Source of the DNA: Chloroflexota bacterium
GTDB taxonomy: Bacteria; Chloroflexota; UBA11872; VXOZ01
Length of the DNA stretch: 64,000 bases
Direction of reading: 5' to 3'
Assembly (NCBI GenBank): GCA_965221905.1
Contig: OZ244922.1
Coordinates: 1 to 64,000 of the forward strand
Under the pieces are notes generated by a model. The model had not been told where the DNA came from, searched no databases, and saw nothing but the letters and a program-made list of their open reading frames with translations. Made by a program: the position numbers and the translations under genes. This document shows, in pieces, positions 1 through 64,000 of this stretch; the stretch's first letter is position 1, and each line of letters begins with the position of its first letter.

Positions 1-65
1 CCAGATACCCTACCCAGTCACTAGACAGGTCGATCCTGTACAATTCCCTTGTCCAGGTCGCTCTC

Positions 66-980
66 GTGATTGCGGTAATTGTCGCGCTGTTAGCGGTAAC
101 GCTGCCAGTGCGCATAGCTTCAGCGGCACAGTCCAGCGCCTCTGCATCGCAGATGGAAGTTGTGATCGTGCCGCCTCGTATTACCATCGCCCTTGGTGAC
201 GATGGTTCGCTGCAGTCGGTAACGACTAGCGTATTCATTGGCGGCTCGGCTACGCCGGTGAGTATTTCAGCGAAAGACCTAGCCGCGCTGGGCGCGTTCG
301 GTATTCCTGTGCCGGCGCTTGGCCTTGATGCCGCAACGACCGGAATGCTTACGGGCGCCGGTGTCGAGCATCTTCAGATCATGAAGGGCGCTGACGGCAT
401 GATCGACATCTACGTCAACGGCGCGTACACCATTGGCATAAGCCTCGGTGAGGATCAGGCGAACTACGAGCGGGTACTCAATCTGGTGGAAGGTTTCACC
501 GGCTTTGCTATCCCCTTGAAGGACGTGCTTGTTCCCGTGGTGATTGCTTCCGGTGGCGACGTGGTGCTGACGATTGGTGAGTCGACCATTCCGGTACGTG
601 AAGAAGGCGCACCTTCCGGCTACGTGGGGACCGAACAGCAAGAGGTCGTGCTGATGGCCAAGGCGAGCCTCAGCTACGATGCCGATGGCAAACTTTCGGT
701 GTTGGGTATGTCTGTAGACGAGCTTGGTGTGGTTGGTACCGACCTGGCTCCGAGCATCATTGCCCTCATGACGGCCAATGGCATTAGCGAGTTGAACGTC
801 AAGATCAACAATGACGGCCTTTCGCTGGGCAGCAATGGTGAGATGCTTGCTGACGTCCGCTTGGGCGGCGCCGATGCACTCGGCATCCTCAGTGTGCTGG
901 CACCGCAAGCCAGTATGGTTCTGCCATACTTGCATCTGCGTGACCGCATCGACGTTGACCTGACGGTGAGCCTGCCGTAA
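66..980 (+). CDS. Exported/membrane-anchored hypothetical protein, paralog of the next gene
   Basis: 304-aa ORF with a hydrophobic N-terminus; shares the motif HLQIMKGADGMIDIYVNG / HIQLIKGPGGDIDVYVNG with 1165..2439. The frame is open to the window edge, so the true start may lie upstream. Confidence 0.7.
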   Translation: MIAVIVALLAVTLPVRIASAAQSSASASQMEVVIVPPRITIALGDDGSLQSVTTSVFIGGSATPVSISAKDLAALGAFGIPVPALGLDAATTGMLTGAGVEHLQIMKGADGMIDIYVNGAYTIGISLGEDQANYERVLNLVEGFTGFAIPLKDVLVPVVIASGGDVVLTIGESTIPVREEGAPSGYVGTEQQEVVLMAKASLSYDADGKLSVLGMSVDELGVVGTDLAPSIIALMTANGISELNVKINNDGLSLGSNGEMLADVRLGGADALGILSVLAPQASMVLPYLHLRDRIDVDLTVSLP

Positions 981-1048
981 GAAGGGGTTTCTGTAGTGTT
1001 GTAAATCAGGAAAAGCACTACGCTCCCCCGTCGTACGCAGGTGATATG

Positions 1049-1082
1049 AGGGATACCCTACGCGCCCCAAGGGTATCCCTCA
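1049..1082. terminator. Strong intergenic hairpin
   Basis: GAGGGATACCCT-acgcgcccca-AGGGTATCCCTC inverted repeat after the first CDS; no clear U-tract. Confidence 0.5.
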
Positions 1083-1164
1083 TTGCTTAGAGAGACAGAC
1101 AGAAACTTTGCATGATTGTTAGACACGAAACCATGAATACATGCAAGCACAGAGAGGGAAGGCT

Positions 1165-2439
1165 ATGACCACCTGGAGACATTGGTGGGTGCCCGTACCA
1201 ATTCTGTGGTTGGTCCTTGTCATCATCGCTCTGATTGTGCTGGTAGCGGTCGGTGGGGGACTCACTAAGTTCGCAGCAATTCTGTTCTTGGTGAGTTTTG
1301 GCTTGATCTTCTCACTGCTCTATCTCGGCGCGGGGCTTGGCTACAAGGCAGGGCACCAACTAGGTGGAGGTACTGGAACCGGTCAGGCCGTGGGCATTGT
1401 CGGCCTGATCATCGGAGCAGTAGTGGGCCTGTTGGCTTCGCTGTTGATCGTTTCAACCGGCTTTGTGAGCCACGGGCTTTCCACACCATTCGCACCAGCG
1501 CGTTTAACGACCGCCGAGCCTGTTTCTGGGCCCGGTGCACCGCCTGAGCGCGCTGAAAATTCAATCGAAGTGTATGGCTTGCCCCAGGCAGCCGTACAGT
1601 TCGGCGAGAACGGCGGCATCAGTGGCATAGAGGTTGGCGTAAACCTTGCCGGACAGCAGTTCAACCTTGCTCTTTCCGAAGGTGAACTAAACCAGCTCGG
1701 TATCGGTGAAGTCCTATCGGCCTCAGCCATCGAATCGCTGCGAGCGGCCAATCTTCAACACATCCAACTCATTAAGGGGCCGGGCGGCGATATCGACGTT
1801 TACGTAAATGGCGGCTTCGCTTTGCGCATTTCCGTGAACTATGATCAGGCCGCATTGGATAAAATTATTGCGCTAGTCAAAGGGCTCGGCTATGACGTGG
1901 CAGTGCCTGATCTTGCCGTACCCCTCGCGCTGGCGATGATTGGCACGGTCGGGGTGAATTTTCCCACGGCGGATGGCGCGGCGGCCATTGAAATGTTCAC
2001 CGGCGAAACGTCGCAGCCGCCTGACGTACCCGATGCTACAGATCCACAGTACCCGCTTCTGATCGGCACGGTCCTGGATGCCAACGGCAATCTGCTTGTA
2101 CCTGACGTTGTCATTCTGGAAAATGCCGCGCCTCTGCTCGAAGCCATCGGCTTGAACCTGAGCATGGGCGGCATGCTTCCGGCAGATACCGTGGGAGGCT
2201 TGAAGGAAGCCGGACTAGCCATGATTACCATCAAGCTAGTGCCGCAAGGCCTTGATATCTACCTTGACGACGTGCATGCTATGACCGTCTTCTTGGGGGA
2301 CGAAGAGACCCTGCAAAATCTGACCACGGTTGTAGCCGCGTTTGCCGGTGACGAGGCAGGCGATATGTTGGACACCGTGGCGCCTTTCCTCGTGCGGCGA
2401 AACGAGGTGGCAGTTGACATCGTTGTGAATATCGAATAG
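1165..2439 (+). CDS. Membrane protein (about 3 N-terminal TM segments) with an extracellular domain paralogous to the upstream gene
   Basis: Long ORF; GAGAGGG RBS before ATG 1165; hydrophobic N-terminus; shared motifs with 66..980. Confidence 0.75.
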   Translation: MTTWRHWWVPVPILWLVLVIIALIVLVAVGGGLTKFAAILFLVSFGLIFSLLYLGAGLGYKAGHQLGGGTGTGQAVGIVGLIIGAVVGLLASLLIVSTGFVSHGLSTPFAPARLTTAEPVSGPGAPPERAENSIEVYGLPQAAVQFGENGGISGIEVGVNLAGQQFNLALSEGELNQLGIGEVLSASAIESLRAANLQHIQLIKGPGGDIDVYVNGGFALRISVNYDQAALDKIIALVKGLGYDVAVPDLAVPLALAMIGTVGVNFPTADGAAAIEMFTGETSQPPDVPDATDPQYPLLIGTVLDANGNLLVPDVVILENAAPLLEAIGLNLSMGGMLPADTVGGLKEAGLAMITIKLVPQGLDIYLDDVHAMTVFLGDEETLQNLTTVVAAFAGDEAGDMLDTVAPFLVRRNEVAVDIVVNIE

Positions 2440-2505
2440 CGCTTGCTCTCGACCTTGCCTGGCAAGCCTTGCTCTGTGCAGGGGTGAGAAATAGCAGCGT
2501 AGGGA

Positions 2506-2540
2506 TGGCTGTGGGTATTCTGCCCACAGCCATCTTTCAT
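2506..2540 (+). terminator. Probable intrinsic terminator
   Basis: GATGGCTGTGGG-tattctg-CCCACAGCCATC followed by TTTC. Confidence 0.6.
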
Positions 2541-2653
2541 TTCGCCGAGCGCACTATTCTTCGTCGCGGGCAGTTGCCGCGGGCTTGCACGTGAGGCGCG
2601 GGATTTGCTATGCTGGGTGCTACGTGTGCGGAAGCACCGGAGATAATTCAAGA

Positions 2654-2822
2654 GCCGTTGACTGTAGGCACTCCAGGTATGGGAGTATAATCCTCGGTTT
2701 GCGAGGTAAGCCTATCGAGGCATCATTGCAGGTTCTGCGTCTAAGCGCGGCCGCTCAATAGAATGCGGCATGACCGCGACGCAGTGGCTGCAAGTAAGCC
2801 TTGGTCAACGCCAAGGTTTTTT
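2654..2822 (+). ncRNA. Ribosomal protein L10 leader (autoregulatory element with attenuator-like hairpin)
   Basis: GCCGTTGACTGTAGG...TAAGCCTATCGAGG resembles the L10-leader core (CCGaaGACaGcAGG...UAA.CCUgcCGAGG). It is followed by CCTTGG-tcaacg-CCAAGG-TTTTTT directly upstream of rplJ. Confidence 0.8.
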
Positions 2823-2847
2823 GATTCTAGGCAGGAGGAAACGCGTT

Positions 2848-3381
2848 TTGGGAACTCGTGAGGAAAAGGCTGTAATCATCGAGGAATTGCGCGAGCGGCT
2901 GCGCGGCACGGATTTGGTCATTGTCACCGATTTCCGAGGCCTCACAGTAGGGCAGATGCAAACGCTCCGCAGGGAACTCAGGGCCGCTGGCGGCCAGTTC
3001 AAGGTAGCAAAGAACACGCTCCTGCGGCTGGCTGCGGAACGGGAAGATCAGGGAGATCTCGCCACACTGCTCGATGGCCCGAGCGGCATTGCATTCTCTG
3101 ACGGTGACATGGTCACCGTGGCAAAGGCGGTAACGGACTTCGCCAAGCGTGTGAATGCGCTCGAGGTGCGCGGCGGGCTTATGAGCGGAAAGGCCATTGG
3201 GCCGGATGGGGTTGCGGCACTGGCCGCGCTGCCGTCTCGCGAGGAGTTGCTCGCCAAGTTGCTGGGGAGCATGCAAGCCCCCGCAACGCAGTTGGTAAGC
3301 GTACTGAATGGCGTCGCGCGCAGCCTGGCATACGTGCTGCAAGCACGCGCCGATCAGCTACAACAAGCGGATTCCGCGTAG
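2848..3381 (+). CDS. rplJ: 50S ribosomal protein L10
   Basis: Motifs DFRGLTV, KVAKNTLL, LAALPSREELLAKL; AGGAGG RBS before an in-frame TTG at 2848. Confidence 0.97.
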   Translation: MGTREEKAVIIEELRERLRGTDLVIVTDFRGLTVGQMQTLRRELRAAGGQFKVAKNTLLRLAAEREDQGDLATLLDGPSGIAFSDGDMVTVAKAVTDFAKRVNALEVRGGLMSGKAIGPDGVAALAALPSREELLAKLLGSMQAPATQLVSVLNGVARSLAYVLQARADQLQQADSA

Positions 3382-3550
3382 GGCGCAATGCGGGACCAGC
3401 CTTGCACCCGGCGTTTTGTTACTTTCGCCGCCGGCACGGCATCCGTCCCGGCAATACACGTTAGCGGCGCTGCCACGCCGCTTGGTATGTGGAGCGCGCG
3501 TTCTCATAGAAAGGACGGTATCGCAGTTTGAGTATGGAATACAGGAAATT

Positions 3551-3620
3551 GCCGCAGACTTCGGCTAAGCCGCAGACTTCGGCAATGGCGCAGACCCCGG
3601 CATTGCCGCAGAGGTCGCAA
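3551..3620. repeat. 18-bp degenerate tandem repeat, about 4 copies
   Basis: gccgcagacttcggctaa / gccgcagacttcggcaat / ggcgcagaccccggcatt / gccgcagaggtcgcaa. Confidence 0.8.
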
Positions 3621-3709
3621 GTATGGAACTACGCTGCCATGTCTTGCCGGATGCTGAATCGGTCTGCGCGGGCATCGCTTTCCTATGCGCTCCCTGAGGA
3701 GAGAACCAA

Positions 3710-5320
3710 GTGAGAAGCAAGAGTTTCTGGTGCTTTGGTCTGTTGCTTATGTTCTCGTTGACGCTGGCCGCCTGCCAGACTGCTGAAGGCCCGGCGGGTG
3801 AGAGCAAAGCTCCGGCTACCGCTTTGCCTATGGTCAAGGAAACACCCGTCATTTCCACTGCGTTTGACGCGTCAAAGTATGAAAATGTCTTCGTCTTTAC
3901 GCTTGAGGAGATTGAGAATGAAGGCCGTTCGCTGCTCCACATCTCCTATCCTGTAACGGAGCAGGACACGATCAACGCGCGGATGGAAGCAGTTTCGCAG
4001 GAATTCATTGACAAGTATCGGACCATCGCAGCCGAGACTGAAGAGTCCTATCAGGAGTACAAGAAAGAGACGGGGAAAGAGGCGGCCACCTTTATCACCC
4101 ACTATCGTCAACACTTCGACGTTGCCGTCGCCAACGAAAACATAATCTTCTTCGACGTAGTGCGGTCGATACATACCGGCGGTACGGGCAACGCGTACGT
4201 TGTCGGGTATATCTTCGATCGCCGCAATGGCGCCGAGTTATCTATGCTCGATCTCTTTGTCGATGACGGGTACCTGGAGCGACTTTCCACCCTGACCAGG
4301 GAGGCGCTAAGAGAACGCGCCCGCAGCCGGATAGCTGAGCTGGAATTTGATTCTGACGCTGCCCGCAAGGAGGCGTTAGAGTGGGTATTGCAGTGGATAG
4401 AGAACGGCACGGCGCCAACCGCAGAGAATTTCGACAATATCCTATTCCAGGAGAATGGCACGATTCTGGTCAGGTTTGACAAGTATCAGGTAGCGCCAGG
4501 TGTAGATGGCGTGGTGGAAGTCGAACTGCCTGTGACTGCCATCGCCAATCTGCTCAAGCCGGAAATTCGGGATCTTTTGGGCGTTCAACTAGAGGCGGCA
4601 ACACCTCAACCTGAGAGGAGTGCCAAGGCTTCGGAGCAAGCCGAAGCAGAGACGACGCAAGATGCGCCGGCAGCGGCACAAGCAGGTTCGCCGGCACAGG
4701 ATGAGATCAACTGCTATGAGGTCCCTTGCGTGGCGCTCACCTTCGATGATGGCCCTTCAGTCTTCACTGAGGGCTTGCTGGATATGCTCAAAGAGCACAA
4801 TGTCCGGGCAACGTTCTTCATCCTGGGGAGTAGGGCCCGCATTCAATCTGAAACCGTATACCGCACGTTTCAGGAAGGACATGAGATCGGCAGTCATACC
4901 TGGGACCACCCCCTTCTGACCGATCTATCCGATGAGCAGATTCGGCAGCAGCTTCAGCAGACGGACGAGATCATCACCCGGATCATCGGCGAACCGTCGC
5001 GGCATCTTCGTCCCCCGTATGGCGGATACGATGACCGTGTCCTGGAAGTGTCAGGTGTGCCCTTCATATTCTGGAGCATCGATCCATTGGACTGGAGGGA
5101 TCGCGATGCGGAGATCGTGGCTGCGAGAATCATCGATTCGCCGCCCGGGGCGATAATCCTGGCCCATGACATTCATGAGACTACCGTGGACGCGGTACCG
5201 GCGATTATTGTGGCGCTAAAGAACCGTGGGATTCACTTTGTAACCGTCACCAAGCTGTTCGAGCCGCAAGAGTTGCTCCCGGGGTATGTTTATTCACAAC
5301 AACCTGATGCACCCAACTAA
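3710..5320 (+). CDS. Lipoprotein: DUF4163/DUF3298 (RsiV/PdaC-like) N-terminal region plus CE4 polysaccharide/peptidoglycan deacetylase
   Basis: Lipobox LAAC; TGG..N and FDKYQVAPG motifs; intact CE4 motifs TFDDGP, HTWDH, RPPYG, DPLDW, ILAHD; GAGGAG RBS. Confidence 0.9.
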   Translation: MRSKSFWCFGLLLMFSLTLAACQTAEGPAGESKAPATALPMVKETPVISTAFDASKYENVFVFTLEEIENEGRSLLHISYPVTEQDTINARMEAVSQEFIDKYRTIAAETEESYQEYKKETGKEAATFITHYRQHFDVAVANENIIFFDVVRSIHTGGTGNAYVVGYIFDRRNGAELSMLDLFVDDGYLERLSTLTREALRERARSRIAELEFDSDAARKEALEWVLQWIENGTAPTAENFDNILFQENGTILVRFDKYQVAPGVDGVVEVELPVTAIANLLKPEIRDLLGVQLEAATPQPERSAKASEQAEAETTQDAPAAAQAGSPAQDEINCYEVPCVALTFDDGPSVFTEGLLDMLKEHNVRATFFILGSRARIQSETVYRTFQEGHEIGSHTWDHPLLTDLSDEQIRQQLQQTDEIITRIIGEPSRHLRPPYGGYDDRVLEVSGVPFIFWSIDPLDWRDRDAEIVAARIIDSPPGAIILAHDIHETTVDAVPAIIVALKNRGIHFVTVTKLFEPQELLPGYVYSQQPDAPN

Positions 5321-5741
5321 GTGAATACCTAGAGAACCGGATTGTGGTCAACACTCAGGATAAAGTACGTGACCGGAAAGATGAGATATCCAATTTCAGT
5401 TTCTGCAGCGGAAGCATTCTTGCTCTTCCGTTGGCGCTTGAGCACTGCTCTGCGCGCCGTTGCTATTCTCATCGTTTCAAACATTCGGACGAACCAATGC
5501 ATACCTTGAAGGAGGTACAACGAGAGATGACTGTTTAGGGTTTCTGTCTCAGGGCGCATCTCAAACTAGGAGCGCACCCCTGATTCACCTCCAAAATGAC
5601 AGAGCCGCGGCATCGTGCGAATCCAATAGAAGCGGCTCTGCTTTCTCGCCGGGCGACCAATTTAGATTCGGCAACAGCCGTTCGGGCTGCCCCAAACCCG
5701 GGCATCCCAAGACAAGCACCTAAGAAAGAGGAAAGTAGACA

Positions 5742-6128
5742 ATGGCACAGACGATTTCGACTGAGGACATTATTGCGGCGATCGAAAACATGACGCTGCT
5801 TGAGGTTTCGGAACTTGTGAAGGCGTTGGAAGAGAAATTCGGCGTATCCGCCGCCGCCGCCGTCGCGGTAGTGGCAGGACCGGCTGATGGCGATGGCGCT
5901 GCGGCTGAGGAAGAGAAGGACTCCTTCGACGTCGTGCTTACTGAGATTGGCGACAAGAAGATCCAGGTTATCAAAGCGGTGCGCGAGATCACCGGACTTG
6001 GTCTGCGCGAGGCCAAGGCCGCCGTTGAGGCAGCGCCGAACCCCATTAAAGAAGCCGTCACCAAGGAAGAGGCCGAAGAGGTTAAGGGCAAGCTGGAAGA
6101 GGCGGGGGCCACCGCCGAGCTCAAGTAG
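5742..6128 (+). CDS. rplL: 50S ribosomal protein L7/L12
   Basis: [36 protein letters not shown]. Confidence 0.98.
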
Positions 6129-6233
6129 CGTTCGCGGTCGTCGAACTCAAGTAGCGCTTGTGACCGAAGCACTCAGGTAGAGATTGCGGGCGGTGAGTTC
6201 AAGTAAGCGCTCGCAGCCGTCCAACTCAAGTAG
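6103..6233 (+). repeat. 26-bp period degenerate tandem repeat anchored on the rplL stop codon, 5 copies
   Basis: Motif (c/t)tca(a/g)gta(g/a) at 6120, 6146, 6172, 6198, 6225. Confidence 0.75.
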
Positions 6234-6304
6234 GGGCGACTTCACTCTCACCAAAACAGAGCGGTCTGCGCCGGTCTTTCGACCCAAGCTCCTAAGCGCA
6301 AACA

Positions 6305-6340
6305 GCGCGGTCCGGCGTTTTGCCGGGCCGCGCCGCATTT
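6305..6340. terminator. GC-rich hairpin between convergent genes, probable terminator
   Basis: GCGCGGTCCGGC-gtttt-GCCGGGCCGCGC. Confidence 0.55.
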
Positions 6341-6454
6341 AATCTGCCTGCAATGTGATGGCGTGTGCCTCTCGCCTCGGGTGCGCTTAGTGCACTGCTC
6401 GTTGCGCAAGCGACGCCCTGAGTCAAGCTATCGCGGGGTAACAAGCGCAAATGC

Positions 6455-7519
6455 TCACGAGGAATCGTTCGTCGAGCCCCTCTCCTCCTCGTGGCGCAAT
6501 TCCAAACCGTCCTCTGTCAACTGATACAGTTGCACCACACGTAGCGTCGGACAACACATCCCGTCGCCCTCCCCGTGGGTCACCATTTGCACCTTAATAT
6601 AGCGATCTGCGATGGTAAGCTCTTCAAGGTGCACGCGGTCACCCAGCAGAGCGGAGGCCACGTGCACCGGCGCGCCGTCCTCGTTGATGACGGCTTCCAG
6701 GGAACGGAACGTGCCGCTGCCGCCGCCGTTAGCCTCCAGCACCACCACGGCATCCCATATGCCGTCGCCATCTAGATCACCGAAGGCGACCATATCCATC
6801 ATTGCGATGTGAATCTTACTCGCTGAACCCTCAATTGCCTCTTCGTACTTACCGTCCTGCAACTGCGCGTGGCCTTCCTTGGGAAACTCATGCTGATAGG
6901 TGGCGTTTCGCAGCGCCTCTTCCGTCAGTTTGCCTGCCGGCGTAATACGTTCAAGCAACCTGAGCACGCCAAAACCCAAATTATACCGGCGCACTTCCGC
7001 TTGCGTGGGACAACACATGGCATCTCCCTCACCATGCGCCAGCATCCGCACCGTAATGACGGCATCCTCTATCTCGACTGAGTCGACACGAATGCGGTCC
7101 CCCAGATTGGCGGAGTGAAAGTGAAACGGATTGCCGACACTATTGATGACGATAGCCAGAGTATAAAACGTGCCACTGCCACCCCCACTTGCCACCAGCA
7201 CGACAGCAGCATCGTCTAGCGTATCGGCGTTTACATCGCCAAAAGTGATGTGTTCGCTCAACGCAAGAGTGACCTTGCTCGCGGAGTCAGGATCGATCTT
7301 CTCCTCGTACATTCCGTCTTGCAACTGCGCCTGCCCCGCCTTCACAAACTCAGAGTTATACGTGGCATTCTTCAGTACATCGACTGTGAGCGGCGCTGGT
7401 TCCCCATCTATCAGATTGGGTTCTTGCTGGTTTGGGCCTTGACCTGCACAGCCACTCAGCAAGAACGCCATCACCAGCAGACACAAAGAAAGTACGCCGG
7501 ACGCACCTGACCTCATCAT
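6455..7519 (-). CDS. Lipoprotein with two tandem copies of a GGSGTF...CCPT domain
   Basis: Lipobox LSGC; internal duplication (LKNATY...GGSGTFYTL...LGDRI...MCCPT versus LRNATY...GGSGTFRSL...LGDRV...MCCPT). Confidence 0.8.
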   Translation of the reverse strand: MMRSGASGVLSLCLLVMAFLLSGCAGQGPNQQEPNLIDGEPAPLTVDVLKNATYNSEFVKAGQAQLQDGMYEEKIDPDSASKVTLALSEHITFGDVNADTLDDAAVVLVASGGGSGTFYTLAIVINSVGNPFHFHSANLGDRIRVDSVEIEDAVITVRMLAHGEGDAMCCPTQAEVRRYNLGFGVLRLLERITPAGKLTEEALRNATYQHEFPKEGHAQLQDGKYEEAIEGSASKIHIAMMDMVAFGDLDGDGIWDAVVVLEANGGGSGTFRSLEAVINEDGAPVHVASALLGDRVHLEELTIADRYIKVQMVTHGEGDGMCCPTLRVVQLYQLTEDGLELRHEEERGSTNDSS

Positions 7520-7662
7520 GATCCTCGTTCCTTGCTCGGTTCCACCGATCACACTATTCCACTTCAGGGTCTCGGTTCAGTCTCTACTGTATTCCTTTCC
7601 ACACCCGCTTATCCGCACCTGCACATATGAACCCAGTATACGCGATGATACCTCGTACAGCC

Positions 7663-8511
7663 CTAACCGGCAGCGCGGCGAGTCATACGGTAGAGCTGAG
7701 CCCCAACCAGAACGACCAAACTCACAACTGCCAAACCGTACATCGGCCAGGCAGCTCCGCTCGCGCGTCCTATGAGCGCGCTCGCAACAATGACGAGCGC
7801 TACGGCGAACAAGGCCGCGTCATTACGCCAGAGAAGAACAGGTGGATTCCGGCTTCCGCCGGATTGACGGGGAGGAGTCTCCTTGCTGGGCGCGGCAACC
7901 ATGTGACCGGAATACCCGCGCAGCCGCATGACCATGTAGAGGCGCTGCAGGTAGTCCATGCTGTGCACAAGGACCAGTCCTAAACCGATGCTCAGGTTCT
8001 TGACCCGTTGCCACGGAGAACCGCCGCCCAGACCGCCCCGCAAACGCAGTGTGAGCAGGAGGCGCCGGGTGAGTTCCAGCAGGACGAAGATCGCTCGATA
8101 CGCCATCAGCAGACTCTCGGCTACAAGCGCGGGGAGAAACCGACTAAAGAGCGCGAAGATGCGCGGATAGGGCGTGGTCGTGACAACCAGCAGGATAACC
8201 AACGCCATGGTGGGAGCCTTGGCAACGATCGTGAGCGGCGTCAACCACGTCCCGTCCCAGCGCGAGACGGCAAAGACGGCCACGAAGAGCACAGTATAGA
8301 GCGAAGTTGCGCTGAGCGTCACCACCGGGAGGGGCGTTGTAAGGAGCAAGGCCAGCACGAACGCGTAAGTGGCGAGCAACAACAGAAAGTGGTCCGCGAG
8401 CATTACGGTGCATAGCACCGCCACGACCAGCACCACCTTGGCCGCGAGCGTCGCACTATGGAGCCAACTGCGGTAGTGCGTGGCCCATAGATCAACCGTT
8501 CCAATGTCCAT
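7663..8511 (-). CDS. cbiQ: ECF transporter transmembrane T component (CbiQ/NikQ-like)
   Basis: Multi-TM protein with SWLH...AAKV, YRAIFVL and LRLRGG/MRLRGY coupling motifs; adjacent to cbiM. Confidence 0.8.
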   Translation of the reverse strand: MDIGTVDLWATHYRSWLHSATLAAKVVLVVAVLCTVMLADHFLLLLATYAFVLALLLTTPLPVVTLSATSLYTVLFVAVFAVSRWDGTWLTPLTIVAKAPTMALVILLVVTTTPYPRIFALFSRFLPALVAESLLMAYRAIFVLLELTRRLLLTLRLRGGLGGGSPWQRVKNLSIGLGLVLVHSMDYLQRLYMVMRLRGYSGHMVAAPSKETPPRQSGGSRNPPVLLWRNDAALFAVALVIVASALIGRASGAAWPMYGLAVVSLVVLVGAQLYRMTRRAAG

Positions 8512-8581
8512 CCGCGTCCGGTCCTCTTGTCGCTGTCAATACGCGCACGCTCGAGACCCACGTAGCTTGTTCGCTCTCACC

Positions 8582-8609
8582 GTAGGGGCACGACATGTCG
8601 TGCCCCTAC
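8582..8609. repeat. GTAG-family REP palindrome; further copies at 11649-11675, 12353-12380, 37581-37608, 44701-44727
   Basis: GTAGGGGCACGACATGTCGTGCCCCTAC perfect palindrome, dispersed intergenically. Confidence 0.9.
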
Positions 8610-8684
8610 GCAATCTATCGTTGCACCGTGGGCACACGTTGGATCGCGTCCCTTCACGCCACCGTTGCACTTACAAGCGTCCCT

Positions 8685-9473
8685 CTATCCGGAGGCAGAC
8701 GGAATTCGCGGCGGTAGCACCAGGTCGCGGCGCACGCGCACCAGAAAGCCGACGATCAGCCCCACCAAGACACTTTCCAAAACCCACCCGATAAAGCCCA
8801 GGATCAGCACTGCACGCATGAATATCGTGAACGGTGACTCCCCCCCGATGGTAGGTGGTTCCTCGTGCTCTTCATCATCTCCCTCTAACACGTGCAAGGC
8901 CACCACGCCCTCGGCAAAGGGGTTTTGAATTGTGCCTGTCTCTACATTGTAGGCGCCGAGTTCCCCCATTTCGCCCTGAAAGGGATCCACATTGGCTGCC
9001 GCCACCACGCCAAGAAACAGCAGAGTTGTGAGCGCAAGCGCTATGAATGCGCTCACACCTGCGGCAAGCGCAGCCCGCTCGGATAGCGTTCTGAGAATCC
9101 CTCGGAAGAGTAGATACCCCACGGTAATCTCCGCGCCCATGAGCAGGGCGTTGATTCCTATGAGCGTAACGGCGCCATCGCCCATGAGCCAGCGGAGGAT
9201 TATAAAGATGAGTCCCGCAATAAAGCCGTAAACAGGACCAAGCAAGATACCCGCCAAGACGGTTAGGTGCGGTTCATAGGCAATGGGGACAAGCGCAAAC
9301 GACATGGCAACCGTCATCAGCGCAGCCATCACCCCGATTAGGGGGACCTTTCGCACCATGTCTTCACGGCCCGCGCGCAGCCCAATCAAGACGACCAGGA
9401 CCGCCGTTCCTCCCCAGCCAAGTCCCCACAGCCAGAGTGGAAAGACTCCGTCCGGCACCATTATGTGCGTCAT
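8685..9473 (-). CDS. cbiM: ECF transporter substrate-binding S component (CbiM/NikM family)
   Basis: N-terminal H...PDG; H.T.LAGILLGP; GDGAVTLIGIN motifs; GAGGAG RBS. Confidence 0.85.
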   Translation of the reverse strand: MTHIMVPDGVFPLWLWGLGWGGTAVLVVLIGLRAGREDMVRKVPLIGVMAALMTVAMSFALVPIAYEPHLTVLAGILLGPVYGFIAGLIFIILRWLMGDGAVTLIGINALLMGAEITVGYLLFRGILRTLSERAALAAGVSAFIALALTTLLFLGVVAAANVDPFQGEMGELGAYNVETGTIQNPFAEGVVALHVLEGDDEEHEEPPTIGGESPFTIFMRAVLILGFIGWVLESVLVGLIVGFLVRVRRDLVLPPRIPSASG

Positions 9474-9591
9474 GCGCTGCGACTCTCCTCACTACCAGCG
9501 CGGGTTGCAATTACAGTACACACCTACGCGTGGATTATACACAACCCACCGTTGCCTATGTTTTGGGGCGAATCTGCGCTTCCCCCTTAAG

Positions 9592-9845
9592 GACACTCTT
9601 GCACAGCCCTGGCCGGCAGGCGAAGAGACCCCATCTCCCAAGGAGACCGTTGCATAGCCCTCATTCGTCGCCTCTGAATCCCCTCTCCATCGAGGGAGAG
9701 GGCTAGGGTGAGGGGGTAATCCCCGTCAATCATATCCAGCCCCGCCCGGTTGCTCGTGCTTCACAATGGAGAGAGCTGAGGTGAGGGGCCATCATCACCG
9801 TCCCAGGCCAATTCCGCGTGTTCATCAGAGTTGCGCAGAACTCTG
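9592..9845. mobile_element. Degenerate nested pair of GAGACC-type MITEs
   Basis: Degenerate left TIR gacactcttgcacagc (9592) with an interior resembling the 45062 element. A second left TIR gagaccgttgcatagc (9643) follows its internal ccc(a)tctccc palindrome arm. Degenerate right TIR gttgcgcagaactct near 9830. Confidence 0.5.
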
Positions 9846-9883
9846 CAGAAAAGTGTAACGGCAGGCGTAACCTAAGCCCTACC

Positions 9884-9892
9884 TGCTACAAT
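9884..9892 (+). promoter_or_regulatory. Extended -10 promoter element
   Basis: TGcTACAAT about 280 nt upstream of gnd. Confidence 0.5.
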
Positions 9893-9898
9893 CAAGCG

Positions 9899-10135
9899 CA
9901 GGGGCGAGTGGCGCTACTACCGGCCCTGGCTGTGTCTGTGTCTACGAACCAACGGCATTAGCGGCTTCGTATTTTCAAGCCGCTGCAGCCAAGCCCTAAC
10001 CCAATCCGGTCACACATTTGCGAGAATGGACGAGACTTATCGAGCCGTGTTAGGGATGACTCCCGGTAGAGTCCAATGGTTGGCGGAGCCTCGGCAGAGA
10101 GTGTAATATACCTGGCGATACTGACGACAGCGCAC
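9899..10135 (+). ncRNA. Candidate structured RNA or long 5' leader upstream of gnd, family unassigned
   Basis: Nested stems: ccaac..catt/aatggttgg enclosing agcggctt/aagccgct, ccctaac/gttaggg and gactc/gagtc. Confidence 0.35.
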
Positions 10136-10174
10136 GAATGATGCAACTGCGTAGAGGGGAAAGGGACAAGAAAC

Positions 10175-11611
10175 ATGGCTGAACAACAAACCGGGACCTG
10201 TGACATCGGTGTCATCGGCATGGCAGTGATGGGGCAAAACCTCGCATTGAATATAGAGAGCAAAGGCTTTACTGTCGCCGTATTCAACCGCACGACTTCA
10301 CGAACCGAGGCATTTGTCAGGGAACGTGGACAGGGCAAGAACGTAGTGGGCGCCCTGACGCTGGAAGAGTTCGTAAGCGCGCTGAAGCGTCCACGCAAAG
10401 CAATAGTCCTGGTACAAGCCGGCGCGGCCGTGGATGCCGTGATCGACGCGCTGCTGCCATTGTTCGAGCCCGGCGATCTCATCATCGATGGCGGCAATTC
10501 ATTCTACGACGATACCGAGCAGCGCGCCACCCGCGTAGAGGCAGAGGGTCGCGGCTATATCGGGACCGGAGTGAGCGGCGGCGAGTACGGCGCGCTGCAC
10601 GGCCCTTCTATCATGCCCGGCGGCACCGAGGCGGCATATGCCGCAGTGGAACCGATCTTCACCAAGATCGCAGCGCAAGTGGACGACGGCCCCTGCTGCG
10701 CCTACCTGGGTCCGGGGTCGGCCGGACATTACGTCAAGATGGTGCACAACGGCATTGAGTACGGCATCATGCAGGTGCTCGCCGAAGCTTATGACGTAAT
10801 GTATCGCGGCCTCGGCATGACGGTACCCGAAATCCAAGGGGTCGTCGCCGGTTGGAATGCCGGCGAACTGCAGTCATTCCTCGTAGAGATCACGGCCGAC
10901 ATCCTCACCCGCGAAGACCCCGAAACCGACAAGTTCGTGGTCGAGATCATCACGGATAGCGCGGCGCAGAAGGGCACGGGCAAGTGGACGTCCCAGAGCG
11001 CGTTGGACCACGGTGTCCCCATTCCCACTATCACCGCCGCCACGGAAGCGCGGATTCTCTCCAGCTTCAAAGAAGTCCGCGAGCAGACCGCCGGCATCCT
11101 GCACGGCGCGTCGCCTCAGTTCGACGGTACACGGGATGAGTTGCTGCCCGCGCTGCAAGACGCCGTCTACCTCGCGGCGGTCTCCGCTTATGCCCAGGGC
11201 ATGCATCTGCTGACGGCAGCCTCAGCCGAACGAAATTACAACCTGAATCTGGCCACCGTTGCGCGCATTTGGAAGGGCGGCTGCATCATCCGATCTTTGA
11301 TGCTCGAACCGATCAAGCAGGCGTTCGCGGCCGATCCGACGCTACCCAACCTCATGCTGGCGGAACCGTTTGCGAGCGACGTAAGGCAGCGGACGCCAAA
11401 CCTGCGCCGCATTGTGGCGGAAGCTGTCTCGCAAGGCCTGCCTACACCGGCGCTGAGCGCCGCGCTCAACTACATCGAAGGCTACCGTACGGCGCGGCTG
11501 CCCGCGAACCTCGTCCAAGCCCAGCGCGACTACTTTGGCGCGCATACCTACCAGCGCGTAGACATGGAGGGCGCATTCCACACCGAGTGGCAGGATATTC
11601 ATAATATATAA
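10175..11611 (+). CDS. gndA: NADP-dependent 6-phosphogluconate dehydrogenase, decarboxylating
   Basis: GMAVMGQNLALN, IIDGGN, GVSGGE, VKMVHNGIEY, QKGTGKWT, QAQRDYFGAHTY. Confidence 0.98.
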   Translation: MAEQQTGTCDIGVIGMAVMGQNLALNIESKGFTVAVFNRTTSRTEAFVRERGQGKNVVGALTLEEFVSALKRPRKAIVLVQAGAAVDAVIDALLPLFEPGDLIIDGGNSFYDDTEQRATRVEAEGRGYIGTGVSGGEYGALHGPSIMPGGTEAAYAAVEPIFTKIAAQVDDGPCCAYLGPGSAGHYVKMVHNGIEYGIMQVLAEAYDVMYRGLGMTVPEIQGVVAGWNAGELQSFLVEITADILTREDPETDKFVVEIITDSAAQKGTGKWTSQSALDHGVPIPTITAATEARILSSFKEVREQTAGILHGASPQFDGTRDELLPALQDAVYLAAVSAYAQGMHLLTAASAERNYNLNLATVARIWKGGCIIRSLMLEPIKQAFAADPTLPNLMLAEPFASDVRQRTPNLRRIVAEAVSQGLPTPALSAALNYIEGYRTARLPANLVQAQRDYFGAHTYQRVDMEGAFHTEWQDIHNI

Positions 11612-11730
11612 ACGGCATTCGCCGTAGGAGACTTTTCCTGCGTGAAGTGTAGGGGCACGACATGTCGTGCCCCTTCTATTTGTAACTGCGCGGTAAGTCT
11701 GTCCTGCAGATCGCAATTGGGCAAGAGGCC

Positions 11731-12195
11731 CTATCCCTCAGCAACGGGTAGGCTGCCAAAGATGTTCAGTAGCCGTTGCTGGCGGTAGGCAAAGATACGA
11801 TCTAGGTCGCGGCCAATGAGCAACGCATTGGTGAGCGCGCCGCCCGGCAGCGCATACTCCACCTGCTCCACGACTAGAGTCCCGCCGTCCCGCTCCAGAA
11901 ACACGTGCTCGTGCACCCATCTGCGATAGGGGCCCTTGATCTGGCTGTCCACAAACCGGTGCGGCGGTTCCCACGCCAGAAATTCCGTGCGCCAGCGCAG
12001 CGACAAGCCGCGATACCGCAGCCGATAATCAATGCGGGTACCGACCGCCATTTCAATCGGCAGGGGCGTAAGAATCTTGAACCGGAGCCATGGCGGGGTG
12101 AGGCCCTCCAGGTTCGCCGCTTCGGCGAAGAATGAAAACACGTGCTCTATTGGTTGCGGCAGCCAGAGTCTCATTTCCAGGGTGAACAGTCGCAT
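11731..12195 (-). CDS. SRPBCC family ligand-binding protein
   Basis: VFSFF...NLEGLTPPWL, FVDSQIKGPYRRWVHEH, IFAYR; start reassigned to ATG 12195. Confidence 0.88.
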   Translation of the reverse strand: MRLFTLEMRLWLPQPIEHVFSFFAEAANLEGLTPPWLRFKILTPLPIEMAVGTRIDYRLRYRGLSLRWRTEFLAWEPPHRFVDSQIKGPYRRWVHEHVFLERDGGTLVVEQVEYALPGGALTNALLIGRDLDRIFAYRQQRLLNIFGSLPVAEG

Positions 12196-12403
12196 AGGTC
12201 GTGTCAAGTTTTTGAGAAAAGTAGGTACAGGTAGAAGGCAGCGCTGCAAGCCTGCCTGGCGGCGACTATACGCCAAAACAATGGTCGCCGCACGCCATGC
12301 CAAACCGCATACCTGGGATAAGGCACGGTGGTTGTGCAGTATTGCATGAATCGCAGGGGCACGGCATGCCGTGCCCCCACCCTCTCGCCGACGCTGCCTG
12401 ACG

Positions 12404-13891
12404 TCACGGTCTCAGTATGAGCAGCCAGATAGCGTACTCCTTAGCAGAGACGAACGCAAGGTGTCGGCCGTCGGGGGCAAGCGCCCAGTCGCCATTGGCA
12501 ATGAAGAGCGGCGTCAGTTTGGGATCGATTAGTTGAGACCGTTCGCCTGAAGCTACGTCGAGCTTCCACACGGCGAAACCCTCGTCCGCTGATTCACGCA
12601 GAGGAACATAGACGAGCGACGCGTTTTCGCTGGTAATCCAATGGTAGCGCCCGGCGAACGCAAGCCGCCGCTGCTCGCCCGTCTGCACGTTCATGGCCCA
12701 GGTGGTGTTCCAATACGGGTCTTCTTCAAATAACGTAAGAAAAACGACCCACGCGCCGTCGGGCGAGAGCGAGACATTGCGTATGCGCGCAGCCTCATCG
12801 AGTTTCTCGATTGTGCCGGTTGTCACGTCGACGTGCCACAGGGCAGGGCGCTCAGTATCAGGGTTCTGGGTACCTTGCACCAGCAAACGTAACGCATCCG
12901 GGAACCAACCTACAATGCCGGCGCCATAGATCGTGGTCAAATGTCGCGGGTTGCTGCCGTCCAGCGCCGCTACGAAAATCGGCGCCAGGCGACGGTTGAA
13001 GTTTGTCGGCTGCAGGGCGCTGCCCCCATCATAGGCAATAAGGGAGCCGTCCGGCGAAATGAGCGGAACACTGCCGACGCCATATAGGTCCCAGCTCTCT
13101 GCGGTCTCCCGATCATGCACGGTGACGCTTTGCATGGTATAGGATTGTCGCACAATCACGTACCGGTCATTGTAATGCAGCGTCCCGACCACCGTGCTAA
13201 ACGGCGCTTTTGCTCCTGTGCCAATGTCAACTCCCCATATGGCAGCCGGGCGCTCATCCGGCCTGTCAACGTACAGCACCTTCGTCCCGTCAGCAGACCA
13301 CCAGATGCCGCTGCAGCAACCAGGCTCGGACAGGCGTCTCAGCACTAGCTTGGGCGTTGGCGTCAGGGTCGGCAAAGGCGTAGGTGTAAGCTGCGGGGTT
13401 GCAATGGGTGGCAGTGCGGTTGGTGTGGGTAGCGGCGTAGCGGTAGGCGGGAGCGCAGTCGGCGTGGGCAGGGGCGTGGCAGTGGGCGGCAGTGCAGTCG
13501 GCGTGGGCAGGGGCGTGGCAGTGGGCGGCAGTGCAGTCGGCGTGGGCAGGGGCGTGGCAGTGGGCGGGAGCGCGGTCGGCGTGGGCAAGGGCGTGGCAGT
13601 GGGCGGGAGCGCGGTCGGCGACGGTATCGGCGTGGCAGTGGGCGGGAGCGCAGCCCGCGTCGGTTGTGGCGTCGCAGTTACCGCGAGCGCGGTCGGCGAC
13701 GGTATCGGCGTGGCGGTGCCCGGCATCTCAGTTGGCGCAGACGGTGCCCTTGTAGGAGTTGGAATCACTAAGACGGGTCTTGGCGTGCCTTGCGCATCCG
13801 GAACGACCTCAATTGCGCACGCACTGCCCAGCAAGAGCCAAAGAGCGAAGAGACAGCTTACGCCAAGCCGATGCCGCATGTGTGCCACCAT
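12404..13891 (-). CDS. Lipoprotein with Pro/Thr linker and TolB/PD40-like beta-propeller
   Basis: Lipobox GSAC; WSADG, ISPDG, LSPDG, LAPDG blades; PT-rich linker. Confidence 0.85.
13375..13720 (-). repeat. 39-bp coding tandem repeat ([13 protein letters not shown])
   Basis: About 6-8 copies of a 13-aa unit inside 12404..13891. Confidence 0.9.
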
Positions 13892-13897
13892 GGCGCC

Positions 13898-14602
13898 TTA
13901 ACGCATCCAAAGGCGAGCGTAGTTGTTCAGGATACGCCCTCCGAACGTTGTTTCCGGCTGATCTTCCAGCGTCTGCCAGCGGCGCGGATCGTCGAGGTCT
14001 TTGACAAACCCAAGGAAGCGGCCAAGGGTTGCATTGTGCCAGTCGGCCTTGATCAAGTGCACCGGATTGACCGCATGGTTGCGGTCCGGCCGCCGAATCT
14101 CAAGGTGGAGGTGGGGCGATGACGCACAGCCCCAATTGTCCAGCCAGTCGCCGGAATACCCGATAATCTGGCCAGCCTTTACGGAACTTCCCCACTGAAC
14201 CGCCGGATAGCGATGCAGATGTCCGTACAGAGAGAGATCGCCGTTGGCATGACGCACAATCGCGTTGTGAGGTCCCGCGCCAAACGAGAGGTCATCGGCC
14301 CCTACCACCACGCCGTCACCGATCGCCCTGATCTCGGTCTCGCAGGGACAGGCAAAATCAATGCCGAAGTGTATTCCTTGTCCTTCCCGATAAACTGTAT
14401 TGCGAAAATGGTATGCCAAGTTCGTATTGCCGTACCACTGCTCCACGTACCAGGTGCTGGGGCCTGGCGGCGTATTGAAGGGAAGTTGATAGATCGGTTC
14501 CTGCTGCTCGGCAGAGAGCGATAGCGCAGTTGGCATCAGCTTAGGAGCCGGCACGAATAGCCCCACGTACTTTAGGAACTGACGCCGATTCAACCGTATC
14601 AC
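13898..14602 (-). CDS. Tat-exported M23 family metallopeptidase
   Basis: RRQFLK Tat motif; HFGID, YGHL, HLHLEIR. Confidence 0.92.
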   Translation of the reverse strand: MIRLNRRQFLKYVGLFVPAPKLMPTALSLSAEQQEPIYQLPFNTPPGPSTWYVEQWYGNTNLAYHFRNTVYREGQGIHFGIDFACPCETEIRAIGDGVVVGADDLSFGAGPHNAIVRHANGDLSLYGHLHRYPAVQWGSSVKAGQIIGYSGDWLDNWGCASSPHLHLEIRRPDRNHAVNPVHLIKADWHNATLGRFLGFVKDLDDPRRWQTLEDQPETTFGGRILNNYARLWMR

Positions 14603-14802
14603 CAGTGCTACCCTCAGCTATGACGAATACAAGAACTAGGGTGCCAGTAAGACTAGTTCACCACTGACACGAGAGCCTTTCCGGCAGGTATCTCGTCCCA
14701 TGGCCCAAATGTGCCATCTGAGCCTACATATCCTACCAAAGAGTTTCTCCTGTGCCAACTCTTTCTTAATCCGTTTCAAGCAGACGAACGCTTGCGCACC
14801 GC

Positions 14803-14831
14803 TTGACGCTCGCCGATACGCATGGTAGCGT
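14803..14831 (+). promoter_or_regulatory. Sigma70-like promoter for the 14920 gene
   Basis: TTGACG-17 nt-TAGCGT. Confidence 0.5.
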
Positions 14832-14919
14832 GTGTGCAGAAAAGCCGATCTACCGGTATTATGGACAAAACCCAATTACACACACTTTGTGGAAAGATTG
14901 AACGGAAGAGAGGGCGCTC

Positions 14920-15603
14920 ATGGCTATCAACATGGAAAAGCAAATTCAGGTTAACGATCTCATCACGAAGGTGCGTGAAATGTACGCGCGCGACCTGGGC
15001 GACCAGCATATAGAAATTCTCTATCAGTCCGCGCGGCGCACGATGAAAGGGCAGGAGTTTAGCCCCACGCGCGTGCAAGAAGAGAGCTTGGGGCGGCTTA
15101 CGCAGCTAGGATTCGGAACCAAACACGAAAGCCGCACCCGCGGCACGACTTTCGACGTGACTCCAGACTATATACCCCCTTCGCTCATGCTCCCCGGCTA
15201 TCACGACATATTCCGCTATCAGGCGGGACGCAACGCTGAGCGTACACGCGAAGAATTCGCCAACACGGTAGCGGCCATTCTGGACCCGACCGTGGTTGAA
15301 CTGCTCGACCGGCGCGGCATTGACGCCTTGAGCAAGTTCCAGACTATCGTGACAGACCGCGACATTGCCCGAACTCCTGCCCCCGAATTGGAAGTGAAGG
15401 CCGTCCAGTCACTCGTCGATAACGATTGTCTATCCGACGAATTGAAGACCCTCTTGTTCGGCCTTCTCGGGCAGCGTCATGAGTACACTCTCACCACCAA
15501 GGGAAATAGTCTGCTGAGACTTGCGGAAGCGTTCAAAGAGCTCATGGATTTAGGCGTGAATTTCATCATGGAAGACGAAGAGGAAGCGGCGGACGAATCC
15601 TAG
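14920..15603 (+). CDS. Hypothetical protein, possibly two winged-helix repeats
   Basis: 227-aa ORF with GAGAGGG RBS and own promoter; LTQLGF...FDVT and LVDNDCL...YTLTTKG resemble wHTH wings. Confidence 0.7.
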   Translation: MAINMEKQIQVNDLITKVREMYARDLGDQHIEILYQSARRTMKGQEFSPTRVQEESLGRLTQLGFGTKHESRTRGTTFDVTPDYIPPSLMLPGYHDIFRYQAGRNAERTREEFANTVAAILDPTVVELLDRRGIDALSKFQTIVTDRDIARTPAPELEVKAVQSLVDNDCLSDELKTLLFGLLGQRHEYTLTTKGNSLLRLAEAFKELMDLGVNFIMEDEEEAADES

Positions 15604-15683
15604 GGGCTGCAAGGCAGGATCAGCTAGTGTCCTTGTATATTTGCTTGGTCCGCACTCATGAACTGTGCGTTACTAAGGCACTG

Positions 15684-15704
15684 TTACTTGACTGCGTCAA
15701 GTAA
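15684..15704. promoter_or_regulatory. Operator-like palindrome overlapping a TTGACT -35 box
   Basis: TTACTTGAC-tgc-GTCAAGTAA perfect 9-bp arms. Confidence 0.5.
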
Positions 15705-16085
15705 ATTCGACTATCCTAGTTTTATACACCCCCTGGATGCTTCGGCGAAAGGGCGCAAGGCTGCCTTACGGCAGCCTTGGCATTTTCCTTGGGAGTTTTC
15801 TTTCCCTTCTATCGTCTGCATTGGTAATTCAGTCTCTGTTTCCGCACTTTATGGGACATTCCCTACTGTTGGATGACTCTGGCGAAAATATAGTACACGG
15901 GGGCTTGCCCACGGCATTGCCGTGCCACCGCGAGGCGGGATAATCCGCGCCGGAGCAAACGCGAGCATGCAGGACTGCCTTTGCCCAAGCCATGACGTCA
16001 TGCGATCCTGTGCGAATAAACCGCTCAATGGTCGCAATTCCTATGGTACAATGTGAGCACGAACCCGTATGCAGAGGTATGGCAT

Positions 16086-17375
16086 TTGCTTGAATTCAAA
16101 CAGCACGGCATCGGTACAAAGCGCGGGGCGGAGCGCGCCGTACTGGTCTGCGTGAAGCTCGGTGGCGATCCCGATCAGTGGCCGGTGCAGGAGTCGCTGC
16201 AAGAGCTCGCGAGCCTTGCGCGCACCGCCGGCGCCATCGTGGTCGGCACGCTTTACCAGCAACGGCACAAGCCCGATACGGCGACCTTTATCGGCAAGGG
16301 CAAGGTGGAGGAGATAAAAGCGCTGCGGCACGAGCAGACCTACGACCTTGTCATCTTCGACAATGATCTCACGCCCAGCCAGCAGCGCAACCTGGAAGAG
16401 CAACTCGACGTTAAGGTGCTCGACCGCACGGCGCTCATCCTCGACATCTTCGCCACGCGCGCACGGACTTCTGAGGGCAAGTTACAGGTCGAGATGGCGC
16501 AACTCACGTATCTTCTGCCTCGACTCTCCACGCTCTGGGTACAATTCTCACGTCTCGGCGCCGGCATTGGTACCCGCGGCCCGGGCGAGACGCAGATCGA
16601 GTCGGACCGGCGGCTCATCCGCCAGCGCCTCTCGCATTTGGAGGCACGCCTCGAAACAGTGCGCGCCCGGCGCGCGCGCCAACGGGCGCGGCGCACGGGT
16701 AATGACGTGCCGGTGGCTTCGCTCGTGGGCTACACGAACTCCGGTAAGAGCACGCTGCTCAACGCAGTTACGCAGGCTGAGGTCCTCGCTGAGGATAAGC
16801 TCTTTGCCACGCTGGACCCCACCACACGCCGCGTGAAGCTGCCCACCGGGCTGGAGGTTGTTCTTAGCGATACCGTGGGTTTTATCCGCCATCTGCCGCC
16901 AGCGCTCATAGCGGCGTTTCGCGCTACGCTCGAGGAACTTCTCGCCGCCGACATTCTGTTGCACGTGGTTGACGTCAGCCATCCGCAATGTGCACGCCAG
17001 GTAGCAGTGGTGAATGAGACCTTGGCAGACCTCGGCATCGAGGACAAGCCCACCATCACGGTGCTCAACAAGATCGACCAGCTTGAGGGTCTCGCGCCAA
17101 ATCCGGGAGACTACCCCAATCCTGTATTCATATCTGCTCGCGAAGGCGATGGACTGGACACGCTCTTGGAAACGGTTGCCGGCACGCTCGACGCGCAGCT
17201 CTCGTTTGACGTTCAAGTGCGCATTCCCTACCATGAGGGACGCTTGGTGAGTCTCTTCCATCAGCGAGGCAGTATTCGCCGCGAGCAGCACCATCCCGAC
17301 GGCACTGAAATCGAAGGCACCCTCCCGCGTAAGTATTGGCCGGTGCTGCGGCCCTACGTCATCGGTTCCAGCTAG
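16086..17375 (+). CDS. hflX: Ribosome-splitting GTPase HflX
   Basis: GIGTRGPGETQIE, GYTNSGKST, LFATLDPT, DTVGFI, NKID. Start placed at TTG 16086 because a TGgTACAAT -10 ends at 16052 and a GAGGT RBS precedes 16086. Confidence 0.96.
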   Translation: MLEFKQHGIGTKRGAERAVLVCVKLGGDPDQWPVQESLQELASLARTAGAIVVGTLYQQRHKPDTATFIGKGKVEEIKALRHEQTYDLVIFDNDLTPSQQRNLEEQLDVKVLDRTALILDIFATRARTSEGKLQVEMAQLTYLLPRLSTLWVQFSRLGAGIGTRGPGETQIESDRRLIRQRLSHLEARLETVRARRARQRARRTGNDVPVASLVGYTNSGKSTLLNAVTQAEVLAEDKLFATLDPTTRRVKLPTGLEVVLSDTVGFIRHLPPALIAAFRATLEELLAADILLHVVDVSHPQCARQVAVVNETLADLGIEDKPTITVLNKIDQLEGLAPNPGDYPNPVFISAREGDGLDTLLETVAGTLDAQLSFDVQVRIPYHEGRLVSLFHQRGSIRREQHHPDGTEIEGTLPRKYWPVLRPYVIGSS

Positions 17376-17398
17376 CCCGCACAGAGAGTGCGCCCACT

Positions 17399-18385
17399 AT
17401 GACCCGCACGCATAGCCGCACGCTGCCCATCATTTACACGCCGCGTCATCAGTCACACGTGCCGCGCATCGAGCTTTCCCAAAACTTCGTGGTCGATCAT
17501 CCCGAGGTGCCGGAACGCGTCGAAGTGATGGCGAGAGCCCTGCGGCAGGCCGGACACGCCGACAGCTTCGTGGAACCGCTTGAGTATTCGTTCGATTCCG
17601 CCGCCAAGGTACACGATGAGAGCCTCATAGCGTTCTTGGAGCAGACCACGACCCGCCTTGCCAAGTCTCACGAAAGCTCGGTGCTGGAAACGCCGTACAC
17701 CATAAGTCCCGACACGCCGTTGGCGGCGAATACGCTGACGCAAGCGTGGCTGGCGTCGTGTGTGGTGCTCACCGGCGCCGACATGCTGCTAAGTGGACAT
17801 CCATGCGTCTACGCCTTAGAGCGCCCGCCGGGGCATCACGCGGGGCGTTACAAGTACGGAGGTTATTGCTATATCAACCACGCGGCAGTGGCTGCCCACA
17901 CGCTCAAACCGCACGGTCGTGTCGCCGTGCTCGATATCGACTTCCACCACGGCAACGGCACGCAGGAAATCTTCTACGACACCGACGAGGTGCTCTACGT
18001 CAGCCTGCACGGCCATCCCGCCTGGGCGTACCCGCGCTTCAGCGGCTGGCCGGAAGAGACGGGTTCCGGCGCGGGCGAGAATTTTAACCTCAATCTGCCG
18101 CTGCCTATGTTCACTGAGAATGGCGCCTTTCTGGAAGCCTTCTCTCAGGCTTTAGAGAAGATTGCTTGGTATGCCCCTGCTTACCTGATCCTCTCAAGCG
18201 GGTTCGATACCCGCGCCGGCGACCCCGTCGGCGCCTTCTCGCTCACCGACGAGTGCTACCAGGCCATTGGCGAGCAACTGTCGGCGCTCTCGGTGCCGAT
18301 ACTCGCGGTACAAGAAGGCGGTTACGATCTCGAAGGCCTGGGCAAGGCGGTGGTAGCGCTGGTGGATGGGCTCGTGTCGTCCTAA
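17399..18385 (+). CDS. Histone deacetylase family protein (acetylpolyamine amidohydrolase-like)
   Basis: RPPGHHA, GGYCYIN, DIDFHHGNGTQ, SLHG, QEGGY. Confidence 0.93.
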   Translation: MTRTHSRTLPIIYTPRHQSHVPRIELSQNFVVDHPEVPERVEVMARALRQAGHADSFVEPLEYSFDSAAKVHDESLIAFLEQTTTRLAKSHESSVLETPYTISPDTPLAANTLTQAWLASCVVLTGADMLLSGHPCVYALERPPGHHAGRYKYGGYCYINHAAVAAHTLKPHGRVAVLDIDFHHGNGTQEIFYDTDEVLYVSLHGHPAWAYPRFSGWPEETGSGAGENFNLNLPLPMFTENGAFLEAFSQALEKIAWYAPAYLILSSGFDTRAGDPVGAFSLTDECYQAIGEQLSALSVPILAVQEGGYDLEGLGKAVVALVDGLVSS

Positions 18386-18570
18386 GCGAACAGAATCAAC
18401 TCATTGCTCGTGCCTATCTCCCGTTCCTGCATTACATCTCCCTCTACCGGTAACTTCGTGCCGTGACCCGTCCGATAGACCTTACACTTTTGCATTCTGC
18501 GACCCGATCAGGCCTCGCGATATCCCCTCCCGGGGGTTTGGCGCATGTCTAAAGACTGTCCTAATGGGTA

Positions 18571-18598
18571 GTAGGGGCGGTTCGCGAACCGCCCCTAC
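18571..18598. repeat. GTAG-family REP, second subtype; also 40957-40984, related copy 59345-59370
   Basis: GTAGGGGCGGTTCGCGAACCGCCCCTAC perfect palindrome. Confidence 0.9.
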
Positions 18599-18704
18599 AG
18601 TTTGCGCCTCAAGAGGAGACTAGTCTCCCTCGCTGCATTCCGGCTGTGCTTCTCTAAGCACAGCAGCGCTCTCTGCACAGCCCCCCATCGCACCATCTCG
18701 CCAC

Positions 18705-18750
18705 GGCCTATGAACGCCATGTAATCGCTATGTGAACATTAGATGAACTC
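18705..18750 (-). promoter_or_regulatory. Candidate PHO-box direct repeats with 11-nt period
   Basis: atgaac 18710, gtaatc 18721, gtgaac 18732, atgaac 18743 (GTTCAY on the minus strand); upstream of pstS. Confidence 0.5.
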
Positions 18751-19121
18751 TCGCTGCCTCGCGCCTCTCGCCCAACAAGCCGCATGATGCCTTATGCTGC
18801 GCCGGTTCGAGGGGATTGAGAGGAGAGTGAGCTTTGTTTGCCAAAGCGGCTTGTTCCCTGTCATAGAGCCGATTTCCGCATCTTTATCTGATTGTTAACA
18901 CGCGCCGCAATCGCGTTGACCGCGTTTAAGGGCCCATGGTACTTTTGCTCACGGTTGAAAATAAGACTTTGTTCCCTGCCTGGCTTTTTTGGCAGAGGGC
19001 TGCACGGGCTGGCTAAACGGGGGCCCATGGCAATGACACAAACGGGGGCGTGCACCACAACCGGCACGCCGGGCGCGAAAGGACAGAGTGCTGTCGCACC
19101 AAGCATTAGGGGAGGTAATAA

Positions 19122-20147
19122 ATGACAGCACCGCTACGGTTGAGCAGACGACGGTTCACCATTGCTTCAGCAAGCTTGGCGAGCTTTGCCATTTTGGCCG
19201 CCTGCGGGAAGCAAGAGTCCGATTCCGGCCTCAAGGGCAACATCATCATCGACGGCTCCAGCACGGTCTTTCCCATCACCGTGGCCGCTGCCGAAGAGTT
19301 CATGATCATGCATAACAGCGTGCGCGTGAGCGTTGGAGTCTCCGGCACGGGCGGTGGATTCAGTAAATTTGCCGCCGGTGAGACCGATATATCCGATGCC
19401 TCTCGGCCCATCAAGCCTTCCGAGCTTGAGGCCCTGGCAAGCGCCGGTATAGAATTCATCGAGCTGCCGGTTGCCTACGACGGTCTGACCGTGGTCGTGA
19501 ACCCAGAGAACGATTGGGTGGACTGCCTGACGATTGACGAACTTAAGAAGATGTGGGAGCCGGCAGCACAGCGCACCATCACGAACTGGAATCAAATTCG
19601 CGCTGGTTTTCCGGACATGCCGTTGGATATCTTCGGCCCCGGTGTTGATAGCGGAACATTCGACTACTTCACCGAGGCCATCGTCGGCGAGGCACAGTCC
19701 AGCCGCGGCGACTTCCAGGCCAGCGAGGATGACAACGTGCTTGTGACCGGCGTCTCCGGTAGCAAGAGCGCCATTGGCTACTTCGGTCTCTCCTATTATG
19801 TGGAGAATACCGACAAGGTGAAGGCCGTGCCGATTGACTCCGGCAACGGCACATGCGTTGAGCCAACCTTCGACACGGTTCGCAACGGCAGCTATCAGCC
19901 GTTGAGCCGACCAATCTTCATCTACGTAAGGAAGAGCGCGGCAGAGCGGCCTGAAGTAGACGCATTCGTGAAGTATTACCTCAGCAAAGAGTTCACGCCG
20001 CTGATTTCCAGCCCCGAAGTTGGCTACGTCCAGCTCGGCGACGAAATCTACGAGGCGCTCACGCAGCGCTTCGCCAACCGTGTAACGGGCACGTTGTTCC
20101 CCAACGGCGCGGAGGTCGGCGCCTCGCTCGATCGCTACATGCAGTAG
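19122..20147 (+). CDS. pstS: Phosphate ABC transporter substrate-binding lipoprotein
   Basis: [32 protein letters not shown]; Tat-like RRRF and LAAC lipobox; GGAGGT RBS. Confidence 0.96.
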
Positions 20148-20338
20148 AGGATGCCCAAGGCTTGAGACAGATTGCACCTCCTTGCTGTGTAGCCAGCATA
20201 GTTGAAGAACTGCTGCCGACACTCTCCTTGTTGGAGCGTGTCGGAGCAGTATTTCTTGTCGGAATTAGAAGATTTAGGCTTACATGGGTCACATGCAAGA
20301 CGCGTGGCCGTACCCAGGCCAAAGCCAGATTCTCAAAC

Positions 20339-20430
20339 TGTCATTCCGAGGAGCGCAGCGACGAGGAATCTAGAGTCAGGAGCTTTCTAAATTCCTCGAA
20401 CTCTGGTTCGCCACTACGCTCGGAATGACA
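20339..20430. repeat. Paired palindromic repeat (GTCATTCCGAG...GAGGAATCT type); related copy near 43059-43084
   Basis: tgtcattccgaggagcgcagcgacgaggaatct ... actacgctcggaatgaca. Confidence 0.75.
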
Positions 20431-20597
20431 AGAACCGCTGCCTCGCAAGAGCTTCAAGCCTACATCTACTACTTCCGTTTCTTGTAGAGGTTGGTACCTA
20501 AGACGGAAGTTGGCCCCCAAAGGGGTGGAATGAAAAGATAGTCGACGCGTAGCGCTGCTACAGGGCCAAAGCAGTAGCAGTGAAGAGAGGAACTTTG

Positions 20598-21539
20598 ATG
20601 GCAGAGGACGTATCACCGTTCTCACACTATCCGCCGCGCAATGACATGAGTAGCCGGACGAGCCGACGCCTCAAAGAAGAGGCCATACGCTTCACGCTGT
20701 TGGCTACGGCAACGCTTTCCATCGTTACCACCCTCGGCATTCTCCTCTCCCTCACGGGAGAAACGTTGCTCTTCTTCAGGGAAGTATCAATCCTCGAGTT
20801 TCTCACCGAGACCGAATGGACCCCGCTCTTCTCAATTAAGAAGTTTGGCATCTGGCCGCTGGTAACTGCCACGGCCCTTGTTGCCTTCATTGCCCTTGCG
20901 GTGGCTATCCCTACAGGGCTGTTGATTGCCATCTACCTGAGCGAATTTGCTAAGCCCCGGGTACGCGACGTTGTGAAGCCCGTGCTCGAGGTGCTTGCCG
21001 GCGTCCCGACCGTAGTCTACGGCTACTTTGCTCTTACGTTGGTCACGCCCATACTGCAGGATCTCATTCCCGGCTTGCGCATTTTCAATGGATTGAGCGC
21101 AGGCCTGGTGATGGGCATCATGATCATACCCATGGTAGCCTCGCTGAGCGAAGATGCCATCGGCGCGGTGCCCCAAGCATTGCGCGAGGCAGCGTATGGC
21201 TTGGGTGCGACCCGCTTCGAGGTAGCGACACAGGTCGTGGTGCCGGCGGCGCTCTCCGGGATTGTGGCCTCGGCAGTGCTCGCGCTCTCACGCGCCGTTG
21301 GCGAGACCATGATCGTCTCGATTGCGGCGGGCCAGAACCCCACTTTCACGCTTGACCCCCGAGTACCCATCGAGACGATGACAGCGTATATCGTGCAGGT
21401 AAGCCTTGGAGACACGCCCTTCGCTTCCCTTGAATACCGCACGATCTTCGCCGTGGGCACGATGCTCTTCTTCTTGACCTTTGCAATGAATATATTCGCC
21501 CACTGGTTTGTCCGCCGCTTCCGCGAGGAGTACGACTAA
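20598..21539 (+). CDS. pstC: Phosphate ABC transporter permease PstC
   Basis: [19 protein letters not shown]. Confidence 0.96.
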
Positions 21540-22435
21540 TGGCTGAAGAGACCGGAACGGAAAGCCGCGGCGCGCCAGTGTTTGGCGCGAGCATGAAGTG
21601 GCGCCGATTCAAGGCCCACTTCTTCGTGGCGCTGGGCCTGCTGAGCGTCTTGCTCGGTGTTCTGACGCTCGTCGTGCTCTTAGTGGACGTTATCGGACAG
21701 AGCGCCGGGTGGATCGACTGGCAGTTTTTCACTAGCTTCGACTCCCGTTTTCCAGAGCGGGCCGGTATCAAAGCCGCGTTTTTCGGCACGCTCTACATGA
21801 TGTTCTTTACCATGCTGATTGCTGTGCCCACCGGCGTCATGTCGGCGGTCTACCTGGAAGAGTATGCCGGCGACAACTGGTTCACCCAGTTCATCCAGGT
21901 GAACATTGCCAACCTCGCCGGTGTGCCCTCAATTGTGTACGGATTGCTGGGCCTGCAGGTGTTCGTGCGCTATATGGACATGGGGCGCAGCGTGTTAGCC
22001 GGCTCGTGCACGATGGCGCTGCTCATCCTGCCCATCATCATCGTCGCTTCCCGTGAGGCCATTCGCGCGGTGCCGCCGAGCATGCGGGATGCCTCTTTCG
22101 CCTTGGGCGCTTCCAAGTGGGAAACCGTACGCCACCACGTGCTACCGTACGCCCTGCCCGGCATGCTTACCGGCGCCATTTTGGCCGCGGCGCGCGCAAT
22201 TGGCGAAACTGCGCCGCTCATCACCATCGGCGCTCTCACCTTCGTGCCGTTTCTCCCTGAGCATCCGCTGGACCGCTTTACCGTGCTGCCGATTCAGATT
22301 TTCAACTGGGTTTCACGTGCTCAGTCGGATTTCCATGATCTCGCGGCAGCAGCTATCATTGTCCTGCTCGTAGTCCTAATTGTGCTAAATTCAGCAGCAA
22401 TCTATCTCCGCCAACGCCTACGCACGCGGTACTAG
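21539..22435 (+). CDS. pstA: Phosphate ABC transporter permease PstA
   Basis: [22 protein letters not shown]. Confidence 0.96.
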
Positions 22436-22457
22436 CCTGCGAAAAGGAAAGAACTGT

Positions 22458-23327
22458 ATGACAAAAGTGCCGTTCATTAGAGCCAAGGAAGAGAGTACGG
22501 CAGAGGCCGTCACGAAGCGGCTTGCGCCTGTGGAGAAGCCGAAGGACACGCCCGTGGAAATAGCCGATCCCGCAGTAGAAGTGAATAACTTCAGTCTGTG
22601 GTATGGAGACTTCCGGGCGGTTACCGATGTCTCCATCAAGTTTCCGCGCAAGAAGATAACGGCCGTCATCGGCCCTTCCGGCTGCGGTAAGAGCACGTTG
22701 CTGCGCGCAGTCAACCGCATGAACGAACTCATCGGCGGCGTGCGCTCGGCAGGCAACGTGATGCTGGAAGGCGACAACATCTACGCGGATAAGGTGGACC
22801 CCGTCGAAGTGCGGCGGCGCATCGGTATGGTCTTTCAGAAGCCGAACCCGTTTCCGCGCTCTATTCGCGACAACATCCTCTTTGGCGCGCGCGTTAACGG
22901 CTATCAGGCGGATGAAGAAGAGCTAGTGGAAGCAGCCCTGCGCGGCGCAGCCCTGTGGGACGAGGTAAATCAAGATCTCAAACAGAGCGGCCTCGCGCTT
23001 TCCGGCGGACAGCAACAGCGCCTCTGCATCGCCCGCGCCATCGCGGTCTCACCGGAAGTGCTGCTGATGGACGAGCCATGCTCCGCGCTTGACCCCATCG
23101 CCACCCTGAAAATCGAAGACCTCATGCGCGAGCTGGCCAAAGACTTCACCATTATCATCGTGACCCACAACATGCAGCAGGCCGCCCGCGTCTCGGACTT
23201 CACCGCCTTCATGCTGTCAGACGAAGAGGCGCGCGGGAAGCTGATCGAGTTTGGCCCCACCGCAGACCTCTTCACGAACCCCACGGACGGGCGCACCGAG
23301 GCCTACATCACCGGCCGCTTTGGCTAA
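22458..23327 (+). CDS. pstB: Phosphate ABC transporter ATP-binding protein
   Basis: [39 protein letters not shown]. Confidence 0.97.
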
Positions 23328-23390
23328 GACGCCGCTAAACTCGTACGAGTCATCTCTACGATTGTTGATATGGAACTCCCTCTCCCAGGG

Positions 23391-23489
23391 GAAACCTTTC
23401 CGTCACTCCAGCCAGCCGCGCGAGAATTACTCCCTCTCCCGGCGGGAGAGGGGACTTTCTCGCCTCGGCAAGGGTTATGCAAAGGTCTC
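23391..23489. mobile_element. GAGACC-type MITE, 99-bp short form
   Basis: TIRs gaaacctttccgtcac / gttatgcaaaggtctc; lies between ccctctccc and gggagaggg; interior is a deletion version of the 45062 copy. Confidence 0.75.
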
Positions 23490-23686
23490 CCGCCGGGAGA
23501 GGGCTAGATGGGGCAGAAGGCCATCAACTCTGCCTACGGCTGCCACTTGGCAGCCATAGGCTCCTTTGCTCAGGCGTGTGCGTACTACCGCTTCAACTTC
23601 CTTAATCCCTGTCCCTCTCGCAAATGCGGCGCAGATGCTCTACCGCGGAGAGTAGCCGCAGTACCCAAACCGCAGCAAACTTTTCC

Positions 23687-24751
23687 CTAAGCCTTTCGCT
23701 TCAATTGGTACTGCGGAATGGCGACCGGCTTGCCGCCATTGGCGGCGGATTCGGCGGCGCAGACGCCGGGAAGACTGTACATGATGCCTTCGTAGACATC
23801 GATGGGCGCTGGACTGCCCTCGCGGATCGCCTTCATGAAGGCCTTTAGCATGAACCACTCGGCGGTGCCATGGCCGCCCAGGGCAGCCGCTTCCGGCACG
23901 TTGGGGAAGTTCGTGCCCAAGGGCAGGTTGTCGGGAATGGTGAAATCTCCTCCCGCATACCGGAATTTCGGCTCGTCTTTGCCGATCCACCCGGAGTCGA
24001 ACGTGGCCTTGGTACCCATGAAGACCTGCCGGTGGTTGCCCCAATGGGAGTTGGCAAATGAGCAGGAGATGCGCACGATACTATCATCGGTCATGCGAAA
24101 AATCGCCACCTGGATGTCGTCGAGGTCCGGTTCGTAGTGCTCCTTTGTACCCAGACAGACCACCTCCACCGCATACTGGCCGGTGACCCACATGATCGGG
24201 CCCAGACTATGCGTGAGATACGTGATTGGGGGCATCGGCGACCGCCACGTGCGGTTTCCGTGCTCGTCGCGCCGCAGGCTGGGAATGTTGTGAATATACT
24301 CGGCTTCCGCGGCAAAGATTTCGCCAAAGTCACCCCGCTGGTTGAGATGCTTTAGGGAGTGTACATACGCCCAGTAGCTGCAGTTTTCACCGCACATGTA
24401 AAGGGCTTCGCTCTTTTCTGCCGCTGCCACGAGCTGATCGGCCTCTTCCCGCGTGGCGAGATTGGGTATCTCGGAGATTACGTTCACCCCCGCCTCGAGC
24501 ACCTGTATAGAGTGCTCCGCGTGCTGGGGCACCGGCGTCGCCACCACCACGAGGTCCAAGTCCTCTTCGAGCATCTCCTCCAGCGACGCATAGCCGTGGG
24601 GCACGTTGTGCTCTTCACATATCGTTTGCCGCCGTTCGGCGTTCATGTCCGCCACCGCTACCACGCTCACGCCATCCATGGCCTGCATGACGCGCACAAA
24701 GCTCCGCCCGCGCCGCACTCCAAATACGCCCGCACGCAATTCGCTGCTCAT
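23687..24751 (-). CDS. Gfo/Idh/MocA family oxidoreductase, copy 2
   Basis: Rossmann N-terminus; VVATPVPQH, SEIP, YLTHSLGP, GGHG motifs. Confidence 0.93.
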   Translation of the reverse strand: MSSELRAGVFGVRRGRSFVRVMQAMDGVSVVAVADMNAERRQTICEEHNVPHGYASLEEMLEEDLDLVVVATPVPQHAEHSIQVLEAGVNVISEIPNLATREEADQLVAAAEKSEALYMCGENCSYWAYVHSLKHLNQRGDFGEIFAAEAEYIHNIPSLRRDEHGNRTWRSPMPPITYLTHSLGPIMWVTGQYAVEVVCLGTKEHYEPDLDDIQVAIFRMTDDSIVRISCSFANSHWGNHRQVFMGTKATFDSGWIGKDEPKFRYAGGDFTIPDNLPLGTNFPNVPEAAALGGHGTAEWFMLKAFMKAIREGSPAPIDVYEGIMYSLPGVCAAESAANGGKPVAIPQYQLKRKA

Positions 24752-24806
24752 AGCACTCCTCGCTCTGCTATACCGAAGAACCTGTTCGATTCCAATATCG
24801 GAGCCG

Positions 24807-24910
24807 CCTATTCCTACGTGCTCATCCCCTCCCGGAGGTTTCTCATGCCGGTGTTCACAAAGACCGCGTCGTTGCCGAACCGGAGCATTCGAGACCCCTC
24901 AGCGACGCGC
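24807..24910 (-). pseudogene. 3' remnant of a duplicated HpcH/HpaI aldolase
   Basis: Translates RVAEGSRMLRFGNDAVFVNTGMRNLREGMST*, matching the aldolase C-terminus RVAEGFRFLWFGNDSVFVNTGMLNLRKEIETLG*. Confidence 0.85.
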
Positions 24911-24978
24911 AAACTTCCCTTTCACTTACAATGGCTCGCTCTGCTGGGGACCTGCTACGCCCGCGGCTTGGCTTGTAT

Positions 24979-25035
24979 TCCCTCTCCTGGGGGAGAGGGT
25001 TAGAGCCTGCCCCGTACGTGATACGGGGGTGAGGG
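24979..25035. repeat. Composite CCCTCTCC/GGGTGAGGG palindromic repeat; reverse-complement copy at 45011-45056
   Basis: ccctctcctgggggagagggttagagcctgccccgtacgtgatacgggggtgaggg. Confidence 0.8.
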
Positions 25036-25059
25036 CGACGAATCAGGCTGCGCCCTACG

Positions 25060-26127
25060 CTACCCGCCGCGCTGCAGTTGGTACTGCGGAATTGCAACCG
25101 GCCGGCCGCCGTTGGCGGCTGATTCTGCCGCACAGATACCCGGCAGGCTGTACATAATGCCTTCGTAGACGTCGATGGGCACCGGCCCGCCCGTGCGGAT
25201 CGCCGTGAAAAAGTCCTCCAGCATGTACCATTCAGCGGTGCCGTGACCGCCAAGAGCAGCGGCTTCCGGCGCATCGGAAAAGTTCGTGCCCAAGGGCAGG
25301 TTGTCGGGCACGACAAACTCGCGTTCTCCGGCGTAGCGGAACTTCGGCTCATCCTTGCCGATCCAGCCGGAATCAAACGTCGCCTTGGTGCCCATGAAGA
25401 CCTGACGGTGGTTGCCCCAATGGCAGTTGGCGAATGAACACGTAATGCGCACGACGCTGTCATCAGTCATGCGGAAGACGGCCATTTGTATGTCGGTGAG
25501 GCCCCGCTCGAAGTGCTCCTTTGTACCCAGACAGACCACCTCCACCGGATACTGGCCGGTGACCCACATCACCGGGCCGAGACTGTGCGTAAGATATATG
25601 ATTGGCAGCATCGACGCCCGCCACGTGGGATTGCCGTGCTCGTCGCGCCGCAGACCGGGGATAGCGTGAATATACTCCGCTTCCGCGGCAAAAATCTGTC
25701 CGAAGTCACCCCGCTCGTTAAGGTGCCTGAGGGAGTGCACATACGCCCAGTAATTACAGTTCTCGCTGCTCATGTAGAGAGCATCGCTCTTTTCCACTGC
25801 GGCTATTAGTCGATCGGCCTCCTCCCGCGTGGCGAGTACGGGGATTTCAGAGAGCACGTTCACACCCGCCTCGAGCACCTGTATTGAATGCTCGACGTGC
25901 TGGGCTATCGGTGTTGCTACCACCACGAGGTCCAAATCTTCTGCCAACATCTCCTCAAGCGTGGCAAAGCCCTTGGGCACGTTGTGCTCGGCACAGACCG
26001 TCTTCACGCGCTCAGAGTGCATATCCGCCACGGCCGTCACGTTCACACCGTCCATGGCCTGCATCACGCGGACAAAGCTCAGCCCCCGCCCTACGCCCAA
26101 GACGCCCGCCCGCAAATCACTGCTCAT
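25060..26127 (-). CDS. Gfo/Idh/MocA family oxidoreductase, copy 1
   Basis: Highly similar to 23687..24751 over the whole length. Confidence 0.93.
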   Translation of the reverse strand: MSSDLRAGVLGVGRGLSFVRVMQAMDGVNVTAVADMHSERVKTVCAEHNVPKGFATLEEMLAEDLDLVVVATPIAQHVEHSIQVLEAGVNVLSEIPVLATREEADRLIAAVEKSDALYMSSENCNYWAYVHSLRHLNERGDFGQIFAAEAEYIHAIPGLRRDEHGNPTWRASMLPIIYLTHSLGPVMWVTGQYPVEVVCLGTKEHFERGLTDIQMAVFRMTDDSVVRITCSFANCHWGNHRQVFMGTKATFDSGWIGKDEPKFRYAGEREFVVPDNLPLGTNFSDAPEAAALGGHGTAEWYMLEDFFTAIRTGGPVPIDVYEGIMYSLPGICAAESAANGGRPVAIPQYQLQRGG

Positions 26128-26184
26128 GGCACTCCTCGCTCTGCTATGCTTACGAATTTACATCTGCTCCGAGAATAACGCCGC

Positions 26185-26949
26185 CTATCCGAGTGTTTCA
26201 ATTTCCTTCCGGAGATTTAGCATGCCGGTATTCACAAATACACTATCGTTGCCGAACCAGAGGAAGCGGAAGCCCTCAGCGACGCGCTGCTGCGCCTGCT
26301 CGTAACTCTGGCAGACGTAGCCCGCTGCCGTGCCGGTGCGCTTGCCGGCAGCGGCGACTTGCTGCACCAGCACCTCATGGTGCGCCTCGTCATGGCCGTG
26401 GGCCCGCACGTTGATCATGAGGTCGCCGGGGCCGATGAGTACCACGTTCACGCCGTCCACCTGCATGATGCTTTCAACATTGGCAATCGCCTCTTCGCTC
26501 TCGACCATGACGATGACCATAACTTCGTCGTTGGCATGGGCGAAGTAGTCCTGGGCCGTGCCGCCACCGATGAGGCCAAGCCTCATGCCACCGCCGGAAC
26601 GGTTGCCTTGCGGCGGAAAGCGTGCCGGGCTCGCCATGGCGGCAGCCTGCTCGGCATTCTCGATCATGGGAACGATCACACCCATTGCGCCCATATCGAG
26701 CACGCGGTTAATGGTGCCGGGTTCGTGGCCCTTTACGCGCACAATCGGCACCGTATCCGTATGGAGAAACCGCGCCAGCGCGTTGTTTAGCGAAAGTTCG
26801 GTCCACTGCCCGTGCTGCCAATCAAAGCTCACATAGTCGAAACCCACGTGGGCGACCTGCTCCGCCAGGTCCGGCGAGTCAATGCCAAGTGCCGGCCCGG
26901 CGGTGACTCCTCCGGCGCGGATCTTGGCCAGTGCCCGATTCTTCTGCAT
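26185..26949 (-). CDS. HpcH/HpaI aldolase family protein
   Basis: FDWQHG, LDMGAMGVIVPM, VMVES, IGPGDL; alternative start at 27033. Confidence 0.92.
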   Translation of the reverse strand: MQKNRALAKIRAGGVTAGPALGIDSPDLAEQVAHVGFDYVSFDWQHGQWTELSLNNALARFLHTDTVPIVRVKGHEPGTINRVLDMGAMGVIVPMIENAEQAAAMASPARFPPQGNRSGGGMRLGLIGGGTAQDYFAHANDEVMVIVMVESEEAIANVESIMQVDGVNVVLIGPGDLMINVRAHGHDEAHHEVLVQQVAAAGKRTGTAAGYVCQSYEQAQQRVAEGFRFLWFGNDSVFVNTGMLNLRKEIETLG

Positions 26950-27066
26950 CGTCTGTATGCTCCTTGCTAATTCCGAGATTGAATTCAGTTCTGACTTGCC
27001 TACTTGCGCATTCCTTGGTGTTGTTTCAGCCATTTGCGTTCTGTAGCGGAGTCTGGCGCTTTCAAC

Positions 27067-27610
27067 TGCTCGTGATTGCGCCGCCGTTCACCCTTCGACT
27101 TTGCTCAGGGCGAACGGCTAGGGGTCTCCTCCATTGGTGCTGACGGCAACCAGGCCGCTCCCCGCTCCGTTGCTTGTGACTGTACCGCCGTTTACCCTTC
27201 GACTTTGCTCAGGGCGAACGGCTAGGGGCCTCATCCGTTAGTGCTGACGGCAACCAGGCCGCTCCCCGCTCCGTTGCTTGTGACTGTACCGCCGTTTACC
27301 CTTCGACTTTGCTCAGGGCGAACGGCTAGGGGCCTCATCCGTTAAGTGCTGACGGCAACCAGGCCGCTCCCCGCTCCGTTGCTTGTGATTGTGCCGCCGT
27401 CTACCCTTCGACTATGCTCAGGGCGAACGGCTAGGGGCCTCATCCGTTAGTGCTGACTACAACCAGGCCGCTCCCCGCTCCGTTGCTTGTGACTGTACCG
27501 CCGTTTACCCTTCGACTATGCTCAAGGAGAACGGCTAGGGGCCTCATCCATTGGTGCTGACTGCAACCAGTCCGCACGCCGCTCCGTTCGTGCTGAGCCT
27601 GTCGAAGCAC
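27067..27610. repeat. Tandem array of 5 x ~104-bp units, each with a CTTCGAC...CTCAGGGCGAACGG REP hairpin, closed by one inverted copy
   Basis: cccttcgac at 27091, 27195, 27299, 27404, 27508; inverted ccgttcgtgctgagcctgtcgaag at 27584; solo copies near 56628 and 63464. Confidence 0.95.
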
Positions 27611-27667
27611 TCTTTTGTGGCACTTTGCAAGCGTTCGCGTGAGCGCCGTTCTTGCTCTCGGTCTCAC

Positions 27668-28663
27668 CTATCCGTGCGCGAGGCCTTGCAACAGTGCGCG
27701 CACGTAGCCCACCGAGTAAGCAATGTACTGCCGTCCATTTGCAGTATCGCCGGTCAACTGCATCACGTGGTCGAAGTCAATCGCACCCAGGTAGTGTACC
27801 GCATGCAGCGCCTCCACGACGTCCTGCATGTGCATATCGCCTTCGTCTAGGAACACCTCGTCATAGCCGCCGTCCGCGGACAGCTTGCCGCGCACATTGC
27901 GAAAGTGCACGTGCACGATCTTGCCTTGTCCGCCAAAGTGGCGAATGCCCGCTAGAATGTCCTCTCCCGATTCGTAGCGGGTGCCGACGCAGAACGTCAT
28001 GGTATTCTTCGGGCTTGGCACCGTACTGAAGAGGCGGTCGAAATCGGCAAAGCGACAGAGGATTTGCGGATTGCCGTAGACCTGCCGCAGCGGGGGGTCG
28101 TTGCCATGCATGGCAACATTGATGTCCGCCCGCTCCGCCACGGGAATGACTTGCTTGTAGGTGAGGATCAGGTTCTCCCAGAGCTGGTCGCTGGTGACCG
28201 TGAACCGCGGCGTATCCTCAATCGCTTCTTCCGCTGCTAGATCGAAGTGGTAGTAGCGGTACCCGCCGCGCCCCTCCGGCCACGACCGACCGGTTGCCGA
28301 ACCGCTCCTGGCGTTGTCGGCTTGGAAGCACTGTACCCCAAATACCGGCACGCCAACTTCTGCCAGTAGTTCAGCCATGGTGCAGAGGTGATCGCGCTGC
28401 TGAGCCGCGTTGGGCCCGCCGATGAGGGCATCGAGGTGCTGCGAGTTGCGCGCGTTGGCGCGCTCGATCTGCAAGCCTGCCGCGGCAAACCGCTCTACCA
28501 ACGCGGCTAATGCCTCGCGCGTAAAACAGCCGGTCTCATCGTAGCCCGCTACCATCCCAAGCTCGATGTCTACGTAGTCCACGCCGATCTGCTTGAGAAA
28601 CCGGAAGTCATCATCACCCCCGTTTTCCAACCACTGCCGGGAAGTGCGTACACCGATGCGCAT
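27668..28663 (-). CDS. Mannonate dehydratase (UxuA) family protein
   Basis: QLWENL, AMHGNDPP, TFCVG, VHFRNVRG, EVFLDEGD, DHV; AAGGAG RBS before ATG 28663. Confidence 0.88.
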   Translation of the reverse strand: MRIGVRTSRQWLENGGDDDFRFLKQIGVDYVDIELGMVAGYDETGCFTREALAALVERFAAAGLQIERANARNSQHLDALIGGPNAAQQRDHLCTMAELLAEVGVPVFGVQCFQADNARSGSATGRSWPEGRGGYRYYHFDLAAEEAIEDTPRFTVTSDQLWENLILTYKQVIPVAERADINVAMHGNDPPLRQVYGNPQILCRFADFDRLFSTVPSPKNTMTFCVGTRYESGEDILAGIRHFGGQGKIVHVHFRNVRGKLSADGGYDEVFLDEGDMHMQDVVEALHAVHYLGAIDFDHVMQLTGDTANGRQYIAYSVGYVRALLQGLAHG

Positions 28664-28828
28664 GGCGTTTACTCCTTTGCTATGTCGTAAGCTCGCGTTG
28701 CTGCCTCTTTGTCCTAATGAGCCCTTCTCACTTCTTACCGTGTATGCTACACGGTAATGCATGCGCCGATACGGCACGGCCGGTACGCGAGGCCCGTGTA
28801 TTTCTCAAAGAAGTCCATCTTGAACGTG

Positions 28829-30031
28829 CTATGCCGCCGCCTGCGCCGGCTTTTTCTTGATGAGCGCAAGCGCGGCGAGCGCCGCAAAGACCGAGACACA
28901 TCCGGAAAGTATGAATGCGCCCCCAAGCCCGAGGAGGTCGGCAACGGCCCCTGCCGTCATGGGGCCGAGAAACATGCCGATGGCGTAGACGGCCTGGAAG
29001 ACTCCCATTGCCGTGGCGCGGTCTTCGCTTGAAATCTCTCGAATGCTGAGCCCCATGAGCAAAGGATAGACAATACCGCGCCCGATCCCGTTAATGCCTT
29101 GGGATGCGGCGAGAAGCGGCACGTCATGGATGAGCGGCACTACAAACGTGGTGGCGGCCATTATCATCATGCCGGCAAAGACCGCCCAGTTGTCGCCAAG
29201 GCGTTGCGCGAAGCGGTGATTGACTAGTGACGCAAGCGTATACGGCACCAGCGATACCACGCCGATTATGCCCAACGTAAACTTGCTTGCGCCGAGGTCG
29301 TCGGCGTAGACCGGAATGAAGCTGAAGGTCGTTGCCCAAAAAGCGTAGTGGTTGAGCGCCGTGACCGAAGCGGCGATCAACAGCGCCGGATGGGTCATCA
29401 CGCGCCAAATCTGTCGGACCGTCGGCGGCGTTCGCGTTACGCGCTTCTCCTTGATCGGCACGGTCGAAATCAGACCGATGACTGCCAGGCCTGCACCCGC
29501 GTAGAAGGTGGCCACCATGCCCCACGACTCGGCAATTTGACCACCGGCAAGGTTGACTACGATCAGGGAGACGCCGTTGATCGCCGACATGATGCCCATG
29601 GCCTTGGGCGTCTCGTCGGCAGGAAAGTAGCTGGCATAGAGCACCGTGAAGGCCACCCAGGTGGCGGCGCTGATACCCAACACGCCCCGAAAGACCGCCA
29701 AGTACGTAGCAGTGGGCGCGAGCGCCAACCCTAAGCAACCGACAAAGTTGAAGAAGTGCCCCGCGTAGAGGAACGGCAGACGCCTGCCCCACCGGTCCGA
29801 CCACAACCCTAATGGAATTCGGAGCACCATCTGCACCAGGCCGTACGTCCCAACCACGATACCGATGAGCGTGAACGTGGCTCCCAGCGATTCCGCATAG
29901 ACCGAGAGGATCGGCGAGTAAACATAGAGCGCGCCCCAATAGAAGAACGTGCCCACATAGAACGCCCAGATCGTCAGCCGATCAGGCCGGTGGTGAGAAC
30001 CGGAAGTGGTCGCTTGCTGGGTCTTGGCCAC
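28829..30031 (-). CDS. MFS transporter
   Basis: About 12 TM segments; motif A GLWSDRWGRR. Confidence 0.92.
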   Translation of the reverse strand: MAKTQQATTSGSHHRPDRLTIWAFYVGTFFYWGALYVYSPILSVYAESLGATFTLIGIVVGTYGLVQMVLRIPLGLWSDRWGRRLPFLYAGHFFNFVGCLGLALAPTATYLAVFRGVLGISAATWVAFTVLYASYFPADETPKAMGIMSAINGVSLIVVNLAGGQIAESWGMVATFYAGAGLAVIGLISTVPIKEKRVTRTPPTVRQIWRVMTHPALLIAASVTALNHYAFWATTFSFIPVYADDLGASKFTLGIIGVVSLVPYTLASLVNHRFAQRLGDNWAVFAGMMIMAATTFVVPLIHDVPLLAASQGINGIGRGIVYPLLMGLSIREISSEDRATAMGVFQAVYAIGMFLGPMTAGAVADLLGLGGAFILSGCVSVFAALAALALIKKKPAQAAA

Positions 30032-30149
30032 AGGGCAGTTTGCTGCTTTCTCTTGTCAAAGTGTTGCGAAGTGATCTGCTAATGCCAATACTTACACTTT
30101 GGTATACTGAATCCGAGAGAACTTGACACACAAAGGTTAGGGGGGACTG

Positions 30150-30347
30150 ATGGGTTCATCACAGGATACAAGAAGCCAAGAACCCGAGCGCCCCAAGATA
30201 TACGTAACGGATAAGGGTGCCCGGTACGTCGACGTGAACGAATTGATGCGCAGCAAGAGCGGCCGTGCCGCAGTCAAAGCCGCAGCAAAGATTCCTGTCA
30301 ACAGACCGAACCACAAACCTTCCAAAGATAGCTCGTCGAAAGCGTAG
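30150..30347 (+). CDS. Small basic hypothetical protein (65 aa)
   Basis: AGGGGGA RBS; upstream TGgTATACT -10 element; IYVTDKGARYVDVNELMRS core. Confidence 0.6.
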   Translation: MGSSQDTRSQEPERPKIYVTDKGARYVDVNELMRSKSGRAAVKAAAKIPVNRPNHKPSKDSSSKA

Positions 30348-30465
30348 CTGTGTTGGAGCTTGGCGAGGCGCTAATTCCCATACTTAGGGCTTACTCACAG
30401 TTGCAGTCGAGACGTATTCTTGGCAATTGGCCGCGATAGACCGGCCACGGACCTATACGAGTGTT

Positions 30466-31185
30466 TTATGCCAGTCTTTCTTTCTTGAGGTATAGACGAC
30501 ACACATTGTTGGGGGAAACACGAAACTTCGTACCGTGGTTTCGGAGGGCTTCGCTGCCAGGGCTCTTCTCTCTTGCATCGAAGTCCACGGCGATGGTACC
30601 CATCACCATCTCAACTACAAATAGGGTTAGGTGTAACTCCTCAAAGCAGTCTGCTAGGGTAAAGCGAACTCTTCTCTTATCCCGCTCACCACTAACCAGA
30701 AGTAGACGACGAAGCTTGTTTCCTGCAACGTTCAGCAGTGTGTCGTGAGTCCATGTGGGAATGATTCCATTGCCCTTCAGTGGTCTTACAACCACATTAC
30801 CTGCGTCGTCCGCTACGACAAAGCGATCAGAACGGCCGGCAATGGTATGTCGAAAACTTAGGCGGCCTTGTGCGTCTTCCCAGCCATACTTACTCACCAT
30901 GTATCGCATGACGCCTTTGGGGGTAGGTTCTTTGTGAAACAGAGTGATATAGGAAGTCTTTGGGGTATTAAACTTAACCTCCCAGCCAAGTATATCGGCG
31001 ATATCTTGATTGCCAGTCTTGAGACCGAGCAGGTCTTCTAGGAAGTTCCCAGGGCCACCTGTCCCGTTGTAGCGCTTTGCTGGCGGCATTTTCTGCCATC
31101 CTAAAGCAATTATCTCTCTAACGCGCTCGAAGAGTTCCTTTTTGGTCTGGGGAGCCGGTGTGTCAAGCAGTCGTCGCACCGTCAC
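30466..31185 (-). CDS. MvaI/BcnI family type II restriction endonuclease
   Basis: GGPGNFLEDLLG..GN...ADILGWEVK (PD-ExK), ITLFHKEP, RNHGTKFR; overlaps the MTase stop codon. Confidence 0.88.
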   Translation of the reverse strand: MTVRRLLDTPAPQTKKELFERVREIIALGWQKMPPAKRYNGTGGPGNFLEDLLGLKTGNQDIADILGWEVKFNTPKTSYITLFHKEPTPKGVMRYMVSKYGWEDAQGRLSFRHTIAGRSDRFVVADDAGNVVVRPLKGNGIIPTWTHDTLLNVAGNKLRRLLLVSGERDKRRVRFTLADCFEELHLTLFVVEMVMGTIAVDFDAREKSPGSEALRNHGTKFRVSPNNVCRLYLKKERLA

Positions 31186-31979
31186 AGCAATTTCCTGTAC
31201 AAATGGCTTGCCGCTCTAATGCGCTCGTTCGCAAGCTCGCAGTATCTCTGAGATATCTCAATTCCAATCCAGTCCCTCCCTTGAGCTTGCGCCGCAATTG
31301 CCGTTTGTCCTGAACCCATGAAGGGATCGCACACCAGTTCGGCGTTCGTTGAGGCAATGCATCTTTGAGCTAGTTCTACCGGAAATGGCGCAGGGTGAGG
31401 GTTTTCGGTCTCTTGCGGGATTCGCCAAACGTCACCCTGGGCATTGGCTTTGGGCGCCAATCTGAATTCGGGCTTACAGATGAGATATACGACCTCATAA
31501 GTGGGTAGAAAGTAACCGGGATTGAAGTTGATTCCACCATCGCGCTGCCAGATGATGACTTGTCTCACCGGGAAGCCCTCAAGAATGTCGCTTCTGTCTT
31601 GTAGTAAGCCGCCCTGTACCCGCCACTTGTGGTTGTAGAAGATGGCTCCATCCGACTTCAACAACCGCATCATGGCTGTGAGACAATCACGTTGCCATTC
31701 AACATATTCTTGGTGCGGCATGGCGTCATCATGGCCGTCATAGCCATAGACGAGAGCAGCCTTTTCCCACTTTCCACCCCGTCCATCTTTCATTCCGTTA
31801 CCAGTACTGTTTCGCAGATTGTAGGGAGGTGAGGTAACAAACAAATCTACAGACTCAGGCGGCAGCCTCTTCATGAAGTCTAGGCAGTCTGCTTGATGGA
31901 CTCTGTTAATCCACTCACGGGGAATTTGGCTTAGATGATGCCGGGGCACATTCGAATGTGTAAGGATTGAGTTGCTCAT
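31182..31979 (-). CDS. Site-specific DNA methyltransferase (N4-C/N6-A, beta class)
   Basis: TSPPY motif IV precedes HPAPFP and DPFMGSGQT motif I. Confidence 0.93.
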   Translation of the reverse strand: MSNSILTHSNVPRHHLSQIPREWINRVHQADCLDFMKRLPPESVDLFVTSPPYNLRNSTGNGMKDGRGGKWEKAALVYGYDGHDDAMPHQEYVEWQRDCLTAMMRLLKSDGAIFYNHKWRVQGGLLQDRSDILEGFPVRQVIIWQRDGGINFNPGYFLPTYEVVYLICKPEFRLAPKANAQGDVWRIPQETENPHPAPFPVELAQRCIASTNAELVCDPFMGSGQTAIAAQAQGRDWIGIEISQRYCELANERIRAASHLYRKLL

Positions 31980-32026
31980 ATCACTAGGCCTTGCTACCAG
32001 ATCCGTCTCCCGTTCATGGTTTTCAA

Positions 32027-32044
32027 GACTAGAGTCTTCTAGTC
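32027..32044. promoter_or_regulatory. Palindrome upstream of the MTase, possible operator
   Basis: GACTAGA-gtct-TCTAGTC. Confidence 0.4.
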
Positions 32045-32091
32045 AAGGAAATCGTCAGCATCGCTAGTTTTGGAGTATTTTCGATTCCATT

Positions 32092-35070
32092 CTACTCCAA
32101 CCGGATACACGCGTGCTCCACGCCGAAGCGCACGAAGGTGTAGTCATCGGTCCAGTTAAGCCAGTCAGAAAAGGTGGCCGGGGAGACGGCCAGGACTTCG
32201 CCATCGCGGTGATGGTGGGGGCCGAGCAGGTTATGGAGCGTGCCCACAAGCTCCAATTCCAGCGTATTCTCGCCCTCAACCAATAGGGATGAAATATCGA
32301 GCTCATGGGGCCGCCAGACCAGCGTGCCGGCCTCTTTGCCGTTCACGCGCGCAATGGTGACGGTAGCATCGAGCCCGTCGAGCGCCAATGCGGCAGCGCC
32401 ACCGTGGCGAGAGACCTGCACCTCCTGCGTGAGCCTGACACGACCGGCATAGAAGGGCAAACCCTGATGCGTGAGATCGCCTGACTGCGCTTGCGTCGGA
32501 GCTGAGACGAGCCTAAAGCCATCCTCCGCTTGCTCAACGCCAAATTCGCCAATTATGTAGCAGGCTTCGATCTCCATGTCGAGACTTGTCACGCCCTCCA
32601 ACGTAATCGAGTTCGTGCCGGGCCGGGCGAGCGTGCCAATCGGAATGCGCCGGAAAGTGGTATCGAGCCAATAGCCGTCGCCGTCATCATGCTCGACCGC
32701 CGTGCCGTTCACCGAGATGCAAAATTCATCCGGACGCTCCACCACCAACGTGAGATCGTGCCCCGTCGCTAGACCGGATTCAAAAGTGTACTGCACGGCA
32801 AACGGTACGCCAGTGCCGGTAATCCGGAAGTGTTCCAGGGTACCGGCTCTCCGTGAGATTTCCAGGGCCTTCAGATGGGGCACCGGGTCCTGCCACCCGC
32901 CGTCGGCAATGCGATAGGCGCAATAGTCAAGCGTGAGCGCGTTGGGGTCCAGCAATTCCAAGTTCCAGGTAGCACCCGCATCCACTGAGTCGGTATAATT
33001 CGGTGCTGTCGCCGCCTCGCCGGCTTGGCCGCTGGGATCACTGACCAGCAAGTACGAGCCGACCGGGGCAAACGGCAGTGTGATGGCGCCATTACCCGCG
33101 TGATCCTGTGCGGGCAGCGGTTGTACCTCGCCGGTGGCCGCGTCCCACACCTGCCAGTTCCCGGCATCGGGCAAGTGCACGGTGTAGTTGCCGCCCTCGT
33201 CTTGGCTCGTGTTTGCCAAGAAGAGAGTTTGCGCGACGCCGTTGCGCCGCAGGTTGTACCAGACGTGCGGCACCTCGCTGCCATCCCCATTGGTCACCCG
33301 GACCGGCCGCGCCAGGTGCGGCTCCAGCGTCGCCGCCAGGGGTTCGTCTCCAAGTGGCAGCGTCTCACACGCGGCAATCAACGCATCCACGGTGTCGTCG
33401 CGATCGCCTTCAATCAATGTTGGCTTTTCGTCGCAGAAGAACACTACCCCGCCGGCGGCCCTGAACGCCTGAAGTATCTCGACCGTAGTACTCGCCAGAG
33501 TTATGCTCGGCGGTACGATAACCACACGGTAGCGCATCCGGCCGACGACCAAGCAATCGTTTTCCACGCGGGCATGACGCGCCATGATCGACTCATCGCC
33601 AAAGTGGTAGTCGAAGTGCTCTTCCAAGAGCCGTGTTGAAAGCGCAACCCAAGGATCGTTTATTGCCCGTGCTGCCTGGGGGTTCTGCGGACGAAACACC
33701 GACCACGCACTGCTAATTGGATGCACGACGAGGAGGTCTACCACGCGCTCGCCCTGACTGAGCGCATAGGAGAGTCGGGCGTAGTAGTCGTCGATCAAGG
33801 CATTGTGCGGCCACCACGGTTGCTGGTAGAAGATATCCGGCGGGTAGTCCCGCTTGCGCGCGCCACGGAGCGTATACGACGACAGGTGCGGATTGAGGAA
33901 GTTTATTCCCAGCACGCACTGCCAGTCGCCAATCCACTTGCGCCCTTCAAACGAGAGGTTCTGCCCTGAGCAGCCATAGGTCTCAGAAAGAGCCCTTTCT
34001 TTGCCAAGCTGGCAAACGACGCTATCCAACTGCTTGGGCGTCACGAGATCGGCAATGTTGCGGCGCAGGTGGTCGATACCCGGATAGTGCATGTACTCAT
34101 AGTGGGGCATCACCGCGCCAGACACCGGAATCTGCTGCTGGAGCGAATCCTCGTAGAGGTAGTGTCCGGTGAGCTTGAGGTTGTGGGCGTCGCACCACTC
34201 GTAAATCTGCTTTGAGTACGCCTCGACGAATTGCTCCGTGATGGCGCGCCAATAGTGATACCGCACCTTTCGGTAGTCACCGGTGTCAAAAAAGAGCAAC
34301 GGCAGGTGCGGAATTAGGTCATAGCCAAATTTCTCCTCGAAAATCCGGGCAAACCCTTTCGTCCATGGAACGGACATCTCCGGGTACTCCTGATGAAAGG
34401 AGCAAAAATTCGGCTCGTCGGTGAACATGCCGGGAACCACCGTACCGAAGTCGTCGCCTAAGACTTCATGATAAGCGGCATACGTGTTGGTGATGAATTC
34501 ACGCACGCCCTCTACGCTAAGCTGGTCGCTATAGGCCGCCCCGTTGAACCAATCGCTGCCGAGCGGCGCGATCCATTCGTGAAACTGCAGGTAGGTGAGA
34601 TGGGCATCGTCTTGCTGGCCATCTACCAGCCGCACGTCGGTGAGTTTGTCACCATTCAGACGGCCCGCAAATTCCGCCACGCTTTCCGCATAGGTGTCGT
34701 AACGATTGAACACCCTGCAGGCAAGCACGCGCATGCGAAAATCGGGGTCCTTGAGTGCGGTCATGCCGCCTGCGAAGCCGCTCGGCCACTTGTCTTCATC
34801 GTAGAGCCAGGCGTGCATGCCGCGCCGCCGGGCCTCCTCCACACACGTGCGAATGCGGTCCATCCATTCCGGCGTCATGTAAGGCGTCTTTAAACCCAAC
34901 CGGGAGTGCATGAAGAAGCCGCCCCACCCGGCTTTCTCCATCTCGTCGATCTGCCGCACCAACTCGCCGTCTTCCAGCCAGTCATTCCACGACCAGAACG
35001 GCACAGCCCGATATTCGACGCCAGGGTCGCGAAAGGTCTCTCTATCCATTACAAGAGCCTCCAAAGGCAT
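32092..35070 (-). CDS. Large glycoside hydrolase (GH106/alpha-L-rhamnosidase-like)
   Basis: PFWSWN, GGFFMHSR.GL, WLYDEDKWPSG, FTDEP, PGIDHL, LSETYG; C-terminal sugar-binding-like domain. Confidence 0.85.
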   Translation of the reverse strand: MPLEALVMDRETFRDPGVEYRAVPFWSWNDWLEDGELVRQIDEMEKAGWGGFFMHSRLGLKTPYMTPEWMDRIRTCVEEARRRGMHAWLYDEDKWPSGFAGGMTALKDPDFRMRVLACRVFNRYDTYAESVAEFAGRLNGDKLTDVRLVDGQQDDAHLTYLQFHEWIAPLGSDWFNGAAYSDQLSVEGVREFITNTYAAYHEVLGDDFGTVVPGMFTDEPNFCSFHQEYPEMSVPWTKGFARIFEEKFGYDLIPHLPLLFFDTGDYRKVRYHYWRAITEQFVEAYSKQIYEWCDAHNLKLTGHYLYEDSLQQQIPVSGAVMPHYEYMHYPGIDHLRRNIADLVTPKQLDSVVCQLGKERALSETYGCSGQNLSFEGRKWIGDWQCVLGINFLNPHLSSYTLRGARKRDYPPDIFYQQPWWPHNALIDDYYARLSYALSQGERVVDLLVVHPISSAWSVFRPQNPQAARAINDPWVALSTRLLEEHFDYHFGDESIMARHARVENDCLVVGRMRYRVVIVPPSITLASTTVEILQAFRAAGGVVFFCDEKPTLIEGDRDDTVDALIAACETLPLGDEPLAATLEPHLARPVRVTNGDGSEVPHVWYNLRRNGVAQTLFLANTSQDEGGNYTVHLPDAGNWQVWDAATGEVQPLPAQDHAGNGAITLPFAPVGSYLLVSDPSGQAGEAATAPNYTDSVDAGATWNLELLDPNALTLDYCAYRIADGGWQDPVPHLKALEISRRAGTLEHFRITGTGVPFAVQYTFESGLATGHDLTLVVERPDEFCISVNGTAVEHDDGDGYWLDTTFRRIPIGTLARPGTNSITLEGVTSLDMEIEACYIIGEFGVEQAEDGFRLVSAPTQAQSGDLTHQGLPFYAGRVRLTQEVQVSRHGGAAALALDGLDATVTIARVNGKEAGTLVWRPHELDISSLLVEGENTLELELVGTLHNLLGPHHHRDGEVLAVSPATFSDWLNWTDDYTFVRFGVEHACIRLE

Positions 35071-35269
35071 TGCATATGAAGCGTTTTGGCAAGTCTATTG
35101 GCTGCATTGTACTCACGCAAGATAGCGAGAGACAAGCAGAAAACACTTCGCAATAGAATCATCAGAACTAGTGTGCTTCTTGAATGAACATGCCAAGATA
35201 CCAGACGAATGGACAGCGCCACTTGAGTCGTTGAAGACCTCTACTAGAATCGAGGTTCAGTCGGACACG

Positions 35270-36286
35270 CTACTGGCGGTTGTGTTCAAACCAACCTGCT
35301 TTAATCTTTCGGGCCAACTTCCTGAAGTCCATTTGTGCATCTTGGGCAGCGGCGGCGTGACCACCAATAGCACCGTCTGCGGGAGTGAGCTTGAAGATGG
35401 GCTTCCGTACTTCCTGAGCCATAGGGACAAGACTCCGGTAATGCTTGACTGTAGCAAGAGAATGTTCATCTTCTTCAGGCGTTCGAGGGTAAGGTCCTGT
35501 CTTATTCATTAGCAGGTTTTCCGCATACTCTCTTGGCATACGATTAACCCACTTATCGTACGCCTTAACAGGCCGAGAAAGACGAATGCTGTGCTGCTGC
35601 ACCACATAACCAATGGGCTGCATGTTGCCTCTGGGAAGTGGGAATGCGGGTGCAGTCCAATTATCTCTTCGCTTTTGCCAGTCTTGCCGCCATGAGCGCA
35701 GGGAAGGGCCCAGGTTTCGCAAGCCTTGCAGGGAAAGCAAGTCGGCCCCCAGAGGGACGACTACATAGTCGGTAGCTATTAAGGCTGAACGGTTGATGGC
35801 GCCAAGGTTTGGGCCAACATCAGCTAGAATTATCGAAGCATTCATTGCTTCTGCCCCTGCCTGCATAATGGTCGAAAACGCAGTCAAAATCCGAAATGGT
35901 CTAAAAAGATCACTGGACCCAAGCGCGTTCGGCCATTCAGCAGATAAGGTGTCCTCAAAGCCAGCCAACGCCAAGTCTCCCGGAAGCAAGCTGAGTTGCT
36001 CTGTAATCTGTTGAAGATCAGGCTGTTGCAGATCGCCAACTCGCATTAGCGGTTCTACACATTGGAATATAGTGCTTGCGGCTGAAGAAGCACTGTGATT
36101 TCCATTCCAAAGGGTCTCGACACGCTCATCTTCAAGAAACATGCTCGTAAGGTTCGCTTGCGGATCTAGGTCTGCGGCAACAACTCTAATCCCTAAGTCG
36201 GCGTACATCCACGCCAAGTGATAGACGAGAGAGGTCTTGCCAACCCCGCCCTTGTTATTGAAAAAGGTGAGAACGGGTACACTCAC
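35270..36286 (-). CDS. ParA/MinD-family ATPase
   Basis: Deviant Walker A FNNKGGVGKT; DLDPQANLT; DVGPNLG. Confidence 0.92.
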   Translation of the reverse strand: MSVPVLTFFNNKGGVGKTSLVYHLAWMYADLGIRVVAADLDPQANLTSMFLEDERVETLWNGNHSASSAASTIFQCVEPLMRVGDLQQPDLQQITEQLSLLPGDLALAGFEDTLSAEWPNALGSSDLFRPFRILTAFSTIMQAGAEAMNASIILADVGPNLGAINRSALIATDYVVVPLGADLLSLQGLRNLGPSLRSWRQDWQKRRDNWTAPAFPLPRGNMQPIGYVVQQHSIRLSRPVKAYDKWVNRMPREYAENLLMNKTGPYPRTPEEDEHSLATVKHYRSLVPMAQEVRKPIFKLTPADGAIGGHAAAAQDAQMDFRKLARKIKAGWFEHNRQ

Positions 36287-36288
36287 TG

Positions 36289-37512
36289 CTATTGCCTCTC
36301 CTCTTTGGACTTCGCCCTAATCGTCACAAAGACATGGTTTTCAGGGAAAGCGAATTCCGGTTCAGGATGACCGGCCTCTTCCAGGAGTTGGCGGGCCCTT
36401 GGTATACCGTAGCCAAAGCGCTGCACGAAGCCAAGGGTTTTCATAGCATCCGCCACGTTCGGATTGCGGTAATCAACAATACCAAACGAACCGAGATTGT
36501 CGGCAGTAACCGCCCCGAATAGGCCGCCGGGACTGATTACTTCGAGGCGATCGTTATACCAGTAGACCCTCACCGGCGCGTTTGTTTCCTCATACGTACG
36601 ATGCATAATGGCGTTTAGGATGATCTGCTGAATAGCTGCGTTGGGATAGAGACTAGTCCGCCGTTCGACCAGGCCGGAGATGATGTCAACTGCAGTCCGA
36701 TTGTGAGCGATCAGCTTCTCATCCAAGCGTCGGACAATGTCCGGGATAGTGCCACGAAACTCCTGGCTGTCAATGATGTCGCTTGTTATGTCCGGGCCAT
36801 TCAGCCGAAGGAATTGAACATAAGCTCCCGGCAAGAAATCCTGCGGGTTCTTCCCAATCATCAATATCCCCAACACGGTGGGCAAAGGTTCTCTAGCGGT
36901 CGCGGTCATCTTCGTCGCGGCCAATTGCTCTTGAGTGCTGCGCTCATTGGCTTCGAGGATGTCTGGCGAAAAAGCCTGTGTCAGATACTCATGCTCAAAC
37001 TGAGGCAGGTTTAGATCGCTCAACGTGGCAGAAGGAATAGGTTGTATGTCGAACGGAATGTCTCTATAGCGGCGTTTCTCATTGAGAATGCGTTCATCCT
37101 GCGCAGTTGCAGTCCCTCTCCGAGAGCCAATGCGGACATGCACGCGGCCGTCATAACGGACTGGCGGCGAATCGGACGGCTGCACCGCAATCACAGCAAC
37201 TTCGTTTCCACTAACAGAACGTCGCTCTACTGTCAGCGAGGGCGGCGGCACAATGTTGCCATCGGTTTTCATATCCGCCAGTTGCCGGAGTAGCTCATCT
37301 GTGACCGACAAGCCGGCAACAGTGCCATCATCCCGCACGCCCACGAATACAAACCCCTGCTTGCGGTGGTCGGGTAGATCATTAGCAAAAGCGCATATGG
37401 CTTCACGAATCTTCTTGGGCGCATCGCCGCGCAAGGACTCCTTGAACTCGACGCGGTCCGATTCACCTTCACGCAATTGCTGAATCACGTCGTCATTATC
37501 AAGGTCTGTCAT
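36289..37512 (-). CDS. Schlafen/AlbA_2 domain plus RecG-C/HATPase_c_4-like domain protein
   Basis: GESDRVEFKES, ICAFAN, FVGVRDDG; NAIMHRTY, LEVISPGG, YRNP, VQRFGYGI; start ATG 37512. Confidence 0.88.
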   Translation of the reverse strand: MTDLDNDDVIQQLREGESDRVEFKESLRGDAPKKIREAICAFANDLPDHRKQGFVFVGVRDDGTVAGLSVTDELLRQLADMKTDGNIVPPPSLTVERRSVSGNEVAVIAVQPSDSPPVRYDGRVHVRIGSRRGTATAQDERILNEKRRYRDIPFDIQPIPSATLSDLNLPQFEHEYLTQAFSPDILEANERSTQEQLAATKMTATAREPLPTVLGILMIGKNPQDFLPGAYVQFLRLNGPDITSDIIDSQEFRGTIPDIVRRLDEKLIAHNRTAVDIISGLVERRTSLYPNAAIQQIILNAIMHRTYEETNAPVRVYWYNDRLEVISPGGLFGAVTADNLGSFGIVDYRNPNVADAMKTLGFVQRFGYGIPRARQLLEEAGHPEPEFAFPENHVFVTIRAKSKEERQ

Positions 37513-37670
37513 CGTGAATGCTTCGCTCTTGGCACCGGCACAGCCGACGTTTTGCTCGCCGTTGAGGCGCAAACTGCATAGTAGAGGCACGACATGTCGT
37601 GCCCCTACACATCCTAAATCGTTCACAACAAACAGCGCCCGCAGCGGCCCAGAACGCTAAACTAGGCAGG

Positions 37671-39011
37671 CTATTTGCCCGTGATGCGGTAGATCGTGCC
37701 GTTGCGGATGATCACGTACACCTCACCCTGGGCATCCTCGCCGAATGAGGTAATTTCCGACGGCGCGATCAGAAGCACCGTGCGCAGCCAGGCGCCGTCG
37801 GCCTGGGGTGTGAGCGTCCAGACGATGCCGGAACAGTAGTCGCCAAAGATGTAATTGCCGACGAGCGCCGGGAGGTTTTTGCCGCGATAGACATAGCCGC
37901 CGGTCACGGAGCAGCCCTCGTCGCGGCCGTACTCCGCAATCGGGAAGACCATCTCCCTACGGACCATTCCCGCTCTATTGCCTTCGCTACCGAAGGGCTG
38001 ACTACCCTCAAACCCATTCCAGCCGTAGTTCTCGCCGCCCGGACTGGAAGCCGGCTGGAAATTCACCTCTTCCAGTTTATTCTGACCCACGTCGGCGATA
38101 AAGAGATCGCCCGTAACGCGGTCGAACGAGAAGCGCCAGGCGTTGCGCAGCCCCCACGCCCAGATCTCCGGCAGCGGTCCTTCATGTCCGACGAACGGGT
38201 TGTCCGCGGGGACGGCGTAGCCGCCGCCTGTGCGCACGTCGATGCGGAGCAGCGTGCCAAGCAGCGTTCCCCGATTCTGCCCGTGGCCCTGCGGATCGCC
38301 GCCGGAGCCGCCGTCACCGAGCCCGATATACAGGTAGCCGTCGGGGCCGAATTTGATCTGACCGCCGTTGTGGTTTCCATACGGTTGATCCGCCTGCAGC
38401 AGCACCTCTTCGCTATTGGGATCAGCCGCATCGGGGTTGTCGGCTGAGACGCGGTAGCGGGCAACCGCAGTATCCCCGCCTTTGTCCGTGTAGTAAACGT
38501 AGAAGATGCCGTTCGCCCCGTAATCGGGATCGAATGCCATGCTCAACAGGCCCTGCTCGTTGGCGTTGGAACCCACGCGCGACCGAATCTCGAGGAAGAG
38601 CGGTTCTTGGCGTCGACCGTCTTTGAGGATGGCGATAGTACCGTACTGCTCCACTACGAAGAGCCGACCGCTGGCATCGCCGGGCGCATACGTAAGGTAG
38701 AGAGGACGATTGAACCCGGCGCCGACCTCTTCTAGACCATACGCGCTTTCTGCCGGCGGTTGTGGGGTGCTTTCGGCGGCCGCTGGCGCTGCGGTGGGCA
38801 CGCTCGTTGCCTCTGGCTCAGGCAGTGCGGTCGGCACAGTCTGCGTGGGAATGGCCGTGCTGATCACCGGTGTTGGGGTGGACGGATCAGGCTCCTCACC
38901 ACCACACCCGTTCAAGAGAAAGCCGGTCAATACGACCAGCAGCGAAAGTACTCCCAGCCTGAAAACTGTCAGCCCACGACTCGATGCGTGCACACTTGCC
39001 ATTCTGTTCAT
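37671..39011 (-). CDS. PQQ-dependent sugar dehydrogenase (glucose/sorbosone dehydrogenase) lipoprotein
   Basis: Lipobox LNGC; EQGLL, NHNGG, FGPDGYLY, GLRNAWR, SVTGG. Confidence 0.92.
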   Translation of the reverse strand: MNRMASVHASSRGLTVFRLGVLSLLVVLTGFLLNGCGGEEPDPSTPTPVISTAIPTQTVPTALPEPEATSVPTAAPAAAESTPQPPAESAYGLEEVGAGFNRPLYLTYAPGDASGRLFVVEQYGTIAILKDGRRQEPLFLEIRSRVGSNANEQGLLSMAFDPDYGANGIFYVYYTDKGGDTAVARYRVSADNPDAADPNSEEVLLQADQPYGNHNGGQIKFGPDGYLYIGLGDGGSGGDPQGHGQNRGTLLGTLLRIDVRTGGGYAVPADNPFVGHEGPLPEIWAWGLRNAWRFSFDRVTGDLFIADVGQNKLEEVNFQPASSPGGENYGWNGFEGSQPFGSEGNRAGMVRREMVFPIAEYGRDEGCSVTGGYVYRGKNLPALVGNYIFGDYCSGIVWTLTPQADGAWLRTVLLIAPSEITSFGEDAQGEVYVIIRNGTIYRITGK

Positions 39012-39203
39012 AGAGCTACCCTATCCTGCGCGTTAGTTGACCAAGAACACCGAGATTATTCCTATTTCGCATCAGCCGCAGCACGAACCGTGTTGAACGC
39101 ACCGCCCTAGCGGCCTCTCCTCATTTCCATGATACACTGGGTAGCGCCGCATCGGCAGCAGATCGAATCTCCGGATTGATCTCATATTAAGAGGCGCAGT
39201 CAA

Positions 39204-39620
39204 TTGAATCGCGAGGCCGAGCCGATCACATCCGATTTCTTCCCTCCTGCCTACGTTCGGCGGTGCCGCGCGGCGCGCAGAGAGATGTCTTCAATCTGGA
39301 CGCCGACGGTCGGCGATTGGGTGATGCAGGATGACGCTCTGCGCCTTCTCGATGAGAAAGAGGCGACACGCGGGAGCGAGCTCTTAACCGACCGCGCCGT
39401 GTGCTGGCTGCCACGCCTCGACCAACTGCTGGCGTTGCTGAACGCGGTCTCGCCGCACACTGTCTTGGACTGCTATAAGGGCGACTTTGCCTGCATCTGC
39501 TTTGACGAGGTGAGCCGCCGCATCGCGGACGTGGTATCGGAAACGCCTGAGCTCGCCTGCTTGCAAGCCTACCTGTTCATCCGGGCAGAGATAGCCGCGC
39601 ATGAGAGCCAGCAGCAATAG
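39204..39620 (+). CDS. Hypothetical protein
   Basis: 138-aa ORF with GAGG RBS; W.P.VGD and WLPRLDQL motifs; directly upstream of the PHP gene. Confidence 0.65.
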   Translation: MNREAEPITSDFFPPAYVRRCRAARREMSSIWTPTVGDWVMQDDALRLLDEKEATRGSELLTDRAVCWLPRLDQLLALLNAVSPHTVLDCYKGDFACICFDEVSRRIADVVSETPELACLQAYLFIRAEIAAHESQQQ

Positions 39621-39639
39621 CAGCCGGAACACATGCGCC

Positions 39640-40869
39640 ATGCAGGCAACCTACCTCGCCGACCTTCACCTGCACTCATCGTTTGCAATTGCTACAGCGA
39701 ATGACATCACTGTTCCCGCACTGGCCCATTGGGCGCGGCGCAAGGGCATCCAACTCCTGGCCTCCGCTGACTTCACGCACCCAGTCTGGCGCGCCCATCT
39801 GCAGGAGACTCTGCAACCCGCTGCGGGCGACCTCTTTATCTACGAGGACACCCACTTCATCCTCGGTACCGAACTCTCCTGCGTCTTCAAACATGCGGGC
39901 AAGGGCCGCCGCATGCACTTGCTGGTGTACGTTCCGAGCTTTACTACTATCGAGAAGATCTGCCGGTTCCTGGAGCGCGTTGGAGCGAAGCTCGCCGGGG
40001 ATGGCCGTCCGCTCATTTCCCTGCACGCGCGTGAACTGACGGCGGCAATCCTGGAGATCGACCCCCGCAGTATCATCGTACCCGCCCACGCCTGGACGCC
40101 TTGGTACGCGCTCTTTGGTTCCAAGTCCGGTTTCGATTCCCTTGAAGAGTGCTTTGGTGAATTGACGTCAGCGATTCCCGCGCTGGAAACGGGCCTTTCG
40201 AGCGATCCCGCCATGAATTGGCGCGTGCCGGACGCCGACGGCCGCAGCATCGTTTCGTTTTCCGATGCGCACTCCCTGCGGAATTTAGGGCGCGAAGCGA
40301 CCGCGTTTCAGGGACCACTGACGTTTGACGGCCTCGCCGCGGCTCTTAGAGAAGAACGCATTGCCTACACGGTGGAATACTACCCGGAAGAGGGCAAATA
40401 CCACGCGACCGGCCACCGCGCCTGCAACGTGCGCTACCTACCGGCGGATACGCAAGCCAGGGGCACGTCGTGTCCCGTCTGCGGTCGTCCCCTCACGGTG
40501 GGCGTGCTCGAGCGCGTGGAGGCGCTGGCCGCCCGGCCGGAATTTTCTATGATAGCTGATGAGCGAGGTTTTCTGCATGGACCGGACGGCCGCCCACCCT
40601 TCAAGCGCGTGGTCCCGCTTATGCAGATCCTAGCCGAATGCCTTGGCGTCGGCGAGCGCACCAAGACGGTTGCACGCGCCTATACGGAGTTTACTGACGA
40701 ACTCGGTTCAGAGTTCGCCGTGCTGCTGGATGCCCCTTTGGAAGCGATAGCTGGCGTGGCCGGAGAGCGGATAGCTGAAGGCATTGCGCGCATGCGGACC
40801 GGCGACGTGGCGGTCGAACCAGGCTATGACGGAGTCTACGGCACCGTGCGCATCTGGCCGGATAGGTAA
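39640..40869 (+). CDS. PHP-domain/Zn-ribbon protein of the endonuclease Q family
   Basis: ADLHLHS, ADFTHP, PAHAWTPW, ETGLSSDP, SDAHS, GKYH..GHR.C, CPVCG, PGYDGVYG. Confidence 0.9.
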   Translation: MQATYLADLHLHSSFAIATANDITVPALAHWARRKGIQLLASADFTHPVWRAHLQETLQPAAGDLFIYEDTHFILGTELSCVFKHAGKGRRMHLLVYVPSFTTIEKICRFLERVGAKLAGDGRPLISLHARELTAAILEIDPRSIIVPAHAWTPWYALFGSKSGFDSLEECFGELTSAIPALETGLSSDPAMNWRVPDADGRSIVSFSDAHSLRNLGREATAFQGPLTFDGLAAALREERIAYTVEYYPEEGKYHATGHRACNVRYLPADTQARGTSCPVCGRPLTVGVLERVEALAARPEFSMIADERGFLHGPDGRPPFKRVVPLMQILAECLGVGERTKTVARAYTEFTDELGSEFAVLLDAPLEAIAGVAGERIAEGIARMRTGDVAVEPGYDGVYGTVRIWPDR

Positions 40870-40997
40870 CGCACGAGGCATTGCATCGTATTACGCCCTC
40901 CCTTGCAGGAGTCTACGCACCGCGTCGAGCGAATGCTAGTTTCCCATTGGAAGGCTGTAGGGGCGGTTCGCGAACCGCCCCTACGCAATCACAATCT

Positions 40998-42164
40998 TCA
41001 CCGCGGCATGGCGGCCATGATGGCGATGGCGCGTTCGATCTCTTCCTCGCTATTCATGAAGGCGGTGCAGAGGCGCACGCCTTGCATGCCGTCGTGCATG
41101 AGCGAGCGGCACCAGACCTTATGCTCATGCAGGTAGGCGGCGAGGTCATCGCCCGTAACCCCTTCGACACCGTACGCCACGATGCCCGTGTAGGCATCGG
41201 GGTGCTCAGGATCGTAGCAGACCACTTTCGGGTGCTTTAGCAGCTCGCCGCGCAGCCAACGCGAGAGGTGTTTACTGCGCTCCTCGATCACGCTGATGCC
41301 GAAGCTTTCCAGGTACTCCACGGCAACGCCCAGCCCCGCCATAGTGGGAAAGTTCACCGAACCCCATTCCAGCCGCTGGGGATAGGGCTGCCAATCAACT
41401 TCGCCGGTCTCGAAATCTATGTGGCGGGCCACGTGACTGCCGGACCAGGAGAGCTGCAGCACGTCACGCATGCGTTCGGCCACGTAGAAACAGCCCGTAC
41501 CATAGGGACCGAGCATCCACTTGTAGCCGAGCACGGCGTAGAAGTCGGGATCGATGGCGGCAATGTCCACGTCGAGTTGGCCGACGGCCTGCCCGCCGTC
41601 AAAGTAGACAAACGCGCCCTGTTCCCGGGCCAGGCGGCACATCTCCGCCACGGGCAACTCCGTGCCGCGGTCCTGCATCACGTGGCTCATCGCGACGAGC
41701 TTGGTACGCGGGGAGAGCAGCGCCTCGAAATTGGCGAGATTCTCTTCCGGTGTCGCGCCAACCGGCATATGGTGGACCACCGCCCCGTACCGTTTGCGGC
41801 CGATGTTATAGAGCGGCAGCCAGAGCGCATCGTCTTCCTCATTGCTGGTAATGATTTCGTCACCCGGTACAAGCGGCAGGCCGGAGACCACCATACTGAT
41901 GCTGTTGGAGACGTTGTTCACCATCGAGATCGTATCGGCAGGCACGTTAAATAACCGCGCCAGCGCCTCCCGCGTGTGTTGCTTGTGCAGAAAGCGCTCG
42001 TCACGACGGCTCTGCAGCCACGGGCCGTTCTCGAAGAAGAACTGCCACCGGTCTGTCACTTCTTCCAGCACCGGCCGGGCGTTCATCCCGATGCCGGCCG
42101 TGTGGAGGTAGATGCCGTGTTGCAGCGCCGGAAAGTCTTCGCGAATGCGCGGAATGTCCAACAT
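40998..42164 (-). CDS. Aminotransferase class V / cysteine desulfurase-like PLP enzyme
   Basis: IREDFP, SHV, DGGQ, GYKWMLGP. Confidence 0.9.
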   Translation of the reverse strand: MLDIPRIREDFPALQHGIYLHTAGIGMNARPVLEEVTDRWQFFFENGPWLQSRRDERFLHKQHTREALARLFNVPADTISMVNNVSNSISMVVSGLPLVPGDEIITSNEEDDALWLPLYNIGRKRYGAVVHHMPVGATPEENLANFEALLSPRTKLVAMSHVMQDRGTELPVAEMCRLAREQGAFVYFDGGQAVGQLDVDIAAIDPDFYAVLGYKWMLGPYGTGCFYVAERMRDVLQLSWSGSHVARHIDFETGEVDWQPYPQRLEWGSVNFPTMAGLGVAVEYLESFGISVIEERSKHLSRWLRGELLKHPKVVCYDPEHPDAYTGIVAYGVEGVTGDDLAAYLHEHKVWCRSLMHDGMQGVRLCTAFMNSEEEIERAIAIMAAMPR

Positions 42165-42228
42165 GCCTATTCCTCTTATCCTTGTCTGCCTAAATGCTCT
42201 TGTGCCGCCGTGTCCCGTCGGCCCGCGT

Positions 42229-42573
42229 TTACCCAGACCCGCCAGGCCGGTCGTACGATGTTCTTTCGGCCACTATCTTGGTCTTGCTCAGCGCAGCTTG
42301 CATCTCATCCACCGTAAGCAGCGGCGTCGTCTTAACCGTCTTGACGTGACCCGGCGCAATGGCGGCAATGACCGCAGCCGCCGCGGTGGCGCCGTCGGGC
42401 GCTTCGAAGATGACAACCCCATCATAGTCGCCAAAGGCATAGTACACCGCGATCAGCCGGCCGCCGAGACTCTCCAGCAGCGGCTCGATGGCGTCCCTCC
42501 GGTCTTCCGGATCGTCGGCCAGTTGCTTCCAGGTTTCCGTTGCGTATGAAAACTGAGACATGAACACAGGCAT
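42229..42573 (-). CDS. GYD domain protein
   Basis: LGGRL...YYAFGDYD, TTPLLT; GGAGAGG RBS. Confidence 0.88.
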   Translation of the reverse strand: MPVFMSQFSYATETWKQLADDPEDRRDAIEPLLESLGGRLIAVYYAFGDYDGVVIFEAPDGATAAAAVIAAIAPGHVKTVKTTPLLTVDEMQAALSKTKIVAERTSYDRPGGSG

Positions 42574-42923
42574 CGCGCACCTCTCCTATCTGTTGTGCTG
42601 TCTAAGCGCTGAGCGCGCTTGAAAACTCGCACACGGGCTCACTCTCCCCTGCAGGTTACCCCGAAACTACGTATTTGGGAACCGATGCATCCTACGGCCC
42701 ATAGACAGCAATGATGTAGGAAACCAAGACTCCCCGACCCGCCCTGCTAACGGTTCGCCTTAAGTATATCCATTCGGCTCCGCCATGTACCGCTTTTGGC
42801 GGCAACAGGGGAGGAACCACGTTCGATTGGTCTGCAGGACCCCGCTACGGCGACTTCTGCCCTGGCTGAATTCAGTTGTCGTGCTGGTTACTTGAAAGGC
42901 CGGTTGGAAGATCCGCCCCATCC

Positions 42924-43301
42924 GTCATTCCCGCGCAGACGGGAATCCATCTTCTCTTGATTCCATGGTTCCGATCCAGCGGGAGACAAGCCCCCGCGCT
43001 ACGGGCAAGCTCCGATTCGGAGGAACCCAGCGGCGAAGCATTGAGGGACACACGTACTAGATTCCTCGCTGCGCTCGGAATTGTAAGTGTCAGGTAATTC
43101 GCTGATAGAAGTGGTACATCAAACAACAGGAGATGATGTCCTAGTATTGGCTGTCTTACGCGATAAGTTGCTCCAAGCACGAGACGTGGTTGCACATGCA
43201 TCAGAGACGACCATGGCAGGCGGCAGAAGAACCGTCACTCCGGCGAAAGCCGGAGTCCAGGGGGTGCAGCGAAGATGGATTCCGGCTTGCGCCGGAATGA
43301 C
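42924..43301. repeat. Cluster of dRS3-like GTCATTCC(C/G)GCG..GC(G/C)GGAATCC palindromes; also 44875-44900, 59181-59204, 62363-62388, 63332-63357
   Basis: gtcattcccgcgcagacgggaatcc; gtcactccggcgaaagccggagtcca; tggattccggcttgcgccggaatgac. Confidence 0.85.
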
Positions 43302-43429
43302 GGAGTTGCACGTCTTCTGCCAGCCATGATTTAAATTGTAATGATTGAACTGTCAACGAATTATTCAACACTTACAGGAATGACGTGAATTATCAAGGCC
43401 GCCCATTCCACAGGATTGACGGCGCGCGT

Positions 43430-44557
43430 TCAAGACAGCCTTTGCACTGCCCGTTGCAGCGCATCAGCATTGCGGCGGTGGAAGTCCTGGTCACGGGCGC
43501 TGATGCCGGTGAGCATTAGGTGCGGCATCAGGGACTCCGCCACCGGGCACCAGCCCCGGCGATACGGGAGCGGCTGCGACTGCGGCGCGCGGCTCACGCC
43601 ATACGAGCCACCCAAACTGAAGACGGGATGCAAGTAGGCCGGTACGCCGACGTAGCCGAAACTGAAGGCTGCATTCTCCTCCGCGCACGCTGCCTTGAAT
43701 TCCTCTAAGGAAGGACCGCCCGGCTGGGGCGCAAAGGCTGCCACCCAAAGATGGTAGGAATGGACGCTGTCCGCGCTCGCCTTCTGCGGACGCAGCCAGG
43801 CGCAGCCTTCCACCGCAGCCGCGTAGAGTTGGGCGCTGGCGCGATCTTCTGCCACGTAGCCGCGAGCGCGGCGCATCTGCACGCGCGCCACGGCGGCGGT
43901 GAGTTCGGTCATGCGGTAGTTGTTGGCCACGCGTACGGGCGCCGCGCCAAACGTGATGATGGCGCGCATTTGCTCGTTGAGATAGGCGTCATTGGTCACG
44001 GCCATGCCGCCGTCGCCGGTGCTTACGTGCTTCGAGGAATTGAAGCTGAAGACGCCGACTGCGCCGAGCGTGCCCGTGCTGCGCCCGCGCCACTCGCCAA
44101 AGAGGGCGTGCGCGCAATCTTCGATCACCGGCAGCTTTTGGGTGTTTGCTACTGCCAGGATGCCCTCCATGTCTGCCGGTTCGCCCCAGTGGTGGGTTAC
44201 GACGATTGCTTTCGTGCGCGGCGTGATGCGTTCCGCCAGCGAGGCGGGATCCATGTTGTGGGTATGCTCATCTACGTCGGCAAACACGGGCATGGCGCCC
44301 GTGTACAGCACCGCCAGGCCGCCAAACAGCACCATCGGATCGCATACCACCTCATCGCCGCCCCCCACGCCAACCGCCAGCAGCGACGCGTGCAGCCCAC
44401 CCATGGCCGCATTGCAAGCGATCCCATGATTCGCTCCCAGCGCCGCCGCAAACTCCTGCTCCAGCGCCGCTACCTCCGTGCCGGCGCCGAGCACGCCGGA
44501 CTCCAGCACCCGCGTAACCGCTGCGATATCTTCGGCGTCGAAAACCTTCTTGCTCAT
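43430..44557 (-). CDS. DegT/DnrJ/EryC1/StrS family PLP-dependent aminotransferase
   Basis: IEDCAHA, FSFNSSKH...GDGG, NYRMTE; start ATG 44557. Confidence 0.93.
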   Translation of the reverse strand: MSKKVFDAEDIAAVTRVLESGVLGAGTEVAALEQEFAAALGANHGIACNAAMGGLHASLLAVGVGGGDEVVCDPMVLFGGLAVLYTGAMPVFADVDEHTHNMDPASLAERITPRTKAIVVTHHWGEPADMEGILAVANTQKLPVIEDCAHALFGEWRGRSTGTLGAVGVFSFNSSKHVSTGDGGMAVTNDAYLNEQMRAIITFGAAPVRVANNYRMTELTAAVARVQMRRARGYVAEDRASAQLYAAAVEGCAWLRPQKASADSVHSYHLWVAAFAPQPGGPSLEEFKAACAEENAAFSFGYVGVPAYLHPVFSLGGSYGVSRAPQSQPLPYRRGWCPVAESLMPHLMLTGISARDQDFHRRNADALQRAVQRLS

Positions 44558-45061
44558 CTTATTTGCCCTCTCACGTGCCTCGCCGCAGTTTTTCGTCCTG
44601 GTTTCTTGATGATACTGCATTGAGTGCAGTGCGGTTCAAACCTCACCGCCTTGAGCTTCATCCGCTTGCCTACGTCGTTCCTCTGCATATCGGTTATCAC
44701 GTAGGGGCACGACATGTCGTGCCTTACCCTCTCATCGCTGGGGCACATCCAAGAGTGCAGGTAAGCTGGACCTCGGCTCTTTCCTTTACTAGAGCATCGA
44801 GAGTTCTCGAACACTGCCAGCAAGGACGGAGAATAAAGTTGTGGCTGCAACAAAGAGCACCAAACGAGAAATGCGTCACTCCGGCGGAAGCCGGAGTCCA
44901 GAGAGCGGCGGAGTGGAACGCTCCGGTGTCCTAGTATTGGAGTGCATTTGCTGAGTGGCCTCGGCGAGAAGTTCCCAAGTAAAGGCATCTGCACTCGCTG
45001 ACAAGGATTCACCCTCACCCCCGTTTCAAGTACGGGGCAGGCTCTAGCCCTCTCCCTCAAT

Positions 45062-45292
45062 GAGACCTTTGCGTAACTCCGGCCAGCGGGGCAAGAATTA
45101 CTCCCTCTCCATGGGAAGAGGGCTGGGGTGAGGGGATTCCTGCTTATCCTGTCTTTTCTACCTCTAATATCTATACGTAAGTGGGCAAAATCGGTGAAAA
45201 TGGCCCGGATTGCGGGGATTCCCCCTCACCCTAACCCTCTCCCGCCGGGAGAGGGGACTTTCTCGCCTCGGCAAGGGTTACGCAAAGGTCTC
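45062..45292. mobile_element. GAGACC-type MITE, 231 bp, with 6-bp target duplication
   Basis: Perfect 16-bp TIRs GAGACCTTTGCGTAAC / GTTACGCAAAGGTCTC; flanked by CTCAAT on both sides; follows ccctctcc. Confidence 0.9.
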
Positions 45293-45395
45293 CTCAATGG
45301 GACCCTTGAATAGGAACTTATGTAGGAAAGTGCCGAAAAGTGCTTGACTCACTTTCGGCACTATGCTGTGTTATCCTTCAAGTTCAGGAGTATAT

Positions 45396-45647
45396 GACAT
45401 GTCCCGCAAGGCTTCCGGCAAGTCCAACCGTACCTGCATCAGCGTGGTAGAACAGTCCCGCCGATTCCCGGACGACATGACCGCTGAAGCGTGGTACCTT
45501 GCGCACCGGCTTCGAGTCGCGCTGACCGAGCGACAGAACGCGTTTGCCGGCCCGTTGGAAGCCGATGAGACCTACATGGGCGGAAAGCGGCTGCGTAACC
45601 GAGAGCTTATCGCGGACAATGGGCCGGCGTCCGGGGCGTGCGCATGA
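45396..45647 (+). pseudogene. Internally deleted IS1595-family transposase
   Basis: Retains N-terminal FPDD..AEAW, W.LAHR, catalytic FAGPLEADETYMGGK and C-terminal KRLR.RELIADNG, all in frame; AGGAG RBS; IR-like ggaacttatgta at 45313. Confidence 0.85.
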
Positions 45648-48487
45648 CACCCTACGAGTTCATCGACAAGTGGCGAGCCTCCACGCTGACGGAGCGCTCA
45701 GCATCGCAGCAACATTTCCTCGACCTCTGCGAGTTGCTTGGCGAACCCAAACCCGCTGACGTCGACCCGACCGGCGAGACGTACTGCTTCGAGCGGGGAG
45801 CTCGCAAGGACACCGGCGGGGACGGCTGGGCCGATGTCTGGAAGCGCCATCACTTCGCTTGGGAGTACAAGGGGAAGCGGAAGAACCTCGACGCGGCCTT
45901 CGACCAGCTCCGTCAGTACTCGCTGGCGCTGGAGAACCCGCCGCTGCTGATCGTCTCCGACATGCTGCGGTTCCGCATCCGCACCAACTGGACGAACAGC
46001 GTCAGCAGAACCTACGAGTTCGGCCTGGACGACCTGGCTGACGCCGCGACACGCGACAGGCTCAAGTGGGCGTTCTCGGACCCGGAGCGGCTGCGGCCGG
46101 GCGTGACGCGGCAAGCGCTCACCGAACAGGCGGCGCAGTCCTTCGCCGCGGTCGCGCAGGCGCTACGGGAGCGCGGACACGACCCGCGCGCAGTTGCGCA
46201 TTTCGTCAACCGGCTCGTCTTCTGCATGTTCGCCGACGATGTGGGTCTGCTGCCCGGCCACATGTTCACGCGGATGCTGGAGCAGGCGCGGCGCACACCG
46301 CCGCAATTCGCCGAACTTGCCGGCGAACTCTTCCGGGAGATGGCCTCTGGCGGACGCGTCGGCTTCGAGACGGTCGAGTGGTTCAACGGTGGGCTGTTCG
46401 ACGACGACACGGCGTTGCCTCTGGAGAAGTCCGACATCGACACCGTGCTGGCGGCGTCGCGCCTCGATTGGTCGGAGATCGACCCGTCGATCCTCGGCAC
46501 GCTCTTTGAGCGCGGGCTGGACCCCAACAAGCGCGCCCAGCTTGGGGCGCACTACACCGACCGCGACAAGATCATGCTGATCGTCGAGCCGGTGGTGAAC
46601 CGCCCGTGGCTTGCCGAATGGGACGCGGAGAAGGCCGAGATCGCCGCCGAGCTGGAACGTGCGGATGCCGCCAAGTCACCCGCCACTCGCACGAGACGCC
46701 GTAACCAAGCCGAGCAGCGGTATCGGACGTTCCTCGACCGGCTGCGGGCGTTCACGGTGCTCGACCCGGCATGCGGCTCCGGCAACTTCCTATATCTGGC
46801 CCTGCAGGCGCTCAAGGACCTGGAGCACCGGGTACAGCTTGAGGCGGAGGCGTTCGATTTACAGCGCGCGTTCCCGGAAATCGGCCCGGCCAACGTCAAG
46901 GGAATCGAGATCAACCCGTACGCGGCGGAGTTGGCGCGTGTATCGGTTTGGATCGGCGAGATCCAGTGGATGCGTCGTAACGGATTCTCGGAGGTACGAA
47001 ATCCGATCCTCAAGCCGCTCGATACCATCGAGTGCCGCGACGCGATCGTGACGCCAGAAGGCACAGAACCGGACTGGCCGGAGGCGGATGTGGTAATCGG
47101 CAATCCGCCGTTCCTGGGCGACAAGCTACTGCTCCGCAATCTCGGAAACGACTACGTGTCACGCCTGCGGAGGACCTACGCCGGTCGATTGCCCGCACAA
47201 GCCGATCTAGTCTGCTACTGGTTCGAGAAGGCTGCCAAGCAGATCCAGGCTGGCAAGGCGACACGAGCCGGTCTCGTTGCAACAAACTCGATCCGCGGTG
47301 GACCCAATCGAGACGTGCTGGACCGAATCGTCCGGGACGCTGCGATCTTCGAGGCCTGGGCCGACGAACCCTGGGTGGTCGACGGTGCCGCCGTTCGAGT
47401 CTCGCTCGTCTGCTTCGCGTCACAAGACTCAGGCTTGCCCATTCACCTTAACGGAGAGAACACCGACCGGATCGGTCCTGACTTGACCTCCCGCGTTGCA
47501 GATCTAACAACGGCGGTGAGATTGGTTCAGAATAGCGACACGGCTTTCGTCGGCGACCAGAAGGCGGGACTATTCGACATTCACGGTGACTTGGCAAGAG
47601 AGTGGCTGCAGCTTCCAGCCAACCCCAACGGTCGGTCGAACACGGACGTTCTCAAGCCCTGGGTAAACGGGATGGACCTGACCCGCCGGCCGGCAGGCAA
47701 GTGGATCATCGACTTCGGATGGCAGATGTCTGAGGCTGACGCGGCCCTGTACGAGGAGCCATTCCGATGGGTGCAGGAGCACGTCTACCCTTCGCGTCGC
47801 CACAACAACCGCGCGGCCTACCGCAAGCACTGGTGGCGACACGGCGAGCCGAGACAGGGCATGTGGCGGGCGCTAAAGGAGCGTCGAAGGTACATTGCAA
47901 CGCCTCGCGTTGCCAAGCACCGCCTATTCGTTTGGCTCGATGCTCGCGTCTGTCCCGACTCAGCAACGATCGCCATCGCCCGCGACGACGACACGACGTT
48001 TGGGATCCTGCACAGCCGGTTCCACGAAGCCTGGTCGCTCCGGCTCGGGACGAGTCTGGAAAATCGGCCCCGCTATACGCCGACTACCACCTTCGAGACG
48101 TTCCCGTTCCCGCCCGGCCTGACGCCGGACGTGCCCGCGACCGAGTACGCCTCCGACCCGCGTGCGCTTGCCATTGCGGCCGCCGCCCGGCGGCTCGTAA
48201 AGCTGCGCAACCGCTGGCTCAACCCGCCCGAGTGGGTCGAGTGGGTTGACGAGCCGGTTTCCGGTTTTCCGAAGCGGCCCGTTTCGCGCGACGAGGCGGC
48301 GGCGAATGCGCTCAAGAAACGCACGCTGACGAACCTCTACAACGACCGCCCGCAGTGGCTCGCCGATGCTCACGAAGCCCTTGACGCCGCTGTGGCTGCC
48401 GCATACGGTTGGCCGGCGGACATTTCGAAAGACGACGTTCTCCACGAGTTGCTGGCGCTCAACGGCGGCGCGGCCAGCCACGTTTAG
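45644..48487 (+). CDS. MmeI-like type IIG/IIL restriction-modification enzyme (nuclease + N6A MTase + TRD)
   Basis: ADVWK...WEYK nuclease motif; GAHYT; VLDPACGSGNF; GNPPF; RYTPTTTFETFPFP; ATGA overlap with the transposase stop. Confidence 0.92.
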   Translation: MTPYEFIDKWRASTLTERSASQQHFLDLCELLGEPKPADVDPTGETYCFERGARKDTGGDGWADVWKRHHFAWEYKGKRKNLDAAFDQLRQYSLALENPPLLIVSDMLRFRIRTNWTNSVSRTYEFGLDDLADAATRDRLKWAFSDPERLRPGVTRQALTEQAAQSFAAVAQALRERGHDPRAVAHFVNRLVFCMFADDVGLLPGHMFTRMLEQARRTPPQFAELAGELFREMASGGRVGFETVEWFNGGLFDDDTALPLEKSDIDTVLAASRLDWSEIDPSILGTLFERGLDPNKRAQLGAHYTDRDKIMLIVEPVVNRPWLAEWDAEKAEIAAELERADAAKSPATRTRRRNQAEQRYRTFLDRLRAFTVLDPACGSGNFLYLALQALKDLEHRVQLEAEAFDLQRAFPEIGPANVKGIEINPYAAELARVSVWIGEIQWMRRNGFSEVRNPILKPLDTIECRDAIVTPEGTEPDWPEADVVIGNPPFLGDKLLLRNLGNDYVSRLRRTYAGRLPAQADLVCYWFEKAAKQIQAGKATRAGLVATNSIRGGPNRDVLDRIVRDAAIFEAWADEPWVVDGAAVRVSLVCFASQDSGLPIHLNGENTDRIGPDLTSRVADLTTAVRLVQNSDTAFVGDQKAGLFDIHGDLAREWLQLPANPNGRSNTDVLKPWVNGMDLTRRPAGKWIIDFGWQMSEADAALYEEPFRWVQEHVYPSRRHNNRAAYRKHWWRHGEPRQGMWRALKERRRYIATPRVAKHRLFVWLDARVCPDSATIAIARDDDTTFGILHSRFHEAWSLRLGTSLENRPRYTPTTTFETFPFPPGLTPDVPATEYASDPRALAIAAAARRLVKLRNRWLNPPEWVEWVDEPVSGFPKRPVSRDEAAANALKKRTLTNLYNDRPQWLADAHEALDAAVAAAYGWPADISKDDVLHELLALNGGAASHV

Positions 48488-48686
48488 TAGTCACCGTAAA
48501 ATCCCCCCCCGGTCTATACATCTATACAATACGGGGTTGAGGGTGAATCCTCGTCAATCCAACCCAATCCCGCTTGCTTGGCTGAGTTATTCAAAGGTCT
48601 CCTATGGTCGTACGCGGTCTTTTGTGCAAGCATGTGGTCGACCCTTTAACCCCTTCCTATAGCCCAATCCGGGCTAGAGTAAGAGA

Positions 48687-49979
48687 ATGGACTCACCGCT
48701 GTTTACACACTTCCGGCGAGCAGAAATACTTGCTGTTCTGGCGTACCGCAACTTCCGCTACCTATTCTTGGCGCAGGTTGTTAGTGGCGTTGGCGATGCG
48801 ATCTACTGGGTTGCCCTTCCCTGGCTCGTTCTCCAAGAAGTGGGAACTGCGATGGCCGTGGGCATAACCAGCGCCGCTGCTGTGATACCGTTCATCATTC
48901 TGTCACCGCTTGCCGGCGTGCTCGCGGACCGGGTGGACCGCAAGTTGCTCATGATACTTTCACATGTAGCGCGGGTGGCAGTATTGGCGGCGCTACTAGT
49001 AGCGGGGCGCATGACGTCTTTGGACACGTTGCACTTTGCCATTGCCGGGTTCTTCCTCACCGCGGCAGGTCTGCTCATCTATCCCGCCCGTGCGGCGATC
49101 CTGCCCAACCTGCTGCCGAAAGAGAAGCTGGTTGCGGGAAATGCCGCCTTAGCGGCGGGTATGCAGGCAGTCAGGGTCGGCGGTACAGCCGCAGCAGGGT
49201 TCCTCTTTGCAACTATCGGCGGCCTGAATGCACTTGGCGGCGTTCTCATTACGTATGGCATCGCGGCAATGCTGATTAGCAGAGTTAAGGCCCCCGCGCA
49301 GACCGGAATTCGGAGCACGGTCAGCACAGGAGGCAAGCCTCACGTGAGGCTGGCGAGCATGCTGAGAGACACCAAGTCAGACTTAGTACTTTCGGTGTCT
49401 TTCATTCTCAAGCACCCCTTGATACGCGCCATGGCCGTTGCAGGAGTGGTACTCAACGCGTTCCACTATCCGGCAATGGGACTATTGCTTCCCGTGTATT
49501 TCCGCCAAGCGCTAGAGGCGGGTCCGGAATCGTTCGGCCTGTTCAGCGCCATTGAATCCGCTGCCATTCTCATCGCTCTGCCGGCGGCGCCGTGGCTGGC
49601 AAGACAACTCGGCGACGGCAAGCTCAGCTCGCTCGCGCTTGCCGCCATGGGCATTCTGGTAGCGGGGTTAGCGATTACGGGGCAGCTCTGGCACGTGTTT
49701 GCCATTGCTGTCCTGATGGGATTCCTGACTGCCGGTGTGCTGCCGATGCAGAGCCTCGTGCAAGCGGAGACCCCCGATCACTTGCGCGGGAAAGTGGTGG
49801 CAAATCTCGTAGTGATCAACGCCGCGTTCACGCCTTTCACCGCGCTGTTGGGTGGATTCTTTATCGATGCGACGGGGGCTAGACCTATCTACTTGGTCAC
49901 CGGAATTGTCGTGGTTCTCTCCGGAGTCGGCCTCCTGCTGGTGAAAGAAGTCCGACAGGCACGGCTCACGCTGCCTTAG
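48687..49979 (+). CDS. MFS transporter (macrolide-efflux/DHA3-like)
   Basis: RNFRYLF, AGVLADRVDRK, QAETPDHLRGKV. Confidence 0.92.
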   Translation: MDSPLFTHFRRAEILAVLAYRNFRYLFLAQVVSGVGDAIYWVALPWLVLQEVGTAMAVGITSAAAVIPFIILSPLAGVLADRVDRKLLMILSHVARVAVLAALLVAGRMTSLDTLHFAIAGFFLTAAGLLIYPARAAILPNLLPKEKLVAGNAALAAGMQAVRVGGTAAAGFLFATIGGLNALGGVLITYGIAAMLISRVKAPAQTGIRSTVSTGGKPHVRLASMLRDTKSDLVLSVSFILKHPLIRAMAVAGVVLNAFHYPAMGLLLPVYFRQALEAGPESFGLFSAIESAAILIALPAAPWLARQLGDGKLSSLALAAMGILVAGLAITGQLWHVFAIAVLMGFLTAGVLPMQSLVQAETPDHLRGKVVANLVVINAAFTPFTALLGGFFIDATGARPIYLVTGIVVVLSGVGLLLVKEVRQARLTLP

Positions 49980-50139
49980 AGCACATGCGGCTGAAGGTAG
50001 CCCAAGCAGACCGGCTGTAAACAACGGCGAGTGCACATGAGGAAAAACAGGAATTCGTCAAAATCGAGCCGGTAGAGCGGGGCGTGGCTGAGGCTACACT
50101 GCACCTGATGCTCGCCTAGCCGGCGTATCGGCAGCTCTG

Positions 50140-50433
50140 CTAGAGCAAGCGGCGGCGGGTTTGCAAACGAATCTGCTGGGGATCGGCCGCGGGGTCGTCG
50201 GCAGGGCGCAACTCTAGAAAGATGCCGCCGGACTGTCCGATCACGGTGCCGGCAAGCTGCTGCGCCGCGTCGTCTTCACCGGTCAGTTCCCAGATGACAA
50301 CGGTATCGTCTATCTCCATCGGCACCGACTTCCTGCCGCCGGGCGGAATGCGATGCACCACCGTATCACCGTTCACTGTGATACGCTGTGGGGAACTCCC
50401 CGTATTCGTATAGTCCAGGCGATACACCGCCAC
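50140..50433 (-). CDS. Small hypothetical protein
   Basis: 97-aa ORF, beta-rich appearance, GGAG upstream of GTG. Confidence 0.5.
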   Translation of the reverse strand: MAVYRLDYTNTGSSPQRITVNGDTVVHRIPPGGRKSVPMEIDDTVVIWELTGEDDAAQQLAGTVIGQSGGIFLELRPADDPAADPQQIRLQTRRRLL

Positions 50434-50663
50434 CGGTTCTGCCGCTCCTTATTGCGCGTTGCGTGCGCCGCTCAATGGCATGTCTGCACTCCATGATACC
50501 AAGTCTCTCACTAAGCAACACAAGGCCCGCTTCGCAGCACCGTGGTTGCGCGCACATCACACCAAGTTGCCAAACATGTAATCGCAGGTGGTAGCAATCC
50601 TCTTGCAGTGGTAAGTATAATGGGCGAAAAGGAACGCTCCTCGCTTTGCAGAGGGTGGTCGCG

Positions 50664-51392
50664 ATGCCGACCCTAGTCACACCACAACACTACGATTCAG
50701 CCCTGTCCACGGACCAGACTCCTGCCGTGCGGGCATTTGCCGCAGCGCTTGCAGAGGGAGAGCATTGGTATGGCGCGATCCTAAGCGCCGTGCACCTCTG
50801 GAGTGGTGATGAGGAATGTTACGGCGGGCGCCACTTTCGCTTCATGATTGCCGGTGAAGCGCTTGACTTATTGCTCGTCTTGGAACGCATTAGCTGGGAC
50901 TGCCGGCATCTCCTGCCGCAAGAAGAACGCGATGCGCTCTTCTTCTATGCACGACCGCCCTATACCTATTCGGATACAGAGTTCGCGCACCTGCTGGGAG
51001 AAGAGAAGTACTGCTCGTACCTCAACTATTTTTATGGCGTAACCCTGGAAGAGGTGCTCCTGCACGCGGTGGAAGACGAGATACTAAAGGCCACGAATTA
51101 CGGCCTTACGCGCGACCGGCGCGATCCGGAAAGCCCCTATACGCGCTTGTACGGCAAGAAGGAACATGAACTCCTGCAGGAATTCAGCGCAGAACGTGAT
51201 CGTCCCGTGAATGGAGCCATTACGCTCACCGAGTGGAAAGAGTTTCTCTACTGGCTCTTCAAGCAGCGGGTTGCCAAATCCCTGCCGGAGCGCCTCGCCA
51301 GCGACACGCAGAAGGGCTTGGACACGCTGCGCAGGCTGCGCGGCACATACCCGGCGGGACCCTTTGACACGCTGCGGGGGTACCGCGAGTAA
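50664..51392 (+). CDS. Conserved hypothetical protein (Chloroflexota-type)
   Basis: HWY.A.L.A..LW, IAGEA.D.LL.LER, LNYFYGV..EE, EF.YWLFK.R, ASDT.KGL motifs, recalled from Dehalococcoidia-type proteins. Confidence 0.8.
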   Translation: MPTLVTPQHYDSALSTDQTPAVRAFAAALAEGEHWYGAILSAVHLWSGDEECYGGRHFRFMIAGEALDLLLVLERISWDCRHLLPQEERDALFFYARPPYTYSDTEFAHLLGEEKYCSYLNYFYGVTLEEVLLHAVEDEILKATNYGLTRDRRDPESPYTRLYGKKEHELLQEFSAERDRPVNGAITLTEWKEFLYWLFKQRVAKSLPERLASDTQKGLDTLRRLRGTYPAGPFDTLRGYRE

Positions 51393-51646
51393 TGCGCCAA
51401 CTGTTTTTGCTCCTCACGGCGCTCGTCCTGGCGCTGGTGCTCTGGGTGGAGTTCCGCACGCGCCTCTCACGCAGCCTCAAGATTGTGGCCTGGCTCATTC
51501 CCTCCATGCTTGTCATACGTCTTTTCTTCAACTGGTCGTGGGAGGACGCCATTTACCTGGGGCTCATAGTTGGAATTGGCGGCCTGGTGTGGCTGGCAGT
51601 TTGGTATGTCACGGGCCGTATTGTCCGCGATCAGACCGGGAAATAG
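51392..51646 (+). CDS. Small membrane protein
   Basis: Three hydrophobic segments; TAATG coupling to the upstream gene. Confidence 0.7.
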   Translation: MRQLFLLLTALVLALVLWVEFRTRLSRSLKIVAWLIPSMLVIRLFFNWSWEDAIYLGLIVGIGGLVWLAVWYVTGRIVRDQTGK

Positions 51647-51715
51647 CGCCATTTGAATTGACGCAACCGGCTCGTTGCCGAATAATAGATACAGAACTCT
51701 CAAGGGATGCTCACT

Positions 51716-52117
51716 ATGCCGGATAAAATGTCCAAACGCGAAGAGCAAGAGGTGCGGCGGCTGCTCGACGGCATTGAAGTCTACGTGCCTGAAGAGAAGC
51801 AGCACATTCGCCGTACGCCGCCGTCAATGCAGCGTGTGCTTTTTGCCATTTTCGACCGCTTCGGCTCTAGCGGCACGCTGCTGCTGCTGGGTTTCGGTGG
51901 TCTGGTCTTAGGCAATGTATTGCGTCTCACGTTTCCGCTGGCGGCCCCACTGCTTGGTACCGCTGCTGCGTGCTGTTTTGGCGCCGCTTTGTTCCTCGCC
52001 TTCCGTGGCAAGCGAAAAGGGCCGACAAAGATGTGGCGCGGTCGCGAAATGACCGACTCATCCCCGAGTATGCTCGAGCGCCTGCAACGCAGATTGCAGT
52101 CGCGCCGCCGCTTTTAG
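51716..52117 (+). CDS. Two-TM hypothetical protein
   Basis: E..RLL N-terminus, two TM segments, K.WRGR C-terminal motif. Confidence 0.72.
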   Translation: MPDKMSKREEQEVRRLLDGIEVYVPEEKQHIRRTPPSMQRVLFAIFDRFGSSGTLLLLGFGGLVLGNVLRLTFPLAAPLLGTAAACCFGAALFLAFRGKRKGPTKMWRGREMTDSSPSMLERLQRRLQSRRRF

Positions 52118-52201
52118 CTTGTCAACGAGCACGGCACAGTTTTTACAGCCAATAAAGACGTTGGCTAGATTTCGCCCCTCAGTCGCTTAAGGAGAACAAC
52201 G

Positions 52202-54640
52202 ATGTTTCAGCGGCTCCTCCCGAATCCTGCACACGCACTTAGCCTAATCGGTCGACACATGTCTTTGGGCCGCTGGGTCGGACTGCTTTGCCTGAGTGGT
52301 GTCTTTTTACTGACCGCGGCTACCAATCAGTCGCCGTGCACAGAAGCTATTGACGGCGCAGATTGCGAAGCCCTTATATTTGGCGAGCTTGGTGACGTGC
52401 TGCGCGGCGAAGGCGGAGGAACCCTAAATTGGAGCCTTGAGACTCCTGTCAGCGAGTGGACCGGCGTTACCATCGACCCCGATACCAAGCGCGTCACTCG
52501 CATCGACCTCCGAAATCTGGATCTACGGGGAACCATTCCCGCCAGCCTGGGCCTCCTCACCGGCCTGGAGCGGCTGTGGCTTTCCGGCAACCAATTGACC
52601 GGTGACATTCCAACGGAGTTGGGCAACCTTTTCAATCTGGAGTGGATCGCACTGCGCGGCAACCAATTGACCGGCTGTGTCCCGGACGAATTCCACGACG
52701 TCCCGTATGGCGACGTGAGCCAGCTTGGCCTGCCGTATTGTGCCGAGAACGAACACGCGACGCTCTTGGCAGTCCGAGACGCGCTCGTCGGCGACGGCAC
52801 AGCCCTGAATTGGGCTGAAGACCTCGACGTCAGCGAGTGGGACGGGGTTGGCATCAATTTCCTGAAGCGCGTGACCTTCTTAAGCCTTTCGGAACACGGT
52901 TTGCGGGGCATCCTGCCGGCGGAGTTGGGTAGCCTTTCCCATTTGGCATCGCTCAATCTCTCGCGTAACCTCCTGAGCGGCGCGCTACCCGCGGCGTTGG
53001 GTCGTCTCACCAACTTAAGGACGCTGAATCTCTCACGCAACGGCCTGACCGGCGAGATACCGGTGGAACTCAGTTATCTCTCCAACCTGAGATCGCTTTC
53101 CCTCCATTACAACCGCTTGTCCGGCGAAATACCGGCGGAGTTCGGCAACCTTTCCAACCTGAGCTCCCTGGTGCTCTCCTTCAACCAACTAAGTGGCGAG
53201 ATTCCGGTAGAGCTGACCACCCTCCCCGAATTGTCGACATTGCACATCTCGTTCAACCGGCTGACCGGCGCGATTCCGGCGGAGATTGGCAACCTCTCCA
53301 ACCTGAGGACGCTGGTGCTCTGGAACAATCAGCTCACCGGTCCCATCCCGCTGGAGTTGGGCAATCTCACCGAACTGAGCAGTATTGACCTCGACAATAA
53401 CTTCCTTTCCGGTGAGATACCGGTGGAGTTGGGCAACCTTACCGAACTGCAAGACTTGTGGCTGGACAATAACCGCCTGACCGGCGAAATTCCGGTGGAA
53501 CTGGGCAACCTCCCCAACCTGTGGGCACTGGGCCTCGCCGGCAACCAACTGACCGGTACCATCCCGGCTGAACTGGGCAACATCCCGTTCATAGCCTATT
53601 TGGTCCTCAGCGGGAACCAACTGACCGGCAGCATACCGCCCGAACTGGGTAACCTTGTTCATCTGCGAGACTTCAATCTCTCCGACAATCGACTCACCGG
53701 TGAGATACCCGTGGAAATAGCGAATCTTGCCTTTGTGCGGACCTTTAGGCTCTCTAACAACAGGCTCACGGGTACGATACCGGTGGTGTTGGGCGATCTT
53801 CTCTACCTGGAGGAGTTGTCCCTGGCTTCCAACCAGCTGACGGGCAGCATACCGGCGAGCTTGAGTAACCCCGGCAAACTCGAGGTGTTAGACCTCAGCG
53901 ATAACAAACTAAGCGGCTCTATACCCGCCTCGCTGGGCAGTCTCTCAAGCCTGGGCGAAATTGACCTCTCCCACAACCACCTCACCGGCGAGATACCGGT
54001 GGAATTGGGCGACCTTGCCAGTTTGACTATATTGGACTTGGGCCATAACCGGCTGACGGGAACCATACCGATTGAGTTGAGCAAGCTCCGCAACTTGCAG
54101 TCGCTCGGCCTTTGGAACAACCAGCTTACTGGCAGCATTCCGGCTGAACTCGGCGATCTGGCGAACTTGCGGGCCATGGACATGCGCCACAATCAGCTCT
54201 CGGGCGAGCTTCCGGCAACGTTGGGTAATCTCTCCAATCTGCGTGAGTTGGACATCGACGAGAACCAGTTTTCCGGCAGCATTCCGGCGGAACTGGGCAA
54301 CTTGATCAGCTTGCGCGAGTTGGACCTCAACGAGAACCAGCTTACGGGCAGCATTCCGGCCACCCTGGGCAACCTGACGAACCTGGAATGGCTGGACCTG
54401 GACGAGAACCAGCTTTCCGGCAGCATTCCGGCTGAACTCGGTAACCTGGTTAACCTGCAGACGTTAGACCTGGGTGAAAATCAATTGAGCGGCAGTATTC
54501 CCGCCGCGCTGGGCAACCTCGCTACCTTGAGCAAGTTGGATCTCAGCGGGAACCAGCTTAGCGGGTGCATTCCGACTGCGCTGCGTAACGTCGAGTACAG
54601 CGACCTCGATCAACTCGATTTGGCGTTCTGCAGCAACTGA
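52202..54640 (+). CDS. Secreted leucine-rich-repeat protein with plant-receptor-type 24-aa LRRs
   Basis: More than 20 copies of LxxLxLxxNxLxGxIPxELGN; two W..W.GV capping modules; AAGGAG RBS. Confidence 0.96.
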   Translation: MFQRLLPNPAHALSLIGRHMSLGRWVGLLCLSGVFLLTAATNQSPCTEAIDGADCEALIFGELGDVLRGEGGGTLNWSLETPVSEWTGVTIDPDTKRVTRIDLRNLDLRGTIPASLGLLTGLERLWLSGNQLTGDIPTELGNLFNLEWIALRGNQLTGCVPDEFHDVPYGDVSQLGLPYCAENEHATLLAVRDALVGDGTALNWAEDLDVSEWDGVGINFLKRVTFLSLSEHGLRGILPAELGSLSHLASLNLSRNLLSGALPAALGRLTNLRTLNLSRNGLTGEIPVELSYLSNLRSLSLHYNRLSGEIPAEFGNLSNLSSLVLSFNQLSGEIPVELTTLPELSTLHISFNRLTGAIPAEIGNLSNLRTLVLWNNQLTGPIPLELGNLTELSSIDLDNNFLSGEIPVELGNLTELQDLWLDNNRLTGEIPVELGNLPNLWALGLAGNQLTGTIPAELGNIPFIAYLVLSGNQLTGSIPPELGNLVHLRDFNLSDNRLTGEIPVEIANLAFVRTFRLSNNRLTGTIPVVLGDLLYLEELSLASNQLTGSIPASLSNPGKLEVLDLSDNKLSGSIPASLGSLSSLGEIDLSHNHLTGEIPVELGDLASLTILDLGHNRLTGTIPIELSKLRNLQSLGLWNNQLTGSIPAELGDLANLRAMDMRHNQLSGELPATLGNLSNLRELDIDENQFSGSIPAELGNLISLRELDLNENQLTGSIPATLGNLTNLEWLDLDENQLSGSIPAELGNLVNLQTLDLGENQLSGSIPAALGNLATLSKLDLSGNQLSGCIPTALRNVEYSDLDQLDLAFCSN

Positions 54641-54690
54641 GCGGCATTGCTACGTTTTCACATAGCGATGCTTCCAAGGGCGGAGAAGAG

Positions 54691-54727
54691 GTGATCAGAC
54701 TGGCGGCATAGCCGCCAGTCTGATCAC
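54691..54727. terminator. Perfect 17-bp stem hairpin between the LRR gene and nadD
   Basis: GTGATCAGACTGGCGGC-ata-GCCGCCAGTCTGATCAC. Confidence 0.6.
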
Positions 54728-54764
54728 AGTTTCCGCAGGAGTTACTGAAGCGGCGTTACCGTCA

Positions 54765-55367
54765 ATGCGCATCGGCATCCTGGGCGGCACCTTCGACCCA
54801 ATCCACTGCGGTCACTTGATTGCGGCAGAGCATGCACGCACGGTGCAACAGCTTGACCGCGTGCTCTTCGTGCCGGCCAATCGTTCGCCGCTTAAGCCTG
54901 CCACGCAGGCCGCTACCGCGCACCGGGTAGCCATGGTACGCCTGGCCATTGCAGGCAATGCGGCCTTTGCGCTCTCCACGGTAGACATCGACCGTCCTCC
55001 ACCCAGCTATGCCGTTGATACTGTATCGATGCTCCAGCGCAACTGGCCCGGAGCCGAATTCGTCTTTCTCATCGGCGCCGACCAACTCGCGGAGTTACCG
55101 CAATGGCGCGCCCCCGAGCAACTCTTAGAAACAGTACCCATCGTCGCCCTCACTCGCCCTGGGGCAGCGCGCGCGGCCGCGGCCGGCCTGAAGGCACTCT
55201 CACCCGCGGCGCGCACACGCATCACCGTGCAAGAGATTCCAGCGATAGACATCTCCGCAAGCGCGATTCGGCAGCGTGTTGCCTGCGGTGAAACAGTCCG
55301 CCACCTCGCCCCGGCTTCCGTAGTCGAATACATCGAGACGCACAAGCTCTACCACCCCCCCGAATGA
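54765..55367 (+). CDS. nadD: Nicotinate-nucleotide adenylyltransferase
   Basis: GGTFDPIHCGH, FLIGAD, ISASAIR. Confidence 0.96.
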   Translation: MRIGILGGTFDPIHCGHLIAAEHARTVQQLDRVLFVPANRSPLKPATQAATAHRVAMVRLAIAGNAAFALSTVDIDRPPPSYAVDTVSMLQRNWPGAEFVFLIGADQLAELPQWRAPEQLLETVPIVALTRPGAARAAAAGLKALSPAARTRITVQEIPAIDISASAIRQRVACGETVRHLAPASVVEYIETHKLYHPPE

Positions 55368-55589
55368 TGAGGACAAGACGTAACGGCAACGGCAGCAGTC
55401 ACTCTCCCTTCCCATGTGAGTGACGTGCGGACAGCGTACAATAGTGGCGCAGGTGCGATAGATTTTTCGCTGCAGTCGCAATGACGATGAGAGCCCGCGC
55501 CCACAATTGGACAAGCCTATCCTCTCAGAAGGATAGTTGAAGAACCCGAAAAATGAGGGCCGCGGAGTCACCGAACACTAGGGGGGGTG

Positions 55590-55598
55590 TGCTATAAT
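55590..55598 (+). promoter_or_regulatory. Extended -10 element positioned for leaderless rsfS mRNA
   Basis: TGcTATAAT ending 7 nt before ATG 55606; no SD in the gap. Confidence 0.65.
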
Positions 55599-55605
55599 TA
55601 TACCG

Positions 55606-55950
55606 ATGGATGGCTTAGAGAAAGCGAAGCTTGCAGTCGATATTATGGCCGAACACGGTGGCGCCGACATTGCGCTGCTGGATATTCGACGTCAGACTGT
55701 TGTGGCCGATTTCTTCGTACTGTGTTCAGCGGATTCTACGCCGCAACTACGTGCGATAGTGGAGCACATCGAAGGAGAATTGAAGACGCGCGGCGAGTCG
55801 CCGCTTCGCAGCGAAGGCAAAGGTGACGGTGGCTGGGTTGTGCTTGATTACGGTGAAGTGATGGTGCACGTGTTCTCAAGCGATATGCGCGAGTACTACC
55901 GTCTTGAGCGCCTGTGGTCGCAAGCAACCACCATACTGCGTGTGCAGTGA
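55606..55950 (+). CDS. rsfS: Ribosome silencing factor
   Basis: ADFFVLCS, WVVLDYG...HVF...REYY.LE.LW. Confidence 0.95.
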   Translation: MDGLEKAKLAVDIMAEHGGADIALLDIRRQTVVADFFVLCSADSTPQLRAIVEHIEGELKTRGESPLRSEGKGDGGWVVLDYGEVMVHVFSSDMREYYRLERLWSQATTILRVQ

Positions 55951-56080
55951 CCCGCGATCCCGCTACGCGCCGCGCTAATGGATAGAGCCAGCGGCTCGAT
56001 GGCGACGTAAGCTACGGCGATAATGGGAAGAGACACCCCGCCTCATGGCTTTCTTCGCCGCAGCAAGGGGGAATGATACT

Positions 56081-56272
56081 GTGCAAAGTTTGAAACTTGC
56101 GGAAGAAGGCCACTTCGTTTGGGGTGTTGCTCTCGGTGCTGTGTGCGGTTTGCTTCTCGGTTCAGTCATTGGTACGCTCCTCGGCCACGACAGTGTCTCG
56201 TACCTGCGTCGCATGACGCAACGCTTGCTCGGCCGCGACGAGGACGTGAATTTCGAAATCTTCGTGCAGTAG
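56081..56272 (+). CDS. Small single-TM hypothetical protein
   Basis: AAGGGGG RBS before GTG 56081; Gly-rich TM segment; C-terminal VNFEIFVQ. Confidence 0.6.
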   Translation: MQSLKLAEEGHFVWGVALGAVCGLLLGSVIGTLLGHDSVSYLRRMTQRLLGRDEDVNFEIFVQ

Positions 56273-56722
56273 CGCACGTACCCAGTCCCTCTTCCTCTCC
56301 TTCGACCGCCGCCTGCCGTGAATCGGTTAGTTGCGGCGGCATCTCTACAACGCGCATTGCTTACCGCAGTCCCTTAGTCCTTCCCATGGTGATCGACAGT
56401 TCTCTTAGTGGGATACCACGGCACGGGCACTCGCTAAGCGCGCCGCGCCTCTCGACATGGAAAACGACAAGCTAGCGGTACGGCATTGTACGCCTTTGCT
56501 TTATAGCGGTCTTGGAAGGGCCTTTAGCCAACCCCAAACGATGGTTGGCGTGCTCACAACAAGATGAGCTCACTGCAAGTGTGCTTACTACAAACGGAAG
56601 TAGCGGGTGTCCGCCAAAACGCCAGTATCCGTTCGTCCTGAGCCTGTCGAAGGATGAACGGATTGCGATTTTCACAGCCGTTACGCAGGGCACAGCAAAA
56701 TCGGGCTTCTGCGAACCAGCCC

Positions 56723-59098
56723 CTATTGCGCGAGTTCCACCACGGTAGCGCCGTCGCCGCCTTCCCGTGCCGGGGCGGTGTGAAAGCGGCGTACGAGGGG
56801 ATGGCCGCGCAGCATCTCGTGCACGGCGGCGCGCAGCGCGCCGGTACCCTTGCCGTGGATGATGCGCACGCTCTTCAGGCCGCTGTGGAGCGCCTGATCG
56901 AGGTAGCGGTCCACGGTACCCATGCTCTCTTCCGCGCGATTGCCCCGGATATCGAGTTCACTCGGCACTGTCGGCGCGGTCGGCGTAATATCCCGCTGCC
57001 TCGATTCCTGTTCAGCGCTCCGCTCCTGCATCTCAACCAAGGTAATTTCATCGAGCGGCACGCGAGTCTTGATCTGCCCGAGTTGCAGCGCCACCAGACC
57101 ACGCGCATCCGGGGTCGCGACCACCTGTCCCGCCATCTCCCAGCCGCGCACCCGCACGGTATCGCCCACGGCGAGGGAGGGTGGTTCCCCCACTTGTCGT
57201 GTCGCCCGTTCCCGCGACCGCATCTCCCGCTGCCGCTCGCGGGCCTGCGAGGCAGCATGCTCTAGCAGCTTGCGGTTGGCTTGCATCGGAGCGGAAAAAA
57301 CTTTCGCCTGACGCACCAGCGCTTCGATCTGCTGCAGCAATTCTGCCGCTTCCTGGGTCGCATGATTCCACGCCGCGGTCTTTTGGTCGGCTATTGCCTC
57401 CTCCATATCCCGCACTCGCGCCGCCAGTTCGTCGCGCTGCGCTTCCACCGCAGTGCGGTCGTAGGCCAGGTGCTCCCGCTCCGCCTTGAGCTGTTCCGTC
57501 TCCTCCCGCAGGGAGATCAGCAACGCATCCACCGCCTGTTCGGTAGGGCTAAACCGCGCCTCCGCCTCCGCCGCGATAGCGGGGTTGAGACCCAGACGCC
57601 CGGCAATTTGCAGCGCATGGCTCGTGCCGGGCATGCCGATGGAGAGCACGTACGTCGGCGCCAGCCGTTCCACGTCAAATTCGACGCTGGCGTTCTGCAT
57701 GGACTCCTCCACGTGGGCCAGCGCTTTCACCGCCGAGAAGTGGCTCGTCGCCACCGTTGGCACACGCTTGTCGCGTAGATTGAGGAGAATCGCCTGCGCC
57801 AACGCCGACCCTTCCTGGGGATCGGTGCCCGCGCCAAGCTCGTCGAACAGCACCAATGATCGCTCATCGGCTTCATCGAGTATGGGAATGATCTTGGAGA
57901 GGTGCGACGAGAAGGTGGAAAGACTCTGCTCGATGCTCTGCTCGTCGCCAATGTCGGCGTGCACCTGCCGGAACACCGCCAGCCGCGAGCCTATCGCCAC
58001 CGGCAAGTGCAGTCCGCACTGCCCCATGAGCGTGAGCAAGCCGACGGTCTTGAGCGCCACGGTCTTGCCGCCGGTATTCGGTCCAGTGATTACGAGTACG
58101 TAGAAAGGTTGCGCCCGCTCGCGATGGGGGTCCTGCCCCAAGTAGACGTCAATGGGCACTACCGTACCGGTGAGGAGCGGATGCTTGGCCTGCCGAAACG
58201 AGAAACGGTAACCGGCAACGACGGTTGGCTGTTCGGCGTCAATTTTATCGGCGTAGCGCGCTTTGGCAAGAATGATGTCGATTGCGGCCAAGGTGCCCAC
58301 GTTTTCGTTGAGCTCCTGCTGGTATACGCCCACCTCAGCCGAAAGGGCCCGCAGAATGCGGTCTACTTCGCGTTTCTCTTCGCGCTGGACGCTGCGCCAG
58401 CGGTTATTGATCTCCACCACGTCCAGCGGTTCCACGAATACTGTCGCACCGCTGGAGGACTCATCATGCACGATGCCTTTCACACGACCGCGAAACTCGG
58501 ATTTCACCGGCAGGACGTAGCGGTCCGACCGCAGCGTGACAATCGGGTCTTGCAGGTAGGTGAGATACTCAGGCGCCCGCACCAGGGCCTGCATGCGGTC
58601 GAGCAGTTGGTTATGCACCGCGCGCACATCGAGGCGCAGCGAACGCAGCAGCGGACTGGCGCTATCCAGCACGTCGGCATCCTGTCCAATCGCCTGCTCG
58701 ATGGCGCCCTGCAGGGGATCGCACCGCATGATCTCCCGCGCCAGCAGGCTGAGGTGCGGGAACGACTCTGCGCGCCGCACGAGCATCTCACGCGTCATGC
58801 GCCCGCTCCGCACGGTGTCCGACACCTCCAGCAAAGCCGCCGGGTCCAGCACGCCGCCCCGGGCGGCATAGTCCACGAGACCGCGCACGTCATGGGCCGG
58901 GCCGATGGTGAAGTTCGGATGCAGGCGCAACAAATCCCGCGCTTCGGCGGTCTCCGCCAAGAGACGCTCCACCGCTTCCGGCTCCGTCGCCGGCATAAGC
59001 TCTTCCGCCAACGCCTTGCTGGCAGAAAAGTGCGCCTGCTCCGTCAGGAGCGCCCGAATCTTGGGGAATTCGAGAAGTTCGAGGGTCTTAGGATTCAT
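56723..59098 (-). CDS. mutS2: Endonuclease MutS2
   Basis: ITGPNTGGKT, IEQSLSTFSSH, DELGAGTDP, Smr domain IIHGKGTG. Confidence 0.97.
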   Translation of the reverse strand: MNPKTLELLEFPKIRALLTEQAHFSASKALAEELMPATEPEAVERLLAETAEARDLLRLHPNFTIGPAHDVRGLVDYAARGGVLDPAALLEVSDTVRSGRMTREMLVRRAESFPHLSLLAREIMRCDPLQGAIEQAIGQDADVLDSASPLLRSLRLDVRAVHNQLLDRMQALVRAPEYLTYLQDPIVTLRSDRYVLPVKSEFRGRVKGIVHDESSSGATVFVEPLDVVEINNRWRSVQREEKREVDRILRALSAEVGVYQQELNENVGTLAAIDIILAKARYADKIDAEQPTVVAGYRFSFRQAKHPLLTGTVVPIDVYLGQDPHRERAQPFYVLVITGPNTGGKTVALKTVGLLTLMGQCGLHLPVAIGSRLAVFRQVHADIGDEQSIEQSLSTFSSHLSKIIPILDEADERSLVLFDELGAGTDPQEGSALAQAILLNLRDKRVPTVATSHFSAVKALAHVEESMQNASVEFDVERLAPTYVLSIGMPGTSHALQIAGRLGLNPAIAAEAEARFSPTEQAVDALLISLREETEQLKAEREHLAYDRTAVEAQRDELAARVRDMEEAIADQKTAAWNHATQEAAELLQQIEALVRQAKVFSAPMQANRKLLEHAASQARERQREMRSRERATRQVGEPPSLAVGDTVRVRGWEMAGQVVATPDARGLVALQLGQIKTRVPLDEITLVEMQERSAEQESRQRDITPTAPTVPSELDIRGNRAEESMGTVDRYLDQALHSGLKSVRIIHGKGTGALRAAVHEMLRGHPLVRRFHTAPAREGGDGATVVELAQ

Positions 59099-59470
59099 GG
59101 GCCTGGTTTATTGCTTATTCCGGTTTGACTGTCAATTCAATCCGTCATTTCCGCGAACGTGTGAATATAACCGAAAATCCGTCATTCCGCGAAAGCGGGA
59201 ATCCATCTTCCACGCGGGATTCGACCATGTGTCGGCTGCAGTGCCACCTTTCTAGTGTAGCCTGCGCGGGCAGCCGAGGGTAGAGCTTTGTGTCGGTGCA
59301 ATAGCATTAGCTAATGCGATAAGTTACGTAGCGCCCACTGTCCGGTAGCGCAGGTTTGAAACCTGCGCCCATCGAGTCAGAGCAGTCTGCATCATATTGC
59401 AAACAGAGTCCTGTACTGGAGGGTTGGAGACAGCCAAGGGGGGATGCGCGAACGGAAATCTGCTGGATCT

Positions 59471-61009
59471 TTATTGCTTCCCACCCACATCCGCCAGCAG
59501 GCCGTCGCGCAACTCCCGTTTCAGCACCTTGCCCATGGCGTTGCGGGGGAGTTCGTTCACGAAGTGGACCTCGCTGGGCACCTGGTAGTCCACGCTGCGC
59601 TCGCGGCAGAAGTCGCGGACAGCACGGGGTGTGGCTTCGGTGGCGGTGTCGGGGTCTTTCACCACCACAGCCACCACTTTTTCGCCGCGCAGGTCGTCGG
59701 GCAGGCCGAACACGGCGGATTCCTTCACGCCCGGGCAATCGTTGAGCACGCGCTCGACCATGGGCGGGTACACGTTGAAGCCCTTGGTGATGATGAGGTC
59801 GACTTTCCTGCCGATAAGAGTCAAATACCCTTGGTGACTTAAAAAACCTAGGTCGCCGGTGGCAAAGTAGCCCTCGTGGGCAAACGCCTCGGCGGTGGCT
59901 TCCGGCCTGTTCAGGTAGTGAGTGAAGATAACCGGGCCTTTCACGTGCACCTCACCCACCGCGTGTCCTTCCTTGGTCTTGGAGCCGTCCTCGACCATGG
60001 TCATCTCGACCCCGTCCAGCGGCAGTCCCACCGAGCCCTGTACGCTGGGGCGATCGATAGGCAGGCTGGCAATCACGTGGCTCTCCGTCATGCCGTAACG
60101 GTTGATGAGCGGATTCCTTAGAATACCTTCCAGTTCCGGCAGGACTTCGGGGCGAATCGGCGCGGAACCGCACGTGAAGAGCCGCACGTGCGACCACTGC
60201 TTGGCGTGCTCGCGAAACTCAGGGCGGTTCAAGAACTGATAATACATGGGCGGAATCGCCATGAAGACCGTGGCGCGGTCGATGAGGTCCAGGGTGCGCA
60301 CCGGGTGAAATTGGTCGCCCATGAGCATATGGGCGCCCGTGAGGAAATTCACGTGGCTGGCGAACGAGAGTCCATGAATATGGAAGAACGGCAGCACGTT
60401 CACGAGCACATCGTCCGGCGTGAACGCCCAGCAGTCGGCCAACGAGCGCACGGCCGCGCCGAGATTGGCATGCGTGTGCACCACGCCCTTGGGCTGGCCG
60501 GTGGTGCCGGAAGAATAAAGCAGCAGCGCCCAATCGTCAGCCGTAGAAGCGGGCAGCGGGGCCGTGGGCTGCGGCGCCAGCGCGAGAAACTCGTCGGCGT
60601 GTAGGATACCCCTCAGCGAATTCTCCTGATCCTCTACCAACGCCTGCAACACCGGCAGTTCGGCAGACCCGCCTATCGCCAGCACTGAACCGCTGTCTGC
60701 AGCGTAGTAGCGCATCTCGCTGGGCGTGAACTTGAAGTTGAGCGGCAACGAGACGCCGCCGGCGCGTATCGCCCCCAGATGCGCCAGCAGCAGCGCGCGC
60801 TTGTCCGCCGTGTAGAGAATCACCCGCTCGCCGGGACGCAAGCCCTGCCGCTGCAAGTGCGCCGCCGCCGCGCGGGTCCGTGCATCCAACTCGGCATAGG
60901 TCCAGGTCTCGCCCCGATACGTCAGCGCCGGCCGCGCCGAAAACTGCACAAACGCCGCTTCAAGCTGGTCGCGAAACGGTTGAAATGTCATCGCCGAGGT
61001 TGCATTCAT
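59471..61009 (-). CDS. Acyl-CoA synthetase (AMP-forming, MatB/malonyl-CoA ligase-like)
   Basis: YSSGTTGQPKG, RYGMTE, TGDLG, LPRNAMGKV; exact start uncertain. Confidence 0.9.
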   Translation of the reverse strand: MNATSAMTFQPFRDQLEAAFVQFSARPALTYRGETWTYAELDARTRAAAAHLQRQGLRPGERVILYTADKRALLLAHLGAIRAGGVSLPLNFKFTPSEMRYYAADSGSVLAIGGSAELPVLQALVEDQENSLRGILHADEFLALAPQPTAPLPASTADDWALLLYSSGTTGQPKGVVHTHANLGAAVRSLADCWAFTPDDVLVNVLPFFHIHGLSFASHVNFLTGAHMLMGDQFHPVRTLDLIDRATVFMAIPPMYYQFLNRPEFREHAKQWSHVRLFTCGSAPIRPEVLPELEGILRNPLINRYGMTESHVIASLPIDRPSVQGSVGLPLDGVEMTMVEDGSKTKEGHAVGEVHVKGPVIFTHYLNRPEATAEAFAHEGYFATGDLGFLSHQGYLTLIGRKVDLIITKGFNVYPPMVERVLNDCPGVKESAVFGLPDDLRGEKVVAVVVKDPDTATEATPRAVRDFCRERSVDYQVPSEVHFVNELPRNAMGKVLKRELRDGLLADVGGKQ

Positions 61010-61131
61010 AGCTAGCGGTTTCCGTTCCCAGCAGGACTCTTTTGCCATTCTACTGTCTTCCGTAGACTTTCGAATGAACTTGGTTAGGAGCAGAAGTCCA
61101 CTCTCTGCGCCCAACAGTCCCCTCTCCCTAT

Positions 61132-61260
61132 GAAAAACCTTACATGAACCCGGCCAGATGTGAAAAATCCCCTCTCACTGAGGGAGAGGGCTAGGGTGAG
61201 GGTGGATCCTCGTCAATTTGACCCAATTTCGCTTGCTTATACGAGTTAAGCAAAGTCTTC
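61132..61260. mobile_element. Degenerate GAGACC-type MITE
   Basis: Follows ccctctccc; internal ccctctc..gagagggctagggtgaggg; right end homologous to 48533-48601. Confidence 0.6.
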
Positions 61261-61300
61261 CTCCGGGACGGAAGAGTTTGCATCGCCAAGTCCGTCCTCA

Positions 61301-61930
61301 TCAATTCAGAAGCTGTGCTATTACCTTTTCACGTTCTTCCGGGGTAATCTGTTGCGGCGGCGCGTCGTAGCGGATTACTTGGTACCAGCCGGAGCCGAAG
61401 ATCAAGCCATCGTGATTTATCACCCACGCGTGCTTGGTTTCCAGAAAGTTGCCTCTGGTCGGATTCTCGTAGACGTAGCTCACCCAGCCTCCCTGCTCGG
61501 TCGCGGCCAGCAACGCCGCGCCAAAGTCGTAGCCGTTCGCGTCAATTCCCAGCGGTTCTTTCACAGTCTAACCGACGTTTTCCGGTATGGCGGAATGTGC
61601 CAGCACCAGGCCCTCCTCATCGATGATGAAGAGGTACCACTCGCCGTCCATGCTCTCGGGAGAATTGAAGAAGGCGAGGGCGGCGTCACGCCCGTCGGCG
61701 TCGTAGACCCGTATTGCCTCCGCCACGAAAGCCTTAGTGTAGAGACCCTGCTCGGCTTCCCTGGAAATGGCGTCCAGACCGGGCGGTGACGGTTCCGACG
61801 GCTGTGGCGGCTGCGCGGTCGGCACGGTGCTGCACGCGACAAGTGCAAACATCGCCGCGATGACTGCGACACGAGTGACTATCCGACCGAACATCCGGCG
61901 ACTCCTTTGTCCCGTGGTAGGCTGGATCAC
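61301..61930 (-). pseudogene. Cache-domain lipoprotein interrupted by an in-frame TAG
   Basis: ORFs 61568..61930 and 61301..61564 are in the same frame: ...ENVG*TVKEPLG...; Cache motifs DGEWYLFIID, WVSY.Y.NP, K.AWV...DGLIFGSGWY. Confidence 0.85.
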
Positions 61931-62267
61931 AAAATCCTGCCTTCATTCATTACAGTATAGCACCGTAAACTGCGTGATCATTGCGGTTCGCGGAACCTTT
62001 CGCAGGGAAGCCTCCAGGGCGCCTAGCGGTCGCTCATACCTGCCTCTTGTGCGACGACCCGCAATTCTCCCACACCAATACCATCTGCACGGGATGTCAT
62101 TTGAGAAAAAGCGATGTAGTCATGCAGCCTACCGGCCCCGTTTTGGGATTGGCAGGAATAGCCCCCCTTGATTCACCCTCTAGGAGACTACTGCGCTATT
62201 CGATCAAGCGTGCGGGATTGGACACTACTGACGAAGATTCACCCGCGCCCCGGCCCTCTCCCTCAAT

Positions 62268-62407
62268 GAGACCTTAGAGATACCCCTTCCCCCTCGACGG
62301 GGGAAGGTCGGGATTGGGGTGAAAAGGGCTTCACGGCAAGGATCCACACACTTCCCGCCCCCTGGATTCCGGCTTTCGCCGGAATGACGGAGTTATTCAA
62401 AGGTCTC
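62268..62407. mobile_element. GAGACC-type MITE, 140 bp, with a different internal REP cargo
   Basis: gagaccttagagatac ... gttattcaaaggtctc; flanks CTCAAT / CTCGAT inside ccctctcc...ggagcggggg. Confidence 0.8.
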
Positions 62408-62458
62408 CTCGATGGAGCGGGGGACTCTGCGCTTCCACCCAAATTGCGTTAAGGCCTC

Positions 62459-63178
62459 TTATGGCACGTCCAGCACGAAGGTGAATTGGGCCTCTTTGCC
62501 GTTCGCCGCATCGGCTAACGTCACGAGCAGTGCGGGGTTGAAGATGCTGTCGCCCTGGTTGCCGGGCTCTGACGGAAAGTAGAGTTGGGTAGTGAGGATT
62601 GGCTGGTTCGGCGCCTGCACGCGCACGTGGATGTGGCGCGTGCGGCCGGGATAGATACCCGGCACGATGGTCTCCAGCACGAAGCGCCCCGCGTCGTCGG
62701 CAAACTGATGGCCGCGAAAGTTGTAGCCCTCGTTGTCGTAGACGCCCACGTGGTCAGTGTGCCAGAAATCAAGGAGCGCGCCTGCAATTGGCGTACACCG
62801 GGTCGAGAGCACCTGACCCGCTAGGAGCAAACGCGTACCAGCGATTCCAGGCTCGAGCAAAGAGGTCCGCAACGGCGTGTTCGGCGTATAGAACGGCCCT
62901 GCCGTCTGCGGCGGTGTGGGATCATCGTCATCCTCGCACGCCGGTGTAGCCGGTAATTCAAGCTGCATGGCAGCCTTTGAATCCTCCGCAGGTTGCGTTG
63001 CCTGGGCCGGCGCAGCGGTCGGTTGGGCTGTGTCCGTCCCTTTAGAAACGGCGACCTGCTGGCTTTCCGCTCTCCGTCCCAGTGCACCACAGGCCGCGAG
63101 CGCGGCTGCCAGTGGAATAAGGAGCGCTCTCCGCCAGATAAAGCGCCGCGAAAACCGCAACACCGTTCGCGTATTCAC
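62459..63178 (-). CDS. Exported intradiol ring-cleavage dioxygenase-like protein
   Basis: QTAGPFY, DFWHTD..G.Y, TIVPG.YPGRTRHIH, LTTQLYF; Tat/lipoprotein-like signal RRALL...LAAC. Confidence 0.9.
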   Translation of the reverse strand: MNTRTVLRFSRRFIWRRALLIPLAAALAACGALGRRAESQQVAVSKGTDTAQPTAAPAQATQPAEDSKAAMQLELPATPACEDDDDPTPPQTAGPFYTPNTPLRTSLLEPGIAGTRLLLAGQVLSTRCTPIAGALLDFWHTDHVGVYDNEGYNFRGHQFADDAGRFVLETIVPGIYPGRTRHIHVRVQAPNQPILTTQLYFPSEPGNQGDSIFNPALLVTLADAANGKEAQFTFVLDVP

Positions 63179-63380
63179 ACGTATCCCTCCATACTTGCTC
63201 CGCTTGCCCCTCTATTAACTGTAGAACGAATAGGGGATTCGTTCCAGTCTTGGCCGGAGCGTAACCGCTGCAAGAGCCTTCCACATTCTCCCGATACGAA
63301 ACTCCGTTGTCGCTCTGGCGTTCGGAGAAGATGGATTCCCGCTTTCGCGGGAATGACAGCGGATTGTCAACATTGACTAT

Positions 63381-63440
63381 GCAAAGCGCGAGTACTTCCC
63401 GCAAGGCGTAAATGCTCGCCGCAAAGCGCGAATACTCGCC
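63381..63440. repeat. 20-bp degenerate tandem repeat, 3 copies
   Basis: gcaaagcgcgagtacttccc / gcaaggcgtaaatgctcgcc / gcaaagcgcgaatactcgcc. Confidence 0.75.
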
Positions 63441-63526
63441 CTAGCGTTGCTAGGGTTCAAGGAACCGTTCGCCCTGAGCATGTCGAAGGGTCGAAGGGCG
63501 GTTCGTGTTTCGCAGTCTTCTCTAAA

Positions 63527-64000
63527 TCAGACCTCCCTGTCCCAGTAGTCAACCGCATCCTCCTTGCGGAAGAGTTGGCGCACACCGCGCATGTTTACCT
63601 TGTTGGAGTTGGGGTATTCGCTCACGTCGGCCGGCGCCACGTTGCTCAGGAGCAGCAGCGTACACGGCTCCGTGCCTTCATTGACGTACTGGTGATCGCT
63701 GTTCGGCCCGGGCGGAAAAGCGATGAAGTCACCCTGGCGCAGAGCGAAATCCCCCCGTGATGTCCGCATGGTGCACGTACCCTCCAGCACCACGCCGAGT
63801 TCTTCCTCGAAGTGATGGAAATGGAGCGGAAACCCCTTCCTGCCCGGGTCCAGGCGGACAACCTGATATCCCAAGTGCCGCGCGCCGATCAGCGGATCGA
63901 TGTTCTTGAACACGTAGCCATAGTCGCCCGGTGCCTGCCGTGTCTCCCACGCCATTTCATCCAGGTTGATGCGATTGATATAGATGTCCGTGCGGGCCTC
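63527..64000 (-). CDS. Cupin domain protein, 5' end beyond the window edge
   Basis: HFHHFEEE...LEG, GDFIAFPPG...H...N, EYPNS.K, DYWD; frame open to base 64000. Confidence 0.88.
   Translation of the reverse strand, partial: EARTDIYINRINLDEMAWETRQAPGDYGYVFKNIDPLIGARHLGYQVVRLDPGRKGFPLHFHHFEEELGVVLEGTCTMRTSRGDFALRQGDFIAFPPGPNSDHQYVNEGTEPCTLLLLSNVAPADVSEYPNSNKVNMRGVRQLFRKEDAVDYWDREV

Follow-up and report, generated by a model that had tools for sequence, protein, structure and literature searches.

The 231-bp element at positions 45062 to 45292 of the window (the whole stretch of DNA that was analysed, 64,000 nucleotides in length) is a MITE, having inverted ends, flanking direct repeats, a small size, multiple copies and a partner insertion sequence (IS) with the same ends. 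In our main reading, to which we give a probability of roughly 0.85, the MITE is non-autonomous and related to a 1.2-kb IS of the ISNme1/ISPg1 type (IS5 family), with ends beginning GAGACCTTTGC, which lands in hairpin palindromes with cuts set by the palindrome arms. The MITE family is real, its target and its partner are identified, and it is a case of REP-targeting transposition. REP-targeting IS and MITEs are themselves already known, and the new point is that the length of the target duplication is set by the target hairpin.

The element, an A/B-type MITE to which no strand is assigned, is bounded by the left terminal inverted repeat GAGACCTTTGCGTAAC (45062 to 45077, forward strand) and by its reverse complement on the right (45277 to 45292, reverse strand), the two matching at 16 of 16 nucleotides. 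At up to two mismatches, the window holds seven occurrences of this end motif against 0.12 expected, a number reached in none of 100 shuffles. The copies of CTCAAT at 45056 to 45061 and 45293 to 45298 represent a duplicated hairpin loop, which is present once in an intact hairpin elsewhere in the source genome G000 (3411055-3411076). An earlier note on this DNA had described the perfect 16-bp ends, the CTCAAT duplication and the CCCTCTCC arm just before it, all of which are in place. The left part of the target repeat (45012 to 45055, forward strand) comprises CCCTCACCC at 45012-45020, an extra small hairpin and the CCCTCTCC arm at 45048-45055, and is a long variant of a BoxC-type unit with an intact counterpart at G000 69480-69542. 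The right flank, GGGACCCT, is a poor arm, and the window copy thus sits in a half palindrome.

Within the element, two BoxC-type units lie in inverted orientation, one near the A end on the reverse strand (45103 to 45134; CCCTCTCC-atgg-GAAGAGGG, then GGGTGAGGG) and one near the B end on the forward strand (45222 to 45255; CCCCTCACCC-taa-CCCTCTCC-cgccg-GGAGAGGG). Of the internal palindromes proposed in the earlier note, that at 45235-45255 is exact and that at 45103-45122 is an imperfect hairpin. There is no transposase in the element, the longest overlapping ORF being 61 aa, and a search of Rfam returned no RNA family match at E values up to 0.1. As single-stranded DNA the whole element is predicted to form a single, long and imperfect hairpin (-60 kcal/mol, z -5.7). 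The surrounding block from 44659 to approximately 45311 contains two further short dispersed repeats (matches at block positions 37-87 and 206-259). A 94-aa ORF (45363-45647) lies shortly downstream of the MITE, followed by a 949-aa ORF (45638-48487) which by eye resembles a DNA methyltransferase or restriction enzyme.

Related unstranded copies in the window include a 99-bp short A/B form (23391 to 23489), consisting of an A end, one hairpin and a B end between CCCTCTCC and GGGAGAGGG; a 140-bp C/D-type MITE with the same ends (62268 to 62407), inserted in a CCCTCTCC/GGAGCGGG hairpin and bordered by the repeats ctcaat and ctcgat; and a degenerate older copy (61132 to 61260) after CCCTCTCC-ctatg. 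A lone end of a further subfamily lies on the reverse strand at 48586 to 48601. The three copies had been listed previously along with a nested pair at 9592/9643, which proved too degenerate to confirm. The suggestion that interiors differ between copies holds, as the 140-bp copy contains the hairpins CCCCTTCCCCC/GGGGGAAGG and ATTCCGGC/GCCGGAAT and is unlike the 231-bp copy internally.

The source genome, a single 3.52-Mb contig of 58% G+C, contains 47 MITE ends at up to two mismatches in the end motif, and the A/B-type copies are only 88-91% alike. The ends come in pairs with direct repeats, as at the full copies 893974-894211, 1525749-1525981, 2815133-2815364 and 3109266-3109484, each of which has CCCTCTCC plus a loop at one edge and, at the other, an identical loop followed by GGAGAGGG (loops ctcgat, ctcgg, ctgat and attgag, respectively). 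The end motif was present in all 16 same-genus genomes, across which MITE copies are numerous, as well as in two other families within the class, while a reversed control pattern occurred zero to one times per genome. Different MITE types were also observed in one hairpin loop in different species, both at the site of the 3109266-3109484 copy (L093) in comparison with G004 and at the L091 site in comparison with G008 and G015, with the flanking loop identical on one side across species in both instances. This could reflect either the reuse of loops as hot spots or the swapping of elements by recombination.

An element encoding a DDE transposase and bounded by the same ends, for which the earlier note had suggested looking, is present in relatives. 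Seven copies of a 1190-bp IS were found in G021 and five copies of a 1217-bp IS, with an open 322-aa frame, in the same-genus genome G004. The transposase scores 289 bits on the IS5-family model NCBIfam NF033581 (cut-off 140), with 109 bits for the domain DDE_Tnp_1 (PF01609) and 81 bits for DUF772 (PF05598), and proteins at least 61% identical to that of G021 occur in eight of the 16 same-genus genomes. The previously noted resemblance of the termini to those of the IS5-family element IS1106 is borne out by a match to the first 12 nucleotides of the ISNme1 end, as given in the available part of PMC4596501. One feature departs from the IS5 family, for which a fixed short target duplication per subgroup is expected, in that near-identical copies here have duplications of 4-9 bp. 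The earlier note found no cognate transposase in the window, and this extends to the whole source genome, in which no transposase with these ends was found; its nearest IS5-family relative encodes a protein only 33% identical and has other ends. The partner IS is apparently intact in sister species and absent from G000, and with no transposase there, the window copy may no longer be able to move. An 11-copy IS of G000 was considered as a partner and rejected as its ends (GGAAAACTCTGAAC...) differ and its target is of the YTAG type. This is a 1197-bp IS5-family element with a 335-aa frame, located at 157752-158948 and in 10 more places, the copies being 99.75-100% identical.

The flanks of the ends were non-random, as the earlier note had supposed, the CCCTCTCC arm (at most one mismatch) lying 3-9 nt before 28 of the 47 ends in G000 compared with 765 of 200,000 random positions. 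The spacing in these 28 was 4 nt once, 5 nt in 14, 6 nt in 12 and 7 nt once. In a survey of 66 distinct full-length IS sites, 44 copies were in palindromes, defined by arms matching at 7 or more of 8 positions, as were 460 of 20,000 random positions. The parse that maximised arm length was used only for this in-palindrome count; since arm and repeat share the closing C:G pair, it split the flanking repeats. Pooling of IS and MITEs gave 55 distinct elements whose exact flanking repeat was at least 5 nt long; 39 of these had arms with at least 6 of 8 positions complementary, compared with 125 of 20,000 controls, and 16 were without good arms.

The arms vary by genome and include CCCTCTCC/GGAGAGGG, ATTCC(C/T)G/C(G/A)GGAAT, CCTGCCCC/GGGGCAGG and CCTTCCCC/GGGGAAGG. 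In the source genus the target is the BoxC/PIT-type unit CCCTCACCC-NNN-CCCTCTCC-loop-GGAGAGGG, and in other Dehalococcoidia genomes ATTCCCG-type or CCTTCCCC-type repeats. G000 retains 50 intact CCCTCTCC-N(4-8)-GGAGAGGG hairpins, most of them preceded by CCCTCACCC and some with loops identical to those found as flanking repeats.

The target duplication was constant in kind, being the hairpin loop, and variable in length, so that the consistency asked of it in the earlier note was found in the first respect and not in the second. Exact repeats in the 55 pooled elements were of 5 bp in 23 cases, 6 bp in 19, 7 bp in six, 8 bp in six and 9 bp in one, and one further case of 4 bp is backed by empty sites (the G004 IS described below, with cccg twice). 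Across the 66 IS sites, an exact repeat of at least 4 nt was present at 30 (4 bp at one, 5 bp at five, 6 bp at 13, 7 bp at four, 8 bp at six and 9 bp at one), 23 of them directly bracketed by arms in which at least 6 of 8 positions pair, and the remaining sites comprised seven with one mismatch in the repeat, 11 with mutually inverted loops and 18 with no repeat. Among the inverted-loop sites, L164 and L165, which lie in opposite orientation in one Dehalococcoidia genome, are the only pair accounted for by a flank swap, which restores exact repeats of 8 bp and 7 bp, the latter bracketed by 15-nt perfect arms; their reciprocal flanks fit an inversion of approximately 290 kb between the two copies.

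Repeat length followed the host hairpin and not the element. In G004 two IS copies sharing 99-100% identity are flanked one by a 4-bp and the other by an 8-bp repeat; one genome (L132-L139, L172) has repeats of 6-9 bp and intact repeats in the same flanks with 7-8-nt spacers; and another (L117, L129, L142, L144, L146, L158) has repeats of 6 or 7 bp and intact-repeat spacers of 6 nt. As the repeat corresponds to the arm-to-arm spacer even in near-identical copies, the cuts appear to be set by the arms and not by a fixed stagger. The repeat begins with C in 48 of the 55 pooled elements and ends with G in 42, indicating that it consists of the loop together with the closing C:G pair. Among more distant plasmid relatives, an IS from Rhizobium with 45% identity lies in the site CACTTCTCCC-cgacg/cgacg-GGGAGAAGTG, plasmid relatives with GAGACC-type or GAGGGC-type ends have 5-bp repeats, two without a palindrome and one with partial arms (approximately 6 of 8), and a Mesorhizobium relative with GGGCC-type ends has a 6-bp repeat. 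Since the plasmid relatives mostly have 5-bp repeats without a palindrome, the plain stagger of the clade is probably 5 bp, overridden at hairpin targets. The stricter proposition that non-palindromic sites always give 5 bp was rejected, since poor-arm sites gave 5 bp in nine cases, 6 bp in three and 7 bp in four.

Two orthologous sites with an intact hairpin and a single loop provide the empty sites for which the earlier note had called. Where the 893974-894211 MITE of G000 has ctcgat twice, G003 has an uninterrupted CCCTCTCC-ctcgat-GGAGAGGG with ctcgat once, and the orthologous position in G004 and G005 is occupied by a longer, uninterrupted unit variant. Conversely, a full IS in G004 lies between CCCTCTCC-cccg and cccg-GGAGAGGG where G000 (69523-69542) and G005 hold CCCTCTCC-tccg-GGAGAGGG. 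No precise empty site was found in relatives for the window copy. The two closest relatives, G004 and G005, lack approximately 650 bp from 44659 to approximately 45311, MITE included, and G015 lacks approximately 44793-45318; as other species retain part of the former segment, the gap is probably a deletion in G004 and G005. There were likewise no empty sites for the copies at 1525749, 2815133 and 3109266, where relatives have larger deletions or another MITE, nor for the G004 IS copy that has an 8-bp repeat, where relatives are without the whole repeat.

These observations are consistent with a mechanism in which the DDE transposase of the IS would move the MITEs in trans, both kinds of element landing in short hairpin-forming palindromes that would be recognised in folded form and not as two half-sites. 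The junctions are anchored at the arms, and the two target cuts would fall at their inner edges, most often between two Cs on each strand. With each strand cut at the 5' edge of the spacer and the gaps then repaired, the whole spacer of 4-9 bp would be duplicated; the spacer-length duplication itself is observed directly at the flanks. Recognition of sequence in place of structure, with each transposase subunit binding a C-rich half-site (approximately T-C-Y-C-C, then C) on its strand at variable spacing and with no hairpin or cruciform involved, would have the same element and target, and is a serious possibility even if we lean against it. The flanks are strongly biased (T at -5 in 83 of 110, C at -4 in 96 of 110, C at -2 in 88 of 110), the repeats mostly run from C to G as counted above, CC tends to precede the repeat even at poor-arm sites, and the isolated target hairpin is by fold prediction not unusually stable (-7.9 kcal/mol, z -0.84), all of which is as expected if bases are read. 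Quite different arm sequences are however used (CCCTCTCC, ATTCCCG, CCTGCCCC, CACTTCTCCC), and, given the general properties of transpososomes, a DDE complex, being rigid, would hardly be expected to accommodate spacings from 4 to 9 bp in ordinary duplex DNA, both of which count against this reading.

A separate question is whether the hairpins inside the MITEs matter to the family. As the MITE has two target units near its ends, copies can be hit again, and nested insertions were observed. In G000 a short A/B element (572878-573127), the uninterrupted paralogue of which is the window copy at 23391-23489, has its internal hairpin interrupted by a C/D element (572932-573077). At G015 L194 there is a two-level nest, where a C/D element occupies a CCCTCTCC hairpin with an exact 5-bp repeat and has its own hairpin occupied in turn by an A/B element flanked by an exact 7-bp repeat. 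The earlier note's recursive nests are thus real at these two places, with the nest it named at 9592/9643 unconfirmed. Its further proposal, that the element spreads palindromes and so makes its own safe-harbour targets, is in part supported by the two units carried and by the nests; in G000, however, only 11 of the 50 exact hairpins are situated 70 nt or less from an element end, so that the MITE is not the chief carrier of the repeat there, with self-made targets only partly demonstrated. Palindrome spreading and a safe-harbour role may accordingly be read into the pattern, and the contrary view, that the internal hairpins are passengers acquired by chance or recombination, conferring no benefit and driving no spread of repeats, with self-targeting a by-product of the hairpin preference, stands at only a little short of even odds. 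It accords with the 39 hairpins distant from any element end, with full-length IS copies in G021 and G004 that lack such a hairpin, and with the reuse of the same loops by different MITE types in different species. It sits less well with the nested insertions and with the presence, in every MITE type seen (A, B, C and D ends), of a subterminal hairpin of an IS-targeted kind. That the whole is not a transposon at all, and instead a mosaic intergenic repeat of REP/BIME or NIME-like kind dispersed through recombination or the action of a REP-associated tyrosine transposase, is very improbable. The genome does contain one Y1 transposase gene (48.2 bits), and tandem arrays and mosaics of units exist; the existence of exact empty sites nevertheless contradicts this account, and these, together with the perfect inverted ends, direct repeats and DDE partner, fit cut-and-paste or copy-in transposition. 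A RAYT was rejected as mover of the MITE, since the sole Y1 gene is flanked by a different repeat and not by the same repeat as in REP/REPIN-RAYT systems. This RAYT-like gene lies at G000 3327899-3328216, with several copies of a GGGGGACAAGCCCCCGCGCTAC-type palindromic repeat in its flanks, to 3328600.

Tandem arrays of a 50-54-bp unit, composed of one MITE end, a loop and one arm, were observed at G000 2034509-2034632 (three copies) and at L103 and L202, both in G015 (five and four copies, respectively). Insertion of a MITE beside an identical internal arm would create direct repeats, and slippage between these may have produced the arrays.

The hairpin units are BoxC/PIT/TMECO repeats, an identification that agrees with the available part of PMC4666352. 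The MITE-internal unit at window 45212-45264 is 86-88% identical over approximately 47 nt to an E. coli dispersed repeat that is present in 5374 of 5426 genomes at a median of 15 places per genome, and the alignment contains the same three blocks (pyrimidine-pyrimidine-purine). Both target and cargo units here share the three blocks of these intrastrand-triplex repeats, of which the hairpin fold alone was computed. The C/D-type MITEs similarly carry their CCCCTTCCCCC/GGGGGAAGG and ATTCCGGC/GCCGGAAT hairpins beside the ends, and the IS targets hairpins of the same kinds elsewhere. The text of PMC4666352, the main survey of BoxC/PIT/TMECO units, as far as available, states that neither transposons nor transposases were detected near them and draws no link to any mobile element, in contrast to the present family, for which BoxC-type units are both landing site and cargo.

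Among characterised elements, IS1126/ISPg1 generates repeats of 5 bp, and IS186 generates repeats of variable length in G/C palindromes. IS1397 and ISKpn1, which occupy palindromic units of E. coli and Klebsiella, resemble the present family as transposons choosing REP hairpins, and land in the hairpin loop with a 3-4 bp repeat. They differ in having an IS3-family transposase and recognising one host repeat, and we know of no target-carrying MITE and no 4-9 bp repeat range for them. IS110-family elements (IS621, ISPpu9, ISPpu10, ISPa11) likewise use REPs as landing sites, but have a DEDD recombinase with a bridge/seek RNA guide and no terminal inverted repeats, whereas the MITEs and IS here have inverted ends, direct repeats and a DDE enzyme. 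Experimental evidence for the choice of REP hairpins by IS1397/ISKpn1 is cited in the consulted portion of PMC1525189.

The closest comparison is with ISNme1/IS1106 of Neisseria and ISPg1 of Porphyromonas, which have an end sequence in common with the present family and an IS5-family DDE transposase, and with which the MITEs ATR and BrickBuilt share ends; the likeness is one of ends and family, and the transposases here are from uncultured Chloroflexota. The ends are given as GAGACCTTTGCAAAA for ISNme1 and GAGACCATTGCA for ISPg1 in Table 2 of PMC4596501, and the same source, in the part available, reports flanking repeats of differing length for MITEs with ends of this type. IS1106 prefers REP-containing spacers (4 of 7 and 7 of 14 copies), according to the available text of PMC1525189. 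Within the accessible portions of these two papers, loop-exact insertion or spacer-length duplication is not described for ISNme1, IS1106 or ISPg1. A literature search, the scope of which did not extend to ISfinder, TnPedia and IS1106 flank alignments, returned no account of loop-length or spacer-length duplication by this IS clade.

In Neisseria, dRS3 hairpins of the ATTCCC...GGGAAT type alternate with RS units of 50-150 bp in variable NIME arrays, for which the available part of PMC1797815 gives no accepted origin. The dRS3-type hairpin is also a target and a MITE-internal unit here, a link drawn from that published description and offered as a lead only. Somewhat doubtfully, it could be proposed that transposases of the ISNme1/IS1106/ISPg1 clade are structure-guided, acting on extruded hairpin or triplex repeats with cuts at the foot of the loop and a spacer-length duplication of 4-9 bp, that nesting and slippage give rise to NIME-like arrays, and that MITEs could seed repeats across distant phyla. 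Because the MITEs carry BoxC/PIT-type and dRS3-type hairpins, they could be the missing vehicle for near-identical repeats in such phyla.

Duplication length that follows the target spacer would be an unusual form of target choice for a DDE transposase, and would offer a straightforward way to interpret mosaic hairpin arrays like the Neisseria ones. Within the source genus, MITEs and half-hairpin flanks account for much of the intergenic variability, which is of use in annotation. From E. coli to Chloroflexota, BoxC/PIT/TMECO repeats show near-identity, and with the same BoxC-type units serving as both landing site and cargo of a transposon family, their spread becomes testable.
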